Part shown: one piece after another, positions 1 through 64,000 of the stretch
Layout: every line of letters begins with the position of its first letter
Position numbering within the stretch: the stretch's first letter is position 1
Source: an uncultured delta proteobacterium
GTDB taxonomy: Bacteria; Desulfobacterota; Syntrophia; Syntrophales; UBA2185
Assembly (NCBI GenBank): GCA_963729715.1
Contig: CAVSPA010000006.1
Location: 192,001-256,000, forward strand
Reading direction: 5' to 3'
Length of the DNA stretch: 64,000 nucleotides
Notes under the pieces: model-generated
What the model was told of the DNA's origin: nothing
What the model saw: the letters and a program-made list of their open reading frames with translations, nothing else
Databases searched by the model: none
Position numbers and translations under genes: made by a program

Positions 1-153
1 CCTTCCGACAGAAATGCGCCCCGGATACTGAAAGTCGTCTCCTGATACCTTCACGGGCAGATAGTTGTGACTGAAGGCCGAGGGTCTATCATCCGTGCGC
101 GGTCTATCCGCCGAGGAGGACCTTCCGTGCCTCGGCATCCGATGTGCCGGGAA

Positions 154-348
154 TTATTCTTTTGTCTTGACCTTGATAAGGATGCTTCTGCAGCATTCAG
201 CGTTCTTGATCTCGAAACGGTCAGGTCTTTCCACAATCTGATACTGGCCGTTCGATTCAACCTCCAGGCTGTCCTTCGTCAAGCCGCCGTCCTTGGGGAT
301 GAACATCGTTCGACCGATGGGAACCACACCTTCCTTTAATACTGCCAT
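154..348 (-). CDS. Small hypothetical protein (64 aa)
   Basis: ORF with AGGAG RBS just upstream of ATG; family not recognised. Confidence 0.6.
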   Translation of the reverse strand: MAVLKEGVVPIGRTMFIPKDGGLTKDSLEVESNGQYQIVERPDRFEIKNAECCRSILIKVKTKE

Positions 349-420
349 AATAAACTCCTAAATAAAAATTCTAAATTAAAGTTCAAATGCTGATTCAAAC
401 AAACGTGGGTTATACATCAA

Positions 421-909
421 CTATTTCAACCGTTCTTTGGATAGCACGACGTCATCGATCCAGACGGTTCCTTTTCCATTGATGACAAGGTTCAAGGTGA
501 CTCTCTCAGGCTTCTGGCCCTTCTGAACCATGAACGGAGTCTGGATCGTTTTCCAGTTTGTCTTCTGGCTCACGGCATCATTCATCCCTCTGGAGAAAAA
601 CTGCCCGCCTGCAACATTTACCCACATCTCCAAAAATGCGGCGCCATCAAGATCAGTCTTCACCTTGGCCTTGTATACGAGCGTCGCACCCTCCACGCCA
701 AGACCGGTAACCTGCCCCATGCAGATTGTCGTCGGCCATTGGGTTGTGATCTTGATCGAAGCCCTGCCTTCAACCTTCACTTTGTTATCCGTCTGGATGG
801 TCGTTCCGAGGGCAGACGCGTCGTCGAGACTCAACTTCTTTAAGTCTTGGGATCAAGCCGGGCCGGCTACTAATGCCAGCATAATTAAGACCAACAGAGT
901 TCGTCTCAT
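421..909 (-). pseudogene. Secreted beta-sandwich (carbohydrate-binding-like) protein interrupted by an in-frame TGA in its signal peptide
   Basis: AAGGAG RBS then ATG at 909: MRRTLLVLIMLALVAGPA*SQDLKK, in frame with ORF 421..834; TGA at 853-855. Confidence 0.7.
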
Positions 910-1168
910 CTTATCTCCTTCCGCATAACGATTAATATACCAACTTGGCTTTGATAAACAATTTATCAGATATTCAACTTATTTCAATAATAATTGAAAA
1001 GCAAATATTAATGGAAATCAACATGGTATGGACGTTCTACTGCTTGTATATTGTGTCAACAGGAATAGAAAAACAAGCTGGTAATACGTGTATATACTGT
1101 CAATTGCTCATTCCTGAAAATAATGTTTGTTTCCCTTAAACGCACTTTATTAAATAACGAATTAATGT

Positions 1169-1198
1169 TTGACATCGGGGTCTTTCTTTACCTATAAT
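1169..1198 (+). promoter_or_regulatory. sigma70 promoter for the gpsA-like gene
   Basis: TTGACA-N18-TATAAT. Confidence 0.7.
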
Positions 1199-1316
1199 CA
1201 CAATTCCGGATCGGATGGCATCATACAGCGCCCCTCAATTCCTCACGGAGAGGGTTAGAGGTCAGGGCTGCTCAATCGCTAAGTAAAATGAAGATAAGGC
1301 TCAAAGATCATCCATC

Positions 1317-2522
1317 ATGAGGATAAAAAATTTAGATACGGGCAGGATAGGAATTATCGGGCCGGGGAGGCTCGGCACGTCCCTCGCGTATAAGTTCGGC
1401 AGGGATAATAAAAGGGTAACCCTCTATTATCATGATACCGACGTATGCCGTGCGATCAATACGGATCACCTCAATCCCAAACACCTTACCAAGGAACTTG
1501 CGCGCAGACTCGGTGGTATGGACAATGTACCCAGGTTATCTCCTACGGTCTATGCAACGAATGACCTGGAGCGCGTCGTTGACGATAACGATTTCATTTT
1601 TCTTACGATCACCATGAACAGGCTTCCGGAGTTTCTGGATTACCTGAAGCCGATGCTTGAAAAGAAAGCTGGAGACACGTGCCTTGTCACTCCGATCAAG
1701 GGTCTTATTTCCGATGAGATCACGAAGGAACTGATCACGCCATCGCAACTGATAAACAATAATCTGTTAAATTTGAAGGAAAAGTATGAAGTGGTATGTA
1801 TCGGCGGCCCCTTCTTTGATATGGATATCATGCTGGGGCACCCCGTATGCGTCACCGTGGCAGGGGAAAAAAATATAGCAAAGATAATAAGAGATGAGAT
1901 CATAAGGTTCAACCGCAGGGAATTCACGTCATTCTATAATTTTGATATTGTCGGGGTCGAGGCGTGCGGTGCTCTCAAAAACATTGTGGCAAACATCATG
2001 GGAGTCCTGCATTCTCTGGATCTTGGCGATTCAATCCCGGGCACCATATTTGCCAGGTCCGGCGTGGAGATACGCTCGCTCGCGAAATTGCTGGGAGGCG
2101 GTTTTCAGGCGTTTCACAGCCAGGCAGGAGTGGGAGATATGTATATAACCCTGTCATCCGTCGCCAGCAAGAATTACCGGTATGGAAAATTTTATTACGA
2201 ATTATATACGGGAAATCCCATTGAAACAAATATCAAGGTGCTTGAGAAGATCGATGGCACACCGGAAGGGCCGAATACCATAAGAAACGTAAATAAATAT
2301 CTGGAAAAGAAAAATATGTACAGCCCGCTTTTTCATTGCGCCTATAAGATATTTAATGAAGTGGGGCATAAGAAGGATATCAAAGAGCAGATCATCCAGG
2401 CGTGCCAATACGACAGAAGAACGAGAGAGTATATCGGGCCCGTATCGAGGGTGCTATATAAACTCTTTCCCAACTTGTGGTACCGAAGGCATAAAGGGCT
2501 GCTGTCGAACCTCGAAGTATAA
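1317..2522 (+). CDS. gpsA: NAD(P)H-dependent glycerol-3-phosphate dehydrogenase family protein
   Basis: GxGxxG Rossmann motif, GVEACGALKN, AGVGD, S-KNYRYG and EG motifs; C-terminal extension. Confidence 0.8.
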   Translation: MRIKNLDTGRIGIIGPGRLGTSLAYKFGRDNKRVTLYYHDTDVCRAINTDHLNPKHLTKELARRLGGMDNVPRLSPTVYATNDLERVVDDNDFIFLTITMNRLPEFLDYLKPMLEKKAGDTCLVTPIKGLISDEITKELITPSQLINNNLLNLKEKYEVVCIGGPFFDMDIMLGHPVCVTVAGEKNIAKIIRDEIIRFNRREFTSFYNFDIVGVEACGALKNIVANIMGVLHSLDLGDSIPGTIFARSGVEIRSLAKLLGGGFQAFHSQAGVGDMYITLSSVASKNYRYGKFYYELYTGNPIETNIKVLEKIDGTPEGPNTIRNVNKYLEKKNMYSPLFHCAYKIFNEVGHKKDIKEQIIQACQYDRRTREYIGPVSRVLYKLFPNLWYRRHKGLLSNLEV

Positions 2523-2608
2523 CTGGGAGTGTCTCTGGCATTGGTACGAGACAGGGATAATAGCAGGGCTTGGCAAAGCTCTCAATAAATACCAAAGGAG
2601 AACATGAT

Positions 2609-3970
2609 ATGGAACAGGTCAAGGTAGTATTGAACGACAACGAGATACCGAAGCAATGGTACAACATCCAGGCAGACTTGCCGACTCCCATGAAGCCTCC
2701 GCTTCATCCGGGGACGGGGAAACCTGTCGGGCCTGATGATCTATCCCCTGTCTTCCCCATGAATCTCATAGAACAGGAAGTCAGCCAGCAGCGCTGGATT
2801 GACATTCCCGAACCTGTTCTGGAGAAATATCTCTTATGGCGACCGACGCCACTTTACCGGGCCTTTAATTTTGAGAAACTCCTCGGCGCTCCTGTGAAGA
2901 TATACTACAAGAATGAAGGCGTCAGCCCTGCCGGTTCGCATAAGCCGAATACAGCCATTGCCCAAGCCTACTACAATAAGATTTTTGGAATTAAGCGGCT
3001 CGCCACCGAAACCGGGGCAGGGCAGTGGGGAAGCGCGCTGGCCATGTCATGCAAGATGTTCGATCTTGAATGCAGGGTATATATGGTGAGGGTCAGCTAC
3101 GAGCAGAAGCCTTACCGTCGCATGATGATGAATACGTGGGGAGCAGAATGCATCCCCAGTCCGAGCACCATGACAAACGCAGGAAAGCAAGTGTTGGCGG
3201 AACACCCGGATTCGCCGGGCAGCCTTGGTATTGCCATCAGTGAAGCTGTTGAAGATGCCGTCACCCATAAAGACTCGCGCTATTCCCTCGGGAGTGTTCT
3301 GAATCACGTCCTCTTACACCAGACCATCATAGGCCTGGAGGCGCAGAAGCAGATGAAAAAGATAGGCGTATATCCTGATGTCGTGATAGGCTGTGCAGGC
3401 GGAGGAAGCAATTTTGCCGGTATAGCCCTTCCATACACGAGAGATAAGATTCATGGCAAGAAAGTCCAGATCATCGCCGCGGAACCGACATCATGCCCGA
3501 CCATGACCAAAGGACCATTTGCCTATGACTTCGGTGACCTTGCCAAAATGACGCCCCTCCTTCCCATGCATACCTTGGGACACGACTTTGTGCCTGCGCC
3601 CATACACGCAGGAGGATTGCGCTATCACGGCATGGCCCCCATCGTCAGCCACCTCGTCAATGAAAAATTGGTTGAGGCGAGGGCATATAACCAAATGGAG
3701 ACCTTTGATGCGGGCGTGAAGTGGGCCCGGACCGAAGGTTTTATACCGGCGCCGGAAACGAATCACGCCATTGCCGCCGTGGTGGATGTGGCCATGAAAG
3801 CGAAACAGGAAGGCAAGGAGAAAATCATCCTATTCGATTGGAGCGGCCACGGCCTAGTTGACCTTGCCGCTTATGACGCCTATTTCGCGGGAAAGCTTGA
3901 GGCCTATGAGCTGCCGGATGATGAGATACGGAGAGCATTGAAGGCCATTGAGGGACTGCCGAAGCCATAA
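2609..3970 (+). CDS. trpB2: TrpB-like PLP enzyme (tryptophan synthase beta chain 2)
   Basis: [20 protein letters not shown] and HAGGLRYHG motifs; AAGGAG RBS before ATG 2609. Confidence 0.92.
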
Positions 3971-3995
3971 ATAAATATAGCCTTCCATAAACGCT

Positions 3996-4045
3996 TAAGC
4001 CGTCAGGGGAAAAACAAGATTCCCCTTGACGGCTTATTTGTTTTT
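3996..4045 (+). terminator. Intrinsic terminator after trpB2
   Basis: TAAGCCGTCAGGGGAA...TTCCCCTTGACGGCTTA stem followed by a T-rich tract. Confidence 0.8.
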
Positions 4046-4087
4046 AGACATGGTATGGGCATTCCTCAATTCTGTAGCGAGCGCAGT

Positions 4088-4183
4088 CCCCGCAGCCTGC
4101 TGCGGGGTAAGCGAGCGACTGACGAACGAAAACTGTTCCTTAAGAATCGAAGATTCTCCGCAGCTTGCTACGGAGAGCTTCAA
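4088..4183 (+). mobile_element. Non-autonomous IS200/IS605-like miniature element (two related hairpins, ends in TTCAA)
   Basis: CCCCGCAGC-CT-GCTGCGGGG (4088-4107) and TCTCCGCAGC-TT-GCTACGGAGA-GC-TTCAA (4155-4183); related copy at 40652-40682. Confidence 0.55.
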
Positions 4184-4213
4184 GTGGCATTATTAATACA
4201 GCGAGCTGATATC

Positions 4214-4483
4214 GTGGATAAGTATGACCAATTAGAACTCAGGTGTGCACGGCTTGGGGGTGAGGTCAAGTTCTCATACTGCCGGAAGGAGGGCGGGAAC
4301 CTGCCGTGCCTTCGTGTCATCAATTGCTGGTATCCCTTTTTCCCCATAGAACAGTATCTGAGAGAGACCATGACTGAAGAGTCATGGAACGCTTTTGTCG
4401 GTCAGATGCCTAAAGACAAAATCACTACGCTTATCGAACTCGTTGAGGCGGCGAAAAAAAGTGCTCAAATCAAAGATGAATGA
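4214..4483 (+). CDS. Small Cys-containing hypothetical protein
   Basis: 3' part of ORF 4055..4483 (RCARLGGEV.FSYCR...PC....CW); GTG at 4214 chosen because the upstream part of the ORF is the repeat element; stop overlaps the rarA start (ATGA). Confidence 0.6.
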   Translation: MDKYDQLELRCARLGGEVKFSYCRKEGGNLPCLRVINCWYPFFPIEQYLRETMTEESWNAFVGQMPKDKITTLIELVEAAKKSAQIKDE

Positions 4484-5844
4484 CTATTATGGATCTCTTT
4501 GATCAGAAAGATACCGACATCGATCTTAGTCCTCTGGCAGACAAAGTGCGCCCCCGGGCTCTTGACGAATTCATCGGGCAGTCACACCTCCTGGGCCCAG
4601 GCAGCCTGCTTCGGCGCGCCATTGAAGAAGACAGGCTTTTCTCGATGATCTTCTGGGGACCGCCCGGCTCCGGAAAGACCACCCTGGCCCGCGTCATTGC
4701 CCATGAAACAAAATCCCATTTTGTGAGCTTCTCTGCGGTTCTTTCGGGCGTTAAAGAGATCAGGTCTGTTGTTGATGAGGCGCAATCTCAATGGCGCTAC
4801 CACCGTAAGAAGACGATCCTCTTTGTAGATGAAATCCACAGATTCAACAAGGCACAGCAGGACGCCTTCTTGCCCCATGTCGAAAAAGGCCTTATTACAC
4901 TCATTGGTGCGACTACGGAGAATCCCTCTTTTGAAGTAATCTCGCCGCTGCTATCCAGGACGCGGGTCATGCTGCTCAAGCCTTATTCGAACAGCGAACT
5001 GGCGGTTATTATCAACCGGGCCGTGCATGACAAAGAAAAAGGCTTCGGAGACCTTGCTCTTGAGATAGAGCCGGATGCCATTGAGCATATCATATGGTCA
5101 GCCGACGGAGACGCGCGCATGGCCTTAAACAACCTCGAGGCAGCAGCGTCTCTCCTGCGGAATGAGCAGATAGGCGCAAGAAAAATTACGCGCGCCGTAG
5201 TGGAGGAAGCCCTCCAGAAGAAGGCGTTGCAGTATGACAAGGGAGGGGAGGAACACTACAATCTCATCTCGGCGTTTCACAAGAGCCTTCGCGGCAGTGA
5301 CCCTGACGCCGCCCTCTACTGGTTGGGCCGCATGCTTGCCGCCGGCGAAGACCCTCTCTACATAGCCAGGCGCATGGTGAGATTCGCTTCCGAGGACGTT
5401 GGCAACGCCGATCCTGCAGCCTTGGGGATATCGGTTTCGGCCATGCAGGCGTTTCATTTTATCGGTCTCCCTGAAGGGGAACTCGCCCTGGCCCAGGCCG
5501 CCGTTTACCTTGCTACTGCTCCCAAGAGCAATTCACTTTATGTGGCTTACGGCAAGGTCAAAGAAAGGATAAGTGAAACCGGCACCCTCGCCGTGCCGCT
5601 TCATATAAGGAATGCTCCGACACGGTTGATGAAAGATCTTGGCTATGGCAAGGGGTATCAGTATGCCCATGAATTTGAGGATGCCTATGTTCCCCAAGAC
5701 TATCTGCCGGACGAACTCATGGGAGAGGTATATTACAGGCCTACGGCAAGGGGACATGAGAAGGTCATCAAAGATAGAATCGAGAAGTGGCGAAAGCTGC
5801 GAGAATCGACGCATGAACGAGGCAAAAAAAAGGGGGAGACGTGA
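4480..5844 (+). CDS. rarA: Replication-associated recombination protein A (MgsA AAA+ ATPase)
   Basis: WGPPGSGKTT, DEIHRFNKAQQD, GATTENPSF, KSLRGSDPDAA, SEDVGNAD motifs. Confidence 0.95.
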   Translation: MTIMDLFDQKDTDIDLSPLADKVRPRALDEFIGQSHLLGPGSLLRRAIEEDRLFSMIFWGPPGSGKTTLARVIAHETKSHFVSFSAVLSGVKEIRSVVDEAQSQWRYHRKKTILFVDEIHRFNKAQQDAFLPHVEKGLITLIGATTENPSFEVISPLLSRTRVMLLKPYSNSELAVIINRAVHDKEKGFGDLALEIEPDAIEHIIWSADGDARMALNNLEAAASLLRNEQIGARKITRAVVEEALQKKALQYDKGGEEHYNLISAFHKSLRGSDPDAALYWLGRMLAAGEDPLYIARRMVRFASEDVGNADPAALGISVSAMQAFHFIGLPEGELALAQAAVYLATAPKSNSLYVAYGKVKERISETGTLAVPLHIRNAPTRLMKDLGYGKGYQYAHEFEDAYVPQDYLPDELMGEVYYRPTARGHEKVIKDRIEKWRKLRESTHERGKKKGET

Positions 5845-5853
5845 TGTCTCCCC
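5824..5853 (-). terminator. Intrinsic terminator on the minus strand
   Basis: GGGGAGAC-ATCAC-GTCTCCCC then C and 8 T on the minus strand. Confidence 0.8.
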
Positions 5854-5950
5854 AAGGTCAGGAGGAGTGAAGGTGTTCACCTTCTTAGTTTTGGAGTTTA
5901 CTACCGGCCAATCATGCCCGTTTATTAACCGATAATTAACTTGTTGTTAT
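5824..5950 (-). ncRNA. Candidate sigma54-dependent small RNA with an anti-SD (ACUCCUCC) motif
   Basis: Bounded by a -24/-12 promoter (5961-5976) and an intrinsic terminator (5824-5853); no meaningful ORF between them; 5' end inferred. Confidence 0.6.
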
Positions 5951-5960
5951 GCTTTCAGAA

Positions 5961-5976
5961 TGCATATGTCATGCCA
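5961..5976 (-). promoter_or_regulatory. sigma54 (-24/-12) promoter
   Basis: Minus strand TGGCATGACATATGCA = GG-N10-GC; adjacent to a sigma54 activator gene. Confidence 0.7.
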
Positions 5977-6157
5977 TGATCTTGTAAGTTTATATAAGTT
6001 GTTTATATCACAGCACTAATGAGAGTATATCTGAGGCAAATGGCATGTATGCCGTGGGAAAGGAAGGGCAATAAATGTCGATGCGGAATAACGGTAAATA
6101 TTTATAGTGCTTGAAAAAACAAGTAGTTAAGGGATAAACGTCAATTGTTTTTGGGAT

Positions 6158-6171
6158 CGACATAATTGTCG
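6158..6171. promoter_or_regulatory. Candidate enhancer-binding-protein site
   Basis: Inverted repeat CGACA-N4-TGTCG; a second TGTCG half-site at 6076-6080. Confidence 0.45.
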
Positions 6172-6337
6172 GATTTTATTTTTCCAGAAAAAAGAAGTCA
6201 TTGACTTTTAATTCTGATGAAATATGATGGCATGCACTCCAAAAGACAGCAGAAATGCCGCATCCCTTCGGTGAATACGAATTGGGTATTTCGAGATAAA
6301 GAAGAATATAAATAATAACTTGCATAGGCATTCGCAG

Positions 6338-8128
6338 ATGAAGACGCAGAATAAAGTTATATGGCAGCAGCACCGCACTCCCGACTATGGCCGACGTTTT
6401 TTGCAGCCCATCGCTGTTACGATTGTCTGCAGCGTTTTCATCTGTCTTATCTTGATCATGGGGATCATGGACATCCGGCGAAGTGACAGGAGCCTCATGG
6501 GCTTCATGGAGAGCCAGGGCCTGGCCATAATCGGTGTCGTCGAGAGGCTCGCCCAGGAAAACCTCAATGCGCTGATTCAGGCGTATCAGAGGGATAGCGG
6601 CGGTACCTTTGCTCCCCCTGTTGATGAGGCCTTATTACCGCAGAAGTCACTGACCGCTGCGCTTGTGGATATGGGACGCGAAATTGATAATCAATGGAAG
6701 GCAAATCACCTGAGCGATGAATATCTGAGGAAATTTGCAGAAGAGAAGGGGCTGTGGTTTGTTGCCGTCTTGGATAGAAGGGGAAAGGTCGTCTACCAGA
6801 ACAGGGCTCTCCATGCGGATCTTACTGATGGGGATGCGAACAGGGTTTTGGGAAGAGATGCCATCACTATTGATCTTTTCTCACGACTCGGCAAGGACAA
6901 GAAGATCGGGTTTGTGGCACTACGGCGCACAGATGGCAGTGGGACAGTCATCATCGCTCTGGATCGCGACGGGCAGCGATATTGGGGCATTAAGGTATCG
7001 GTGGAAAAGGCCCTGGAAAGATTGGGACAGGGACAGGGTTTGGTCTATATTAAGGTCATGGATCAGCGAGACATGATCCTGGGCAGTTCTGGGCAAGCAC
7101 CTGATACAGAGGAACAAGGCAAGATGCGTATCGATGAAATCCTTGCCGGCACAAAAAAATTTGAAAGCAAAAAGATTGTCTCCCACGGCAAAAAAATCCT
7201 GGAGATGGCTGCACCCATATACCTGTTTGGCAGGGTGGCAGGGGTTGCTAGGCTTGGTCTTGATAGCGAGGGAACGGATGAAATTCTTGCTGAGAACAAG
7301 CGTAATATGATCTTCTTTATGTCATCGGTTATTCTAATTACGCTTTTGGCAATGTGGATACTCTATCACAATCAGAATAGGCATCTGGCGGGGATCGTCG
7401 AGATGGAAAGGCAGCTCGAAAAAGCCGAGAGACTGTCTGCCCTTGGGCAGCTCGCCGCAGGCGTCGCGCACGAGATTCGCAATCCACTTAATGCCATAAG
7501 TATGGCCAGTCAGAGACTTAAGCGGGAGTTTATGCCGGCAGATGACGACAAGATCAAGGAGTTCCAGACACTAGCCAGTGTTATTCGCGACGAAATCAGA
7601 CGTCTGGATGGGATTATCGAGGAGTTTCTGACATTCTCAAAGAGCCGGCGTTTGGAGCTGCACGACTACCCCGTTGCCGAGGTTCTTCAGAAGATTGTCA
7701 ATCTCATCCAGGAAGAGGCGAAATTGAAAGGTATCACTCTGGAAACCTTGTACAAAGGCAACCATGCAATCATCCCTATGGATGTGGATAAACTTCAGCA
7801 GGCCATTTTTAATTTCGTGAAGAATGCCATGGAATCTATTTCCGGCGAAGGTACTGTCCGTATTCTTGTTGATTCGAGCGGAAAGGACCGGGTCATAGTA
7901 AAAATTTCCGATAATGGGTGCGGTGTGGAACCTGAAGATATAGAGCGCATTTTCAATCCTGAATATACGACGAAGGAAAAGGGTCTGGGGCTCGGGCTTC
8001 CCCTTGCACATGAGATCATCCGCGGCCATGGGGGGGAGATTCGTGTTCTGAGTCAGCCGGGTTTAGGGACGACCTTCGAGATATCATTGCCTGCGGGAAG
8101 GGTGGGGGAAAAGAATGGCACGGTCTAA
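6338..8128 (+). CDS. Membrane sensor histidine kinase (ZraS/NtrB-like)
   Basis: Two TM segments flanking a periplasmic region; H-box AHEIRNPL, N-box, DNGCG, GLGLGL. Confidence 0.9.
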   Translation: MKTQNKVIWQQHRTPDYGRRFLQPIAVTIVCSVFICLILIMGIMDIRRSDRSLMGFMESQGLAIIGVVERLAQENLNALIQAYQRDSGGTFAPPVDEALLPQKSLTAALVDMGREIDNQWKANHLSDEYLRKFAEEKGLWFVAVLDRRGKVVYQNRALHADLTDGDANRVLGRDAITIDLFSRLGKDKKIGFVALRRTDGSGTVIIALDRDGQRYWGIKVSVEKALERLGQGQGLVYIKVMDQRDMILGSSGQAPDTEEQGKMRIDEILAGTKKFESKKIVSHGKKILEMAAPIYLFGRVAGVARLGLDSEGTDEILAENKRNMIFFMSSVILITLLAMWILYHNQNRHLAGIVEMERQLEKAERLSALGQLAAGVAHEIRNPLNAISMASQRLKREFMPADDDKIKEFQTLASVIRDEIRRLDGIIEEFLTFSKSRRLELHDYPVAEVLQKIVNLIQEEAKLKGITLETLYKGNHAIIPMDVDKLQQAIFNFVKNAMESISGEGTVRILVDSSGKDRVIVKISDNGCGVEPEDIERIFNPEYTTKEKGLGLGLPLAHEIIRGHGGEIRVLSQPGLGTTFEISLPAGRVGEKNGTV

Positions 8129-8140
8129 AGGAATTCAGGC

Positions 8141-9505
8141 ATGAAGAAGTTAAACATACTCGTGGTTGAGGATGGCCAGTCCCAGCGAGAGATGCTCCGA
8201 GATTTTCTCGTTAGAGAAGGGCATGCGGTAGCGGAGGCTGAGAATGGAGACACCGCCATCCAGTCTGTTTTAAAGGGTCATTTTGACATGATCCTCCTGG
8301 ATTACAAGATGCCGGGTATGGATGGCATGCAGGTTCTCAAAGAGGTGAAGAAAATCAATCCGGAAATCGATGTGATTATCATTACTGCTTACGGAACGAT
8401 AGAAACGGCAGTGGACGCCATGAAGGCCGGCGCCATAGACTATATTACAAAACCTGTTGAATTCGATGAACTCCTTATCCATGTGGATCGAGTATCAGAG
8501 CGGCGCACCCTGATCCGGGAAAATGAGGTTCTCCGTCAGGAACTCTCTGAGAAGGGCGTCACCATGGACAAGATCATTTATCAGAGCCATAAAATGGATG
8601 TCCTGATCAATATGGCCAGCAGGATCGCAGTGAGCCGCGCCACTGTTCTTATCAAGGGAGAAAGCGGAACGGGCAAGGAATTGCTTGCCAGGTTGATCCA
8701 CAATCTCAGCCCCCGTTCAGCAAAAGTGATCAGTGTGGTAAACTGCAGCGCACTTCCGGAGAGCCTCTTGGAAAGCGAACTATTCGGTCATGAGAAAGGG
8801 GCCTTCACCGGTGCAACGGCAAGGAGGATTGGCAGATTTGAGGAGGCCGACGGCGGGACCCTGTTCTTGGACGAGATTGGCGATATTACCGCCTCCGTCC
8901 AGGTAAAACTGCTGCGCTTCCTGCAGGAGCGCGAATTCCAGCGTGTGGGCGGCAATCAAACTATCCACTCTGATGTGCGGATTATCAGCGCAACGAATCG
9001 CGATCTGGAATCCAAGGTCAAAGACGGAACATTCAGGGAAGACCTATTCTACAGGTTGAATGTGGTTGTCATGGACATGCCACCGCTAAGAGAGAGAAAG
9101 GAAGACGTGCCCCTGCTCATAGATCACTTCCTGAAACGCTTTGCTGCGGATAACGGTAAAAACGTAACGGGCATAACCAGCGAGGCCAGGGACCTGCTCC
9201 TGAAATATGATTATCCGGGCAATGTCAGGGAACTGGAAAATATCATCGAACGTGCTGTCGTGATATCCCGAAATTCTGTCATCTCCGTAGATGATCTTCC
9301 ATTTGACGAAGACAGGATCCATCCGGAAAACGCAGGGAAAAAAGGAGAGGGTTTGCTGCGGGAATCGATTGAAGAAATGGAACGCAAATTGATTCTCGAG
9401 GCCATGGAGAAGTCAGGTGATCATCAGACAAAGGCCGCTGAAATCCTCGGTATCAGCGAACGCATGCTGCGATACAAACTTAAAAAATACGGCCTGAAGG
9501 AATGA
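8141..9505 (+). CDS. sigma54-dependent response regulator (ZraR/NtrC family)
   Basis: REC domain, [15 protein letters not shown]-terminal Fis-type HTH. Confidence 0.93.
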
Positions 9506-9564
9506 CGATCTCTTAAAGGCTTCGCATCGTCATTGCGAGGCACGAAGAATCGCGGCACTTATCC

Positions 9565-10233
9565 TCAAAGAGTATATTTGACCAAAGCTTGCCTTAATCC
9601 GCGCTTGATATGGGCGTATGTTCTGCGGTCTTTTTTGGCCAGCTCTATTGCCAGCGCCATTGCCTTATCATAAAGTGTTTCCTCGGGGTACACAGCCGAG
9701 ACGATCTTCATGGCCAGCGCCTCCTTGCCCCCTACGCGCTTCCCCGTGAGCACGAGTTCATTCAGAGCGTAATGGTCTGGCAGCAACCGAAGGATTTCAT
9801 ACATGATCGGGCTGAAGAGAATCTTGATGTCCACTTCAGGAAAGCAAAAGAAACCCTTGTCTTCCCTCATGAGGCGGAAATCCAGCGTTGTGGCGAGAAT
9901 GGCCCCGCCTGCATAGACATGACCGGTTAGACACCCGATCGTAGGCATGGGAAGCAGGGATAATCTTAGAAATAATTCGTCAAGAATCTCTACGAATTTC
10001 GGAAAATAATCGTGCGGCTGCTTAAGGAGCCAATCCAGATTGATACCATTACACCAGAATTTCGGATCACTGCTCGTCAAAATCAAGGCAGAATTTTCTG
10101 CAGAGGCTTCGAGTTCATCAAATATTTCATGATACTCGCCGACCACATCTTCGCTGAGGGTATTGGCATTGGCGCCGTTGGTCAGGGTCAGGACATAAAC
10201 GGCTCCCTCTTTCGTTAGCTCCATAGTAGGCAT
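9565..10233 (-). CDS. Enoyl-CoA hydratase/isomerase family protein
   Basis: FWCNGINL and GHVYAGG oxyanion motifs; PEVDI. Confidence 0.85.
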   Translation of the reverse strand: MPTMELTKEGAVYVLTLTNGANANTLSEDVVGEYHEIFDELEASAENSALILTSSDPKFWCNGINLDWLLKQPHDYFPKFVEILDELFLRLSLLPMPTIGCLTGHVYAGGAILATTLDFRLMREDKGFFCFPEVDIKILFSPIMYEILRLLPDHYALNELVLTGKRVGGKEALAMKIVSAVYPEETLYDKAMALAIELAKKDRRTYAHIKRGLRQALVKYTL

Positions 10234-10316
10234 ACATCAGCTCCTGTGTGAGTTTTCATGACGGCCATCTCCCCCGTTCATTTTTTAAACCTGCCGCCCC
10301 TTTAATCATTCGGTCT

Positions 10317-11402
10317 CTATTTTCTTTCGTATTCCGGTCTGGGTTTGGGCTGCTCGCGCTTTCTCTGCTGCTTTTTCCTTTTCTCCTCCATTTCTCTTTT
10401 TTTCCTTAAGTTTTCGCGTTGCTCCTTTTGCTTGTATTTATCCTCAAACCTCTTTCTTTGGACAAGCTGCCTGTCCGACGGCTTATTGAGCAATCTCTGC
10501 TTATCTTTATCCTGGCTTCCCTTGAGGCGATCGGCGATCTCCTTCTTTTCCCTATTCCGCATCTGCGTCCTCTCATTATATCTCCTGAGAAGAACTTCCT
10601 TCTCCGGTATTTTAACGCGCTTGGTCTCCTGCATCTTCTTATAAATAAGATTCCTGTTATAAAGGGTGGTTCTATTTTGGGGGTTCAAGGCGACAGCCTT
10701 ATTCATGTCCTTCATCGCACTGTCATACCTTCCAAGTTGAACGTACACCGCCCCGCGATTGCTGTAGCCCTTGGCATCATTGGGTCTTAGTACTACAACC
10801 ATGTCGTATGCCCTCAGAGCCTCCTGGTAATTACCTGAGTACGTTTGGTACTGCCCCTTTTCAAACCAATCCGTGGCTACCAGCGTATTAACTGCTTTTT
10901 TGTACTCCTCTTCCGGCTTCTCTGTGGTCGCTTCGGCCGCCGCCAATTGCTGCTGCAAAGCATCAATCTCTCTGAGTGCCTGTGACGCCTCGTCCCTCGC
11001 CTCTGCAAGATCCTTAAGCAGTTGCTGATTGTTTCGCAATTTTTCTATCGAAGAGGCAACCTCGTCTGGATCGGCAGTTATCTTTGCCTTAAGCCAATAT
11101 TCTTTTCCGTTCCAGTTTTCTTCGAGAATGGTTGTCTGGACAACTCCCGCAGCCAGAGTCGTTATTTCATCTTTGGCAACCTGGTAATCTCTAACGACCG
11201 TAACGCTTTCCACGTACGTGCCCAGTTCCTCGAGAAGGAGCCTCTTTACCTGTTCAAGGGCGATGGCACGGCATGATATCTTGCTGTCTATTTCGCCGGC
11301 TTCGTAAGTGTATTCACGGACAAACGTCTTCGTTTCCGCACGCAGGGGGACAGCTGCAAAAAATAGTGAGAAGCAGGTTAAATATAATATGATCTTTTTC
11401 AC
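10317..11402 (-). CDS. Secreted TPR-repeat protein with a K/R/E/Q-rich tail
   Basis: GTG at 11402 starts a signal peptide (VKKIILYLTCFSLFFAAVPLRA); coiled coil; TPR motifs (YSNRGAVY..LG.YD.A). Confidence 0.75.
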   Translation of the reverse strand: MKKIILYLTCFSLFFAAVPLRAETKTFVREYTYEAGEIDSKISCRAIALEQVKRLLLEELGTYVESVTVVRDYQVAKDEITTLAAGVVQTTILEENWNGKEYWLKAKITADPDEVASSIEKLRNNQQLLKDLAEARDEASQALREIDALQQQLAAAEATTEKPEEEYKKAVNTLVATDWFEKGQYQTYSGNYQEALRAYDMVVVLRPNDAKGYSNRGAVYVQLGRYDSAMKDMNKAVALNPQNRTTLYNRNLIYKKMQETKRVKIPEKEVLLRRYNERTQMRNREKKEIADRLKGSQDKDKQRLLNKPSDRQLVQRKRFEDKYKQKEQRENLRKKREMEEKRKKQQRKREQPKPRPEYERK

Positions 11403-11770
11403 TTCAAGACGATCCGGTTTGCATCTACAAGGGCCAACCGGTAGCCCATGAAGGGCTTCCGCTCGGTGGGGGCGACGGAGCTGTTGATAAGCACCCACCC
11501 GCCCGGCTTGAGTCCCCGCGTGACGTTAACGCCATGGAGAAGAGTCTGATCTTGGACCAGTACGCGATCTGGGTAATTCACATTTGTCCGCAGCAAAATC
11601 TTGTCTTTGTCGAGGCGGACGTAAGCCCCCACAGGGGCTCCTCGCCTTTCCACACCGAAGAAAGGAAAACTTTGCACCTGGTAGCCGGCGCGGAAGAAAG
11701 CCTTGGCCAGCAGGATTGTTGCAACTACGGTACCTTGGCCGCCGCGCCCGTGAAAACGGATTTCAAGCAT
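11399..11770 (-). pseudogene. C-terminally truncated 2-oxoacid:ferredoxin oxidoreductase gamma subunit
   Basis: EIRFHGRGGQG and FGVERRGAPV motifs; ends just after VDANRI and lacks the usual C-terminal third; no partner subunits follow. Confidence 0.7.
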
Positions 11771-11788
11771 AGTCAACTGTCCACATAT

Positions 11789-12394
11789 TTATGCCTTGCT
11801 CCATACCACCGCTATTGCCCTGGCCGGTTTTCCGTCGAGAGAGCGGAGACCGTGATTTATGTCCGATTCAAAGTAGATAGTGTCGCCTGGATCAAGTCTT
11901 TCCACTCGCTCGTCGGTCCGGAATTCCAGCCTCCCTTCGATGACAAATAAGAATTCTTCGCCTTCGTGGTTTGTAAAAACCATATCACCCGTATCCACGG
12001 GCTGAAATTCTACCAGAAGAGGTTCCATATGCTTGTCGCCCTTGTGCGTTTCAAGGGATTCGTAAATATAATCGATCTCGCCCTCATGGTGATGGTGGGG
12101 ACGGCGCTTTATCTTGACCCTTTCGCCGCTGCGTGTGACCGATATTTTCGTATCAGCCGCTTCCTCCTCGAAGAAAGAGGCCATGCCCACATTGAACGCC
12201 CTCGCGAGTTTCAGGAGTGTGGCCACAGGAGGCACCACATCGCCATTTTCAATCTCAGCCAGAATGGTTTTGGCGATACCGGTCTTCGCTGCCAGGTCCT
12301 GAAGCGTGATATGTTTCTTGTGCCGGAGTTCTTTTACGGTGCGTCCGATTCTTAGTCCCTCGCCGGACCTATCCATATCATTATTTCTTGCCAT
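11789..12394 (-). CDS. XRE-family HTH + cupin transcriptional regulator
   Basis: N-terminal HTH; HEGEEF cupin motif. Confidence 0.88.
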   Translation of the reverse strand: MARNNDMDRSGEGLRIGRTVKELRHKKHITLQDLAAKTGIAKTILAEIENGDVVPPVATLLKLARAFNVGMASFFEEEAADTKISVTRSGERVKIKRRPHHHHEGEIDYIYESLETHKGDKHMEPLLVEFQPVDTGDMVFTNHEGEEFLFVIEGRLEFRTDERVERLDPGDTIYFESDINHGLRSLDGKPARAIAVVWSKA

Positions 12395-12477
12395 CTCTGC
12401 ACCTCGGCGAAAGTCATTTAGGGTGAAAAAATCTGTTTGAAAGGAAATTTTAAGGCTGCCATTTTCTTACAAAGCGG

Positions 12478-12507
12478 ATTATAAGACAGGATAGTATAGT
12501 AAGTCAA
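12478..12507 (-). promoter_or_regulatory. sigma70 promoter for the XRE regulator
   Basis: TTGACT-N18-TATAAT on the minus strand. Confidence 0.6.
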
Positions 12508-12539
12508 GAAGCAGGAATAAGAAAACACCTGGTGATAAA

Positions 12540-14288
12540 TTAATTGCTAAAAGAGTAGATTTGAGCAATACGCGCCGGCTCTTCTTTACCCGCGGTAGAT
12601 ACTTTGTTGCGCCCGGTGCGCTTCGCGACGTAAAGGGCGGCATCGGCAGCTTGGAGAACTGTTTCCCCCGTCGCACCATGCTCCGGAAAGCTGGCGACTC
12701 CCAGGGAAAGCGTGATGCTGTCAAGCGGCTTGCCGTTATAGTAAATCTTCAGATCCTGTACGAGCTTTCTTAACGTTTCGGCGCGTTTTTCGGTAATATC
12801 CATAGGGGCCCCCGGTAATATCAGTGTAAATTCTTCCCCGCCGTACCTGCACGCGACGTCTTCTTTGCGAATGTTGCTTTGTAAGAATTTCCCCAGATCA
12901 CGGAGCACTAAGTCACCTGCCTCATGGCCGAAAGTATTATTGAATCTTCGAAAGTGATCTATGTCTATCATGATAATTCCGAGGGGAGTTTCGTAACGCT
13001 TGGCTCGACTTATTTCCCGGATCAGAGTTTCCTCCATGTAGCGTCGATTGAAAAGACCAGTCAGGGGATCATGAATGGCCTGTTGTTTCAATGTATCTCT
13101 GAGCTTTATGTTTGAGAGCGCCAGTGCCAGATAGTCAGCTACCGTTACAGCCAGTTGCTGCATCTCTTCGTTAAATCCCTCCGAAATTTCGTCAAATCCC
13201 GGCTTGGCGGAAGTCGACGGGGAAATCCTTTGCTGCAAATGAAGCATTCCGAGGGTTTCCCCCTGTGCCGCCAAGGGAACGCACAAACCGCTTTTTCTGC
13301 CGCCGCCTAAGATATGCCGGCAGCATGAATCCGAGCGGAAATCGGCCGTAATATGTATATTTCCTTCTTGAAGAGCGAAACAATCTTCTGCAGGGAAAGT
13401 CTTTTCCCCGGACAGGGCCTTTCCCCAGGAAGTTACGGCCCCAAATAAATTCAGGGGAGAGTTGAGGATGAAAAGAGATCCGGCCGCAAGAGGAAATAAA
13501 TTCTGAGCGAATTGGCTTATGATGGGGTACGTTTCTTCAAGTGAGATGCAGCCCTGAAGTCTCTCCGACATTTGATTGAACAGATTGAGCCTTTGTTGAC
13601 GCAAGCCGTATTCATAAACCATGGAGTGAAGTTTGTAATTGGTCTGCTCCAACACACCTTCCATCTTTTCGCGTTCGGCGACTTCGTGTTGCAGTTCGTC
13701 ATTGATTCTCCTGAGGTCTGCCGTGCGCCTGTAAACGGTTTCTTCCAGGTGAGATTTGTGCTTTTTTAACTCCTCTTCAACCCGCTCCCTGTCCATGATT
13801 TCCTGCTGAAGTTGAATATTCTTCTCCCCCAGTTGCCGTTGCAAACGGCACAGTGAAATATGTGTTTCAACTCTGGCCAAGACCTCGGGCAAATGAAAAG
13901 GCTTGGTGATGTAGTCAATGCCACCGGCTTGAAAGCCCTTCACGATATCGATGGTCTCATCAAGGCTGCTTATGAAAATTACTGGCATACTGTAGCCCTG
14001 TCGGTCGGATTTTAGATGATGGCAGACCTCATAACCATCCATATCCGGCATTCTTATATCCAACAGGATCAAGTCCGGTGCTTCTGCCGCCACGGAACTC
14101 AGCGCCCCAGAGCCGCTCGCGGCTGAGCGAACGCGATAGCCCTGTCTGGTGAGGGTGTCTGTAAGCAGTTCAATAATGTCCGGGGAATCATCCACGACCA
14201 GAATCTGAGGGGAATTCTCCTTAGGCAGGTCCGCAGTCTGTTTGTCTTTCACACCTTCTGCTTGTAATTTATTGTCCCGCTGATCCAT
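12540..14288 (-). CDS. Response-regulator diguanylate cyclase (REC-coiled coil-GAF-GGDEF)
   Basis: REC domain, DPLTGLFNRR, RxxD I-site (RKED), GGEEF. Confidence 0.92.
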   Translation of the reverse strand: MDQRDNKLQAEGVKDKQTADLPKENSPQILVVDDSPDIIELLTDTLTRQGYRVRSAASGSGALSSVAAEAPDLILLDIRMPDMDGYEVCHHLKSDRQGYSMPVIFISSLDETIDIVKGFQAGGIDYITKPFHLPEVLARVETHISLCRLQRQLGEKNIQLQQEIMDRERVEEELKKHKSHLEETVYRRTADLRRINDELQHEVAEREKMEGVLEQTNYKLHSMVYEYGLRQQRLNLFNQMSERLQGCISLEETYPIISQFAQNLFPLAAGSLFILNSPLNLFGAVTSWGKALSGEKTFPAEDCFALQEGNIHITADFRSDSCCRHILGGGRKSGLCVPLAAQGETLGMLHLQQRISPSTSAKPGFDEISEGFNEEMQQLAVTVADYLALALSNIKLRDTLKQQAIHDPLTGLFNRRYMEETLIREISRAKRYETPLGIIMIDIDHFRRFNNTFGHEAGDLVLRDLGKFLQSNIRKEDVACRYGGEEFTLILPGAPMDITEKRAETLRKLVQDLKIYYNGKPLDSITLSLGVASFPEHGATGETVLQAADAALYVAKRTGRNKVSTAGKEEPARIAQIYSFSN

Positions 14289-14793
14289 CTTGCCCCAATC
14301 CGTTTATAGTCGGTCCTAATATTTTCCCTCACAGAGACATGCTCTATGCTCATGCCGCTGCTGCCATGAATAAATTATCGACGTGACAAATATATTCGTG
14401 TTGCTTCAGAATGATCATCTCTTTCAAAGCACAATATATTACCGTAATACAAAAGTACGCGAAAATATTTAACCAATTTATTGTCGCAATAAGTCGGAAA
14501 AAGATTTATGGTCCCTTGAAATGGATTATCGGTGCTTTTGAGCGTATACTTTAGAAAAAATGAAGAGTATTGCCTATTTTATGGCATATTCTAACTCGTT
14601 TGCTTTCTTTTTCATAAAGTATGCACTTGTAATCTCCGGTGAAAACATTTAAAACTACTCGCGGCTTCTTGTCGGCAGATATAATTTGACCTGTTGTCAT
14701 AATCTCGAAAGAGTCTCTTCGCTGTCACAGATGACGGCTTTTCCGCACTTTGTATTTACGGAGCGAGCCAGTTTACCTCAGGTGCAATAAAAA

Positions 14794-15486
14794 ATGGATA
14801 AAGATGCATCAGATCCCATTGTCTCCGAACATGAATTGCGGGTCTTGATTAAAGCTTTAACGAAATCCGTCGAATATATCCATAGGAGACATCTTATACT
14901 GACGTTTATAGCGGGCTTGCTGATTGGTTTGGGCGCCGGGTTTCTGATTACCAATCTGGCTAACATGAATCAGAAAAAACCTCCGGATGTCGAAATATTG
15001 CTGAAGAAGGCGGATGACACCCTGCAGGAATTGCAGCAACTCAGGTCCGTGATGAACAGCTTTAATGCAGCGAAACCGGGTGACACCGGTGAAAAGACAA
15101 CAGTTCTCGAGAAGGAATCAATTGCACCGCAAAGGAAGGCGGAGGGAGTAGAGGTCATAAAGGATATCTCCGCATCACCCGCGGCCTGCAAGATTCACAT
15201 CCACTATGCCCGGCAGGAGGACAAGGAAACGGCGGAGGCATTTTCCGATTTTTTGAGGAAACAGGGATATACCTCCGTTGACACCGAGAGGATACAGCAC
15301 AAATGGAGAGACATCCGGTATTTTCATGGTGAAGACAGACAAGCGGCGCTGCTCCTGCAGAAGCAGTTTAACGATTTTGTTGCACAGTCAACTTCTGCTA
15401 AAGAGATTAATTTAAAGATCAAGAATCTGGGAAAGAGCTATCCCCGGGCGCAAAAAGGATCGCTTGAAGTATGGGTGCATTTTTGA
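14794..15486 (+). CDS. Membrane-anchored hypothetical protein with a LytR-C-like C-terminal domain
   Basis: One TM helix, a coiled coil, C-terminal alpha/beta domain (IRYFH..D...A, LEVW). Confidence 0.6.
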   Translation: MDKDASDPIVSEHELRVLIKALTKSVEYIHRRHLILTFIAGLLIGLGAGFLITNLANMNQKKPPDVEILLKKADDTLQELQQLRSVMNSFNAAKPGDTGEKTTVLEKESIAPQRKAEGVEVIKDISASPAACKIHIHYARQEDKETAEAFSDFLRKQGYTSVDTERIQHKWRDIRYFHGEDRQAALLLQKQFNDFVAQSTSAKEINLKIKNLGKSYPRAQKGSLEVWVHF

Positions 15487-15524
15487 GATCAGGTCGTCAG
15501 ATGGTCAATGAAGCAGAACGATAA

Positions 15525-16184
15525 ATGCCAGAACTCATATCAGAAAGCTACATAATACTGATTGTCGGGATAATGGTCATATCGGGAGGATTGGGCGGTA
15601 TGGTAAGCGCTCTCTTGAGCGCGAGAGACGATCAGCCATTCTTTAGTTTAGCTATCAAACATAGCTTGATAGGTGTGGTCGCTGCATTAACAGTCCCGTT
15701 GTTACTCAACCTGCTGTCCAGTGATTTGCTCGATTCCGGACAGACGAGACCTCTGAAACTGCTCAACCTAAGCGGTTTGTGTATTTTCTTTGCGGTGTTC
15801 TCGACCAGATTTCTTGAGCGTATCTATGGAAGCAGATTAAAAGGTGAGGGGCAGTATGGTCAGGAGGTTAATAAGAACGGCGATCAGTCCGACAGAATAG
15901 AAGAACAAATAGTTAAGACGACGCCTGCAAAGAGCCCTGACAAGGCAAAAAAACCGGAAAACCAGTCAATAATCTTGCGGGAGCTGGCAGTTGCAGAAGG
16001 TGCAAAACTGACTCTCACAGATCTTATGACGAATACAGAAATATCGCAAAAGGACTTTGATGAAACCGTCTCTCTGCTCATGGCCAAAGGGGCAGTAGCG
16101 CAGGAGTTGAGCAGCGGCAATCAGCTTAAGCTTGTATTAACGCCACGGGGACGGCAACAGTTGAACAAGACATCCGCCAATTGA
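15525..16184 (+). CDS. YLATT (YEATS-like-associated three-TM) domain protein with a C-terminal winged helix
   Basis: Three TM segments with GGLGG, GVVAALTVPLLL.LLSSDLL and G.C..FA..STRFLE patterns; C-terminal LVLTPRG wHTH-like segment. Confidence 0.6.
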   Translation: MPELISESYIILIVGIMVISGGLGGMVSALLSARDDQPFFSLAIKHSLIGVVAALTVPLLLNLLSSDLLDSGQTRPLKLLNLSGLCIFFAVFSTRFLERIYGSRLKGEGQYGQEVNKNGDQSDRIEEQIVKTTPAKSPDKAKKPENQSIILRELAVAEGAKLTLTDLMTNTEISQKDFDETVSLLMAKGAVAQELSSGNQLKLVLTPRGRQQLNKTSAN

Positions 16185-16244
16185 CATCAAGCGGTTCATT
16201 TCAAACATCCTATCGCATACGCGTATGTGATAAAAGTCCTCTAT

Positions 16245-17318
16245 TCATAGCTACTTTTTCCTTCTGAAACAGATTAGCATGGCGATAGCGATGGCCAGCA
16301 TCATGCCCCAGATGAAGAAGTACCCCCAATGCCATTCAAGCTCCGGCATATACTTGAAATTCATGCCGTATACGGCGGCCAAGAATGTCAGCGGCATAAA
16401 TACAGTGGCGATAATAGTTAACACTTTCATAATTTCATTCTATTACTGATACTTGATAAGCATATGTCGAGTCTGCCGGAGAGCATATCTCGGAAGATCT
16501 CTACGGTATCGATCACCTGGATCGTATGATCGTAAATGTCTTTCAGGTAAACATCCGTAGATTCATCAACAAGCTGGCATCCCGTACGTTCAAGGGTGCT
16601 GATGGCTTCCCGGAGAGGCCAGACCGTTTTCCTCAGAAAAATCATTTCTCGTTTCAGGTTTTGAATAGCCTGAAGTATTTCTGCCGAGGGGTTTTGAATC
16701 AGTGATTCCTCGAGGATCTCGATTCGCTCACCCAGTTGTTCGAGAATAGTGAAATAGTTGTCGACTATCGAATCGATGAGGGCGTACGCCAGGTAATCTG
16801 CTCCAGATTTTCTCAGCCGTCCTTTGCCGGCGCGGATTCTCTCCCGGACGAGTCTGAATATATCTCTTTCTCTTTCTCTTTCTCTTTCCTGGAAAGATAT
16901 GACAAATGTCCGGCCGAGGAGGATACTTATCTGTTCGGAATGGAACTCGTTTGCTTGGGCGTCGTTGCTGTAGAAGGCTTTGAGAACGATATAGATGTAG
17001 TCGCAGGAATCCTCCATCTTGGGGCGTTGGTCGGAATTGAGGATATCTTCCTGGGTGAGGGGATGCAGGCCAAAGATGGTTCCCAACTCTTCGAGTGCCT
17101 GCACGTCATGAATGCCGTTGACATGTATCCATGTGACTGTCGGACGATCCTTGAATTGCACGCATTCACGCGCCGTGCTGATTTCCTTCTCCTCGATATG
17201 CGTCGTCGTAGTCCAAAACGGTAATTTTTGTTTTTTCGGTTAATCGGTTCCCGATGTGAACGAGAGACCTAGGGGAAAGACCGGTCTTTCCCGATCTTTT
17301 CTTGAGCCATCTGGACAT
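16245..17318 (-). pseudogene. corA: Magnesium/cobalt transporter CorA, multiply frameshifted
   Basis: MSRWLKKRS..GL.P.SLVHIG start; frameshifts near 17230, 17200 and 16435; YGMNF..MPEL motif lies in another frame; TAG at 16251-16253 where W is expected. Confidence 0.88.
16865..16888. repeat. (TCTTTC)4 microsatellite inside the corA pseudogene
   Basis: Four perfect hexamers encoding ERERERER. Confidence 0.85.
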
Positions 17319-17323
17319 TATCT

Positions 17324-18763
17324 TCAGCTCCTTATCTTGATTACTACTTTTATGGATGGTTCCCTTCTGCCTTCGAATTGAACCTCTGAGGGCACAATCA
17401 GCCTTGGTGCAAATGTAGTTGTTGAAGTTAGTTGGCTTAAGTCAATCGGTGTCGTCCTTATCCGAATTTTGGTGTGAAGCAGCTTGCCCGGTGCTAGAAC
17501 CCTAACTGCCGGAGGTGTCACCGTGATCTTCTGGATGGCAACTCCCGGGGGCGGCGCATTTTTAGTTACAACCTCGACAGGAACGGAAATATGGACAAAC
17601 CGTGACGCAGTGACGGTGATGCGACTGGGCTTGATCCCCACTATGGTTAGGTTTGAAGGTGCATCTATCATGTCTTTCGTGAGTACTATATCCTGTCTGC
17701 CTTCTTGGATCTGCGATAGATTCAAGGATATCTTGAGTGTGTCCATATTCAGAATCTGAAAGGTCTGCGGGGGACCAACAAGCATTACCTTAGCTTCAGA
17801 AATTTTAGGCTCTTTGATTACCCATTCAGGGGGTATGTTCAGATATTCAACAGGTATGGTAAAGTCCTTCTGGATTGATTCCCTCTGGTATCCGAAAATC
17901 ATCCAGAGGATACAGGCAAGGATAATGGCGATGACCTTCTCCTTCGTATTTTCTTTTAACCACCGTGCAAGAGGCCCCGGCTTCCTTAAGGGTGCTTTGC
18001 TTGTATAATAAGTTACCAGGACACCCTTGAGTGCTGATGCGCTGACTTCCCTGATCCGTTCACCTTCGGCAATGCAAATGGTTCCCCTTTCTTCCGAAAC
18101 AACTATGGAAATGGCGTCCGACCGTTCGGAGAGGCCGAGGGCGGCAGTATGGCGAAGACCAAGATTCTTGTAACGACTGGCATTCGGCGAGAGGGGCAGA
18201 TGGCATCCAAAACGAGTTACTACGTTTCCGTCAATTACAACGGCGCCGTCATGGCCTACGGAATGAGGATCAAAAATGCTTTCCAGCAGTGGCTCGCTGA
18301 GAGTGCCGTTCAGTTCCACGCCGCCACTGAGATGTCTGTCAAGAGGATCGCTTCCCTGGATAACAATCAGGGCACCGATATGCTTTCGTGCAAGATCGGC
18401 CACAGTCTGTGCTATGATTTCAGATGTCTGTCCATGTGATGTTGTCCTTTGAATCCTTTTCCTGATTATTCCCAGGATGGCAAGACGTTCAAAGAATCTC
18501 CGGAGGTCTTCCTGAAATATAACAACAAGAACGAAAAGAAGGATGGCAAAAAATCCCTGCAGGACGACTGTGGTGAGGTAAAGTTGGAAAAATTTGGCAA
18601 TGACGTAGATAAAACCCAGGAGACTGATGCCGATGAATACAAAACGTGAGGCTCTGTCTTTAATCCATATCAGGAGTACGGAAATGGCTATCGATATGAT
18701 GGCAATGTCAAGGACGTCCTGAATCCGCAGGCTCTGCAACATTGGCCAGATGCTATCTATCAT
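17324..18763 (-). CDS. cdaA: Diadenylate cyclase CdaA fused to YbbR (CdaR-like) domains
   Basis: Three N-terminal TM segments, HDGA and GLRHTAALGLSE..DA...VVSEE motifs, a further TM, then beta-rich YbbR-like repeats. Confidence 0.88.
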   Translation of the reverse strand: MIDSIWPMLQSLRIQDVLDIAIISIAISVLLIWIKDRASRFVFIGISLLGFIYVIAKFFQLYLTTVVLQGFFAILLFVLVVIFQEDLRRFFERLAILGIIRKRIQRTTSHGQTSEIIAQTVADLARKHIGALIVIQGSDPLDRHLSGGVELNGTLSEPLLESIFDPHSVGHDGAVVIDGNVVTRFGCHLPLSPNASRYKNLGLRHTAALGLSERSDAISIVVSEERGTICIAEGERIREVSASALKGVLVTYYTSKAPLRKPGPLARWLKENTKEKVIAIILACILWMIFGYQRESIQKDFTIPVEYLNIPPEWVIKEPKISEAKVMLVGPPQTFQILNMDTLKISLNLSQIQEGRQDIVLTKDMIDAPSNLTIVGIKPSRITVTASRFVHISVPVEVVTKNAPPPGVAIQKITVTPPAVRVLAPGKLLHTKIRIRTTPIDLSQLTSTTTFAPRLIVPSEVQFEGRREPSIKVVIKIRS

Positions 18764-18941
18764 AATCTCTTTTCTTTCATGTCAGAAGGACCATCTGTCC
18801 GCATCTTGACTTTGTTAAATAAAACACGGTGATATAATTTTTGCAATAGACAATATTTATGAATCTCATTTTTTTCTTGACAACGGTTTCTGCTTATGGT
18901 TTTGTTAATTTAAAAGATTATTAGTAAGCGTGATAGACGGA

Positions 18942-19025
18942 ATGAACACAAACGGGTTGATCAAAGGCTTTTATTACTGGAACTACTATTTCCTATTGGT
19001 CTGCCTGTTGCTCGGGAGGAATTAG
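18942..19025 (+). CDS. Aromatic amino acid attenuator leader peptide MNTNGLIKGFYYWNYYFLLVCLLLGRN
   Basis: 27-aa ORF in which 7 of 8 consecutive codons are Phe/Tyr/Trp; lies upstream of the aro operon. Confidence 0.85.
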   Translation: MNTNGLIKGFYYWNYYFLLVCLLLGRN

Positions 19026-19061
19026 CGCCAGTTAAATGAAACATAAGAGCCATGGGTAGAC
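18999..19061 (+). promoter_or_regulatory. Antiterminator hairpin of the attenuator
   Basis: GTCTGCCTGTTGCTC (18999-19013) pairs with GAGCCATGGGTAGAC (19047-19061) at 14 of 15 positions including G-U. Confidence 0.8.
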
Positions 19062-19092
19062 TGAAGGAAGCTGCCCATGGCTTTTTATTTTT
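19046..19092 (+). terminator. Attenuator terminator 1
   Basis: AGAGCCATGGGTAG...CTGCCCATGGCTTT followed by a T-rich tract. Confidence 0.85.
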
Positions 19093-19094
19093 GT

Positions 19095-19134
19095 GAGGCC
19101 ATGGGAAGAGTTGTTTCCATGGCCTTTTTCTATT
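19095..19134 (+). terminator. Attenuator terminator 2
   Basis: GAGGCCATGGGAA...TTTCCATGGCCTT followed by TTTCTATT. Confidence 0.8.
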
Positions 19135-19294
19135 CATTGAGGTGCAGCATGTTCGAAAAGTCCCGCCCAAAGCGCGGGATTTACGGGATGTGCATTCAGC
19201 CAAGGCGACGCCTTGAGAAAAGGGAGCAGTCCAATCGCCTGCTGGCGGGTGGACAGGCATGGACTCTTAGATTTAATTTTGAAGGGGGAGAATC

Positions 19295-20323
19295 GTGATT
19301 ATCGTGATGAAGAAAAGTGCAACGGAAGGACAGATTGAGAACGTTATCGCTTGGATAGAATCCGTGGGATACAACGCCCATCCTTCACGGGGCGTTGAAC
19401 GGGCTATAATAGGTGCAGTCGGCGACGAGCGGGGCAAGGCTTTCCTGATGTCTGCAGAATCAATCTCCGGGGTGGAAAAGGTCGTATCCATTCTTAAGCC
19501 GTATAAACTGGCGAGCCGGGAGTCAAGGGAAGAAGATACCATCATACGGGTGGGAGAAGTGGAAATCGGCGGTCCACGCTTCGTAGTCATGGCCGGCCCT
19601 TGCTCCGTGGAAAGCGAAGAACAGGTGATGGAAAGCGCCTACATTGTAAAGAAGGGAGATGCGCAATTCCTCAGGGGCGGAGCATTCAAGCCAAGGACAT
19701 CCCCTTACAGCTTCCAGGGTATGGAAGAAGAGGGTCTCAAGTTGTTGGCAAAGGCTAGGGAGAAAACAGGCTTGCCTGTTGTTACGGAAGTCATGAATAC
19801 GGCAGACGTCGATCTCGTCGAGGCGTATGCTGATATAATGCAGGTCGGAGCGCGCAACATCCAGAACTTCCCCCTCCTCAAACAAGTTGGCCATTCACAG
19901 AAGCCGGTTCTCTTGAAGCGGGGAATGATGACCACAATCGAGGAACTGCTGATGTCGGCAGAATACATCCTCTCTTCCGGAAATAATCAGGTTATTCTCT
20001 GCGAGAGGGGCATTCGCACCTTTGAGACTGCCACCCGCAACACGCTGGATATTAGCGCGGTTCCGGTTTTGAAAGAATTAACCCATCTTCCGGTCATCGT
20101 TGACCCCAGTCACGCCTCGGGCAACTGGAAATATGTGATTCCTCTGAGCAGGGCAGCCATGGCCGTGGGGGCGGATGGACTTCTTGTCGAGGTTCATCCT
20201 GAGCCCGAGAAGGCTGTTTCTGACGGCGGTCAATCTCTCAAACCGGAAAAATTCTACCAGCTAATGGAAGAGATAAAGAGCCTGGAGGGCGTTATCAAGA
20301 AAAGGAAGCAGGTGTTTCGATGA
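19295..20323 (+). CDS. aroF: DAHP synthase, class I-beta, with N-terminal regulatory domain
   Basis: [33 protein letters not shown] motifs. Confidence 0.95.
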
Positions 20324-21414
20324 AGAAGATAAAGGTCAATCTGGATAAAAAAGTTACCGCCTCCTATGAGATATGCATCGGATATGACGTTCTGGACCGG
20401 ATAGGGCTGCTCATCGCGAAACATATGCCGGCCCTTCGTTACATCATCATTACTGATGTCAACGTCTCAGCCATCTATGGAAAGATGCTTCTCGACAGAT
20501 TGAAGGGCATGGCGCTTCCGGCGGATATGATCGAATTTCCTGCAGGGGAGGATGCAAAAAGCATCGGCGCGACCGTAGCCATAGTCGAGAGACTGATAAA
20601 ACTTGGAGCTGACAGAAAGTCCGCTCTTCTTGCCCTGGGAGGTGGAGTCGTCGGTGACGTGACAGGTTTTATCGCGTCCACGTTCATGAGGTCTGTTCCC
20701 TATATCCAGATTCCCACAACCCTTGTGGCCCAGGTGGACAGCAGCATCGGCGGGAAGACCGCCATCAATCTTCCGGAAGGGAAAAACCTGCTCGGGACCT
20801 TTTACCAGCCGAGAGGAGTGTTCATTGACGTGAAGTTTCTGGATACACTTCCCGAAGAAGATATGAGCAGCGGCCTTGCGGAGGCGATCAAATACGGCGT
20901 AATTGATAGTGTGGAGTTCTTTAATTTTTTGGAGCGAGATATTGAGGCAATCAAAGAGAGGGATCGGGATGTTCTCGAGGAAATCATTGAGAATGCGTGC
21001 AGGATAAAAAAGGGTATCGTAGAGATAGATGAAAAGGAGATGGGGCTTCGCCGTGTGCTCAACTTTGGTCACACTATAGGACACGCCATCGAAGCGGAGT
21101 CCCATTATACCGTGTCGCATGGGGCCGCCGTCTCCCTGGGCATGGTCGCTGCCGCAAGGATTTCAGAGGGCATGCATGATTTTCCCCGCAGGGATCGGAA
21201 GAGGATTGAACACCTGCTGGAAAGTGCGGGTCTTCCCTGCCGTATTCCGCAAACTCTAACAACGGATGGTATTATGGCGAGGTTAAGAGCGGACAAGAAA
21301 AAAGAAGGTGATAGGATTCATTTCGTCCTGCTTAAAAAGATGGGAATGCCTTTCATAAACGGGGGCGTCCCTGAATCGATTCTGTGTGAAACGCTGGAGG
21401 AAATGAAAAAATGA
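20320..21414 (+). CDS. aroB: 3-dehydroquinate synthase
   Basis: [34 protein letters not shown]. Confidence 0.95.
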
Positions 21415-22493
21415 GATTATCATTACTTGATCGCCTCCGGCGTGATCTCAAGGAAACGGACGGCAGGATCGTAAAGCTGCTCAATGAGAGAGCTTTACTA
21501 TCCATGAAAATAGGAAGCGATAAGGCAAGAAAGGGACTGGATGTGTTCGATGCCTCGCAGGAAGCGAAACTTCTTGCATACCTGGCAAAGGTCAACGAAG
21601 GGGCGCTGCCGGAGAAATATCTGAAGGCCATATTTAGGGAGATCATTTCCGCTTCGCGGGCCTTGCAGAAGCCAGTTACAGTGGCCTTTCTGGGACCGCA
21701 CGCGACATTCAGCCATCTCGCTGCAGAGGATTATTTCGGTACGAGCAGCGGCTTCATCCCTCAGGCAAGTATCTTTCATGTCTTTGACGAAGTTGAGAAA
21801 GGGAAGGTGCAATGGGGGGTTGTCCCCGTGGAGAATTCCCTCGAAGGTTCCGTCAAATTGACCCTTGATCGATTGATATTGACCCCCCTTACGATTCGGG
21901 CGGAGATTTTTCTGAGGATCAGCCACTGCCTGCTTGCGCCGATGAAGAGACTGGACAGGATCAAGCGGGTCTATTCGATTCCCCAGGTGCTGGCGCAGTG
22001 CCAGGGATGGCTCCGCACCAATCTTCCCCGGTGTGCGCTTGCTGAAACAGAAAGCACCGCTGCTGCAGTCCGGATTGTCCGGGACTGTAAAGATGGCGCC
22101 GCCATAGGAAGTCGCCTCGCTGCCGCCACGTACGGGCTCAATATACTTTCGGAAGGCATCGAAGACAATCCATCGAATACGACGCGATTTCTGGTCATAG
22201 GAGAAGGTGAAAGCAACATGACGGGAACAGATAAGACGTCAATCCTCTTCAGTACCCGCCATGTGCCGGGCGCCCTGTATCATGCGCTGGAGCCATTTGT
22301 TCTGCAGCGGATTAACCTGATGAAGCTCGAATCATATCCCCTCAAGGAGAGGTTATGGGAGTATCTCTTCTTTGTTGATTTTTCCGGTCATACAGATGAT
22401 CCCGAAATCAGAAGATGCATTAAAGCCGTAAGGAGGAAGACCAATTTCCTGAAGGTCCTCGGATCTTATCCCAGGGGCGAGGAAACACGATGA
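21411..22493 (+). CDS. pheA: Chorismate mutase/prephenate dehydratase
   Basis: N-terminal AroQ domain, VPVENSLEG, NTTRF, C-terminal ACT domain. Confidence 0.93.
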   Translation: MRLSLLDRLRRDLKETDGRIVKLLNERALLSMKIGSDKARKGLDVFDASQEAKLLAYLAKVNEGALPEKYLKAIFREIISASRALQKPVTVAFLGPHATFSHLAAEDYFGTSSGFIPQASIFHVFDEVEKGKVQWGVVPVENSLEGSVKLTLDRLILTPLTIRAEIFLRISHCLLAPMKRLDRIKRVYSIPQVLAQCQGWLRTNLPRCALAETESTAAAVRIVRDCKDGAAIGSRLAAATYGLNILSEGIEDNPSNTTRFLVIGEGESNMTGTDKTSILFSTRHVPGALYHALEPFVLQRINLMKLESYPLKERLWEYLFFVDFSGHTDDPEIRRCIKAVRRKTNFLKVLGSYPRGEETR

Positions 22494-24025
22494 TCTGTAT
22501 TCCCATCACAGGAAACACACAGGAAGGAGCCATGCTCCAGATAGAGATGGGCTTGTCATGCGCCCATGTGTTAGAATTAAGAATGGATTTGATTAGTGGA
22601 GACTTAAAGACGTTGATGGAAAAGTGCAGATCGTCTCGAAAGCCTGTCAAGATACTGGTCACAAACAGGAGAAAGGAATCTTTATCGTCTGTCAAAATTT
22701 CAGGCGAGAGACGGAGGATCGCTCTGCTGAAGGAGGCTGTCCACCTTGGCGCGGATTATGTGGACGTTGAACTCTATACACCCGATGCTTTGCGGAAAGA
22801 TGTGCTGGCGACGGTGAGCGCCCATGGAAACAGGACCAGGATGATTATTTCGCATCATGATTTCAGCAAAACGCCGTCATTAGAAATATTGAAAAACATT
22901 TTCCATGACTGCGTGGAATGCGGCGCCGGTGTTGCTAAAATAGTCACTCTTGCAAAAAGTTCGGAGGATAACCTTACGGTTCTCAGCCTGCTCCCTTACG
23001 CCCGTGATAGAAAGAATGATCTCATCGCGTTCTGTATGGGGGAAGAGGGAAGGGAAAGCAGGATAATGGCGCCCCTCCTTGGTTCTTATCTCAGTTTCGC
23101 CTCGCTGAAGGACGGACTGGCCTCAGCATCTGGTCAACTTACCGTCGGTGAGATGGAAGATGTCCTGAATATCGCCGGTCATGATATTCACAGGAAGGGC
23201 AAGTTATCCGTGCCCCCGGATGCGAGGCTTTTTTGTCTTTTGGGAAATCCTGTGAATCAGAGTCTCTCGCCCTTGATGCATGATGCGGCGCTCAAAAAGA
23301 TGAAAATCGTGGCTAAGTATTTGCCATTCTGCATCCAGGATATTGGCTCTGCCGCAATGGGCATCAGGGGTAGTGGCATCTGCGGTGCAAGTGTAACCGT
23401 ACCTTTTAAGGTTGCCGTCTTGGAACATCTCGATGAAGCAGATGCTGACGCGCGGAAGATCGGAGCAGTAAATACCATCGTCAATGACAACGGCAGGCTG
23501 AAGGGCTTCAATACCGACTGGATTGGTCTTGTTCGATCCATCAGCGAAGTTACAGATATCAAAGGGAAGGTGTTCGCCATTTTGGGAGCCGGCGGAGCCG
23601 CGCGGGCCGCTGTTTTCGGCATCGAGAGAGAAGGGGGCATTCCAGTTATCGTCAATAGAAATGTCGCCAGGGGGGAAAACCTGGCAAAAGAGTGCGGATG
23701 CTCTTTTTACCCTCTTTCGGAGTCGAGCAGGGTCAGGGCGGATTGTCTGATCAATACAACACCCGTGGGCATGACACCGAATGTGGATGAATCTCCCGTC
23801 AGCAGCGCGATTCTTGTTAATTACCAGTGGGTCATGGACGTTATCTATAATCCTCTGAAGACGAGACTGATGCGCGATGCTGAAAATGCAGGGTGTATAA
23901 CCGTACCGGGCCTCGGCATGTTCGTTCATCAAGGAGCGGAACAGATCAGGCTCTGGACGGGACAGGAAGCCCCGAGAGAGTTTATGAAGCAGGTCGTGAG
24001 GGAGCGCCTTTTATATGGAAATTAA
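22490..24025 (+). CDS. aroDE: Fused type I dehydroquinase/shikimate dehydrogenase
   Basis: ELRMD and SHHDF..TP (AroD); SLSP.MH, GAVNT, NTD, GAGGAA (AroE). Confidence 0.9.
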   Translation: MICIPITGNTQEGAMLQIEMGLSCAHVLELRMDLISGDLKTLMEKCRSSRKPVKILVTNRRKESLSSVKISGERRRIALLKEAVHLGADYVDVELYTPDALRKDVLATVSAHGNRTRMIISHHDFSKTPSLEILKNIFHDCVECGAGVAKIVTLAKSSEDNLTVLSLLPYARDRKNDLIAFCMGEEGRESRIMAPLLGSYLSFASLKDGLASASGQLTVGEMEDVLNIAGHDIHRKGKLSVPPDARLFCLLGNPVNQSLSPLMHDAALKKMKIVAKYLPFCIQDIGSAAMGIRGSGICGASVTVPFKVAVLEHLDEADADARKIGAVNTIVNDNGRLKGFNTDWIGLVRSISEVTDIKGKVFAILGAGGAARAAVFGIEREGGIPVIVNRNVARGENLAKECGCSFYPLSESSRVRADCLINTTPVGMTPNVDESPVSSAILVNYQWVMDVIYNPLKTRLMRDAENAGCITVPGLGMFVHQGAEQIRLWTGQEAPREFMKQVVRERLLYGN

Positions 24026-25274
24026 GCTGGTTCATCGTTTGAATGCAACTGTCGAGGTTCCCGGTTCCAAGAGTTACACGCAGAGGGCCCTTGTTGTTGC
24101 CTGCCTCGCGGAAGGCAGATCCATGCTAAGCAATGCGCTCATTTCGGAGGATACGAGATATTTTATAGAGGCGTTGCGTTTCCTTGGCGCTGAGATCATT
24201 ATCTCAGGGAACGATGTCACGGTCGCCGGAACAGGCGGTCATATGCATAATCCAGGACGGGTGATCATGCTGGGGAACAATGGGACGGCGCTGCGGTTTC
24301 TGACGACACTGGCCTCTCTGGGGAAGGGTGAGTATATTCTCGACGGCAGCAGCCGCCTTCGTGAAAGGCCTTTGGGGCCGCTTCTCCGCGCCCTGAAAAT
24401 CCTGGGAGTTCAATTTCAAAGCAGGGACGGCTATCCTCCGGTCAAGATCGTTACAGAAGGCTTAAACGGCGGCAACGTTGCCTTTGCAGATGTGGAGAGC
24501 AGCCAATATGTCTCGTCGCTCCTCATCGGCGCTCCTTACGCAGCGGGCGATATAGAAATTGCGCTCACAGGGAAGACAGTTTCCCAGCCCTACATAGACA
24601 TGACTGTGGACGTCATGGGGCGCTTTGGCGCGGAAGTAATCACGAGAGAAAAAAAATTATTCAATGTAAGAAGCAGGCGTCATTACAGGGGACAGAGGTA
24701 CATCATTGAAGGAGATGCATCCAGCGCCTCCTATTTTTTCCTGGCTGCCGCATTATGCCGCGGACGGGTCAAGGTCGTAAACATCAACCCGGCAAGCCTT
24801 CAGGGTGACATCAATATCCTGGGCATAATGGAAAGTCTTGGCTGTTCCGTAGTCCGTGGAGATCGTTGGGTCGAGGTTGTCGGCGGACCGTTACATGAAG
24901 GGGACGTCTTTTTCGACATGGGAAACATGCCTGACATGGTGCCGACCCTAGCGGTTCTTGCTGCATTCAGAGAGGGACAAACGACTATCACAAATGTTTC
25001 ACATCTGCGCGTTAAGGAAAGCGACCGTATAGTGGCGCTGGTAAGTGAACTAAAGAAGATCGGTGTGGCTGCAAGAGAAACGGCGGACGGCCTCATTGTC
25101 GTCGGAGGGAGACCGCATGGCGCCCATATTGAGACATACAACGATCATCGGATTGCCATGAGTTTCGCCATCGCAGGGCTTGCAGTGCCCGGGATCAGAA
25201 TAGAGGACAGGCATTGTGTGGGGAAATCATTTCCCGGATTCTGGACTGAGCTCTCAAGATTGTATGAGGATTAA
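24015..25274 (+). CDS. aroA: EPSP synthase
   Basis: PGSKS, GNNGTALR, SSQYVS, LRVKESDRI, DHRIAM. Confidence 0.95.
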   Translation: MEIKLVHRLNATVEVPGSKSYTQRALVVACLAEGRSMLSNALISEDTRYFIEALRFLGAEIIISGNDVTVAGTGGHMHNPGRVIMLGNNGTALRFLTTLASLGKGEYILDGSSRLRERPLGPLLRALKILGVQFQSRDGYPPVKIVTEGLNGGNVAFADVESSQYVSSLLIGAPYAAGDIEIALTGKTVSQPYIDMTVDVMGRFGAEVITREKKLFNVRSRRHYRGQRYIIEGDASSASYFFLAAALCRGRVKVVNINPASLQGDINILGIMESLGCSVVRGDRWVEVVGGPLHEGDVFFDMGNMPDMVPTLAVLAAFREGQTTITNVSHLRVKESDRIVALVSELKKIGVAARETADGLIVVGGRPHGAHIETYNDHRIAMSFAIAGLAVPGIRIEDRHCVGKSFPGFWTELSRLYED

Positions 25275-25835
25275 GTGCACATAGTACTGATTGGATACCG
25301 TGGAACGGGTAAATCTGCCGTGGGAAAAAGGCTTGCCGATAAGCTGCGCATGCCGTTCTATGATACGGATGAGCTTGTCGAGCAAGAGGCAGGGATGTCG
25401 ATCCGGGACATGGTAGCGGAAAAAGGCTGGGCATATTTCCGGAAGAGAGAGCGTGAGATTGTCAGGAAGCTGGCGCTTCTGCAAAGAGGCGTTGTGGCGA
25501 CAGGCGGCGGGGCGGTCACGGATGAGGGCAATTGCGGCATTATTAAAGAGCACGGTTTATTGATCTGGCTTAGGGCTGATGTGATGACGATGGTTGAAAG
25601 AATGAGGGACGATGCGGCGAGTGAAGAAAGGCGGCCTGCCTTTTTGCATGATGATGTCTTTCGGGAGACAGAAGATGTCCTAAAGCAACGGATACCGGTA
25701 TACAGGGGGCTGGCGGATTTTTCGCTGGATACAACGGGTAAGAACATAGATGAAATAGTCAACGCTGTCTGTGAATTTCTGAACGGAGCAGGCGGATTTA
25801 TCAGCAAGGAATCAACATGTCAGGAAATTCCATAG
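25275..25835 (+). CDS. aroK: Shikimate kinase
   Basis: G.RGTGKS, DTD, ATGGG motifs. Confidence 0.92.
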   Translation: MHIVLIGYRGTGKSAVGKRLADKLRMPFYDTDELVEQEAGMSIRDMVAEKGWAYFRKREREIVRKLALLQRGVVATGGGAVTDEGNCGIIKEHGLLIWLRADVMTMVERMRDDAASEERRPAFLHDDVFRETEDVLKQRIPVYRGLADFSLDTTGKNIDEIVNAVCEFLNGAGGFISKESTCQEIP

Positions 25836-26890
25836 GCGTTTTCTTTAGAGTGACAACCTGGGGTGAATCACATGGTCCCGCAACTGGTGCGGTTGTGGAC
25901 GGATGTCCTCCCGGTATTGGCCTTGTAGAAGAAGACATTCAGAAATGGCTGAACAGGAGAAGACCGGGCAGGATCGCCTCAAGTTCGCCCCGTAAGGAAA
26001 ACGATATAGTTAAAATACTATCGGGGACTTTTCAGGGAAAGACCACGGGTACGCCCATTTCCCTGATTATGGAGAACATGGACGTTCACGGCAGCGCCTA
26101 TGAAGACATCAGGGACGTCTTCAGACCCGGGCATGGTGATTTTACCTATTTCAAAAAGTACGGGATCCGCGATTACCGGGGCGGTGGACGTGCTTCGGGC
26201 CGGGAAACGGCAGCTCGCGTGGCTGCAGGGGCAATTGCGCAAAAAATCATTTCGCGCCTAGGTGTGGTAGTCATTGCCTATACGAAGGCGCTGGGAGGTA
26301 TTGTCATAGATCGAACGAAATACACAGCCGGAACAATCTTTCACGAAGATATAGCGGCAAATCACCTGCTGTGCCCAGATCTTGACGCTGCAAGGGTTAT
26401 GGAGGAGAAACTGGAGGAAGCGAGACTCTCCGGCGATTCCCTCGGCGGTATTGTTGAAATCATCGTGAGAGGATGCCCCCCGGGTCTGGGAGAACCGGTG
26501 TTTGATAAGATGGATGCCGACCTTGCGAAGGCACTCATGAGCATCGGGACGGTGAAGGGAGTGGAGATAGGGGCCGGCTTCAAAGTTGCCGAAATGACCG
26601 GGTCTCAGGCAAATGATCCCATGACGCCTGATAGTTTCCTTTCCAATCACGCCGGCGGCATACTGGCCGGCATTACGACAGGCCAAGATATCGTTTTGCG
26701 GGTGGCGGCGAAGCCTATCCCCTCGATTGCTAAAGTCCAGCAGACCATCGACATCCGGGGAAATCGAGTGGAATTGTCGCTCAAGGGGAGGCACGACGTA
26801 TCTGCAATACCCCGCATAATTCCTGTGTGCGAGGCGATGGTGACAATTGTGTTGGCGGATCATTTATTGAGGCAAAAGGCGATTTCATGA
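25817..26890 (+). CDS. aroC: Chorismate synthase
   Basis: GESHG, RPGHGD, GGRASGRETA, GRHD. Confidence 0.95.
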   Translation: MSGNSIGVFFRVTTWGESHGPATGAVVDGCPPGIGLVEEDIQKWLNRRRPGRIASSSPRKENDIVKILSGTFQGKTTGTPISLIMENMDVHGSAYEDIRDVFRPGHGDFTYFKKYGIRDYRGGGRASGRETAARVAAGAIAQKIISRLGVVVIAYTKALGGIVIDRTKYTAGTIFHEDIAANHLLCPDLDAARVMEEKLEEARLSGDSLGGIVEIIVRGCPPGLGEPVFDKMDADLAKALMSIGTVKGVEIGAGFKVAEMTGSQANDPMTPDSFLSNHAGGILAGITTGQDIVLRVAAKPIPSIAKVQQTIDIRGNRVELSLKGRHDVSAIPRIIPVCEAMVTIVLADHLLRQKAIS

Positions 26891-27666
26891 ATACCAAGAT
26901 AGGCATCATTGGCGGCACCCGCGGCATGGGCTGTTGGTTCGTCCGTTTCCTCGAGAAGGAGGGACACGCCGTGCGCGTGTGCGGAAGGAATATGAGTCAG
27001 TCGGATATTGCCAAAATGGCCGATACATGTGACGTGGTAGTTGTGAGTGTCCCCATGGGGGCAACCGGCAATGTTATTGCGAAGGTTGGTCCGCATATGC
27101 GCGCGGCCTCTCTTCTCATGGATCTCACATCTCTGAAGCGGGATTCCGTCAAGTCTATGTTGGAAACATCCGTTTCCGCGGTGATTGGATGCCATCCCCT
27201 CTTCGGTCCCAGGGTTGATTCCATCACGGGGCAGCATGTTGTCCTCTGTCCTGCGCGAGCGGGGAAGTGGCTTTCCTGGCTTACGGACATCTTTGAGAGG
27301 AACGGTGCGCTTATGGTGGAAACGACGCCGGAAAAACATGACCAAATGATGGCCATCGTTCAGGGACTCAATCATTTCAATACAATCATGATGGGTCTGA
27401 TTTTGAGCGAGGCGGGGGTGAACCTGTCAGAGTTAATGAAGTTCTCCACACCGGTCTTTCGGGAGAAGATGGAAATCTTGGAAAGAGTATTTTGTCAAAA
27501 TTCCGGGCTCTATGCCGACATCTTAACGATGAATCCTGAGATTCATCGGCATATCGACGCATACGAACAAAACGTAGCTCAACTGAAAAATCTAATCCTT
27601 CACGGAAATAGCGCGGGTCTTGCAGATGTGATTGAGAAGCACGCCCCTTTCTTTAAAGTCGTCTGA
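26887..27666 (+). CDS. tyrA: Prephenate/arogenate dehydrogenase
   Basis: IIGG..GMG, D.TSLK, HPLFGP, HDQMMAIVQGLNH. Confidence 0.9.
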   Translation: MNTKIGIIGGTRGMGCWFVRFLEKEGHAVRVCGRNMSQSDIAKMADTCDVVVVSVPMGATGNVIAKVGPHMRAASLLMDLTSLKRDSVKSMLETSVSAVIGCHPLFGPRVDSITGQHVVLCPARAGKWLSWLTDIFERNGALMVETTPEKHDQMMAIVQGLNHFNTIMMGLILSEAGVNLSELMKFSTPVFREKMEILERVFCQNSGLYADILTMNPEIHRHIDAYEQNVAQLKNLILHGNSAGLADVIEKHAPFFKVV

Positions 27667-27681
27667 GCAGGACGCAGAAGA

Positions 27682-28467
27682 TCAGGATTCGCCCGCCGAT
27701 TTCTTTTGGACGAAACTGTCACGGAAGGCGCGGGATATCTTGGTTTCCTTCATGTAGCTCGCAGCCTCTTCCATGGACGAAAAATTTCCGAGCAATATCC
27801 TGTGCCAAATTCCCCGTCCCCGTATATTGACCGTCTCCATACGAACATCGGGCAGCTTCTTCTTCATATCGTCCACAAATCCCGCTGCCGCATCTTTCTT
27901 ATTTTCAGGAAACGCCCTTATTTGAATGGCGTATTTCAGTTCACTTCGTGCGTTTGAAGGTGCAGCTGCGGCTGGAGGAACCTCGGCAGGGGTTTTGGCT
28001 TGATTTATCTCAGGGGGTAATACCGCCGGTGATTGAGCCATCTGTATTTCCGGGACGGCGCTTTTCACCTCCGCCGGAATAGGGGGTCGCAGCCATTCGG
28101 CTCCATCAAAATATGCTGCTTCTCCCGTGAGCCTGTTAATCCTGAGCGGATAGACCTTCCCTTCAATATTCAGCGCATCGTAATGGTAAAAGACAGGCCA
28201 GTAAAATATAGTAATCAGGCCGAGAATAAGAGCAGGCAACAATGCGAAGAGGATGCGGGAAGATCGAAACCTGCGCCCCTCTTTCCTCTGCAGGGGCCAT
28301 TTCTCTGCCCCGGTATTAAGCTCTGGTTCTTCAGTCACCAGCGCTTCGGTTTTCAATTGCTGCGGAGTATGAAAGACCTCCTCCGATTGATCGCGGATTG
28401 AGACCTTTCGATACAGGGAGTCCAGCTCCTCTTCGAGTTCAACCTCTTTCTGGTCCCCTTTTTCCAT
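27682..28467 (-). CDS. SPOR-domain membrane protein
   Basis: TM segment, Pro/Ala-rich linker, YAIQI.AF...WHRILLG.F SPOR domain. Confidence 0.8.
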   Translation of the reverse strand: MEKGDQKEVELEEELDSLYRKVSIRDQSEEVFHTPQQLKTEALVTEEPELNTGAEKWPLQRKEGRRFRSSRILFALLPALILGLITIFYWPVFYHYDALNIEGKVYPLRINRLTGEAAYFDGAEWLRPPIPAEVKSAVPEIQMAQSPAVLPPEINQAKTPAEVPPAAAAPSNARSELKYAIQIRAFPENKKDAAAGFVDDMKKKLPDVRMETVNIRGRGIWHRILLGNFSSMEEAASYMKETKISRAFRDSFVQKKSAGES

Positions 28468-28601
28468 TGTATGCCTTTTTCATCGCGGGAGCACCCCGCA
28501 TGCCGCGCCTTTTGCAGATTATATAGGGAAGCATCATCCAATAAACATTTTCTTTGATGAGCAATCTATAAGTTCAAAGATTGCAATTGCACTCTAAAGA
28601 A

Positions 28602-29264
28602 TTATTTTCCCTCTCCCATGCGTTTGATAAAACCATTGACGACGGCGTTCTCATCAATTTGCAGATACCGCGCATATGATTTAAGGAAACCTTTTAGATA
28701 CACCGCAGGCGGGAAAAGTTCCAGGTTGTCTTCTTCTATCGCCCGAAGCATGCCGATTTGCACCTTAGTACTGTCCGCAATTTCCTCAAGGGGAATATCC
28801 AATTCAGTTCTTATCTTGTGGAGGTCCGCCCCGGTAAGTATATCCTGGCCCATGATTTCTTGTATGAGTATGTTTTGTGAGACCCGTTCTTTCAGTTCCT
28901 CAAGCCTTCTGGCAGGTTCAAACACATCAAAATGGACTTTCTTGAAATCATATATGGGTATCGGCTCTTTCATTTTGTTGTTGTATTGCCCGCCCTTATC
29001 CATCAATCCGAGCTCAATGAGCCTGCGATCATACTGTGCCCTGGATTCAAGGTCAATCAGGGCCAGATACGCCTTTTCCAAGAGGGAAAGTATCTCTTCT
29101 CTTTCCTCTTTTGAAAAAAAAGAATAACTGACGATGGATTCGTCCTGATAAAGTTCAAAGACCCTTTTGTAAGCGCGCCGTATCTCCAACGGCGATGCAT
29201 CAGGAGAGATTTCCAGGAGTTCATAGTAATTCTGTTCGCGGAACGGTTTCATTTTACCTTGCAC
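28602..29264 (-). CDS. J-domain-like + RodZ-type HTH protein
   Basis: NYYELLEIS..AS..EIRRAY (HPD motif absent); C-terminal AIEE.....P..VY.KGFLKSYARYL. Confidence 0.8.
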   Translation of the reverse strand: MQGKMKPFREQNYYELLEISPDASPLEIRRAYKRVFELYQDESIVSYSFFSKEEREEILSLLEKAYLALIDLESRAQYDRRLIELGLMDKGGQYNNKMKEPIPIYDFKKVHFDVFEPARRLEELKERVSQNILIQEIMGQDILTGADLHKIRTELDIPLEEIADSTKVQIGMLRAIEEDNLELFPPAVYLKGFLKSYARYLQIDENAVVNGFIKRMGEGK

Positions 29265-29280
29265 GATCCTCTATAAATTC

Positions 29281-30207
29281 CTAATCAACGGCATTTTGCA
29301 GGATTGGTTCTACTTCATTTACGGACAGTAGATTCTTGTGGCAATTTCTGAGGTCAAGGGTGGTCTGAGTATAGGGGTAGAGATCAAGAAAGGGAATCTT
29401 CTTGCAGACGGCGTTGTGAACCCGCTCATCAAAGCTGATGTTTCCGACAAAATGCATCTTCAGGGCGAGGTGTCTTTGGATAATCTTGCTGATCAATACC
29501 CCAATATTTTGGTTGTCCTGCTTTCTTAACTGGTTTAAGGCCAGCTTGAAGTTGAAGGCCTGCAGTTCATTTTCCAGGAGTTCACCCTTCTCGGCATCAA
29601 GCTCCTTCATGGTGTGGAGTAGAATGTCCGGGTTGCTTACAGTGGCCCTGCGGTCACGTTCTTGGGCTTCCTCGGCCAGCGCCCGGAAATTATGGCTGCT
29701 AAGGATTTGACGGATTTTCCGAAAATAAACAGAACGGATTAAGCGGTAAATGTTTTCTATGGAAGTCGGTTCGGGCGTTGTCACAAAGATGCCAGTGTCG
29801 GAGACCATAAAGAAATCTATGGTGTTAAAAGCAGTTCCCGCGCCGAGATCGAGCAGGATGTAGTCATAAGAGAGCTTGGAAATATTTCGTGTGATCTTTA
29901 ATTTCTGCTCGTGGGCAAGATTGGCGATGTCCAGATTATTCATCGCGCCACTGATGAGATAGAGGTTTGGAACAGGTGTGGGTTCGACTGTCTCCTGAAG
30001 CGTGCCCACCTTCTTATTTACGAAATCCGAGATGCTTTTTTCGGGATGAGGAAGACCGATAATGGTGTGGAGATTGGCTGCTCCGAGGTCAACATCAACC
30101 AGAAGGGTTTTATACCCTCCCTTCGCAAGCAGAATACCGAGATTGCCGGTAATGAAACTCTTGCCGGAGCCTCCCTTCCCACCTCCGATAGACCATATGT
30201 TAGGCAT
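29281..30207 (-). CDS. MinD/FlhG/ParA-family ATPase
   Basis: Deviant Walker A GGKGGSGKS, DVDLGAANL, DLGAG, TTPEPTS. Confidence 0.85.
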   Translation of the reverse strand: MPNIWSIGGGKGGSGKSFITGNLGILLAKGGYKTLLVDVDLGAANLHTIIGLPHPEKSISDFVNKKVGTLQETVEPTPVPNLYLISGAMNNLDIANLAHEQKLKITRNISKLSYDYILLDLGAGTAFNTIDFFMVSDTGIFVTTPEPTSIENIYRLIRSVYFRKIRQILSSHNFRALAEEAQERDRRATVSNPDILLHTMKELDAEKGELLENELQAFNFKLALNQLRKQDNQNIGVLISKIIQRHLALKMHFVGNISFDERVHNAVCKKIPFLDLYPYTQTTLDLRNCHKNLLSVNEVEPILQNAVD

Positions 30208-30240
30208 AGTTTTTCTCAGCAATCTTGGTCAGATGGCTGA

Positions 30241-30269
30241 AGTATAAGAGAAAGAGTATCATATGTCAA
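30241..30269 (-). promoter_or_regulatory. sigma70 promoter for the MinD-like operon
   Basis: TTGACA-N17-TATACT on the minus strand. Confidence 0.75.
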
Positions 30270-30699
30270 GGGCGAGTCACTGCTCAAAATGGCTTTTTCC
30301 CGTCTCGACAAGCCGGAAAATTATATTTATACCATGACAGCATCGGTTTTCCAATTTATCGTGCGTGCAAATGCCGCCCTTCCAGACGTTTGATGTGTCT
30401 GGTTTGCGACTTTTCGCCCCACAGAGTGGAGTGTAATATCGGTCCCCGGCCGGCAGCAAAGAAAAATAATACTTGATTAAAATAAATTCTTCAATTAATT
30501 AGAAAAGTTATGCATAGAGACCCTTGCGAATGCATGCCTCATGTCATTGTGAGGTCAAGTCGCAGCCGCGGGCGCTGAGCGCAAAGACTTATTCGCGGAG
30601 CGTAAGAGGGATACGAAAGGGCTGACGTTTTCGAAGTAATTGTGTGATGCCTCCGTATGCTGAATTTGCATGCAGATTGGGGAAAATGGAGATTGACCA

Positions 30700-31074
30700 G
30701 TGATCGAAATTGATTTTGACAAAGGGAGTGGACTTGTGCCTGTTATAGTTCAGGACGTTGACACAGGAGAGGTTCTCATGCTTGCCTACATGAATCGGGA
30801 TGCCTGGCTGAAAACGCGTGAGACGGGCAAGGCGACATACTGGAGCAGGTCGAGAAATGAGCTGTGGGTCAAAGGTGAGACATCCGGGCATATTCAGATT
30901 GTCGAGGAAATTTTAGTTGACTGTGATTCTGACACTGTTCTTCTGAAAGTGAGGCAAGCAGGCGGTGCCGCGTGCCACACGGGCTACAGATCATGTTTCT
31001 TCAGAAGAGTCGTTAATGGAAAAACGGAGGTTATCGGGGAACGAATATTCAAACCGGAGGATGTCTACAAATGA
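30700..31074 (+). CDS. hisI: Phosphoribosyl-AMP cyclohydrolase
   Basis: WSRSR.ELW.KGETSG, DCDSD, ACHTG..SCF. Confidence 0.93.
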
Positions 31075-31943
31075 AGAAATTGAAACTGGGAATACCGAAA
31101 GGAAGCCTGGAGGTCAAGACCGTGGACCTCTTTAAAATGGCTGGCTGGCGCATCACATATGATGAGAGGAGTTACTTCCCGGAAATAGACGACGAGGACA
31201 TCTCCTGCACCCTTGTGAGGGCACAGGAGATGTCAAGATATGTTGAGGATGGAACTCTGGATCTGGGGTTGACCGGCAAGGACTGGATCATCGAAAATGA
31301 ATCGAATGTCGTCGAGGTGCAGGATCTGATATATTCGAAGGCATCGGCAAGGCAGGCGAAGTGGGTTCTGATAGTCAGAGAAGATTCCCCCGTGCAGGCC
31401 ATCGAGGACATGGAAGGGAAGAAGATCTCGACCGAACTGGTGCGATTCACGGAAAGGTATTTCAGGAAGAAGAACATCAATGTTCATGTCGAGTTTTCCT
31501 GGGGTGCAACGGAGGCGAAATGTGTTGAAGGCCTCGTGGATGCCATCGTTGAGGTAACGGAAACGGGAACGACGATTAAGGCTAACAAGTTGAGGATTGT
31601 GCATGAGCTGATGAAAACCAATACAAAGCTCATCGCCAATCCTGCCGCATGGGAGGACCCCTGGAAGCGCAAGAAGATAGAGCAGATAAGGACGCTGCTG
31701 AACGGCTCATTGCTGGCCATGGGGAAGGTGGGCTTGAAGCTGAATGTATCCAAGGAGAATCTTGGGAGGGTTGTCCTCCTGTTGCCTGCGCTGAAAGCGC
31801 CCACCATCTCCGGACTGTACTCGAATGACTGGTATGCTGTGGAAACAATAGTAGACGGGAATGTCGTTCGGGAATTGATTCCCCTGCTTAAAGAAGCCGG
31901 GGCCGAAGGCATTATTGAATATCCCTTGAATAAGGTTGTCTGA
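31071..31943 (+). CDS. hisG: ATP phosphoribosyltransferase (long form)
   Basis: IPKGSL, DLGLTG.D, GATE, ETGTT; C-terminal regulatory domain. Confidence 0.93.
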
Positions 31944-31957
31944 AAGGTACAATTGTT

Positions 31958-32545
31958 ATGGCACGCAAGGCTAAAATTTACAGGAAAACAACGGAGACGG
32001 AAGTAACGATAGAGATCAATCTTGATGGTGCGGGGGAAAGGAAGATATCGACAACTGTGGCGTTTATGGATCACATGCTCAACCTCTTTGCCCGGCACGG
32101 CCTCATTCATCTCGTCATAAAGGGCCATGGTGATACGCAAGTTGATGATCATCACCTAGTTGAGGACATCGGTATTTGCCTTGGCGATGCCGTGAAAAAA
32201 GCCGTTGGTGATAAGAAGGGAATAAGACGTTACGGATCTGCCATTATTCCCATGGATGAGAGTTTGTGCAGCGTAGTCATGGATATTTCCGGAAGACCCT
32301 ATCTGATTTATAACGTGGAATTCAAGGGGAAGAAAAGCGACAAGTTCGACTACTCTCTATTAAGGGAATTTTTTAAGTCCTTTTCAGATCATAGCGGAAT
32401 AACCTTGCATATCAATCTTCTTTATGGTAGGAATAACCACCATATAGCCGAGGCGATTTTTAAAGCCTTTGCCCTTGCCTTGAGAAAAGCAGTGACCATT
32501 CACGGCCGCATAGAAGGCATCTTATCCACTAAAGGAAGTCTGTGA
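31958..32545 (+). CDS. hisB: Imidazoleglycerol-phosphate dehydratase
   Basis: DHML, DDHH.VED, PMDE, NNHH.AEA.FKA. Confidence 0.95.
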   Translation: MARKAKIYRKTTETEVTIEINLDGAGERKISTTVAFMDHMLNLFARHGLIHLVIKGHGDTQVDDHHLVEDIGICLGDAVKKAVGDKKGIRRYGSAIIPMDESLCSVVMDISGRPYLIYNVEFKGKKSDKFDYSLLREFFKSFSDHSGITLHINLLYGRNNHHIAEAIFKAFALALRKAVTIHGRIEGILSTKGSL

Positions 32546-33282
32546 TCAGCAGTCTCCGAAGAGGAGGTGGTAACATCCACAGAGATTCGTTCCGTATTTT
32601 AGATCGTTTTGCCCAGTTCCTCCTTTTATTTTTAATTCTTTGCGTAGTTTGCGGCTGCCAGCGAGCGAGCGGCGTATCTACAACCCTCAAAGATGACGGG
32701 AAGGTTGTCTTCAAGCGTATCGCTGTCGTCCCATTCCAGGCAATCCGCCAAGAAGATGCAGATGTTAACACAGTGCGATGTCCTGTGTGTGGATTGGTGT
32801 TCCGGACGGAGAGCTATGCCAAAGGGTCAGAGACAATTGTCGAAGGCATATTTCTTGATCGCCTCAAAGACGAGAAGATGTTTGCTCTTATCCCGCCGGA
32901 CAGAGTGGGAGGCGTTTACGAAGGGGTCACAGGAGGCCTGTTCAAAGCGGATCTCCTCGATGTCTTAAAAAAAGTTGGCACTGAATTGGAAGCGGATGGA
33001 ATTATATTAGCTTACGTGTACCGTTTCCGTGAAAGGAAAGGTTTCTCGCTATCCGTCGAAAAGCCGGCATCCGTGGCCTTTGAAATCCATCTGATCAGGG
33101 TTGCTGACGGCGCCATCGTCTGGAGAGGCATTTTCGATAAGACACAAACCACACTCATGGAGAATCTTCTTCAAATAGCTTCTTTTTTAAAAGAGGGTGG
33201 GAAATGGGTTACCGCCAAAGAGTTGGCTGCCGAGGGCATGGATGATGTCTTAAAGGATTTTCCCGGAGTTCGGCACGAATAA
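32542..33282 (+). CDS. Putative lipoprotein
   Basis: Hydrophobic segment ending VCGC (lipobox-like); IAVVPF and CPVC motifs; start position uncertain. Confidence 0.6.
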   Translation: MISSLRRGGGNIHRDSFRILDRFAQFLLLFLILCVVCGCQRASGVSTTLKDDGKVVFKRIAVVPFQAIRQEDADVNTVRCPVCGLVFRTESYAKGSETIVEGIFLDRLKDEKMFALIPPDRVGGVYEGVTGGLFKADLLDVLKKVGTELEADGIILAYVYRFRERKGFSLSVEKPASVAFEIHLIRVADGAIVWRGIFDKTQTTLMENLLQIASFLKEGGKWVTAKELAAEGMDDVLKDFPGVRHE

Positions 33283-33370
33283 CAGAAACGCATAAACTAT
33301 CACCTGTGGAACCATGCTGCAGCAGTTCGCGCAGCGGGAAGTTTCGTAGACTCGGGATGGGAGTAGACAA

Positions 33371-34096
33371 GTGATCATAATACCGGCGATCGATTTGAAA
33401 GATGGCCGGTGTGTGCGGCTTGCGCAGGGTGATTTCAGGCGTGTGACCGTATATTCAAACGATCCTGTCGGTATAGCCAAGAAATGGCAGGAGAGCGGCG
33501 CAGAGCGTATACATGTGGTTGATCTTGACGGTTCGCTCGCCGGCTCACCAAGGAATGCAGATGTGATCCGGGACATCGTCGCAAAAGTCGGCTTACCAAT
33601 TGAGGTCGGCGGCGGCATAAGGGACATGAAGACCATCGAGGCCTATATAGGAATGGGCGTAAACTGGGTGATCCTGGGCACGATGGCTCTGAAAGACAAG
33701 GATTTCGTCAGGAAGGCGTGTGACGGTCATAAAGGCAAAATCATTCTCGGTATCGATGCGAATGACGGGAAGGCGGCGATCCAGGGGTGGACAGAGAGGA
33801 CTTCAGAATCTGCAGTTGATATAGCAAAAGGTTATGAAGGCTTCGGACTGGCTGCGATTGTCTACACGAACATCAAAAGGGACGGCATGGAAACGGGCGT
33901 CGATATAGAGGCTACCAGAAATCTCGCCCAGTCAGTTGATATACCGGTAATAGCTTCAGGCGGCGTATCAAGTGTTGAAGATATCCGCAGGCTCCGTGAA
34001 ATAGAAAAGTTCGGTGTCGTGGGTGTTATTATCGGTAAAGCACTGTATTCAGGCGCCGTTTCGCTAACAGAGGCCATAGCCCTATCGAAGTATTGA
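33371..34096 (+). CDS. hisA: ProFAR isomerase
   Basis: IPAIDL..GRCVRL.QG, HVVDLDG, GGGIR, ASGG. Confidence 0.95.
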   Translation: MIIIPAIDLKDGRCVRLAQGDFRRVTVYSNDPVGIAKKWQESGAERIHVVDLDGSLAGSPRNADVIRDIVAKVGLPIEVGGGIRDMKTIEAYIGMGVNWVILGTMALKDKDFVRKACDGHKGKIILGIDANDGKAAIQGWTERTSESAVDIAKGYEGFGLAAIVYTNIKRDGMETGVDIEATRNLAQSVDIPVIASGGVSSVEDIRRLREIEKFGVVGVIIGKALYSGAVSLTEAIALSKY

Positions 34097-34327
34097 TATC
34101 TGTGACAAAGCATTTTTGATGATTCTGCATGATGGCAAGAAAAGTCGGCTCCATTATGAAGAAGGTTGCAATGCTGCCTGACCTCAAGAAGGGGAGGATA
34201 TAGCCCGATGCCCGAAACAGGAATGGATACAGCGGACCTGACGTATTTTGACTTTTTGCCGAATCTTCATTCTTAAAATCCGGCCGTTCAGGCATGGAGG
34301 TTCAATTCAAAGAGAAAGGATGACGTC

Positions 34328-34672
34328 ATGGAAGATTGCATTTTTTGCAAGATAGCGAATGGCACGATACCGAGCAAAAAAGTTTACGAAGACGCGGAGG
34401 TATTGGTCTTTGATGACATCCATCCTATGGCACCTGTTCACGTTGTCATAATTCCTAAAAAGCATATTCCAACCATGCTGGACGTGACGAAAGTGGACAT
34501 GAACTCCGTCGGTTCCATGTTCATTGCCGCCCAAGAAGTGGCACGTATCAAAGGCATAAATGAAAGAGGATTTCGAGTGGTCATAAACTGCAATGAAGAA
34601 GGTGGGCAGGTCATTTTTCACCTGCACATGCATTTATTGGGGGGGAAAAAACTGAAGGACGGGCTGGCCTGA
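34328..34672 (+). CDS. Histidine triad nucleotide-binding protein
   Basis: DCIFCKI, HLHMH. Confidence 0.92.
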   Translation: MEDCIFCKIANGTIPSKKVYEDAEVLVFDDIHPMAPVHVVIIPKKHIPTMLDVTKVDMNSVGSMFIAAQEVARIKGINERGFRVVINCNEEGGQVIFHLHMHLLGGKKLKDGLA

Positions 34673-34741
34673 TTAAAGGCGTCTTGACAAACAGCTAATG
34701 TGACATAAATTATTGACGTTTAAAGTTATATGGGTGGTATA

Positions 34742-35188
34742 ATGAATATTGATGAGAAAGTTAACGGTGAGATGGTCTTGGCCGCGAAGGCAAAGGATCA
34801 GGTAAGGTTGTCTGCCATAAGGATGGTGAAGGCAGCTATGCATAACAGGGAAATAGACCTGAAGAGGAAATTAAACGAAGTGGAATTTCTGCAGCTCTTG
34901 TCATCCATGGTGAAGCAGAGAAAAGACTCGATCGACCAGTTTAGAAAAGGTGGAAGAGAGGATCTGGTGGACAAAGAGGAGGCGGAACTGAAGGTTATAC
35001 AGGCATTTATGCCAGAGCAGATGTCGGAAGAAGATGTCGCTCGCGAAATTGAGACGGCAATCAAAGAAGTCGGCGCGATCAGTATCAAAGATATGGGGAA
35101 AGTAATGAAGGCCCTGATGCCGAGATTAACGGGTAAGACTGATGGGAAGCTGGTCGGCGAGAAGGTTAAGGAAAAATTATCATCTTAA
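34742..35188 (+). CDS. GatB/YqeY domain protein
   Basis: KQRKDSI.QF..GGR.DL, KDMGKVM. Confidence 0.9.
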   Translation: MNIDEKVNGEMVLAAKAKDQVRLSAIRMVKAAMHNREIDLKRKLNEVEFLQLLSSMVKQRKDSIDQFRKGGREDLVDKEEAELKVIQAFMPEQMSEEDVAREIETAIKEVGAISIKDMGKVMKALMPRLTGKTDGKLVGEKVKEKLSS

Positions 35189-35482
35189 TTGCACACATTT
35201 CATCCTGGCGCAAGCATCCCCCCTCCCTCTTCAGTACAGGGGGATAAGGGGCTGAATTCATATCAGTCATCGAGAAAATTGAAGATAGATGAACTCCCCG
35301 GCAAGGAAGAAATTATTCTGCATTGCGCCCTTTCTCCCGCCATACGGGCAGGCATATTGGAAGCGCTCCCGGCCTATGATTTGCCACTCAGAACTTCTTG
35401 TAAAAAGATTCGATAATCTTAGCTCCTTTTTTGGATTTATCGACGTCTGCGTTTTAGTCCTGAAAGGATAAGGGACGAGGCA

Positions 35483-37264
35483 GTGAAAGGACATATTGCT
35501 CCGGATAAAATAGAAGAGATAAAGAGAAGGGCGGATATCGTTGATCTGATTTCCGAATATGTCACGCTCAAGAAAGGAGGGAAGAACTTTCTCGGACTCT
35601 GCCCCTTTCACAAGGAGAAGACGCCTTCCTTTACGGTGAATCGAGACAAGCAGATATTCTACTGTTTCGGATGCGGTGAGGGAGGCAATGTTCTGACATT
35701 TCTGATGAAGATGAGCGACATGTCTTTCCCGGAAGCGGTAAGGCATCTGGCAGGCAAAACGGGCGTTGTCATTCCTGAGAGAATTTTGACCCACGAGGAG
35801 AAGGAGTCATTTAGCGTCAGGAACGAAATCAGCCGCGTCAACAAGATGGCAGCGGCGTATTTCTCCAAGAACCTATTTTCGCATGCAGGAAAAGAGGCAC
35901 AAGACTACCTGAGAAAAAGGGGGATGCAGGAGAACGTAGTCAAGGAATTCGGCCTTGGATATGCCCTCGACGGATGGAGGCATCTGAGGGATTATTTCGA
36001 AAAGGCTGGTATCTCCTTGACGCTTGTTGAACAGTCAGGACTGGTCATTCCAAAAGCAAACGGGGGCGGGTCTTATTACGACCGGTTCAGGAGGAGATTA
36101 ATTTTCCCCATAGAGGACGTCGGTGGCAGTGTCATTGCCTTCGGCGGCAGGATTATAGGGAGCGGCGAACCGAAGTATCTGAATACTTCCGAATCACCCG
36201 TATACATCAAGGGAAGGAATCTCTATGGTCTCAACCGCACGAAGGAAAACATCCGCCAGAAAGGTTATGCCATCCTCGTAGAAGGATATTTCGACTTGAT
36301 CACCCTGTGGGCTTCCGGCGTCAGGAATGTCATAGCGACACTCGGGACTGCTCTGACACGAGATCACGTCGATCTAATGCGGCGGTATACTTCGCACGTC
36401 GCGGTGGTGTTTGATCCTGATGAAGCCGGGAAGAAGGCACTGACGAGGAGCATAGAATTATTTCTTTCAGGAAATATGCATGCAAAGGGCGTTGTACTTC
36501 CGGATGGCTATGATCCTGATCAATATTTGAGGGCGCATGGAAAAGAATCATTCATGGAAATCATCGATAAAGCCGAGTCCCTGGTAGATTACTATATTGA
36601 GAATGTTATCGGGGGAGTGGCGACTTATGAAGAGAAGAGGGACGCCCTGAAGGAAGCCGTGTCGTTTGTTATCCATATTGATAATACAAGAGAGAGGGAT
36701 TTGTTCATAAAAAGGGTATCGGAGAAAATAGGTCTGGATCAAGAGCTTCTGACAAAAGAGGTCAATCTTGCCCTGAAGGCGCCTGCCGCAAAGGAGGCAG
36801 ATTCCTCAAGAGAACCTGATATAGAAATCGACACGGTGGAGCTGAGTATTATCCATATCATGCTGGAATATCCTTCTGTGGTTCCTGAAATTGCCCAAAA
36901 AAATATCTTTGATTGCTTTATGAGTGCGAATCTGAAATCTCTCGCCGTAAAGCTAACGGACTATTATGCAAAGAAAGGGGTAAAGGGTTTTGATGCGTCG
37001 CAGTTCATACAGACAATTGATAACGAATTCATAAAGAAAAAGCTTCTCAGAATGATGATAGATGAGAATCCTTACAATGAAAAGGTGATTGACCGCGTTA
37101 CCGCAGATGCGATGAAACAGGTTAAACGGAAGTGGTACAAGGAAAGATGCCGCGTCTTGAAGACGAAAATTAAGAAAGCCGAGGAAAACAATAACCAAGA
37201 GCTGTGGGCAAGGCTCTTGCAAGAGTTGCAAGGACTGCAGAGAGAAGAAAAAACGACGTTGTGA
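35483..37264 (+). CDS. dnaG: DNA primase
   Basis: CPFH..KTPSF zinc finger, KYLN, EGYFD, DPDEAG. Confidence 0.96.
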   Translation: MKGHIAPDKIEEIKRRADIVDLISEYVTLKKGGKNFLGLCPFHKEKTPSFTVNRDKQIFYCFGCGEGGNVLTFLMKMSDMSFPEAVRHLAGKTGVVIPERILTHEEKESFSVRNEISRVNKMAAAYFSKNLFSHAGKEAQDYLRKRGMQENVVKEFGLGYALDGWRHLRDYFEKAGISLTLVEQSGLVIPKANGGGSYYDRFRRRLIFPIEDVGGSVIAFGGRIIGSGEPKYLNTSESPVYIKGRNLYGLNRTKENIRQKGYAILVEGYFDLITLWASGVRNVIATLGTALTRDHVDLMRRYTSHVAVVFDPDEAGKKALTRSIELFLSGNMHAKGVVLPDGYDPDQYLRAHGKESFMEIIDKAESLVDYYIENVIGGVATYEEKRDALKEAVSFVIHIDNTRERDLFIKRVSEKIGLDQELLTKEVNLALKAPAAKEADSSREPDIEIDTVELSIIHIMLEYPSVVPEIAQKNIFDCFMSANLKSLAVKLTDYYAKKGVKGFDASQFIQTIDNEFIKKKLLRMMIDENPYNEKVIDRVTADAMKQVKRKWYKERCRVLKTKIKKAEENNNQELWARLLQELQGLQREEKTTL

Positions 37265-37315
37265 AAATAACGTGTTTAAATTTGTTTTTTTAATAAAGCG
37301 CCGGGAGAAACCAAT

Positions 37316-39064
37316 ATGGGAAAAGAAATGGAATCGGAAGAATTTAAGAAGTTAATATCATTGGGCGAGTCGAAAGGCTTCTTGACCTATGACGATGTTA
37401 ACGATTTGCTGCCATCCGACGTCATATCTTCGGACCAGATAGATGATATCATCATGCTCTTTGGTGAGAAAAATATAGACATCATCGATACTGACAAAGG
37501 CGAAAAGCTGGTTGTGAAAAAGGTTGCCGATGAAAGGGCGGAAGTCAAAGAGGAAGACATTCTTGACCTCATGGCTACCGTGGGAAAGACCGGCGATCCT
37601 GTCAAGATGTACCTTCGCGAAATGGGGCTTGTATCCTTACTCTCGAGGGAAGGAGAAGTTGAGATAGCAAAGAAGATCGAAGAGGGAGAGAAGGAGGTCA
37701 TGGACTCCATCTTTGGTGTGACGGCCCTGGTGAAGGATGTCGTGGATATCGGCAAGAAAATCAAGAGCGGTGATATCCGTATAAAGAGCATAGTAGCCAA
37801 TCTTGAGGATGAAGACGGTTTTGTTGAAGAGGACATGCATAAGGAAAGGGTAGTGAAACTGATTGACAGGATAACTGCCTTAGACAGGAAAAATGACACC
37901 CTTAAGCGGAAGCTCAAACTCAAAAGCCTGCGCAAGAAAGAGAGGAGCGCTGCCGAGGAGGAACTTGAAAAAAATATCAGGAACATCATTCGTCTGTGCA
38001 GAAAAGTCAAATTCAGCAAGAGACAGATAGAAAGAATGGCCTCGAAGCTGAAGAGCTATGTCACGGCAGGAGAAAAGGCGGAAAACGACCTCCGCAGATG
38101 CAAGGGAACAACGGGATTGTCCCTCAATGAAATGGAGAAGGCATGGAAACGCGTAAGGAAGTTGCCGGCCGGTCGTGTGATCGATAAAGAAACAAGGGTA
38201 TCAATTCAGAAGTTGAAAGAATGCGAAGCCCTCGTAGGGGAAGCGAAAAAGACAACAGCAGCAATCGCGCAGGAAATAGGGATCTCTCTATCTGCTTTAA
38301 AAAAGATTGTTACTGTCATCGAGAGGGGAGAGAGAAAAGCTGACAGAGCCAAGAGAAAACTGGTGGAAGCGAACCTGCGCCTGGTTGTAAGCATAGCCAA
38401 AAAGTATACAAGCCGAGGATTGCAATTCCTGGACCTTATCCAGGAGGGGAATATCGGTCTGATGAAAGCAGTTGATAAATTTGAATATCAACGAGGATAT
38501 AAATTTTCCACTTATGCTACATGGTGGATCAGGCAGGCGATAACAAGGGCGATTGCCGATCAGGCAAGGACCATAAGAATTCCCGTCCATATGATTGAGA
38601 CGATAAACAAGCTGATTCGCACATCACGTTACCTGGTGCAGGAATTGGGCAGAGAGCCAAATCCTGAGGAAATTGCGAATAAGATGGAGTATCCTTTAGA
38701 AAAGGTGAGAAAAGTTCTGAAGATCGCCAAAGAACCCATATCTCTCGAGACACCCATAGGCGAGGAAGAGGATAGTCACCTTGGTGATTTTATAGTTGAT
38801 AAAAAAATTATGTCGCCTTCAGAAGCTACAATAAGCATGAATCTCGCGGAACAAACAAGAAAGATATTGTCAACATTGACGCCGAGGGAAGAAAAAGTAC
38901 TGAGGATGCGTTTTGGAATCAGCGAGAGGAGCGATTATTCGTCGGAGAGGGAAAAGAGTCACTTGGAGATCAACCGGGAGCGGAACAAACAGTTGGAGGC
39001 AAATACGGTCAGAAAATTGAGGAACCCGTCAAGGAGGAAAGTCTTCCGACCGGCAGCGAAATAA
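37316..39064 (+). CDS. rpoD: RNA polymerase sigma factor RpoD with a divergent region 4.2
   Basis: Region 1.1, [39 protein letters not shown]; directly follows dnaG. Confidence 0.92.
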
Positions 39065-39067
39065 AGA

Positions 39068-39096
39068 TTGACAAGCATAAAGCAAGAAGTATAAAT
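39068..39096 (+). promoter_or_regulatory. sigma70 promoter for the tRNA
   Basis: TTGACA followed 16 nt later by TATAAAT. Confidence 0.55.
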
Positions 39097-39141
39097 AAAC
39101 AGTTTACAACCGAGGCAAGATCTTTAGTAAGAAGTAACGAC

Positions 39142-39217
39142 GGGCCCATAGCTCAATTGGAAGAGCCACCGGCTCATAACCGGTAGGTCCCTGGTTCGAA
39201 CCCAGGTGGGCCCACCA
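39142..39217 (+). tRNA. tRNA with CAT anticodon, probably tRNA-Ile2 (lysidine) rather than Met
   Basis: 76-nt cloverleaf, GGGCCCA/TGGGCCC acceptor stem, CTCATAA anticodon loop, GGTTCGAA, encoded CCA; G1-C72 pair excludes the initiator. Confidence 0.93.
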
Positions 39218-39377
39218 CAATAATTGAAAAGCCAGGTGTTGCAATTTTATACCGCGTATAAGGCATATCATCATATGCATTGCCGCATCTGTACTGAGAG
39301 TAATGATTATATGTATCCGGGAAAGATATCAGCAGGCATTTCAACAAAGCATCAGGGGAGAAATATCCTGAAGAATC

Positions 39378-39408
39378 AAATGCACCACATGTTGGTGCAT
39401 TTTTTTTT
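39378..39408 (+). terminator. Intrinsic terminator downstream of the tRNA
   Basis: AAATGCACCA...TGGTGCATTT followed by a T tract. Confidence 0.6.
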
Positions 39409-39491
39409 GCACCGATGACAGATTTTGACTTCAAGAATGCATTAATGGATACGACGCCCCATTTGATAAATGAAGATGAAAGGGGATTCTT

Positions 39492-40214
39492 TTGAAAGAA
39501 CAGTTATCATACTTAATTGAGCTTCAGAAACTCGACTTGATCGTAGGCAGGATAATCGTGAAAAAAGGCGAACTGCCTGATAAAATTGTGCAGATGGATG
39601 AAGGATTCGCGGCCTCTGCGAAAAGCGTGGAGGAAAGCAAGAAGATGTTTGAGGAATTGAATAAACTGCAGGGTGAGAAGGAAGACAAGTTAAGAAGAGG
39701 CATCGATACCCTGAAGAAGACGAAAGATCGCCTATTGGAGGTAAAGACAAACAAGGAATATCAGGCAATGTTGAAGGAAATTGAAACCATAGAGAACAAG
39801 AACAGCGAGATCGAAGATGAAATCATTTCCGGTTTGGACAGGATCGATCATATGAGAGCCGAGGTGAAGGTAAAAGAGAAAGATTTTGAAACTCGCAGGG
39901 CGCAGTATGAGAAGAATAAGGAAAAGCTGGAGAAAGAGATAAGTCAGCTTGACCAGGATCTTCAGGACGCAGAGAAAAAAACCGATGCGCTCAGAAAACG
40001 GATTCGTGGCGAACTTCTCAAAAGGTATGAAACGATTAAAGGCAGGAGAAATGGGGTGGCCGTGGCATTGGTGTGGAAGGAAGTCTGCGGCGGCTGCCAT
40101 ATGAACATACCCCCTCAAATGTATAACGAGCTGCAAACGTCTGCGGATCTCTTAACCTGTCCGAACTGTAACCGCATCATCTACTGGCATAGTCAGGGTG
40201 AAAATAATGGATAG
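39492..40214 (+). CDS. Coiled-coil C4 zinc-ribbon protein (DUF164/CdsZ-like)
   Basis: Long coiled coil, CGGC...CPNC.RI. Confidence 0.88.
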   Translation: MKEQLSYLIELQKLDLIVGRIIVKKGELPDKIVQMDEGFAASAKSVEESKKMFEELNKLQGEKEDKLRRGIDTLKKTKDRLLEVKTNKEYQAMLKEIETIENKNSEIEDEIISGLDRIDHMRAEVKVKEKDFETRRAQYEKNKEKLEKEISQLDQDLQDAEKKTDALRKRIRGELLKRYETIKGRRNGVAVALVWKEVCGGCHMNIPPQMYNELQTSADLLTCPNCNRIIYWHSQGENNG

Positions 40215-40617
40215 CCCGGTTATAAATCTTTACACCGATGGGGCATGCCGGGGAAATCCCGGGCAGGGCGGCGCAGGAGCCGTCCTGGTGAATGAGACGG
40301 GAGAAATCATAGCGACAGTGAGGCATTCATTGGGATACTGCACGAATAATATCGCAGAGTACAAGGCTCTCATTTTCGGTTTAGAAGAAGCCTTAAAGAA
40401 GCGATGTAGGCAGTTGAACATATTTCTCGATTCAGAGCTCTTGGTCAATCAGATAAAAGGCTCATATAAAGTGAAAAATGAAAATCTGAAAACCCTGATG
40501 TCCGAAGTGAGAAAATTGCTGTTGCGTTTTGACGGTTATAAAGTAGAGCATATCGATAGAAGCCTGAATCAGATGGCCGACAAATTGGCCAATGAAGCCA
40601 TAGATGAAGCGCCCTGA
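40207..40617 (+). CDS. rnhA: Ribonuclease HI family protein
   Basis: TDGACRGNPG, TNNIAEY, DSELLVNQ, N..AD.LAN. Confidence 0.9.
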   Translation: MDSPVINLYTDGACRGNPGQGGAGAVLVNETGEIIATVRHSLGYCTNNIAEYKALIFGLEEALKKRCRQLNIFLDSELLVNQIKGSYKVKNENLKTLMSEVRKLLLRFDGYKVEHIDRSLNQMADKLANEAIDEAP

Positions 40618-40651
40618 TCCATCGTTCCCATCTGAAATCTCAATTTCTAAA

Positions 40652-40682
40652 TTGAAGCTCTCCGCAGCAAGCCTCGGGGAAT
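40652..40682 (-). repeat. Second copy of the IS200/IS605-like end
   Basis: Reverse complement matches 4153-4183 at 27 of 31 nt. Confidence 0.7.
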
Positions 40683-40860
40683 GCTTGCCGACGAATTCCA
40701 AGTTACTCCCCGACGCTTCCGGCATATCTTTCATGGCGCGCCGTCACGGGCATTCCGGGGGCTCTTTGCATCCTGAAATTGCGCGCAGACTCCCGGAAGA
40801 AGATATTCATATTATAACTTCTCTTTCGCATTGGAATTGACTATAATGAAGAAGAGTAAA

Positions 40861-41241
40861 GGTGTTGGAGCAGATCAGATGATCGCTGGCCCGGTCTTCC
40901 GGGCTGGAGGAAAGTCCGAGCTCCGCAGGGCAGGATGGTCGCTAACGGCGACTGGGGGTGACCCTAAGGAAAGTGCCACAGAAAATATACCGCCTGTCAT
41001 TGGCAGGTAAGGGTGAAAAGGCGAGGTAAGAGCTCACCAGTTTCCCGGGTGACCGGGAAAGCTTGGTAAACCCCATCCGGAGCAAGACCAAATAGGAGAA
41101 CAATAAAAGTGGCCCGCTTGTCGTTCTCGGGTAGTGTCGCTTGAGGCAGCAGGCAACTGCTGTCCCAGATGAATGATCATCACCGCCTTTCTGGTGACGG
41201 AAAAGCGGGACAGAACTCGGCTTATGATCTGGTCTGACACC
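40861..41241 (+). ncRNA. rnpB: RNase P RNA (type A)
   Basis: GAGGAAAGTCC, GAAAGTGCCACAGAAA, GGTAAACCCC, ACAGAACTCGGCTTA; the two termini pair as P1. Confidence 0.96.
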
Positions 41242-41269
41242 GATTAAATCCCATTCGCCACTTAATCAC

Positions 41270-42799
41270 ATGATATATTATATCCTGCTTATCATTGTTG
41301 TCCTGGGCGGAGCTGGTCCGAGTTTCGCCTATAATACCAAACAGGCCATGGAAGATGCGGATGCGTATCTGAGAAACGGGCAGTACCTTGAGGCGGTCGG
41401 GGCCTATCAGGATATCTCAGACATCTCGCCTGATCCCAATATGAAGGCGAAGGCAACACTCAGGATAGGTGATATTTACAGTTACTTTCTTAACAATAAT
41501 GAGAGGGCGCTGGAAAAATATAGTGTCGTCATAAAAAAATACGAAAGCAGCGTGCATGCGGCCAACGCCCATTTCAACTCCGGGATGATCCTGTATGAAA
41601 GAAACAGGTACAAAGAGGCGCTCTATGAATTCAAGACATATCTGAAGAGATACCCCCACGGCGACAGGAGAGATACGGCAGAGTTCATGATAGAAACTTG
41701 TCAAAGACCACCCCCGGCCGTACAAGAAAAAAAGCCATCCTTTAAGAAGGCGAAAGAAGAGAATGTCAGGGTTCTCGTGGTGACCAGTCTTCATGCCATC
41801 CGCGTGGATTCGAACTCCATATTTGAAGTACGGGATGGCTTTGGAAAAGACATTTCTGGCAAGGTCCGCAGCGCCACCTTGAGTGTTTCAGGAGGCGATA
41901 TAAGGATCGACGGCAAAAACATCTCCCATGATAGACTCGTAATTGCGCCGTTGGAGGGCCAATGGTTGAATCTGAACGGCGTGCCATACAGGGGTGAACT
42001 GAGGATAGCGAAAAGCGCCAAGGGCGATATGGATGTGATTAATATTCTGGATGTGGAGGCCTATCTCTATGGTGTCGTCCCGAAGGAGATGTCCCCCCAA
42101 TGGCCGCTCGAGGCGCTCAAGGCCCAGGCGATTGCCGCAAGAACGTATGCCCTGTACCAGAAGGAAAAAAGCAAGGACAGAGAATACGATGTAATTGCTA
42201 CAACTGCATCCCAGGTTTATGGCGGAGCAGCTGCAGAGTCAGCCAGGTCCAATCAGGCGGTGGATGATACAAAGGGTACGGTGCTTCTCTATAACGGTCA
42301 ACTGGCCCTTACGTATTTTCATGCAAATAGCGGCGGCATGACGGAAGAGGCAAGGCGCGTGTGGAGCGCCGACGTTCCCTATCTGAAGGCGGTTCGTGAC
42401 GATTACAGCGCCAAAGCCCCCGGCTGTGCGTGGAAGCTCTCCCTGAATATCGATAAGATCAGGACAGCCCTCAACAGGAATGGCCTTGATATCGGTCGGA
42501 TCGAGAAAGTAATGCCTGTTGATATAAGCCCCTCCGGCCGCGTAACAAAGATCAAGATAATCCAAGGCGGCAGGGAAAGCGTACTGACCGGCAACGATTT
42601 CAGGTTGAAGACCGATCCCACCCAGGTCAAGAGCACCCTTTTTACGATGGCCAATGAAGGGGATGAGATACATCTTGAAGGGAAGGGAAGCGGGCACGGT
42701 GTAGGTATGAGCCAGTGGGGCGCTTACATCATGGCTCGCGAAGGATTTTCATACGGCGATATCCTGAAACACTACTATTACGGCATAGATCTCAGGTAG
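41270..42799 (+). CDS. TPR + SpoIID/LytB-domain protein
   Basis: Signal peptide, TPRs, YLYGVVPKEM, EALKAQAIAART, GHGVGMSQWGA. Confidence 0.9.
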   Translation: MIYYILLIIVVLGGAGPSFAYNTKQAMEDADAYLRNGQYLEAVGAYQDISDISPDPNMKAKATLRIGDIYSYFLNNNERALEKYSVVIKKYESSVHAANAHFNSGMILYERNRYKEALYEFKTYLKRYPHGDRRDTAEFMIETCQRPPPAVQEKKPSFKKAKEENVRVLVVTSLHAIRVDSNSIFEVRDGFGKDISGKVRSATLSVSGGDIRIDGKNISHDRLVIAPLEGQWLNLNGVPYRGELRIAKSAKGDMDVINILDVEAYLYGVVPKEMSPQWPLEALKAQAIAARTYALYQKEKSKDREYDVIATTASQVYGGAAAESARSNQAVDDTKGTVLLYNGQLALTYFHANSGGMTEEARRVWSADVPYLKAVRDDYSAKAPGCAWKLSLNIDKIRTALNRNGLDIGRIEKVMPVDISPSGRVTKIKIIQGGRESVLTGNDFRLKTDPTQVKSTLFTMANEGDEIHLEGKGSGHGVGMSQWGAYIMAREGFSYGDILKHYYYGIDLR

Positions 42800-42839
42800 C
42801 CGGTTATTCCTGCCGAATCAGCATCCACATTTGTGAATA

Positions 42840-43523
42840 CTACTGGCTGATTTCTGCATATATTTTTTCTATGGCTTCTATGATATTGCCTGATTGAGTA
42901 ATTGGTCTCCCAATAGCGATGAAATCCGTTTCCATCCTGACTGCTTCCTTTAAGGAAGAGATTTTGACCTGATCGTGCCTGTCCCGATACCATGGGGGCC
43001 TTATTCCCGAGCAAATCTTCTTCAACGGGTTGTCCGGGATATAGTTGATGTCCTTGACGGAGCAAAAGATATATTCGTAATTGTTCATCAGGGCTATATT
43101 TGAGAATGCTTTCACAATATCGTCCGCCGTTCTTTCGTAAATCCATTTCACTTCCAAATCCGTGAAAGAAGTGAGTATCGTCACACCGGCGATGTACTTC
43201 AAGAGTCCCGCATTTTTGGGCCTGAAGTTCGACGAGCAATGGATGGTGACGATATCCGCCCCTGCGTCAACCAACTTACTGATGCAGTTCTCCATGGTGG
43301 AGGGAATGTCATGCAGCTTGACGTCGGCCATGACATTCAGTTTATATTCATTTATCAGATGTGAGACGATCTTCGCGACGTCATCGCTGTACAACATATC
43401 GCTGACCTTAATCCCCCATATTATGCCTTTCGCCATGGCTTCTGAAAGGCTGCTGAATACCCCTTTTTCCTCGGCATCATGGAAACTCATTCCATCTACC
43501 GCCACGATCAGTTTTGGAACCAT
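42840..43523 (-). CDS. pyrF: Orotidine 5'-phosphate decarboxylase (divergent)
   Basis: D.KLHDIP.T, VT.LTS, GIR, DQ, GRPITQ. Confidence 0.82.
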   Translation of the reverse strand: MVPKLIVAVDGMSFHDAEEKGVFSSLSEAMAKGIIWGIKVSDMLYSDDVAKIVSHLINEYKLNVMADVKLHDIPSTMENCISKLVDAGADIVTIHCSSNFRPKNAGLLKYIAGVTILTSFTDLEVKWIYERTADDIVKAFSNIALMNNYEYIFCSVKDINYIPDNPLKKICSGIRPPWYRDRHDQVKISSLKEAVRMETDFIAIGRPITQSGNIIEAIEKIYAEISQ

Positions 43524-43593
43524 GCTTTCCTCCCAGTAGGGTCTAAATATATATACAGTATATATCGGTACCTTTGATTATTATCTTTAGTTC

Positions 43594-44604
43594 TTAGACC
43601 TTGTAATACTCCTTGTACCATTCAATGAAGCGCCTGATACCGTCTTCTGCAGATGTTGCCGGTTTGAAGGAGACGTCTTTCATGAGATCGTTGATATCTG
43701 CATATGTACTGGGCACATCCCCCGGCTGCATGGGAAGCAGATTCATTCTTGCCTTCTTGCCCAAAACTTTCTCAATTATATTTATGAACTCGAGGAGCTC
43801 CACGGGCCTGTTATTGCCGATGTTATAGATCTTGTATGGTGCAAAGCTGGTAGCGGGATCCGGTTTGTCGCCCCGCCATTTGGCGTCCGGCTCCGGAATC
43901 TTTTCCGTCACTCTAAAGACGCCTTCTGCGATGTCATCAATATAGGTAAAGTCTCTCTGCATTCTACCCGCGTTATAAACATCAATCGGCCTATCTTCCA
44001 GGATGGCTCTTGTAAAGAGAAACAGGGCCATGTCCGGTCTTCCCCAAGGGCCGTAAACGGTAAAGAACCGGAGCCCCGTGCAGGGAAGTTTGTAGAGACT
44101 CGCATACGCATGCGCCATCAGTTCATTGGCCTTTTTTGTGGCCGCATAAAGGCTTACGGGGTGATCCACATTGTGATGCACGGAAAACGGCATCTCCGTG
44201 TTAGCCCCATAAACCGAGCTTGACGAGGCAAAGACCAAATGTTCGCATGCCTGATGCCTGCACCCTTCCAGTATATTCAAAAAACCGGCAAGATTACTCT
44301 CCAGATAAGCATGGGGGTTTACCAGGGAGTATCTGACTCCCGCCTGCGCCGCCATATGGACAACAATTGCCGGCGCCTCTTTCTTGAAAAGAGATGACAC
44401 ATTCTCTGTCTCGGAAATATCCATTCTAATAAAATGGAAGGCATCGTTGTCATGAAGGAGCTTGAGACGCGCCTTCTTAAGATTAACATCATAGTAGTCA
44501 TTCAAATTGTCCACGCCGATTACGGAATGGCCGGCAATCAGGAATCGTCTCGATAGATGGAATCCGATAAAACCGGCGGCGCCGGTAACAAGAATTTTTT
44601 TCAT
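43594..44604 (-). CDS. NAD-dependent epimerase (UDP-glucuronate 4-epimerase-like)
   Basis: TGAAGFIG, AQAGVRYS, YAATKK, YGPWGRPDMA. Confidence 0.92.
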   Translation of the reverse strand: MKKILVTGAAGFIGFHLSRRFLIAGHSVIGVDNLNDYYDVNLKKARLKLLHDNDAFHFIRMDISETENVSSLFKKEAPAIVVHMAAQAGVRYSLVNPHAYLESNLAGFLNILEGCRHQACEHLVFASSSSVYGANTEMPFSVHHNVDHPVSLYAATKKANELMAHAYASLYKLPCTGLRFFTVYGPWGRPDMALFLFTRAILEDRPIDVYNAGRMQRDFTYIDDIAEGVFRVTEKIPEPDAKWRGDKPDPATSFAPYKIYNIGNNRPVELLEFINIIEKVLGKKARMNLLPMQPGDVPSTYADINDLMKDVSFKPATSAEDGIRRFIEWYKEYYKV

Positions 44605-44661
44605 TTTTATAGCCTTTGGATTTTCAATTTCTCCTGCACCTCTTTGATGATGATTCTTCTG

Positions 44662-45960
44662 TCATGATCTCTTTGCAAGGCTTCTAAGTGTCTTTTCACA
44701 GGCACGGATCGTCTTATCTATGTCTTCATCACCGTGGGCGCAAGAGAGGAAAGCAGCCTCAAACTGCGAAGGCGCAAAGTAGATCTTATTTGATAACATC
44801 GCTCTGAAATAACGGGCATAGAGCGATGTGTCGCTTCCTGCCGCTGACGCGAAATCGAAAATATCCTTACTGGCAAAAAATGATGTGAACATGGAACCGC
44901 ACCGGTTGATCCGGACGGGGATTTTCTTATGATCGAATAACCTCTGCAATTCCCCGCACAGGAGTCCCGTCCGGCGGTCCAGTTTTATGTAAGACTCAGC
45001 GTTCTTTCTTAGAATATTAAGTGTGGCCAGTCCCGCCGACATGGCGAGTGGATTGCCCGAAAGGGTGCCTGCCTGATAGACCGGACCTGATGGGGCCAGT
45101 TCTTCCATCACCGCCTTCCTGCCCCCGAAGGCCCCCACGGGAAGGCCGCCGCCGATGATCTTCCCCAGACACGTCAGATCCGGTTCTATACCGGCGATGT
45201 TCTGGAAGCCGCCATAGGTCAACCTGAAGCCTGTAATGACCTCATCAAAGATGAGGAGTATCTTATGCCTCCGGGTAATATTTCTGAGGGTCTCCAGAAA
45301 TCCTTTACGAGGCAATACAACGCCCATATTGCCCGCCACGGGTTCGACGATGACGCAGGCGAGATCGTCTTTATAGCGATCAACTGCGGAGACGGCGGCC
45401 TCGATATCATTGTAGGGGAGGGTGATAGTAAGTTTGGCAAGCCTTCTCGGAACACCGGGGCTCCCCGGGATGCCGAGGGTCGCCACGCCGGAGCCGGCCT
45501 TTACCAGTAGTGAGTCGGCATGGCCGTGATAACATCCCTCAAATTTGATCATTTTTTCCCGTCCCGTATACCCACGGGCAAGCCTGATGGCGGTCATGGC
45601 GGCTTCCGTTCCGGAACTTACCATCCTCACCATGTCAATAGACGGAAAGGCATCAACGATCAGTTTTGCCATTTCCGTTTCCAGTTCTGTAGGGGCGCCA
45701 TAGCTGGTCCCTTTTTCCGCCGCTTTTTGAATGGCGCGAACGACGTCAGGATGGCTGTGCCCCAGGATCATGGGCCCCCAGGAAGATACGTAATCTATAT
45801 ATTCCCTTCCTTCGACGTCATAGATCCTGGAACCGGAAGCCCTCCGTATAAAGATTGGTGTTGCATCAACAGATCTGAATGCCCTGACAGGGCTGTTCAC
45901 CCCCCCGGGTATGTATTTGCTGGCCTTTCTAAAGAGAGACTTGGAAGATTTATTAGTCAT
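44662..45960 (-). CDS. hemL: Glutamate-1-semialdehyde 2,1-aminomutase
   Basis: PGGVNSPVR, SGTEA, FEGCYHG, GKIIGGG, AGTLSGNP. Confidence 0.95.
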   Translation of the reverse strand: MTNKSSKSLFRKASKYIPGGVNSPVRAFRSVDATPIFIRRASGSRIYDVEGREYIDYVSSWGPMILGHSHPDVVRAIQKAAEKGTSYGAPTELETEMAKLIVDAFPSIDMVRMVSSGTEAAMTAIRLARGYTGREKMIKFEGCYHGHADSLLVKAGSGVATLGIPGSPGVPRRLAKLTITLPYNDIEAAVSAVDRYKDDLACVIVEPVAGNMGVVLPRKGFLETLRNITRRHKILLIFDEVITGFRLTYGGFQNIAGIEPDLTCLGKIIGGGLPVGAFGGRKAVMEELAPSGPVYQAGTLSGNPLAMSAGLATLNILRKNAESYIKLDRRTGLLCGELQRLFDHKKIPVRINRCGSMFTSFFASKDIFDFASAAGSDTSLYARYFRAMLSNKIYFAPSQFEAAFLSCAHGDEDIDKTIRACEKTLRSLAKRS

Positions 45961-46423
45961 CTGTGAAATACTCCATACTGCTTTTCTTATACTCTTCCTC
46001 ACTGATGAGGACTTTAAAGTCTTTGATTCCCGTTTCCTGCGAGAACTTCTGAATTACACTTTCCTGATTCCCTCTTCCGAAATGAACCATCGTGAAGACG
46101 TTGTATTTTCCCGCAAAGGGTGGGGTCCTTTCGTAGCAGTGCGTTACCTCCTTGAAGGACGCCAGGGTCTGGCCGGTAGATTCGATTCTTTCCTTTGGCA
46201 CGGCCCAGATGACCATGGCGTTATGTGAAAAGCCCGCTTTCTGATGTCTCAGGATGGCTCCAAACTTCCGTATCACGCCCTTTGTCATGAGGCCGCGTAC
46301 GGTTGCAAGAACTTCTTCTTCGGTAATCTCTGACTTTTCTGCGATGTCTTTGAAGGGTCTCTTTTCGAGGTCGATGTCTCGCTGGATGAGCCGCGAAATT
46401 TTCTTTTCCGTTTCCGTTAACAT
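45953..46423 (-). CDS. ahbB: Siroheme decarboxylase subunit (Lrp/AsnC-like)
   Basis: H.KAG...NAM, VTHCYER, YN.FTMVH, EYKK.S; adjacent to hemL. Confidence 0.8.
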   Translation of the reverse strand: MLTETEKKISRLIQRDIDLEKRPFKDIAEKSEITEEEVLATVRGLMTKGVIRKFGAILRHQKAGFSHNAMVIWAVPKERIESTGQTLASFKEVTHCYERTPPFAGKYNVFTMVHFGRGNQESVIQKFSQETGIKDFKVLISEEEYKKSSMEYFTDD

Positions 46424-46453
46424 GGCTTTCGTTTTGTACCAGTTGTCAGCACT

Positions 46454-46873
46454 TTATTCTAGAGGCAAGGAAGCCTTCGACCTGAGAGACTTTTTTTCCG
46501 CCTGCATATGTTTGAGCTTCAGCGTCTTTTCCTTGGCCCGCCTTGAGCGGCGGCGTTTCTGCCGTCTTATCTTTTCGGCTTGCTGTCTTTCCGCCTGTAC
46601 CGCGCCCTGCTTAATTCTCTCGATCCTGTCGAGAAGTAATCGTCTTGCCGTAAAGCGGTTCATCGCCTGGGATCGCGACTGCTGGCATTTAACGGACAGC
46701 CCGGATGGCATATGCACGAGCTGGACGCAGGAGGATACTTTGTTAACCTTCTGCCCGCCGGGGCCTGACGACCGGACAAATGTTTCCTTTAAATCGTCTT
46801 CGGAAACGCCGAGACGCTCCATGCGCTCGCTTAAGCCCTTTTCCTTTTCCGGGGAGACATTAAAAAGGCTCAT
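46454..46873 (-). CDS. Peptidyl-tRNA hydrolase domain protein (ArfB-like)
   Basis: RSSGPGGQKVNK, RSQ..N, basic C-terminal tail. Confidence 0.85.
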   Translation of the reverse strand: MSLFNVSPEKEKGLSERMERLGVSEDDLKETFVRSSGPGGQKVNKVSSCVQLVHMPSGLSVKCQQSRSQAMNRFTARRLLLDRIERIKQGAVQAERQQAEKIRRQKRRRSRRAKEKTLKLKHMQAEKKSLRSKASLPLE

Positions 46874-46881
46874 AGGCTATA

Positions 46882-47868
46882 TCATATGCATAATTCGACC
46901 ACATCACCGTCTTGGAGGACGTAGTCACGCTGCACCATCTGGCCATCACGGACCGATTTGCCCCAGGCCCTCGCGTATTTTAATTTATAAACGAAATCAT
47001 TGTGAACTTTGCCTGCCAATTCCGCCAGTGTGCTCCCTATGGGGACTACAAACGGGGATTTTTTATCCGCCTCCTTGCCGGGAGGTTTGGTGTACACCCG
47101 GATAATACCGGAGAAGTAATAAAGCTTATCTAGGAAGACCAGGATGTTCTTGCACGTGCGGGTCGAAATGCCGATGCAGGGTAATTTGATTCCCGAGAGT
47201 TCCAGGAAGATGTCGAGTGTCTCTTTATCTTCCGGCCTGTCCATCTTGTTCACGGCGACGAGCATCTTCTTTATCCTAGGCGGTTTTCTTAAATCCGCAG
47301 GAAGTGCGCATGCCTCAGAGTAAATGCGAAATGAGTGGAGGATATGGAGGGTTTCCTCCAACTGCTCCACCGGGTCCGCGGTGAGGTCGAGCAGAATGAC
47401 CACTATGTCGGCCCGGCGGATCAGATCGATCAGGCCAGGCTCTGTATAGTCTTTTGTGAGGGGCGGGGTATCTATAAGCTGGAACTGGATGTTTTCATAC
47501 TGGGCCATTCCCGGTGTCGGTTTTTGCGTAGTGTGGGGAAAGTCGGCTACTTCCGGGGAGGCATTCGTTATTAATTTAACAAGAGAGGACTTGCCTGTGT
47601 TCGGAGGTCCGATAATTACGGTCTGGGCCGGCCCTTCCTTCTCAATGTCATAGGCCGTTTTCTGTCTCGAAACACTTTTTTTCTTCAGGGCCTGGTCTTT
47701 TAATTTTGAGATACGTTCGCGCAGCATTGCCTTGAGCTTGTCCGTGCCCTTGTGTTTCGGCATAATGGCAAGCATCTCTTCCAATGCCTCGATCTTATCT
47801 TCCGGCGTCTTAGCTTGTCGGAATCTCTGTTCCGCTTCGAAATAATGCGGGGGCAGATTGGCTGGCAT
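46882..47868 (-). CDS. DRG/Obg-related GTPase with TGS domain
   Basis: PKHKGT, GPPNTGKS, DTP, NKMD, C-terminal TGS domain. Confidence 0.85.
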   Translation of the reverse strand: MPANLPPHYFEAEQRFRQAKTPEDKIEALEEMLAIMPKHKGTDKLKAMLRERISKLKDQALKKKSVSRQKTAYDIEKEGPAQTVIIGPPNTGKSSLVKLITNASPEVADFPHTTQKPTPGMAQYENIQFQLIDTPPLTKDYTEPGLIDLIRRADIVVILLDLTADPVEQLEETLHILHSFRIYSEACALPADLRKPPRIKKMLVAVNKMDRPEDKETLDIFLELSGIKLPCIGISTRTCKNILVFLDKLYYFSGIIRVYTKPPGKEADKKSPFVVPIGSTLAELAGKVHNDFVYKLKYARAWGKSVRDGQMVQRDYVLQDGDVVELCI

Positions 47869-48058
47869 GAACTTTATCTCCTTGGAATCCGCTGCAACTG
47901 TAAACAAGTATTTTCGTACTCAACTACGAAAGTCAAGTTGAATTTATTGAAAATCATGATATTCTAAACGTGTTCGATTTGATGTAGCATTATAGCTCAA
48001 ATGGCTGTTGATATGAAGAGGCATTATCGTGTTACCTTCTCTCAAGCGGAAATGATAT

Positions 48059-49066
48059 ATGTTCAGCGCCCATCTGATCAATGATCCCTTCGGCGACCCC
48101 GGGGTATATATAGAATTCAAGTATAGGCGTTCCGCCATTCTTTTTGATCTCGGTGATCTTCACAATCTGAGTCCGAGAAAACTGCTTAAGATCAATCATA
48201 TCTTCGTTTCTCACACGCATATGGATCACTTCATAGGATTCGATTATCTGCTCCGGGTATGTTTGGGCCGCGACTGCCATATCTCCATGTTCGGCCCTCC
48301 CGGCTTCCACCGTCAGATAGAAAACAAGATCAACGGCTATACTTGGAATCTTGTCGAAAACTACACCAATGATTTTGCCCTCCATGTTACGGAAGTGCAT
48401 CCGGAGCATAAGCTGCTGAGAACGTACCGCTGCCGGAAGGCCTTTGAACCGGAAATCGAGGATGCAGGTGAAAAATTCACCGGCACCCTCGTCGAGAACA
48501 GCTCTTTTGCCGTCAAAGGCGAATTCCTCGATCACAAAATTCCCTGTCTGGCGTACAGATTTGAAGAAAAGAACCGCGTCAACATAAAGAAAAATACCTT
48601 GCTCGAAATGGGGCTGCCTGTCGGGGCCTGGCTGATGGACTTGAAAGACAGGATTCTTCGCGGTGACCATGATGATACGCCTGTACGCGTGTGGTGGAAA
48701 GAAGGCAGACAGGAAGGGGGAGAAAAGTTTATTCCTTTGGGCGAATTGAAGGAGACAATCGTGAAAATGACGCCGGGCCAGAAGATCGCCTACATCACTG
48801 ACGCCGTCTATAACGAAGATAATGCCCGAAGGATTGTCGAATTGGCTTATGGCTCCGACTTGATGTTCATAGAAGCGACTTTCCTTGACGAAGATGCGGA
48901 TAAAGCAGCTGAGAAGCATCACTTGACAGCACGCCAGGCTGGTGTACTGGCGCGCAGAGCGGGGGCGAAAAGAATCGCGCTCTTCCATTTTTCGCCGAAA
49001 TACAAAGGGGCCGGGGATGTTCTCATCGAGGAAGCAATGGCGGCATTTAATGGTCGGGAGTCATAA
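48059..49066 (+). CDS. Ribonuclease Z-like metallo-beta-lactamase
   Basis: SHTHMDH, YITD, HLTA, HFSP.Y. Confidence 0.82.
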   Translation: MFSAHLINDPFGDPGVYIEFKYRRSAILFDLGDLHNLSPRKLLKINHIFVSHTHMDHFIGFDYLLRVCLGRDCHISMFGPPGFHRQIENKINGYTWNLVENYTNDFALHVTEVHPEHKLLRTYRCRKAFEPEIEDAGEKFTGTLVENSSFAVKGEFLDHKIPCLAYRFEEKNRVNIKKNTLLEMGLPVGAWLMDLKDRILRGDHDDTPVRVWWKEGRQEGGEKFIPLGELKETIVKMTPGQKIAYITDAVYNEDNARRIVELAYGSDLMFIEATFLDEDADKAAEKHHLTARQAGVLARRAGAKRIALFHFSPKYKGAGDVLIEEAMAAFNGRES

Positions 49067-49163
49067 TGATTGTCTTTGGCAATTCTGAGGCCCGCTCTTA
49101 TGCGGTGACAGCAATTGAGCGTGGAAGAGAGTTTCCCTGCCGGTCCAGGAAAATGACCAAGTC

Positions 49164-49667
49164 TTAGATCTTTTTTATCTGGAAGCCCTCGAGCTTTATG
49201 GCTACCGAACGCTGGAGAAGCTCGATGGATATGACGAAGAGTTCTTTGCTATAGTCTGTGCTGACAACTACGCCTTCAATACCGGTGAAAGGCCCATCAG
49301 TGATCAGGGCCGGTTCTCCGATCTTTGGGTACTGGATCTGCTGCACTTCCACTTTTGACTGGATTATGCGCTGGATGGCTTCTATCTTGGCGTTGGGAAC
49401 CGGTATCGGCTCGGCCCCCTTCGGGTTTCCGAGTATCCGGACAACACCGAAGGTTTTGAGAACATTCAGCTTCGTTTCGCTATCCAGGGAGAATAGTTCC
49501 ACGAAGAGGTACCCCGGGAACATGGGGATTTCGATCTTCTTCCGCCTGTCCTTGCGCCGGCTCCACATCTCTATCTTAGGCAGAAAGGCGTGGATCGATT
49601 TCTGGACGAGGCCGATATATACGCGGTCTTCATGACGGCTGCGTGTGTGAACTGCGTACCAGGGCAT
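49164..49667 (-). CDS. Specialised NusG paralogue (UpxY/LoaP-like antiterminator)
   Basis: WYAVHT...HE, PMFPGYLFV, KOW motif ITDGPF.G.EG. Confidence 0.85.
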   Translation of the reverse strand: MPWYAVHTRSRHEDRVYIGLVQKSIHAFLPKIEMWSRRKDRRKKIEIPMFPGYLFVELFSLDSETKLNVLKTFGVVRILGNPKGAEPIPVPNAKIEAIQRIIQSKVEVQQIQYPKIGEPALITDGPFTGIEGVVVSTDYSKELFVISIELLQRSVAIKLEGFQIKKI

Positions 49668-49760
49668 GACGGATTCCTTAATTAGTCTCTTTCTTCAGGG
49701 TATTCCGGTTGGGGGTTTTTTCATTTACACTAATCACAATGTTTTTTCAACGGTGAAATC

Positions 49761-51347
49761 GTGCGGAAACTGAGAATCACAGGTATCGTACTTTCCCTTG
49801 GCGAAGAGGAAGATGTATTGAGGGGAAAAGTTGGAACCATTCTCCGTATCCCGGATGCAGATGTTTCGTCTCTGACTGTGGTCAGGAAATCGATCGATGC
49901 AAGGAGAAGAAAGCCGCCTCGCTTCATTTATTCTGTGGAGTGTGCAGTTCCGGATGGCGTCGACTTGACCGGTAAAACAGGTGTAAAGATAGAAGTGCTT
50001 GGGGAGGACAAGAAATCGTTCCTTTCGCCGGTAAAGACAAGAACAGGCAAAAGACCCGTAATCGTCGGATGCGGCCCCGCCGGTATCTTCGCGGCCCTGG
50101 CCTTGGCGGAGAGGGGAATTCCCGTACTTCTCCTCGAAAGGGGGAAAAGCGTACCGGAGCGGATAGCGGATGTCCAGGCCTTCTGGGAGAAGGGGATCAT
50201 GAATACGGAGAGTCATGCCCATTTCGGGGAAGGAGGAGCAGGCACATTCTCCGACGGGAAGCTGACGAGCCGTCTTACGAACCCATTTGCGGCATGGATC
50301 AAGACAAGGCTTGTCGATGCAGGCGCTCCATCCGAAATTCTTACTGATGCGAAGCCCCACGTAGGGACTGACAGGCTGCGGGAAGTGGTGATTAATCTCA
50401 GAAAGAGACTCATAGAACTGGGTTGTGAAGTGCGCTTCGAGGCCAAGGTCACAGATTTTTTAATTCACCGCCGGAGTCTGGAAGGGGTTGTTGTCAGAGG
50501 CAACGAAGAGATAAGAACGGATCACCTGATTCTTGCCGCCGGTCAGAGTGCGGAAGACACGTACTTCAGGCTGCATGAACTCGGTGTGCATCTGGAGCCG
50601 AAGCCCTTTGCCATCGGCTTCCGGGTGGAGCATCCCCAGGAATTGATCGACGCGATCCAGTACCGCAAGTGGCGCGGGCATCCAGACCTGCCGCCTGCGG
50701 ACTATTTTCTCACGGCCAAGCTTCCTCAGATGAGCCGCTCCGTCTATACGTTTTGCATGTGCCCCGGGGGATCGGTTATCGGGTGCAGTTCGGAGGAGAG
50801 GACAATTGTCACCAATGGCATGAGCCGCTTCCGAAGGGGAAGTCCATATGCCAACAGCGCCGTCGTGGTTGCCGTCCGGTGTGAGGATTTTGAGGACACG
50901 GCACCCCATCCCCTCTGCGGCCTCACATTTCGGCGACAATGGGAGGAGAAGGCCTTTGTCCTGGGTGGAGAAAATTATCACGCGCCCGCGCAAGGCTTGG
51001 TGGATTTTATGACAGACTCAGAAGGGAAAACTGTCAACAGGACGAGCTTTGTTCCCGGAGTGAAGCATGCAATGTTGCGTGAGGTCCTGCCGCTTTTTGC
51101 AGTCGAGGCATTAAGACAGGGGATCAGGGAGTTTGACAGGAAGATGCGGGGATTCATCACACAGGAGGCAACGCTGATGGGCGTGGAGACCAGGACATCG
51201 TCACCGGTCCGGATATTGAGAGGCCCGGACTGCCAGAGTGTCAATGTAACCGGTCTCTATCCCTGCGGCGAAGGCGCCGGGTATGCAGGCGGCATCATCA
51301 GTTCCGCGCTGGATGGGATCAGGGCTGCAGATAAGATTGCTTCTTGA
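49761..51347 (+). CDS. FAD-dependent oxidoreductase (uncharacterised family)
   Basis: GCGPAG, GEGGAGTFSDGKL, FCMCPGG, GEGAGYAGGI. Confidence 0.88.
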   Translation: MRKLRITGIVLSLGEEEDVLRGKVGTILRIPDADVSSLTVVRKSIDARRRKPPRFIYSVECAVPDGVDLTGKTGVKIEVLGEDKKSFLSPVKTRTGKRPVIVGCGPAGIFAALALAERGIPVLLLERGKSVPERIADVQAFWEKGIMNTESHAHFGEGGAGTFSDGKLTSRLTNPFAAWIKTRLVDAGAPSEILTDAKPHVGTDRLREVVINLRKRLIELGCEVRFEAKVTDFLIHRRSLEGVVVRGNEEIRTDHLILAAGQSAEDTYFRLHELGVHLEPKPFAIGFRVEHPQELIDAIQYRKWRGHPDLPPADYFLTAKLPQMSRSVYTFCMCPGGSVIGCSSEERTIVTNGMSRFRRGSPYANSAVVVAVRCEDFEDTAPHPLCGLTFRRQWEEKAFVLGGENYHAPAQGLVDFMTDSEGKTVNRTSFVPGVKHAMLREVLPLFAVEALRQGIREFDRKMRGFITQEATLMGVETRTSSPVRILRGPDCQSVNVTGLYPCGEGAGYAGGIISSALDGIRAADKIAS

Positions 51348-51464
51348 AAAGAACGGATCATAATAGGATATTTGCATTCATAAACTCTCTGTGATAATTT
51401 CCTCTAAAGACTGCCCTGTATACATTTTTTTTCAGAGCAGATATTTGACCCGAGGAAGTTGATT

Positions 51465-52217
51465 ATGAAAAGGATATTTCGTTTTTTTGTCATGATAGCC
51501 ATGTTGATAGCTGCCTCGTCCTTTGTCATTGATGCAACAGCAGAGGATAAGGGTTTCACCAGTACCACGCTGGGAGCGGAATTTGTATTGATTCCGGGAG
51601 GGACCTTCATGATGGGGGCTGCTGTAAAACACCAGGTCGTCATCAGCAAACCTTACTATATGCAGGCGACGGAGGTGACTCAGGGACAATGGCGGAAAGT
51701 CATGGGGAGCAATCCCTCATTGTTCAACACCTGCGGTGACGACTGCCCGGTGGAGAATATTTCCTGGGTTGATGTTCAGGAATTTATCAGACGCCTCAAC
51801 CAGAAAGAAGGGGTAAAAAAATATCGCCTGCCCACGGAGGCCGAGTGGGAGTTTGCCTGCCAGACGGGCTCCGCAGTTAAAGACGCGCTTGACGCGAAAG
51901 AAGATAAATTCGGAGACTATGCCTGGTATGATGCTAATTCGGAGAGAAAGACGCATCCTGTAGCTACGAAAAAACCCAATGCTTGGGGTCTTTATGATAT
52001 GCACGGCAATGTTCTGGAGTGGTGCCAGGACTGGTATGACGATTATCCGAAGGGTAAGGTGATAGACCCGAAGGGCGCGTCATCCGCGCAGCACAAGGTC
52101 TTGCGGGGCGGTGCATGGCTCGGCAGCCCCACGACCCTGCAGTGTACCTTTCGCAGTGAGGACTATGCGGTCGTGCAGTCCAATGACATAGGGTTTCGCC
52201 TTGTCAGGGATTTTTGA
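51465..52217 (+). CDS. Formylglycine-generating enzyme (SUMF1) family protein
   Basis: Signal peptide, RLPTEAEWE, GLYDMHGNV.EW, GFRL. Confidence 0.88.
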   Translation: MKRIFRFFVMIAMLIAASSFVIDATAEDKGFTSTTLGAEFVLIPGGTFMMGAAVKHQVVISKPYYMQATEVTQGQWRKVMGSNPSLFNTCGDDCPVENISWVDVQEFIRRLNQKEGVKKYRLPTEAEWEFACQTGSAVKDALDAKEDKFGDYAWYDANSERKTHPVATKKPNAWGLYDMHGNVLEWCQDWYDDYPKGKVIDPKGASSAQHKVLRGGAWLGSPTTLQCTFRSEDYAVVQSNDIGFRLVRDF

Positions 52218-52269
52218 TCCCTCATTCCCTCTCTCTCAGTGCGGTCCCTTGAGATCGTATCGGTTTCCT

Positions 52270-52578
52270 TCAGGGTTTCAACTCGTTTTTCTTGAACATC
52301 GTCTTATCGGCGCCGCAAATCGGGCATCTCCAGCTGTCGGGTAGCTTCTCAAAGGGTGTTCCGGCTGGAATGCCCTCTGACGGGTCTCCCTTTTCTGGGT
52401 CATAAATATAACCGCAGATCTCGCAGATATACTTGGACATGCCGGGAGCGTCCCTTTCTGACTGCGCTCTTGCTTTTTCGGGAATACCCGAAAGTATGAA
52501 AGACAGGAGTCCGAAAAAGATCAAGGCTGTTGATTTTATGAATTGACGGCGATTCAGGGGCAGCAATTTATTTCTCAT
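52270..52578 (-). CDS. Rubredoxin with a twin-arginine signal peptide
   Basis: NRRQFIK, hydrophobic stretch, [12 protein letters not shown]...W.CPICG; AAGGAG RBS. Confidence 0.88.
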
Positions 52579-52679
52579 AGCGTCTCCTTCATTGATCTCA
52601 CACGGATAAAAGAATGCTTGTCGTCACGCCAGTGCGCGCTCCACGTAGAAATTTTAGCGCTTCCATGTTGTACAGAATA

Positions 52680-53867
52680 TCACTGTCGTCGTAAACGATG
52701 AATGTTGGCAAGCGCAAGAGCGACGAATAGAAACATGATGAGCGCCATGGCACTGTAAGAAGAGACGCCCTGGGCTTGCAGGAAGCCGACGGCAAGGCTG
52801 CTCAGAGCTGATCCGCCGAGCTGGAAAAATCCGATCAGTGCTGCTGCCGCTCCCGCTTGGGCTACATAACAACCGAGAGCCTCTTTCGTGGCTATCGGAA
52901 AAATTATGCCAAAACCAACTGTGAACAGAAAGGTCATTCCCAAGACCGTTGCCGCCGTGACCATCTCCCTCGGCATGCAAAACATCCCGAGAGTCCCTAC
53001 CAGCAGAATGACTTCCCCCGCATAGAATATTCGCTGTGACGGTCTATTGCGAACGATATATCCCGCACCAAGGTTGCCCATGATAAAGCCCATCGCAGCT
53101 ATCAACGTGATCAGGCCGTAGGATGAAGGGCTCAGGCCGAAACCACTGATGAAGATGAAGGGCGATGCCGTATAGTAAGCCCCGAGACCACCGAAGCATG
53201 CACCGAGAAGGAGAACATAGCCCATGTAAATCCGGTTTCCGAGGAAATCCCGATAGGTCTTGAAAACGGAGATGACCGGTATGCGGCGGCAGGAAGGAGA
53301 GGGAAGGGTTTCCTTAAGCAGGGAGAAATTAAGCAGCCAGACGACTGCATTAAAGATCAGCAGGGACCAAAATGTCCACTGCCATCTTAAATGTTCAGTT
53401 ATAATGCCGCCGAGGAAAGGAGTGACCGCCGGGGTTATCGATATGGCAGCCCCCAGCCACCCCATGAGCATCACAATGCGATCCTCGGAAGACGAGTCCT
53501 GGATCATGGCCTTGCCTACCACTGGGGCCACTCCCGCGCCTAAGGCCTGGAGGGCTCTTCCCGCCAAGAGCATGGTGATGTCGGTAGCCGTGGCGCAGAG
53601 CAGCGTGCCCAGGCCATACACTTCCAATCCGCGGAGAATCATGAAACGCCTTCCCAGGGCATCTGAGAACGGGCCTGAGAAGAGGTTGAAAAAGGCAAAT
53701 CCGGCGAAATAAACGGTGAGGGTCAAGGACATCCAGGAAGAAGAGATTCTGAGGTCGGCGCCGATCCCCGGTATTGCTGGCAGGTAGAGACTTACACCTA
53801 ATTGCCCTACTGCTATGGAGGCGGCTATGAGAAAGACGAAGGCGCCGGTGCTTCTGGAAGGAGACAT
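52680..53867 (-). CDS. Bcr/CflA-family MFS exporter
   Basis: YLPAIP, GPFSDALGRR, GRALQALG, about 12 TM segments. Confidence 0.88.
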   Translation of the reverse strand: MSPSRSTGAFVFLIAASIAVGQLGVSLYLPAIPGIGADLRISSSWMSLTLTVYFAGFAFFNLFSGPFSDALGRRFMILRGLEVYGLGTLLCATATDITMLLAGRALQALGAGVAPVVGKAMIQDSSSEDRIVMLMGWLGAAISITPAVTPFLGGIITEHLRWQWTFWSLLIFNAVVWLLNFSLLKETLPSPSCRRIPVISVFKTYRDFLGNRIYMGYVLLLGACFGGLGAYYTASPFIFISGFGLSPSSYGLITLIAAMGFIMGNLGAGYIVRNRPSQRIFYAGEVILLVGTLGMFCMPREMVTAATVLGMTFLFTVGFGIIFPIATKEALGCYVAQAGAAAALIGFFQLGGSALSSLAVGFLQAQGVSSYSAMALIMFLFVALALANIHRLRRQ

Positions 53868-53870
53868 ATT

Positions 53871-53987
53871 CTACGGCGACCTCGTGACGGATAACAAACA
53901 TTGTCTGATCTCATATGGCACCGGCCCTGCTGAAATCCTCGGCGCATATACGCCATGTCTCACGTAGGTTGATGGCTTTGCTCTCAT
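53871..53987 (-). CDS. Possible 38-aa peptide
   Basis: ATG-to-TAG ORF that almost exactly fills the ThiF-MFS gap; no clear RBS. Confidence 0.2.
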   Translation of the reverse strand: MRAKPSTYVRHGVYAPRISAGPVPYEIRQCLLSVTRSP

Positions 53988-53992
53988 TGGGG

Positions 53993-54892
53993 TCACTGTT
54001 CCGCCTGATGCCATCTTATCCTGCCGGTAAGCCAGTTCGGTATCCCGATCTGCTCCTTCGCCGCATCGTAATAGTAGGCACTCCCCTTGAAGGGGTCGAA
54101 CACCTGTATGATGGGGAACTCTATTACCTTCGTATTCTCGAGTGTCATGCCGTTCATCACCGCCGTATTCTTCACGATCTCCCAGCAGGCCGCCGCATTC
54201 ACCATGGAAACGAATATCTTGCAGTTCCTGGGCGGTATCTCCCGGTTCTGCACCCTCTTTAGAGTCTCCGGATAGAGCTTTTCAGTCCTCCCCGGAAACA
54301 TGTAAATCTTCATGTAGTTGGGCAGGAGGGCCTGGTAATCGACATCCCGGACGTTAAGATGCGCTACGCCGAACTTTCCCACGCCCTCGATTGAGATATC
54401 ACCTTGGTGAGTTACGGTGCTGACAACCCAGCAATTGGAGGTGCCGGGGCCGATGACCATACGCTTCCGGAGCCGGTGGCACACCCGCGCGATCACAAGG
54501 TTCGCCTCGGGATCTGAGGTCCCGAGGGCCACAATGTCTGTGCCGGCTACAATTTCTTCCACCCACTTCTCGTCATTCCGCGTTACTTTCCGGCTATAGG
54601 CCATGACACTGCATTCCGGGTTGACTTTCTCCAGATATTCTTTCCATGCCTCCGGCTTGACCCTGCCTATATATTCCTGCGTGAAGGGAAGGCGGTTCAG
54701 ATTCGTGGCATCAACCACATCGAAATCTACAATGGCAAAGTGCTGGTAGCCTACACGCAGGAGGAAGTCGATGACCGCACCGTTTCCCCCCGCTCCCATC
54801 ACAAGGACGCGCGTCCTTCCTATTGCGGAGATCAGCTCTTCCGTGAAATTAACGATTCCCTGTTCTCGATTGACGATATCCTTCCAAGTCAT
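53993..54892 (-). CDS. ThiF/E1-family adenylating enzyme
   Basis: GAGGNG, DFDVVDATNLNRL, G..K; no CxxC zinc pairs. Confidence 0.85.
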   Translation of the reverse strand: MTWKDIVNREQGIVNFTEELISAIGRTRVLVMGAGGNGAVIDFLLRVGYQHFAIVDFDVVDATNLNRLPFTQEYIGRVKPEAWKEYLEKVNPECSVMAYSRKVTRNDEKWVEEIVAGTDIVALGTSDPEANLVIARVCHRLRKRMVIGPGTSNCWVVSTVTHQGDISIEGVGKFGVAHLNVRDVDYQALLPNYMKIYMFPGRTEKLYPETLKRVQNREIPPRNCKIFVSMVNAAACWEIVKNTAVMNGMTLENTKVIEFPIIQVFDPFKGSAYYYDAAKEQIGIPNWLTGRIRWHQAEQ

Positions 54893-54941
54893 AACTACCT
54901 TCTCACACAAAATTCATGTTGTCTTTTCTTTCGGCGCATGT

Positions 54942-55802
54942 CTAATACGCGCGCCGTTTCGGGTCTCTCTCGGCCTCCCGGCAGTATTCCATAAGGATGG
55001 CAACAGCACCGGAACCGGCTTCGGAGAGGACATGGGACTTTTCCACCCCGAAATAATTCAATTCGCCGGCAGTTATAGGCCGCCTGTTCCTGAGAATCCA
55101 GTCAACCATGGCCTGCTCCTCCTCATTTCGGAAGAACCAGCGGTGGAGATTCCTCTTGCCCTTCAACCTGCCGTATCTACCCGCATACCGGCTTTCCATC
55201 GTTTCCAGGTTCGTCCGTGTAAAGCTCACCTGCTCACCGGTCTTCGGGCTCTGTCGAGAATCCGTGGAGACTTCTTCAAACAAGAGAAAGTTGGAGTAGA
55301 AGGCGGCATGATGGGCCATGACCGATGCGACGAGGTCGGTGTTATGGAGCACGCGGGTGGCAGCAAGATAGACGAGCCTGTACAGGTGCATCGTAAGATC
55401 GACGGCGCTGTGTGCGATCCCCTCATCAACGCCGAGCGAAAATACCTCACTGAGACTCCGCCCCGCCTTTCTTAAGACCGCAAGCCGCTCAGGGAAGATG
55501 ATATCCGCAGGCAGCCCCAGCCGGGAATCGGGAACAATGCTCACGGTTCCCGCCGCCTGCCCGGCTTTCAGAGCGAGAAAGGTCATTGCCTGGGGATGCA
55601 GGTGGTGGAGCGTGCACCACAACTCGCTTTCCAGGTTCGCCCCTAAAACATATCCCTTGCCGAGGTAGATGTCATGGACGAGCTTAAATGCCGTCTCACG
55701 CAACTTTTGCGTGCTTGCGACAACGATGGTCCAGTCATTCTTCGGTCCGAACCGGTATTCGTTCCCTTCAAGTAATCTGCCGGCCAAGGCTTTCCCCTTC
55801 AA
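54942..55802 (-). CDS. FeeM-like N-acyl amino acid synthase (GNAT fold)
   Basis: AF.LV...Y...GY, GTVS...DS..GLPAD..F, EV.SL, V..HH..FY..FLLFE. Confidence 0.72.
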   Translation of the reverse strand: MKGKALAGRLLEGNEYRFGPKNDWTIVVASTQKLRETAFKLVHDIYLGKGYVLGANLESELWCTLHHLHPQAMTFLALKAGQAAGTVSIVPDSRLGLPADIIFPERLAVLRKAGRSLSEVFSLGVDEGIAHSAVDLTMHLYRLVYLAATRVLHNTDLVASVMAHHAAFYSNFLLFEEVSTDSRQSPKTGEQVSFTRTNLETMESRYAGRYGRLKGKRNLHRWFFRNEEEQAMVDWILRNRRPITAGELNYFGVEKSHVLSEAGSGAVAILMEYCREAERDPKRRAY

Positions 55803-55825
55803 GACAAGGCTTCTCTTATAATAAT

Positions 55826-55854
55826 AGCCTATAAGAAAGAGGTTTGCATGTCAA
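55826..55854 (-). promoter_or_regulatory. sigma70 promoter for the feeM-like operon
   Basis: TTGACA-N17-TAGGCT on the minus strand. Confidence 0.55.
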
Positions 55855-55890
55855 TATTGGTGTCACGAAAAACACTGTGCAGGATTTTTA

Positions 55891-55918
55891 TTGACAGACA
55901 GGAACCTGTTGGTATACT
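55891..55918 (+). promoter_or_regulatory. sigma70 promoter for the GlcG-like gene
   Basis: TTGACA-N16-TATACT. Confidence 0.6.
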
Positions 55919-55963
55919 CGGTCCAACCAGTAAAACGGAATTCTCAATTAAGAAGGAGGAAAT

Positions 55964-56446
55964 ATGCGTATACTAAAAGTCATAACTGTCATTTCTGTGG
56001 TATTGTTTATTTTTTCCGGTGTGGCCCTGGCCCAGCAGATGCCCAATCTCTACGGGCCGAATATAAGCTTGGCAACTGCTAAGAAGGTGGCTGCCGCAGC
56101 TGCGGGGGAGGCAATGAAGATTAAGATAAATGTCGTAATTACCGTCGTGGATACAGGCGGCAATCTCGTCTATCTCGAACGGTTCGACGTCGTCCAGTAC
56201 GGCAGCCTTGACGTGGCGCTCCACAAGGCCAAGTGTTCTGTTGCTTTCAAGAGACCGACAAAGGCCTTCGAGGATACGATCGGGAGCGGAAAGACGGCAT
56301 ATCTGACCCTGGACGGCATAAGTGCAATTGAAGGCGGTGTGCCGATTATCCAGGATGGCAAGATCATAGGCGCCATAGGCGTGTCGGGCGGTTCATCTGC
56401 ACAGGATGGCCATGTCGCAACGGCCGGAGCCAAAGTGATAAAATAA
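55964..56446 (+). CDS. GlcG/HbpS-family heme-binding protein
   Basis: Signal peptide, VVD.GGNL, KA, GGVPI...G..IGAIGVSGG. Confidence 0.88.
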   Translation: MRILKVITVISVVLFIFSGVALAQQMPNLYGPNISLATAKKVAAAAAGEAMKIKINVVITVVDTGGNLVYLERFDVVQYGSLDVALHKAKCSVAFKRPTKAFEDTIGSGKTAYLTLDGISAIEGGVPIIQDGKIIGAIGVSGGSSAQDGHVATAGAKVIK

Positions 56447-56472
56447 CTCGCAACGTTTTGTCTGACAGGTAG

Positions 56473-56510
56473 AAGGGGAGGTCCATACGAAGGTCCTCCC
56501 CTTTTTTTAT
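56473..56510 (+). terminator. Intrinsic terminator
   Basis: AGGGGAGG...CCTCCCCT followed by a T tract. Confidence 0.7.
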
Positions 56511-56559
56511 TTCTTGTAATCGCAACCGGGATCCGGCGACATATCTTTCTTGACGTAAA

Positions 56560-56889
56560 TCAAGAATGTTTCAATGGCAGTTTGTCGTTGGCTTTGTTAA
56601 GAAGGCGTGCAATATCGCGTTCAAGTTGATCGAAACAATTCATGAGTTCCTTGGCTTCAGAAGTCAGATGCATGCCGTGTTTAACGCTGTCCATCTCCAC
56701 AAGCTTCATCCCCAGCCTTTCTTCGGATGCCTTTATCCTCCCCCATGCAGCCCTGTAAGACATTTTCAATTTCTTAGCCGCCGCGTTCAGACTGCGGCAT
56801 TCTTCAACGGCTTTTAGCAGTCCTTCCCGACCGGGCCCAAATATTACACGGCCATCACGCTCGAGCCATAATTTGTGTTTGATTTCCAA
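56560..56889 (-). CDS. modE: ModE-family winged-helix regulator (DNA-binding domain only)
   Basis: GPGR..LL.A....SL..AAK.L.MSYR.AW. Confidence 0.85.
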   Translation of the reverse strand: MEIKHKLWLERDGRVIFGPGREGLLKAVEECRSLNAAAKKLKMSYRAAWGRIKASEERLGMKLVEMDSVKHGMHLTSEAKELMNCFDQLERDIARLLNKANDKLPLKHS

Positions 56890-56980
56890 CGCCGTATCTC
56901 CATTATGTGAAAAGAAACAGAATAGATATACTAAAAAATTACCACGATAGAATCGTCCATAGCAAGTTATTTAAGTTTTG

Positions 56981-57000
56981 ATATGTCATTAATGACATAT
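56981..57000. promoter_or_regulatory. Perfect 20-bp palindrome, candidate ModE operator
   Basis: ATATGTCATT|AATGACATAT between the divergent modE gene and the AOR operon. Confidence 0.6.
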
Positions 57001-57186
57001 ACATTTGAAATCATTACCCTATTACAAAAAAAATGATTGACAACAGTACATGAATGGATTAAAAAAAAGTACCAGAAAAGTAGTTTATATGAACGTATTA
57101 AAAACAGCAATGTCCTCATTTCCGCAGATAAGCATATCTCGCGGTTTTATTCTGTATCAAACCAACCAAAATGCGGAGGATAGTTT

Positions 57187-57687
57187 ATGAAGAAAACGGT
57201 TTTTTTGATTTCACTTATTATTGCCTTGAGCCTTATTCTTTCCGGTATGCTCCTTGCCCAGGCCAGAAAGGGCGGCGCCGTCGCTGCGGCAGGCGCTTCG
57301 GTATGGGATTATTTGAAGAAGGAAGGATTTGCAAAGAACTGGAAGATGTGGCCGGGAACGACAGCCATGTATGAGGGACCGGAACCCCACGGTGCATTTC
57401 TGACAACCCATGTCAATGACGTCGCCTTGAAGTCCATCAGCGCCAAGAAGGGCAAGTTTGCTGATGGGTCGATGATTGCTCAGGAAAATTATTCGAAAGA
57501 CAAGAAACTGAAATTCATTGCCGTCATGTACAAGGTCAAGGGATACAACCCCCAAAGTGGAGACTGGTTCTGGGCGCAGTACAAGCCTGATGGAAGGATT
57601 GAAGCGGAAGGAAAGATTGATGAGTGCATAAAATGCCATGTCGCCCAGAAGGGAAATGATTACGTTTACACAGGCAAACTAAAATGA
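57187..57687 (+). CDS. Cytochrome P460-family monoheme c cytochrome
   Basis: Signal peptide, PHG, VMYK..GY....GDWFW, C-terminal CIKCH. Confidence 0.82.
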   Translation: MKKTVFLISLIIALSLILSGMLLAQARKGGAVAAAGASVWDYLKKEGFAKNWKMWPGTTAMYEGPEPHGAFLTTHVNDVALKSISAKKGKFADGSMIAQENYSKDKKLKFIAVMYKVKGYNPQSGDWFWAQYKPDGRIEAEGKIDECIKCHVAQKGNDYVYTGKLK

Positions 57688-57778
57688 ACCGACGGCAAAT
57701 GAATAAGAGGCGCCGAGAGTTTGTTTAAGTATAGTGTGAAGACTCTAAATTATGAATGACCAGAATGGAGGTTATGTT

Positions 57779-58528
57779 ATGGAAGGGAAGGAAAAAAAAT
57801 TAACTGATCTGTTCCCGAAGGAAACTACGCGACGTGGTTTTTTGAGAGGGACGGCGGTGGCAGCGGGTAGCGCCGTCGCCATGGCTACGGTCGGAGGCTT
57901 GGCTGCGAAGGCCGCCCATGCTCAGGCCGCGGCGCCTGCGCCGAAGAAAGACGTGATGAAGTATTTATTTGCGGAGAGGGAAAATTGTACGGGCTGCAGG
58001 GGGTGTGAATATGCGTGCTCCGTTTATCATACAGGTATAGTGAGGCCCTCCGTGGCAAGGATCCACGTAATGAAGTACAAGGATTCCATAGATGTCCCGG
58101 TCTTGTGTTGGCACTGTAACGACGCGCCGTGCGTTGCGGCCTGTCCCACGACTCCCAAGTCGATAATACCGGACCCAAATCACAACGGCATCATCTTGAA
58201 TGAAAAAACCTGTCTCGGCAGAAAATGCCTGAAATGCCAGGAGGCTTGTCCGGCGCAGTTTGTCTGGGCACATCCTGACACGGGTAAGCCCCTCATGTGC
58301 GACATGTGCGGCGGTGATCCCGCCTGCGTGAAGGCCTGTGCCGCGCAGTCGGGCAATCCGCAGGGGCCCTGCCTTATGGCAAACAAACTTGGTTTTGGCG
58401 TCAATCTGGCTTTCAGGAATGTGACGCCCAACCAGGCGGGCAAGGATTTACTGGATCTCACGTTCTATCCCAGTGTCGATGGGAAGAGACTCACCCCTGC
58501 TAAGACCAAAAAGACGAGGAGGGCATAA
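57779..58528 (+). CDS. Tat-signal 4Fe-4S polyferredoxin (AOR small subunit)
   Basis: TRRGFLR signal ending AHA; CxxCxxCxxxC and related motifs. Confidence 0.88.
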   Translation: MEGKEKKLTDLFPKETTRRGFLRGTAVAAGSAVAMATVGGLAAKAAHAQAAAPAPKKDVMKYLFAERENCTGCRGCEYACSVYHTGIVRPSVARIHVMKYKDSIDVPVLCWHCNDAPCVAACPTTPKSIIPDPNHNGIILNEKTCLGRKCLKCQEACPAQFVWAHPDTGKPLMCDMCGGDPACVKACAAQSGNPQGPCLMANKLGFGVNLAFRNVTPNQAGKDLLDLTFYPSVDGKRLTPAKTKKTRRA

Positions 58529-58530
58529 CC

Positions 58531-60354
58531 ATGACTGCACCAAAAGGCGGATGTTTCGGAAAAGTTCTCGAGATTGATTTAAGCAAACATACATATAAGG
58601 TCCGCGAAGTCCCCGATGAGGTCTATCAGAAGGCCATCGGCGGAAACGGGCTCGGCGCATATTTTATGACCACTGAGTACAAGGCTCATAAAGATCCCCT
58701 GGCAGAGGATGCGTTCATCTATGTCGGCCCGGGACCTCTTAATGGGACGTTCTGTGTTTCCACGCGCACAAGCTTTGCCAATATGAGTCCCTACACAGGC
58801 CTGATCTCCCACGCGGAGGCTGGAGCCCATTTTGGGAACGAAATCAAATGGGCCGGCTGGGACGGCATCTACATTACGGGAAGGTCAAAGAAGCCTGTCT
58901 GGCTCTCCATCGTGGACGACAAGGTGGAATTCAAGGATGCCACAAAGATATGGGGTAAGGATACGGAAGAGACACATGAAACAATCATCAAGGAGATGAA
59001 GGAGCCCTACGCCCGGACGGCGGTCATAGGCCAGGCCGGGGAGAACCAGGTTCCCTTCGCCTGCGTGATTGTGGAGCGCTTCCGCGCCGCCGCGAGAAGC
59101 GGAACGGGCATGGTGATGGGAAACAAGAAGTTGAAAGGCATTGCCGTGAGAGGTAGTAAGGGCGTGCCTGTTGCCGACAACGTGAAATTCATGGAAATGG
59201 CGACCTATGCCAAGCAGGTTGCCATAGATAAGGAAGCCTGGCAAGGCATCAAGAGGTGGGGAACCGCAGGTCTCATGGAGCAGAATAATTTTTTCACCGG
59301 GTCTCTCGTCACGAAGAACTACCAGACGACCTGGTATCCTGACGTTGTAAAAATTGGCGCGGAAGAGGCGAACCGGACGTTCTGGAAGCGGCACGTGGCG
59401 TGCAATCACTGTCCCATCCACTGCCTGAAGCTGGGCGTGATCCGTGACGGAAAATACAGGGGCATGATTGCCGAAGGTCCGGAATACGAATCCGGAGGAC
59501 TTTTGGGAAGCAATCTCGGAATGACTGACTTCAACTCTATGATCGTCCTCATCGAGGCCTGCGATGCGTATGGCATCGATAACATCTCCACGGGCGGTGT
59601 CCTCGGATTTACAACGGAACTTATGGAGAGGGGTATCCTCAAACCTGCCGACCTCGACGGTCTCAAGCCAAAATGGGGCGATGGGGACACCTATCTGGAG
59701 CTCATCCGCAGGATTGCTTACAAGGAAGGTAAGGCGGGCAAGCTTCTCTCCAAAGGCGTGAAGAAGATGTCCGCGGAGATCGGCAAGGGGTCCGAAGCAT
59801 ACGCCATGCACGTGAAGGGCAAGGAACTTGCAGCCCATGACCCGCGGGGCGACAAGGCCAGGGCATATAGCTACACTTTGGGTTCCTGCGGGGGGGATCA
59901 CCATGAGGGCGCTTCCACGCGGGCGCTTGTCATTTTTGCGATGATCAATTCCCTCTGCACTTGCTCTTTTGCAAGCGCCCTCATCTGGGGCGGTGAAAAC
60001 GCGAAGATAACAGTGGGAATGCTGAATCCGCTCTGCGGCTGGAATATGACGGAAGACGACTACTGGACAACGGGGAAACGCATCCTCACGATGGAGCGCG
60101 TCTTCAACGTGAGGGAAGGCATCAGCCGTAAGGATGATATTTTGCCGAAGCGCATGAGGACGGAAAAGCTTCCGGCCGGACCGAAGAAGGGCGCCATTTT
60201 CACTGAAGAAGATACCAAGAAGATGCAGGATGAATTCTACAGCTTCCTTGGCTGGGATGCAAAGGGCATCCCGACGGAAGCGACATTGAAGGCTTACGGT
60301 CTCGAATACTCTATCGATGATGTGGCGCGGGCCCGTAAGGAGTACAATTTGTAG
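58531..60354 (+). CDS. aor: Aldehyde:ferredoxin oxidoreductase family (tungstopterin) catalytic subunit
   Basis: SPYTG, K.AGWD, IG.AGEN, MG.KKLK, CxxCPxxC, GPEYE, CD.YG.D, HDPR. Confidence 0.92.
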   Translation: MTAPKGGCFGKVLEIDLSKHTYKVREVPDEVYQKAIGGNGLGAYFMTTEYKAHKDPLAEDAFIYVGPGPLNGTFCVSTRTSFANMSPYTGLISHAEAGAHFGNEIKWAGWDGIYITGRSKKPVWLSIVDDKVEFKDATKIWGKDTEETHETIIKEMKEPYARTAVIGQAGENQVPFACVIVERFRAAARSGTGMVMGNKKLKGIAVRGSKGVPVADNVKFMEMATYAKQVAIDKEAWQGIKRWGTAGLMEQNNFFTGSLVTKNYQTTWYPDVVKIGAEEANRTFWKRHVACNHCPIHCLKLGVIRDGKYRGMIAEGPEYESGGLLGSNLGMTDFNSMIVLIEACDAYGIDNISTGGVLGFTTELMERGILKPADLDGLKPKWGDGDTYLELIRRIAYKEGKAGKLLSKGVKKMSAEIGKGSEAYAMHVKGKELAAHDPRGDKARAYSYTLGSCGGDHHEGASTRALVIFAMINSLCTCSFASALIWGGENAKITVGMLNPLCGWNMTEDDYWTTGKRILTMERVFNVREGISRKDDILPKRMRTEKLPAGPKKGAIFTEEDTKKMQDEFYSFLGWDAKGIPTEATLKAYGLEYSIDDVARARKEYNL

Positions 60355-60376
60355 AAGAGCGGTTTGAAGCAAACGG

Positions 60377-60410
60377 GGGCGGGTGGGAGTTTCACCCGCC
60401 CTTGCTTTTT
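60377..60410 (+). terminator. Intrinsic terminator after aor
   Basis: GGGCGGGTG...CACCCGCCC then TTGCTTTTT. Confidence 0.7.
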
Positions 60411-60504
60411 GGGGCTGTCTGCTATATGTTTTAGATGTGTGGTTCATCTTTGGGCTATCGGGATGAATTGCTATTTTTAGGAGTAATATAGGTAATCGTT
60501 TGTC

Positions 60505-61203
60505 ATGAGTTTTTCAAGAAGGGATGCGCTCCATATTCTCGTTAGCGGCGCAGTTTCCACCCTTATTTTTACATCTTTTAAAGTCAGTGGTGCCAAAGCA
60601 TTACCCCGCCCGCCAGGTGCGCTCATCGAACCGGAATTTCTCAAGTACTGCACACGGTGCTACCAGTGCATCGATGTTTGTCCTGCCGACGCCCTTCATC
60701 CAGCAGGCATTTCCGGCGGCATTCCCAATATTGGAACACCGGTCCTGGACTGGAAGAAGTGCATCTTCTGCATGAACTGTATCAGGACGTGTCCTACGGG
60801 GGCCATAAAGAGGATCTCCCGGGACGATATCGATATCGGGAACGCCGTAATCAATCCGAGTACGTGCCTTACATGGTCGGGCAAGAGCAAGTGTGACATC
60901 TGCTACAACGCCTGCCGCTACGACGCGATCAAATTGGAGAATAAGATTTACCCCGTGGTTCTCGAAGATCCCTGCACTGGCTGCGGGGCGTGCGAGAGAA
61001 AGTGCCCGACGAATCCGAAATCCATCGTCGTCTATTACGAAAAGGTAAAAAGATTCCTGCCACCCGAAAAAGGTATATCATTGCGCCTTCCCGATGAAGC
61101 AGGCAAGAAACACGGCGAAGAGGATTTCAAGGACTGGTTTGTAGAAAGGATCAAGAAGCTCGGCAAATCATACGGCATCATTAAGGAAGAGGAAGATGAA
61201 TAA
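60505..61203 (+). CDS. NapG/MauM-like ferredoxin
   Basis: SRRDAL signal-like N-terminus, RPPGA, four Fe-S motifs. Confidence 0.82.
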   Translation: MSFSRRDALHILVSGAVSTLIFTSFKVSGAKALPRPPGALIEPEFLKYCTRCYQCIDVCPADALHPAGISGGIPNIGTPVLDWKKCIFCMNCIRTCPTGAIKRISRDDIDIGNAVINPSTCLTWSGKSKCDICYNACRYDAIKLENKIYPVVLEDPCTGCGACERKCPTNPKSIVVYYEKVKRFLPPEKGISLRLPDEAGKKHGEEDFKDWFVERIKKLGKSYGIIKEEEDE

Positions 61204-62433
61204 ATGAACAGAACGAATGCATCTCCTGTTCTTGTCATTGGCGGCGGTGTCGCCGGCATTGGCGCGGCTCTCGACATGGCGGACTGCGGCCATGCCGTCC
61301 ATCTCGTGGAGAAGAGACACATCCTCGGTGGCCAGGTTGCCAGGCTCGATAAACTCTATCCTACGGATCACTGCGCCTTTTGTCCGCTCTGGACGGATAT
61401 CAAGAAACTGAGGGACAATCCCCTGATTACCGTCCACACATCCACGGAAGTGAAAGAACTCAAGAGAGAGGGCGGCCGCGTCCACGCGGTCGTGGTCAGA
61501 AAACCTCCGGTCATCGATGGAAGCAACTGCGTCTTCTGCGGGAAGTGCGCAGGAGTTTGCACCGAAGCTGCCATTAAGACCCTGGGTGACCATGTTTATC
61601 CGCCCACTTACCTGGTTAGAGAGGAAATCTGCAACAGGTGCGAAAAGTGCGTGAAGGAATGCCCCGCGGGAGCCATCGATTTTCAGAGGAGAGAAGAGAC
61701 ATCTGAACTCGTGTTCGACGATGTCATATGGGCCTCCGGATTTACGGAAGTCGATCTGTCGCCGCTTCCGGAATTCGGACTGGGAAAACATCCGGACATC
61801 ATGACGGCAATGCAGTTTGAGAACTGGACGGCAGAGGCAGGGCTTAACAAAGGGGCGATTACAAAAAAATCAAATTCCACAGTTCCCCGCAACATCGCCT
61901 TCATACAGTGTGCAGGGGCAAGGGATCAGAGGCTGCTCTCATACTGTTCCGCCGTCTGCTGCATGCATGCCATGAAGCAGGCCCAATGGGCGATGAAGAG
62001 AAATCCGGAGATTCAGTGCGTCGTCTTCTATACCGATCTACGTACGGTGGGGCGCGACTATTACGAGTACTCCCTGCGGGACATAGGCGGAAGCCACGTG
62101 CGACTCATAAGGGGGAGACCGTCTCTGATCTATCCGCTCCCCGGGCGGGACGGCATCGCAGTAAAGTTTGAAAACACCATGACTCAGAAAAGGGAGATAT
62201 GGAAATTCGATATGGTTGTCCTCAACGGCAATATCGGGTCTTCCCTGAAAAAGAAAGATCAGGGAGAACATTTTTCACCTGCTCTTTCCGGCGATGGATT
62301 TGTGAATTCGGCGTCCGATGATATTTCCCGCTTTTCCTGCGGCTTCAGCGCGGAGCCTGTGGATGTGGCGGAGTCGGTCATCCAGGCATCATCCGCCGCA
62401 ATAAGAGCCATTCTGGCAAAAAGGAATAAATAA
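61204..62433 (+). CDS. hdrA: Heterodisulfide reductase subunit A-like protein
   Basis: GGGVAG, LDKLYPTDHC, ferredoxin insert, FIQCAGARD..YCS.VCC. Confidence 0.85.
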   Translation: MNRTNASPVLVIGGGVAGIGAALDMADCGHAVHLVEKRHILGGQVARLDKLYPTDHCAFCPLWTDIKKLRDNPLITVHTSTEVKELKREGGRVHAVVVRKPPVIDGSNCVFCGKCAGVCTEAAIKTLGDHVYPPTYLVREEICNRCEKCVKECPAGAIDFQRREETSELVFDDVIWASGFTEVDLSPLPEFGLGKHPDIMTAMQFENWTAEAGLNKGAITKKSNSTVPRNIAFIQCAGARDQRLLSYCSAVCCMHAMKQAQWAMKRNPEIQCVVFYTDLRTVGRDYYEYSLRDIGGSHVRLIRGRPSLIYPLPGRDGIAVKFENTMTQKREIWKFDMVVLNGNIGSSLKKKDQGEHFSPALSGDGFVNSASDDISRFSCGFSAEPVDVAESVIQASSAAIRAILAKRNK

Positions 62434-62436
62434 GAA

Positions 62437-64000
62437 ATGTCGGGAATCGCAGTTTTTCTTTGCAGATGTTTCGGAGAAGTCAATCGCGTGATTGATCTCG
62501 ATTCACTGCAAAAAAGATCGGAGAAAAATGACGCAGTCGTTTTTTCCTCCGTTTGCGAATCCCTCTGTTTCACGGATGATATTGAAAAGGCAGCCCTGCG
62601 CATCGGGGAGTCCGGTGCGGACAAGATTGTGATCGGCGGATGCTCGCATCTGGCAAGAGGCGGTGCGATTATCGACGGTCTCGTGAAGGGGGGAATAAAG
62701 CGCGCCGCTATTGGCTTGGTTGACCTGAGGGAGGCGTGTGCATGGATTCACGAGGATGATCCGGAAAAGGCAACGGAGAAGGCATGGGACCTGATCCGCA
62801 TGGAAATGTCCTCCCTTCATCACCGGCGGGAATCGAATGATGTCACGGTGAGTGTGTGTCCGGAAGCGATGGTTGTCGGCGCTGGTCCGGCGGGGCTTTC
62901 CGCCGCGCAGACGCTCGCGCGATTGGGTTTCAAGGTGCATCTTGTGGAGAGGGGATCAAAACCCGGGGGCATGCTCAACCTGATCTCCCACGTGTATCCA
63001 TCAGATGAAAAGGCGTCCGAAAAAATAAAGGTGTTCGTTGATGAGATGGAAAAGAATCATCTTATCCATTTCTATCCGAAGACGAAGATACATGCCATTA
63101 CGGGCTTTGCCGGCAACTTCAAAGTGCAGTTATCTTCCTCGGCAGGCGAACAGAGGCTCCGGGTAGGGGCCGTCATCCTTGCCTCGGGCGCGCGGGTATG
63201 GCTTCCCCATGGCCTTTACAGATATGGCAAGCTCAGGAACGTGATCACCCAGATGGAGCTGGAGAGGCAATTCATCAAAGGTCCGCGCGAGATCAAGACG
63301 GCTGTCTTTATTCAGTGCGTGGGCGCCAGGAATAGTGAGCGGCCTTATTGCGCGACCATGTGTTGTCCCTCAAGCCTGAAAAACGCTGTAAGAATCAAGG
63401 AAGAAAATCCCGATGCACGGGTGTTCATCCTCCATCGCGATATCATGACGCCCGGAAGCGTCTTGGAGGCGTATTACAGAAGTGCCCTCGCCAAAGGGGT
63501 GCAGTTTATCCGCTTCGAAGAGAAGCACCCTCCTGAAATGATCGGTGATGAACATGTAGAGAGTGTGGAGGTTTTCGACAGCATCAGCGGGATGAAGAGG
63601 AAGCTCGATTGCGATCTCGTCGTTTTGAGTACGCCTCTTGTGCCCAATGACGATAACGTAAAGCTCGCCCACATGCTCGGTCTGCAAGTTGACCGCTACA
63701 GCTTCTTGTCGGAAATCTATCCCCTCCATCCCCTGGAAACAAGGATGGACGGTGTTTTCATCTGCGGCTCTGCCAGGTGGCCAGTGTCATCGGATAACGC
63801 AATGGTGCAAGGGGAAGGAGCAGCCGCCAAGGCCGCGGCGCTCTTAGGGAGGGAAGCCGTTTCGGCCTTGTCTTTAAGCCGGGTTCCCGGAGAAAAACTC
63901 GGCCATGCCTCAGTCAGTGCCGAGAAGTGCACTGGGTGCGGCAATTGTGTAGCTGTCTGCCCCTTTGCTGCGTGCCGTCTTCAGAAGATGGGAAGGAAAT
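62437..64000 (+). CDS. hdrA: Second HdrA-like flavoprotein, truncated by the window edge
   Basis: Translated by hand: MSGIAVFLCRC..., VVGAGPAG, FIQCVGAR..PYC..CC, CTGCGNCV.VCP; absent from the ORF track because no stop lies in the window. Confidence 0.85.
   Translation, partial: MSGIAVFLCRCFGEVNRVIDLDSLQKRSEKNDAVVFSSVCESLCFTDDIEKAALRIGESGADKIVIGGCSHLARGGAIIDGLVKGGIKRAAIGLVDLREACAWIHEDDPEKATEKAWDLIRMEMSSLHHRRESNDVTVSVCPEAMVVGAGPAGLSAAQTLARLGFKVHLVERGSKPGGMLNLISHVYPSDEKASEKIKVFVDEMEKNHLIHFYPKTKIHAITGFAGNFKVQLSSSAGEQRLRVGAVILASGARVWLPHGLYRYGKLRNVITQMELERQFIKGPREIKTAVFIQCVGARNSERPYCATMCCPSSLKNAVRIKEENPDARVFILHRDIMTPGSVLEAYYRSALAKGVQFIRFEEKHPPEMIGDEHVESVEVFDSISGMKRKLDCDLVVLSTPLVPNDDNVKLAHMLGLQVDRYSFLSEIYPLHPLETRMDGVFICGSARWPVSSDNAMVQGEGAAAKAAALLGREAVSALSLSRVPGEKLGHASVSAEKCTGCGNCVAVCPFAACRLQKMGRK

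Follow-up and report, generated by a model that had tools for sequence, protein, structure and literature searches.

A putative sigma54-driven RNA predicted to silence porin mRNAs in the Syntrophales, and its possible birth from the 3'UTR of a chaperone mRNA

Small RNAs (sRNAs) of the MicA and RybB type depend on sigmaE and Hfq and act through linear seeds, and RNAIII of Staphylococcus aureus is the output of a two-component system. On its targets rot and coa, RNAIII combines a loop-loop kiss in the 5'UTR with a separate contact at the ribosome site (PMC8383071). In the Enterobacteriales, CpxQ is cut by RNase E from the 3'UTR of cpxP, requires Hfq, and acts on nhaB and skp among other targets (PMC4817254, PMC9438474). 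In Desulfovibrio vulgaris, the regulons of DVU0653, DVU0679, DVU1419 and DVU2359 are described as including sigma54-dependent non-coding RNAs, and DVU1419 is listed under envelope stress together with such an RNA (PMC3333781, PMC4641369). The parts of these papers that were available to us are the basis of the comparisons that follow.

The RNA gene described here lies in a window of 64,000 nucleotides (the whole stretch of DNA that was analysed) from an uncultured member of the Syntrophales, and it belongs to none of the families of CpxQ, MicA/RybB and RNAIII. Like CpxQ, it would be the RNA branch of an envelope response run by a two-component system, with a tie to the mRNA of a periplasmic protein of the LTXXQ family. 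Unlike CpxQ, as the available parts of the sources present it, it has a sigma54/NtrC-type promoter, occurs in genomes in which our search found no Hfq and has an outer-membrane barrel as its predicted target; in addition, the ORF is gone in most Syntrophales lineages, where the RNA stands as an independent gene, and the Rfam search gave no sequence likeness. In the window itself no such ORF is present and the RNA is not encoded in a 3'UTR of this kind, although it may descend from one. With the porin-repressing envelope-stress sRNAs MicA and RybB (PMC1804206, in the part available) it would share the lowering of outer-membrane protein synthesis, whereas it appears to be sigma54-dependent and to combine loop-loop and ribosome-site contacts. 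As in RNAIII, two separate contacts are predicted, a loop-loop kiss with the 5'UTR and a second contact at the ribosome site; RNAIII is long, Gram-positive and directed at other targets, and there is no homology between the two. The D. vulgaris RNAs come from the same phylum and likewise are targets of enhancer-binding proteins; they differ in lying downstream of the regulator or elsewhere and in having no targets stated in the available parts of the papers. We compare them by description only, and the Syntrophales RNA may be related to the DVU1419 or DVU3381 regulons.

A sequence-only reading of the window had proposed that a minus-strand sigma54 promoter, pointing away from a ZraSR-like kinase/activator pair, drives a base-pairing RNA of about 125 nt that could be linked to envelope stress. 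This proposal fits all of the comparative evidence given below, and its anatomical details hold: the promoter, the strong terminator behind an RNA that we put at about 127 nt, the second hairpin with the CU tract following it, and the distal inverted repeat are all in the sequence (Table 1). The proximal "half-site" of that reading is real as well, but belongs to a larger conserved site, an imperfect palindrome of 14 bp of which it forms one half.

Table 1. Features of the RNA locus and its neighbours, with positions in the window
Feature	Position	Strand	Remarks
Sigma54 (-24/-12) promoter TGGCATGACATATGC	5962..5976	-	GG-N10-GC
Distal enhancer UAS1	6158..6171		CGACA-N4-TGTCG; putative NtrC-type activator site
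Proximal enhancer UAS2	6067..6080		Imperfect 14-bp palindrome, minus strand CGACA-TTTA-TTGCC; 91 bp from UAS1
IHF-like site	5995..6007	-	Between enhancer and promoter
Small non-coding RNA	5824..5950	-	About 127 nt; start 5950 predicted from the spacing to -12
Hairpin P1	5896..5940	-	Long 5' hairpin; one-sided U-G/U-A changes fitting the minus strand
Seed 1, P1 loop ACGGGCAUG	5913..5921	-	Complements the UGCCCG loop in the 5'UTR hairpin of porin mRNAs
Hairpin P2	5869..5884	-	Dispensable spacer; lacking in some families
Seed 2 ACUCCUCCUGA	5858..5868	-	Complement of CAGGAGGA, the ribosome-binding site of porin mRNAs
Intrinsic terminator	5824..5853	-	GC stem 5853-5833, then a run of 8 U to 5824
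rarA-like AAA ATPase	4480..5844	+	Convergent neighbour; last codons overlap the terminator; outside the mechanism
Membrane sensor histidine kinase	6320..8128	+	sCache_3_2, HisKA, HATPase_c; likely start ATG 6338
NtrC-type sigma54 activator	8141..9505	+	Receiver, AAA+, Fis-type HTH

The upstream region is strongly conserved. The strict promoter pattern is kept in 51 of 55 homologous copies and a looser one in 54. CGACA and GTCG of UAS1 are invariant in the 20 aligned loci, and the site recurs with at most one mismatch in 51/55 copies; the CGACA of UAS2 is likewise invariant in 20/20 loci, and the site was found in 50/55 copies. The IHF-like site, judged by the IHF consensus, is present with at most one mismatch in 29/55 copies as compared with 413 of 5500 shuffled windows (7.5%).

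The transcript is predicted to fold into three hairpins (-38 kcal/mol, z -3.73), and none of 200 shuffled sequences folded as well. Its best-conserved part is the loop CGGGCAUG of the 5' hairpin P1, with a predicted unpaired probability of 0.78-1.0 for seed 1. A DNA search matched 29 of 61 genomes, and a model built from 27 aligned seed copies, every one of them between rarA and the kinase, found matches in 87/151 Syntrophales genomes, representing 15 of 24 families. Since three weak second matches inside the order (in G057, G015 and G012) resemble bare terminators, a small number of the 87 may be false positives with E values around 0.01. Outside the order the model gave weak matches in 7/146 genomes, with a best E of 7e-4, and in the own genome of the window the RNA is single-copy.

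All helices covary. In the seed alignment 91% of cells are paired, and many U-G/U-A changes fit the minus strand; in the alignment of 55 copies, whose fitting to the model favours structure, both partners have changed in 26 of 27 pairs, including 10 of the 11 inner pairs of P1, and 98.9% of the terminator cells are paired. The P1 loop reads GGG(C/U)A in 55/55 copies. The CU tract, for which the sequence-only reading had asked conservation, is exact (CTCCTCC) in 15 of the 55 and kept in the looser form CTCCTG/CCTCCT in 42. Since the copies were chosen with a model made from 27 of them, all of these 55-copy counts lean upward.

No ORF is kept across loci on either strand; the sole ATG ORF of the RNA region is MIGR, the four-codon frame already noted from the sequence, and as a gene it was rejected for want of conservation. 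A conserved -24/-12 promoter, upstream enhancer sites, a terminator and the lack of a conserved ORF are found together, as in sigma54-dependent sRNA genes, and we consider it very likely that the minus strand carries a real, non-coding regulatory RNA gene. Searches against Rfam, which the sequence-only reading had suggested, yielded no family at gathering level: a scan of the window with Rfam 15 returned just RNase P and a tRNA, both elsewhere in the window, the RNA region gave a best E of 0.11 with everything far under the gathering threshold, and 17 related loci gave 0 matches. In the literature, of which few subscription papers were covered, we found neither a description of this Syntrophales RNA nor an sRNA-target pair for the order. 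Contigs from four of six RNA-library runs were compared with the locus, and those spanning 5846-5981 and 5749-5976 continue upstream past the promoter and do not resolve strand or ends, and are therefore evidence neither way.

A scan for the loop among genes of the own genome, whose starts were called by a crude script, led to three paralogues of one protein family. These proteins have a signal peptide, a C-terminal Phe and a match to Alginate_exp, and a structure model shows a beta-barrel that most resembles AlgE and Campylobacter MOMP. Their N-terminal matches to DESULF_POR1 (NF033939), at 72 and 66 bits, lie below its cut-off of 250 bits, but the beta-barrel fold is supported, and we therefore call them porin-like. 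Each of the three has TGCCCG between -41 and -45, a feature shared by 35 of 3615 genes in this genome, and in two of the three the ribosome site is CAGGAGGA, the complement of UCCUCCUG in the RNA. By two-site energy the paralogues rank 1, 4 and 5 of 3615, with windows that were set after seeing the porins; in an earlier two-site ranking, with a loop window of -12..+25, they were not in the top 30 and surfaced only when the loop alone was scored over -60..+40. Other candidate sites were set aside. A second TGCCCG in the signal-peptide codons of the porins is present in the own genome and mostly missing in relatives, and among genes starting with Met-Pro, where the loop would lie over the start codon, 29 matches were found and none stood out. 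The zraP/spy mRNA of the same genome, inspected by eye, offers a short Shine-Dalgarno match only.

The relationship to the porins extends across the order. We examined 87 porin 5'UTRs from 50 genomes, omitting L189 (75 nt, at a contig end), L210 (a duplicate of L151), porin matches without a 5' end, and the RNA-bearing genomes G023, G028, G057, G371 and G374, which gave no usable porin match. Among genomes that carry the loop, 37/39 (13 families) have a porin UTR giving at least six Watson-Crick pairs to their own loop; this pairing is seen in 52 of the 74 porin UTRs of such genomes versus 104 of 3700 shuffled windows, and a porin site occurs in 1 of 11 genomes without the loop. The remaining 22/74 paralogue UTRs have no site, and G363 and G406 have the loop and no site in the single porin UTR seen of each. 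G358 has TGCCCG though its loop is missing, and one paralogue of G322 has UACCCG facing a GGGCAU loop.

Where the RNA loop has changed, the porin site has changed with it: GGGGCAU faces AUGCCCC in G051, GGGUAU faces AUACCCG in G035/G054, UGGGC faces GCCCA in G038, and CCGGGCAG faces CUGCCCGG in G405 and G367. For each of the two seeds, pairing with the own porin beats 20000 of 20000 permutations, and taking a single genome from each family gives a median p of 0.015 for seed 1 and 0.0125 for seed 2; these figures overstate independence because the genomes are related. The porin site lies within a stem of at least seven pairs in 46/50 cases versus 22 of 59 control sites, while the sequence of that stem varies freely. 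Accessible conserved seeds, a conserved mRNA site and compensatory change, as expected of a base-pairing sRNA, are all found, and we consider it very likely that the porin mRNA is a direct target. The anti-Shine-Dalgarno seed that the sequence-only reading had placed in the CU tract does match a conserved porin ribosome site; the main seed, which that reading overlooked, is the P1 loop.

These observations suggest the following mechanism. Judging from the conserved anatomy, the kinase would phosphorylate the NtrC-type activator, which would bind UAS1 and UAS2 and open the sigma54 promoter. The RNA would then bind the mRNA of the porin-like beta-barrel protein at two points without Hfq: the P1 loop (CGGGCA) would kiss a hairpin loop, UGCCCG, that precedes the start codon by about 37-59 nt, and the single-stranded UCCUCCUG would pair with the ribosome-binding site CAGGAGGA; covariation supports both pairings. 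With the ribosome site covered, translation would be blocked and porin synthesis lowered. The two contacts stand in parallel order on both RNAs, so that they could form together only in a crossed arrangement or by a stepwise path. Envelope stress is the probable signal, given that the promoter appears originally to have driven a periplasmic protein of the Spy/ZraP/CpxP type. Hfq (PF17209) was not found in any of the 61 genomes searched, and control genomes were positive, a search result that sets the RNA apart from Hfq-dependent Mic-type sRNAs. We regard porin repression through both contacts as likely, and an Hfq-independent two-contact porin repressor serving as output of the kinase/activator pair is, in our judgement, the probable overall explanation.

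It is possible, if rather unlikely, that the RNA has multiple targets, the porins being one among several such as dsrC or cstA, a reading that is compatible with the porin repressor. In the own genome dsrC begins CAUGCCCG after UAGGAGG, in G038 dsrC has AUGCCCA where the RNA loop is UGGGCA, and TGCCCG lies upstream of a cstA-like gene and other genes. However, dsrC was not found in 2 of the 5 RNA-bearing genomes searched, and that of G051 gives just five pairs; we regard dsrC as a weak secondary lead.

An RNA that pairs with the porin mRNA could also activate or stabilise it, or act mainly by recruiting a nuclease. The loop contact, about 30 nt before the ribosome site, persists in family f6 and in genus g22 of family f16, where seed 2 is weak, degenerate or absent. 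In most families, however, seed 2 lies over either the Shine-Dalgarno sequence or the start codon (the latter with AUGAAGAG in f13 and f15), and in predicted folds the UTR hairpin seldom hides the ribosome site, usually leaving it free, which speaks against activation and makes this reading improbable. Very improbable is a protein-binding decoy of the CsrB/RsmZ or GlmY type. Several sigma54-driven RNAs do act as decoys, and the own genome has a CsrA gene, but the sequence and fold of the RNA are without the repeated GGA loops of CsrB/RsmZ, and a protein ligand would not explain a conserved loop that changes together with an mRNA site.

Returning to the two-contact repressor, the regulatory pair beside it and the history of its promoter bear on what preceded the RNA. 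As in ZraSR-ZraP, a kinase and an NtrC-type activator are divergent from a sigma54 promoter, which in relatives drives a PF13801 protein. The pair scores 204/479 and 470/760 bits against the NCBIfam ZraS and ZraR models and misses the equivalog cut-offs, whereas a second pair in the genome (contig C7), divergent from a zraP/spy-like gene of its own, reaches 455/479 and 597/760 bits. The window pair, described earlier as ZraSR-like, is by these scores a paralogue of ZraSR and not its closest homologue. Unlike ZraSR, it has no divergent zraP-type gene beside it in the window; such a gene is present at orthologous kinases in family f13 and in seven loci outside the order.

An ORF of this kind occupying the slot in relatives could mean that the RNA is a dead remnant of a deleted spy/zraP gene, as the sequence-only reading had allowed; a kindred view takes it for a mere rarA terminator or cis-antisense element, in keeping with the overlap of its 3' end with the last rarA codons. 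The ORF was indeed found, but the remnant is not borne out. The stems covary, and the RNA is retained in 15 families. In two genomes a further copy, equipped with an enhancer and promoter of its own, lies apart from kinase and rarA (L111, L121), and one genome has a tandem duplicate (L117), so that the RNA itself appears to be the unit being copied. The rarA gene adjoins the RNA in 43/55 copies and overlaps it in just 25 of those 43 (25 of all 55), and the plus strand has no U run; the antisense overlap is real in the window, not conserved and incidental. Both views are very hard to maintain, and given the covarying stems and the covariation with the target, the spy/zraP ORF is a clue to origin instead of a sign of decay. 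A 20-codon plus-strand peptide gene (GTG 5873) using AGGAGG as ribosome site can be dismissed, since its good Shine-Dalgarno spacing in the window stands against frameshifts inside the same genus and a start codon missing at the site in 11/27 loci.

Family f13 is informative in this regard. Here the promoter drives a Spy/ZraP-type gene in 6 of 10 genomes, with ORFs matching PF07813 and PF13801, and only its 3'UTR in the other 4. This 3'UTR holds an element consisting of hairpin, CU seed and terminator, which sits in the 3'UTR of the CpxP/Spy/ZraP-family mRNA in 5 of the 6 ORF-bearing genomes and is kept where the ORF has been lost. Its loops, CACGUUU or CUGCAUU, differ from the GGGCA type. The porin loop AAACGUG of G052 gave the idea that they too face the porins, and the complements for the other f13 genomes were predicted before looking. 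The prediction held in 6 of 7 further porin-bearing genomes: the porin loop is AAACGUG in G390, G402 and G377, where the RNA loop is CACGUUU, and AAUGCAG in G445, G436 and G426, where it is CUGCAUU; in G364 the predicted porin site is missing. Outside this count stand G414 and G033, and L273 and L274, which have no reliable start.

Outside the order, seven orthologous kinase loci have a like enhancer and promoter driving a Spy/ZraP-type ORF (Pfam-checked in three), and 12 other loci have Spy/ZraP-type ORFs upstream in the same operon. In families f2, f5, f7 and f20 the promoter is followed by other sequences without an ORF, and those of G025, G358 and G022 carry CU tracts matching the ribosome sites of their own porins. 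In a kinase tree made by a quick search with a midpoint root, the 33 sampled GGGCA-type loci group with one degenerate copy in a single clade (SH-aLRT 100), and f13 and f5 together are sister to the rest of the order, a placement from which at least three ORF losses follow.

The f13 element and the window RNA resemble each other in sequence at the terminator only: a model of the former hit terminators only in the other families and did not match the window copy. Common descent is therefore argued from position, layout, shared target sites and the tree, and independent replacement is possible. On this evidence we lean towards descent of the window RNA from the 3'UTR of a chaperone mRNA after loss of the ORF. 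There is a slightly better than even chance, in our view, that the Syntrophales preserve the birth of an sRNA gene, in which a porin-silencing spy/zraP 3'UTR lost its ORF at least three times and became the sole output of the two-component system, its loop and that of the target drifting together through at least three sequence pairs in genomes where Hfq was not found.

The targets of an sRNA can rarely be assigned from genomes alone; in this case compensatory changes that arose in nature identify the target together with both contact sites, and the natural loop variants are ready swap pairs for a reporter test. If the proposed mechanism is true, it would place a sigma54-driven porin repressor in a Gram-negative order in which no Hfq was found among the genomes searched. 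The f13 series, running from ORF with UTR to UTR alone, makes this route to an sRNA gene testable and parallels CpxP/CpxQ, going one step further. A two-component system of syntrophic bacteria would thereby gain a likely role in the envelope.

In genus g22 of Syntrophales family f16, three loci (L125, L206 and L207) read TGA instead of TGC at the -12 element of the promoter and are without the CU seed, but have a P1 loop that still complements the porin site. Further copies of the RNA were found elsewhere. Two of these (L111 in genome G058, contig C89; L121 in G368, contig C1) lie away from the kinase and have enhancer sites and a promoter of their own, and at a third locus (L117; G026, contig C126) the RNA is duplicated in tandem with 960 bp between the copies. 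The additional copy at L116 has no sigma54 promoter and follows immediately upon an ORF of about 50 codons that is His-rich and membrane-like; this copy possibly represents a reversion to a 3'UTR setting. At L263 a CU tract and a terminator likewise accompany a comparable small ORF.

Besides the porins, other genes of the own genome match the seeds. The gene dsrC begins CAUGCCCG after UAGGAGG and complements both seeds; as a target of the RNA it is weakly supported among relatives. Judged by eye, it sits in a cluster resembling dsrAB and dsrMKJOP. Two other genes are candidate secondary targets: one, named cstA-like by eye, carries TGCCCG at -44, and the other, a small gene, carries both TGCCCG and CAGGAGG.

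In the own genome, about 13 kb separate the RNA gene from one of the porin paralogues, which falls just beyond the window; a paralogue is comparably near in G003, G005 and G015. At L052 (G030, family f10) an ORF of about 150 aa with a signal-peptide-like start stands between the RNA terminator and rarA. The own genome (G000) encodes a second kinase/activator pair, nearer to ZraSR, with a divergent zraP/spy-like gene that has its own sigma54 promoter; the genome scan for CGACA-N4-TGTCG listed no site at this pair.

Coordinates of the features discussed and of other RNA genes in the window (G000 is the own genome)
Feature	Location	Strand	Locus
Linker GUAAACUCCAAAA	window 5892-5902	minus	
tRNA	window 39142-39214		
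RNase P class A RNA	window 40867-41239		
Porin paralogue	G000 C6:184713		
dsrC	G000 C7:496913	minus	L135
cstA-like gene	G000 C4:180852	plus	
Small gene	G000 C7:295224	minus	
Second kinase/activator pair	G000 C7:94933-98840		L260, L134
Additional RNA copy	G015 C7, L116:766-889		L116

In four families the same promoter is followed by ORF-less sequences: f7 (L228, L230), f2 (L232, L056), f5 (L236, L237, L239) and f20 (L234, L238). In the majority a CUCCUCC-like tract is present and the terminator is similar, but there is no GGGCA loop. The linker between P1 and P2 is kept in several families and in f20, whose ORF-less sequences retain nothing else. The ORF-less sequences of these four families are probably additional variants of the sRNA.

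Follow-up and report, generated by a model that had tools for sequence, protein, structure and literature searches.

The window analyzed here is a stretch of 64,000 nucleotides in which eight forward-strand open reading frames (19295 to 27666) were named by NCBIfam as aroF-aroB-pheA-aroDE-aroA-aroK-aroC-tyrA. The reading frames abut or overlap, pointing to co-transcription as the shikimate, phenylalanine and tyrosine operon proposed in an initial annotation made from the letters of the DNA; the scores of aroK, tyrA, the aroD domain and the chorismate-mutase domain were below the curated cut-offs. As that annotation had also claimed, a leader ORF of 27 amino acids lies ahead of aroF at 18942 to 19025 of the forward strand (translation MNTNGLIKGFYYWNYYFLLVCLLLGRN, followed by a stop) and contains the aromatic run FYYWNYYF. 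Translation could alternatively begin at an in-frame GTG at 18930, a correction to the earlier description. The leader is conserved across the order.

Control codons and RNA segments of the aroF leader

The control codons F10-Y11-Y12-W13-N14-Y15-Y16-F17 (18969 to 18992, forward strand) are conserved in relatives, and seven of the eight specify aromatic residues, so that the leader is a short ORF enriched in codons for the products of the pathway, as in ribosome-mediated attenuators. A density of at least seven aromatic residues per eight codons was found in only 3 of the 36,594 short ATG ORFs of the genome, this leader being one of them. The predicted leader promoter has a −35 hexamer, TTGACA, at 18877 to 18882 of the forward strand, and this hexamer is conserved in relatives: a TTGAC(A/T) motif was present in 115 of the 116 upstream regions long enough to test, at a median of 125 nt before the arm termed arm A below. 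A divergent diadenylate-cyclase-like gene (17324 to 18763, reverse strand; TIGR00159, score below the cut-off) lies upstream of the leader. Contigs from one RNA sequencing run (0.05 share) fell on aroF only and left the leader uncovered, a result that is neutral as evidence.

Six forward-strand RNA segments with alternative pairings were identified, numbered such that 1:2 is the protector, 2:3 the first antiterminator, 3:4 terminator 1, 4:5 the second antiterminator and 5:6 terminator 2. Segment 1 (18951 to 18967), the predicted protector arm, pairs with 18992 to 19009 in both the MFE and centroid folds; this helix had been overlooked in the initial annotation and was weak in prefix folding from 18915. 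A protector arm near the start was more stable than the mean of its own shuffles in 96 of 116 relatives, with a median of −15.7 kcal/mol versus −11.8 kcal/mol for the shuffles. Segment 2, or arm A (18990 to 19013), was defined by pairing, folding and covariation, and its core at 18999 to 19013 spans codons V20 to L24. The earlier claim that this core pairs with 19047 to 19061 at 14 of 15 positions was borne out (11 Watson-Crick and 3 G-U pairs), but the extent of the antiterminator required correction, the helix in this genome joining 18990 to 19013 with 19047 to 19069. Segment 3 (19045 to 19069; folding and covariation) is the 5′ arm of terminator 1, and segment 4 (19071 to 19092; folding and pairing) comprises the 3′ arm together with a U-tract at 19082 to 19092. 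The relay arm within segment 4 (19074 to 19084) pairs with 19095 to 19105 at 11 of 11 positions, two of them G-U, exactly as had been described. Its partner, segment 5 (19095 to 19107; terminator scan and pairing), is the 5′ arm of terminator 2, and segment 6 (19114 to 19134; terminator scan, folding and covariation) contains the 3′ arm and a U-rich tail at 19125 to 19134. Segment 5 is a near copy of segment 3, with a palindromic core, CCATGG, of which there are four copies at the locus.

The two tandem, U-tailed terminator hairpins were present in both the MFE and centroid folds of 18930 to 19200, a region with a z score of −5.1 and for which none of 200 shuffles was as stable; a simple terminator scan called terminator 2 and not terminator 1. 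Two predicted intrinsic terminators with covarying arms accordingly separate the leader from the first gene, the 5′ arm of the 2:3 helix that excludes the first of these lies directly after the control codons, and helices 1:2, 3:4 and 5:6 alternate with 2:3 and 4:5 in the six-segment arrangement of the his attenuator. Outside the conserved switch, a spacer with three further hairpins (19135 to 19290, forward strand) precedes the aroF ribosome-binding site. This spacer is a single-copy sequence in the genome, present in most of the genus but absent from one locus of the same genus (L008) and from most of the order.

The leader region is almost certainly an attenuator. No TrpR was found in the genome, which fits with control by attenuation alone. 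An Rfam scan of the window gave no real match, only three chance hits with E values of 1.4 to 3.4, and no Rfam leader, T-box or riboswitch reached the gathering score in the window. A search of a plasmid collection gave no match, and no His-rich leader was seen by eye at 30150 to 30750, upstream of the hisI-hisG-hisB cluster.

Conservation across the order and the amino acids predicted to be sensed

Orthologues of aroF were detected in 41 of 41 relatives and in 215 of the 239 genomes of the order. A total of 130 aroF upstream regions were analyzed, consisting of the 30 best from the 41 relatives and 100 selected regions, 19 of which were picked because trpC was not found and the remainder of which were spread over families. 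F/Y-rich leaders, mostly with Trp, and covarying arms were found order-wide, as the initial annotation led one to expect. Hairpin 1 (3:4) was present in all 130 regions and hairpin 2 (5:6) in 127, of which 124 were recovered by the final parser and 3 by eye, this parser having placed L208 and L219 wrongly and failed to detect hairpin 2 in L229. The three regions without hairpin 2 belong to family f11 and have terminator 1 only, and one of the three also lacks the leader. In one locus (L160, genome G044), the leader ORF and arm A have been lost and the promoter lies directly before a single terminator. Phe and Tyr codons were present in all 125 parsed leaders and Trp codons in 113. Of the five leaders that were not parsed, two were cut by contig ends, one was absent and two were parser misses in which Trp was visible by eye.

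For the analysis of covariation, 61 of these regions were aligned. Pairing was maintained in 92.9% of cases for the terminator state, with two-sided changes at 15 of 23 pairs, a level reached in 0 of 500 shuffles. The antiterminator state was 94.5% paired with two-sided changes at 7 of 23 pairs, six of which fall in the 2:3 helix; for this helix, 93% of cells were paired and two-sided changes affected 6 of its 14 pairs. At least six U residues were present within 8 nt after 3:4 in 86 of 90 loci parsed with a first-pass parser, one that mis-registered arms. The U-tract after hairpin 1 is degraded in L229, which is within the order.

It is highly probable that Phe and Tyr are both sensed. A response to Trp is rather likely, as judged from a correlation between the Trp codon and the trp genes. 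In order to classify genomes, trpA and trpE were checked in 25 genomes, and 14 of these were classed as trp-less (one keeps trpA and one has a cut-off leader), where absence means that a gene was not found in an assembled genome and gaps in MAGs blur the classes. The Trp codon was absent from 9 of 13 leaders in the trp-less class and from 3 of the 112 remaining leaders, or, by genus, from 4 of 8 trp-less versus 3 of 46 other genera. In this comparison, the trp-positive class includes seven genomes in which trpC was not found but trpA or trpE was; moving them to the trp-less class gave absence in 9 of 20 versus 3 of 105. The exceptions were four trp-less genomes that keep the Trp codon and three trp-positive genomes without it. 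Across the order, trpC was found in 201 of 239 genomes, whereas families f6 (four genomes) and f8 (three genomes) yielded no trpC at all. In a tree of 17 AroF proteins, the trp-less families f6 and f8 did not group together, with 1 of 14 inner branches being well supported; independence of the losses of the Trp codon is only partly shown.

The main alternative is that the same attenuator senses Phe and/or Tyr only, with the Trp codon being a passenger or producing a negligible response. A single Trp codon is present in 101 of the 125 leaders, and the trpE gene has a Trp-rich attenuator of its own. Passages of PMC1183508 give a model in which sensitivity is predicted to be low if few of the control codons are cognate, and the available text of PMC11802643 reports that Tyr supply had no effect on the Corynebacterium glutamicum aroF leader, aroR, despite the presence of a Tyr codon, such that codon content is no proof of the OR gate, responsive to any of the three amino acids, that the initial annotation had proposed. 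Against this alternative, the Trp codon has been kept in 109 of the 112 trp-positive genomes, its losses from trp-less genomes are spread over four families, and W13 is the position at which a stalled ribosome best protects the 2:3 helix. On this evidence, we regard a Phe/Tyr-only switch as rather doubtful and favor sensing of all three amino acids.

Pairing between the two terminators

Only four tandem loci were detected among the 698 terminator-like hairpins of the genome, and three of these are the aroF, trpE and ilvB leaders; the double terminator is therefore not special to the aroF operon. Cross-pairing of 4:5 in these leaders has energies of −19.5, −13.3 and −12.9 kcal/mol, respectively, and random arm pairs reached −19.5 kcal/mol in 0.05% of cases and −12.9 kcal/mol in 2.7%. 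The trpE leader (L031, 613 to 790; contig C4 of genome G000 near 303665, forward strand) has three Trp codons and a relayed double terminator. The third leader (contig C5 of the same genome near 672926, reverse strand) is rich in Val, Ile and Leu, precedes an acetolactate-synthase-like gene recognized by eye from its N terminus, and folds at intermediate length as 2:3 plus 4:5. The relays of the trpE and ilvB attenuators are built from other sequences than that of aroF.

The 4:5 core was mismatch-free in 107 of 124 aroF loci and contained mismatches in 17; in genus g29 (four of four genomes), 3:4 has changed and segment 5 has not followed, resulting in 4:5 mismatches. Covariation of 4:5 was thin within the order, with a two-sided change at one of nine pairs among the 61 sequences. 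Both hairpins were parsed in 26 of 30 trpE loci, and one 4:5 position in these 26 leaders was G-C in 10, A-U in 11, G-U in 4 and mismatched in 1. The search was extended to 401 genomes of the phylum, which we take to be Desulfobacterota, with a pattern covering segments 2 to 4 only, blind to terminator 2 and not matched exactly by the genome of the window. Matches were obtained in 45 genomes and none with the reversed control. Among 30 phylum loci, 10 from two families have at most two U residues after hairpin 1, and all 10 retain a U-tailed 5:6 hairpin and a mismatch-free 4:5 core. Nine other loci are without a 5:6 hairpin of that type, and all nine retain a strong first U-tract; eight have both U-tailed hairpins and three are intermediate. 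One 4:5 position in the phylum loci was C-G in 10, U-A in 7, U-G in 2 and mismatched in 2, counts in which related loci are not independent. In the 10 loci whose sole terminator is terminator 2, segment 2 has no evident path to antitermination other than the relay. It is very likely that the relay disables terminator 2.

Constrained and prefix folding gave a divided picture of the proposal that one ribosome stall disables both terminators. With the ribosome modeled at F10 to W13, the combination of 2:3 and 4:5 was the main state at transcript ends 19105 to 19110, and comparison and folding both indicate that the relay is able to act in this manner. At full length, however, the equilibrium favored both terminators for all of the ribosome positions modeled, so that read-through would need kinetic trapping. 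Path barriers, which rest on single-pair moves and an assumed ribosome footprint and hence speak for plausibility rather than function, were 21.0 kcal/mol against terminator 1 for a stall at W13, 13.5 kcal/mol at Y16 and 5.9 kcal/mol at F17. The OR gate would accordingly be position dependent, F17 and W13 being at the extremes of these values. On the same terms, barriers against terminator 2 were 10.2 to 15.2 kcal/mol, compared to 15.6 kcal/mol for the Escherichia coli his control, and the barrier from the relay state to both terminators ranged from 21.3 kcal/mol (stall at W13) down to 6.9 kcal/mol (ribosome at L19). When the E. coli his leader was subjected to constrained MFE folding, its antiterminator state was not recovered, and this leader was used as a control for duplex energies and barriers only.

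Two other explanations of the paired terminators were considered. The first is that only terminator 2 terminates and that 3:4 is an extra hairpin or pause of the his type with an incidental U-tract. The 10 phylum loci without a U-tract after 3:4, the degraded tract of L229 and the failure of the simple scan to call terminator 1 are all in accordance with this explanation. It is nevertheless improbable, as U-tracts follow 3:4 in nearly all of the loci from the first-pass parse (86 of 90) and 3:4 is the sole evident terminator in family f11 and in nine phylum loci. The second explanation, which we consider slightly less probable again, is that duplication of terminator 1 left terminator 2 as a leaky throttle free of regulation, with 4:5 being a by-product and segment 6 displacing segment 4 in time. 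The resemblance of segments 3 and 5 with their palindromic core, the 17 loci with 4:5 mismatches, the near-equal energies of 2:3 plus 4:5 and 2:3 plus 5:6 (−49.7 versus −50.6) and the lowest barrier of 10.2 kcal/mol are compatible with such a throttle. It does not account for the constancy of segment 5 alongside compensated variation in the upper stem of terminator 2, for the occurrence of A-to-G changes, tolerated by 4:5, in 13 genera versus 4:5-breaking T-to-C changes in 2, for compensation of 4:5 in trpE leaders and across families, or for the loci with terminator 2 alone, which require the relay. A last suggestion, that the four CCATGG copies, being DNA palindromes, are repressor sites or a mobile repeat and that the ORF is incidental, can be dismissed as extremely improbable because G-U-tolerant and compensatory changes track RNA pairing, the pattern is present once in the genome, the leader codons at aroF, trpE and ilvB fit the pathway encoded downstream, and TrpR was not found.

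A predicted relayed attenuator and its relatives

The conserved Phe/Tyr/Trp leader and the two U-tailed hairpins probably constitute a ribosome-mediated attenuator with a six-segment relay of the his type. When aromatic amino acids are plentiful, the ribosome would cover segment 2, allowing terminator 1 to form, and any transcripts escaping terminator 1 would meet terminator 2. During starvation, the ribosome would halt at F10 to Y16 and segment 2 would take segment 3 before the synthesis of segment 4; once freed, segment 4 would take segment 5 ahead of the synthesis of segment 6, and the polymerase would read into aroF. In the absence of translation, 1:2 would form and terminators 1 and 2 would both fire. 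We further suggest, tentatively, that the two terminators are timed checkpoints and provide a kinetic proofreading step. A ribosome dawdling over the seven aromatic codons would let the polymerase past terminator 1 but, on moving on, would strip segment 2, whereupon segment 3 would retake segment 4 and terminator 2 would fire 40 nt later, with both terminators being cleared only by a lasting stall on Phe, Tyr or Trp. The same chassis, with or without the first U-tract and with its codons swapped, might then, throughout the phylum, control DAHP synthase, ADH synthase, trpE, ilvB and PaaK-like genes.

Contrary to the framing of the initial annotation, neither the domino-like relay nor multi-amino-acid sensing is novel. 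The enterobacterial thr, ilvGMEDA and ilvBN leaders, textbook examples of multivalent leaders, each respond to more than one end product of a common pathway, although their amino acids are different ones and they have a single terminator. The E. coli trpL and pheL leaders share the leader ORF, protector, antiterminator and terminator but have four segments, one amino acid, one terminator and no relay. A 2010 survey by Lopatovskaya et al. reportedly covered delta-proteobacteria and may have predicted the aroF element. The closest architecture is that of the E. coli and Salmonella his attenuator (RF00514), in which repeated arms form the same alternating chain of helices; the B:C, C:D, D:E and E:F duplexes of the E. 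coli leader have energies of −13.4, −14.1, −15.0 and −27.5 kcal/mol. This operon is controlled by attenuation only, and its extra hairpin, located between the pause hairpin and the terminator, lowers basal read-through, according to the sections of PMC1183508 on which this comparison is based. The aroF leader differs in its control codons, which specify Phe, Tyr and Trp, and in the U-tract carried by the extra hairpin itself. RF00514 matched the E. coli control but neither the window nor three related loci. The C. glutamicum aroR-aroF leader resembles the present one in codon logic only, having, in the available portions of PMC4046766 and PMC11802643, three codons (Phe-Tyr-Phe) ahead of DAHP synthase and no Trp, and belongs to another phylum; here, there are seven aromatic codons, eight genes and two terminators. 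Tandem terminators occur in the 5′ leader of rimP in some Gammaproteobacteria, and the part of PMC2965389 describing them mentions neither an amino acid leader peptide nor a relay. A literature search, with supplements outside its scope, yielded no description of the aroF element, nor of any leader-peptide attenuator in which two terminators are linked by a relay.

The mechanism class is not itself new; within it, the aroF element combines a his-type relay with a second U-tract and three predicted inputs. Its new features are the predicted terminator function of the middle hairpin, a Trp codon that tracks the trp genes and the reuse of the scaffold across operons. The element would provide control of aromatic amino acid synthesis in syntrophic and sulfate-reducing anaerobes. 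Loci with the first terminator only, the second only or both form a natural series for asking what is gained by the extra hairpin of his-type leaders, loss of the Trp codon in trp-less lineages is evolutionary evidence for a single codon being read as a signal in a mixed leader, and a compact switch with three inputs and two terminators could possibly serve as a low-leak biosensor.

The scaffold was also observed ahead of other genes. Aromatic-rich (F/Y/W) leaders on this scaffold precede an archaeal-type ADH synthase in L241, L242, L254 to L258, L265 and L267 to L269, with the ADH synthase being confirmed, and adjoined by dehydroquinate synthase II, in L255; the attenuator has stayed where the entry enzyme is replaced by the non-homologous ADH synthase. 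Phe/Tyr leaders with a relay and the last terminator only (L048, L064, L095 and L249 to L253) precede a gene of roughly 480 amino acids that had no NCBIfam match when tested in L250 and is a candidate aromatic-metabolism gene. Phenylalanine can be made from phenylacetate, and a Phe-rich leader and scaffold before a PaaK-like phenylacetate-CoA ligase (L060, L061 and L104; score just below the cut-off) hint at this route. By eye, the scaffold was seen with a weakly aromatic leader before an aconitase-family gene in L042 and with a non-aromatic leader before a glutamine-amidotransferase-like gene in L068 and L260.
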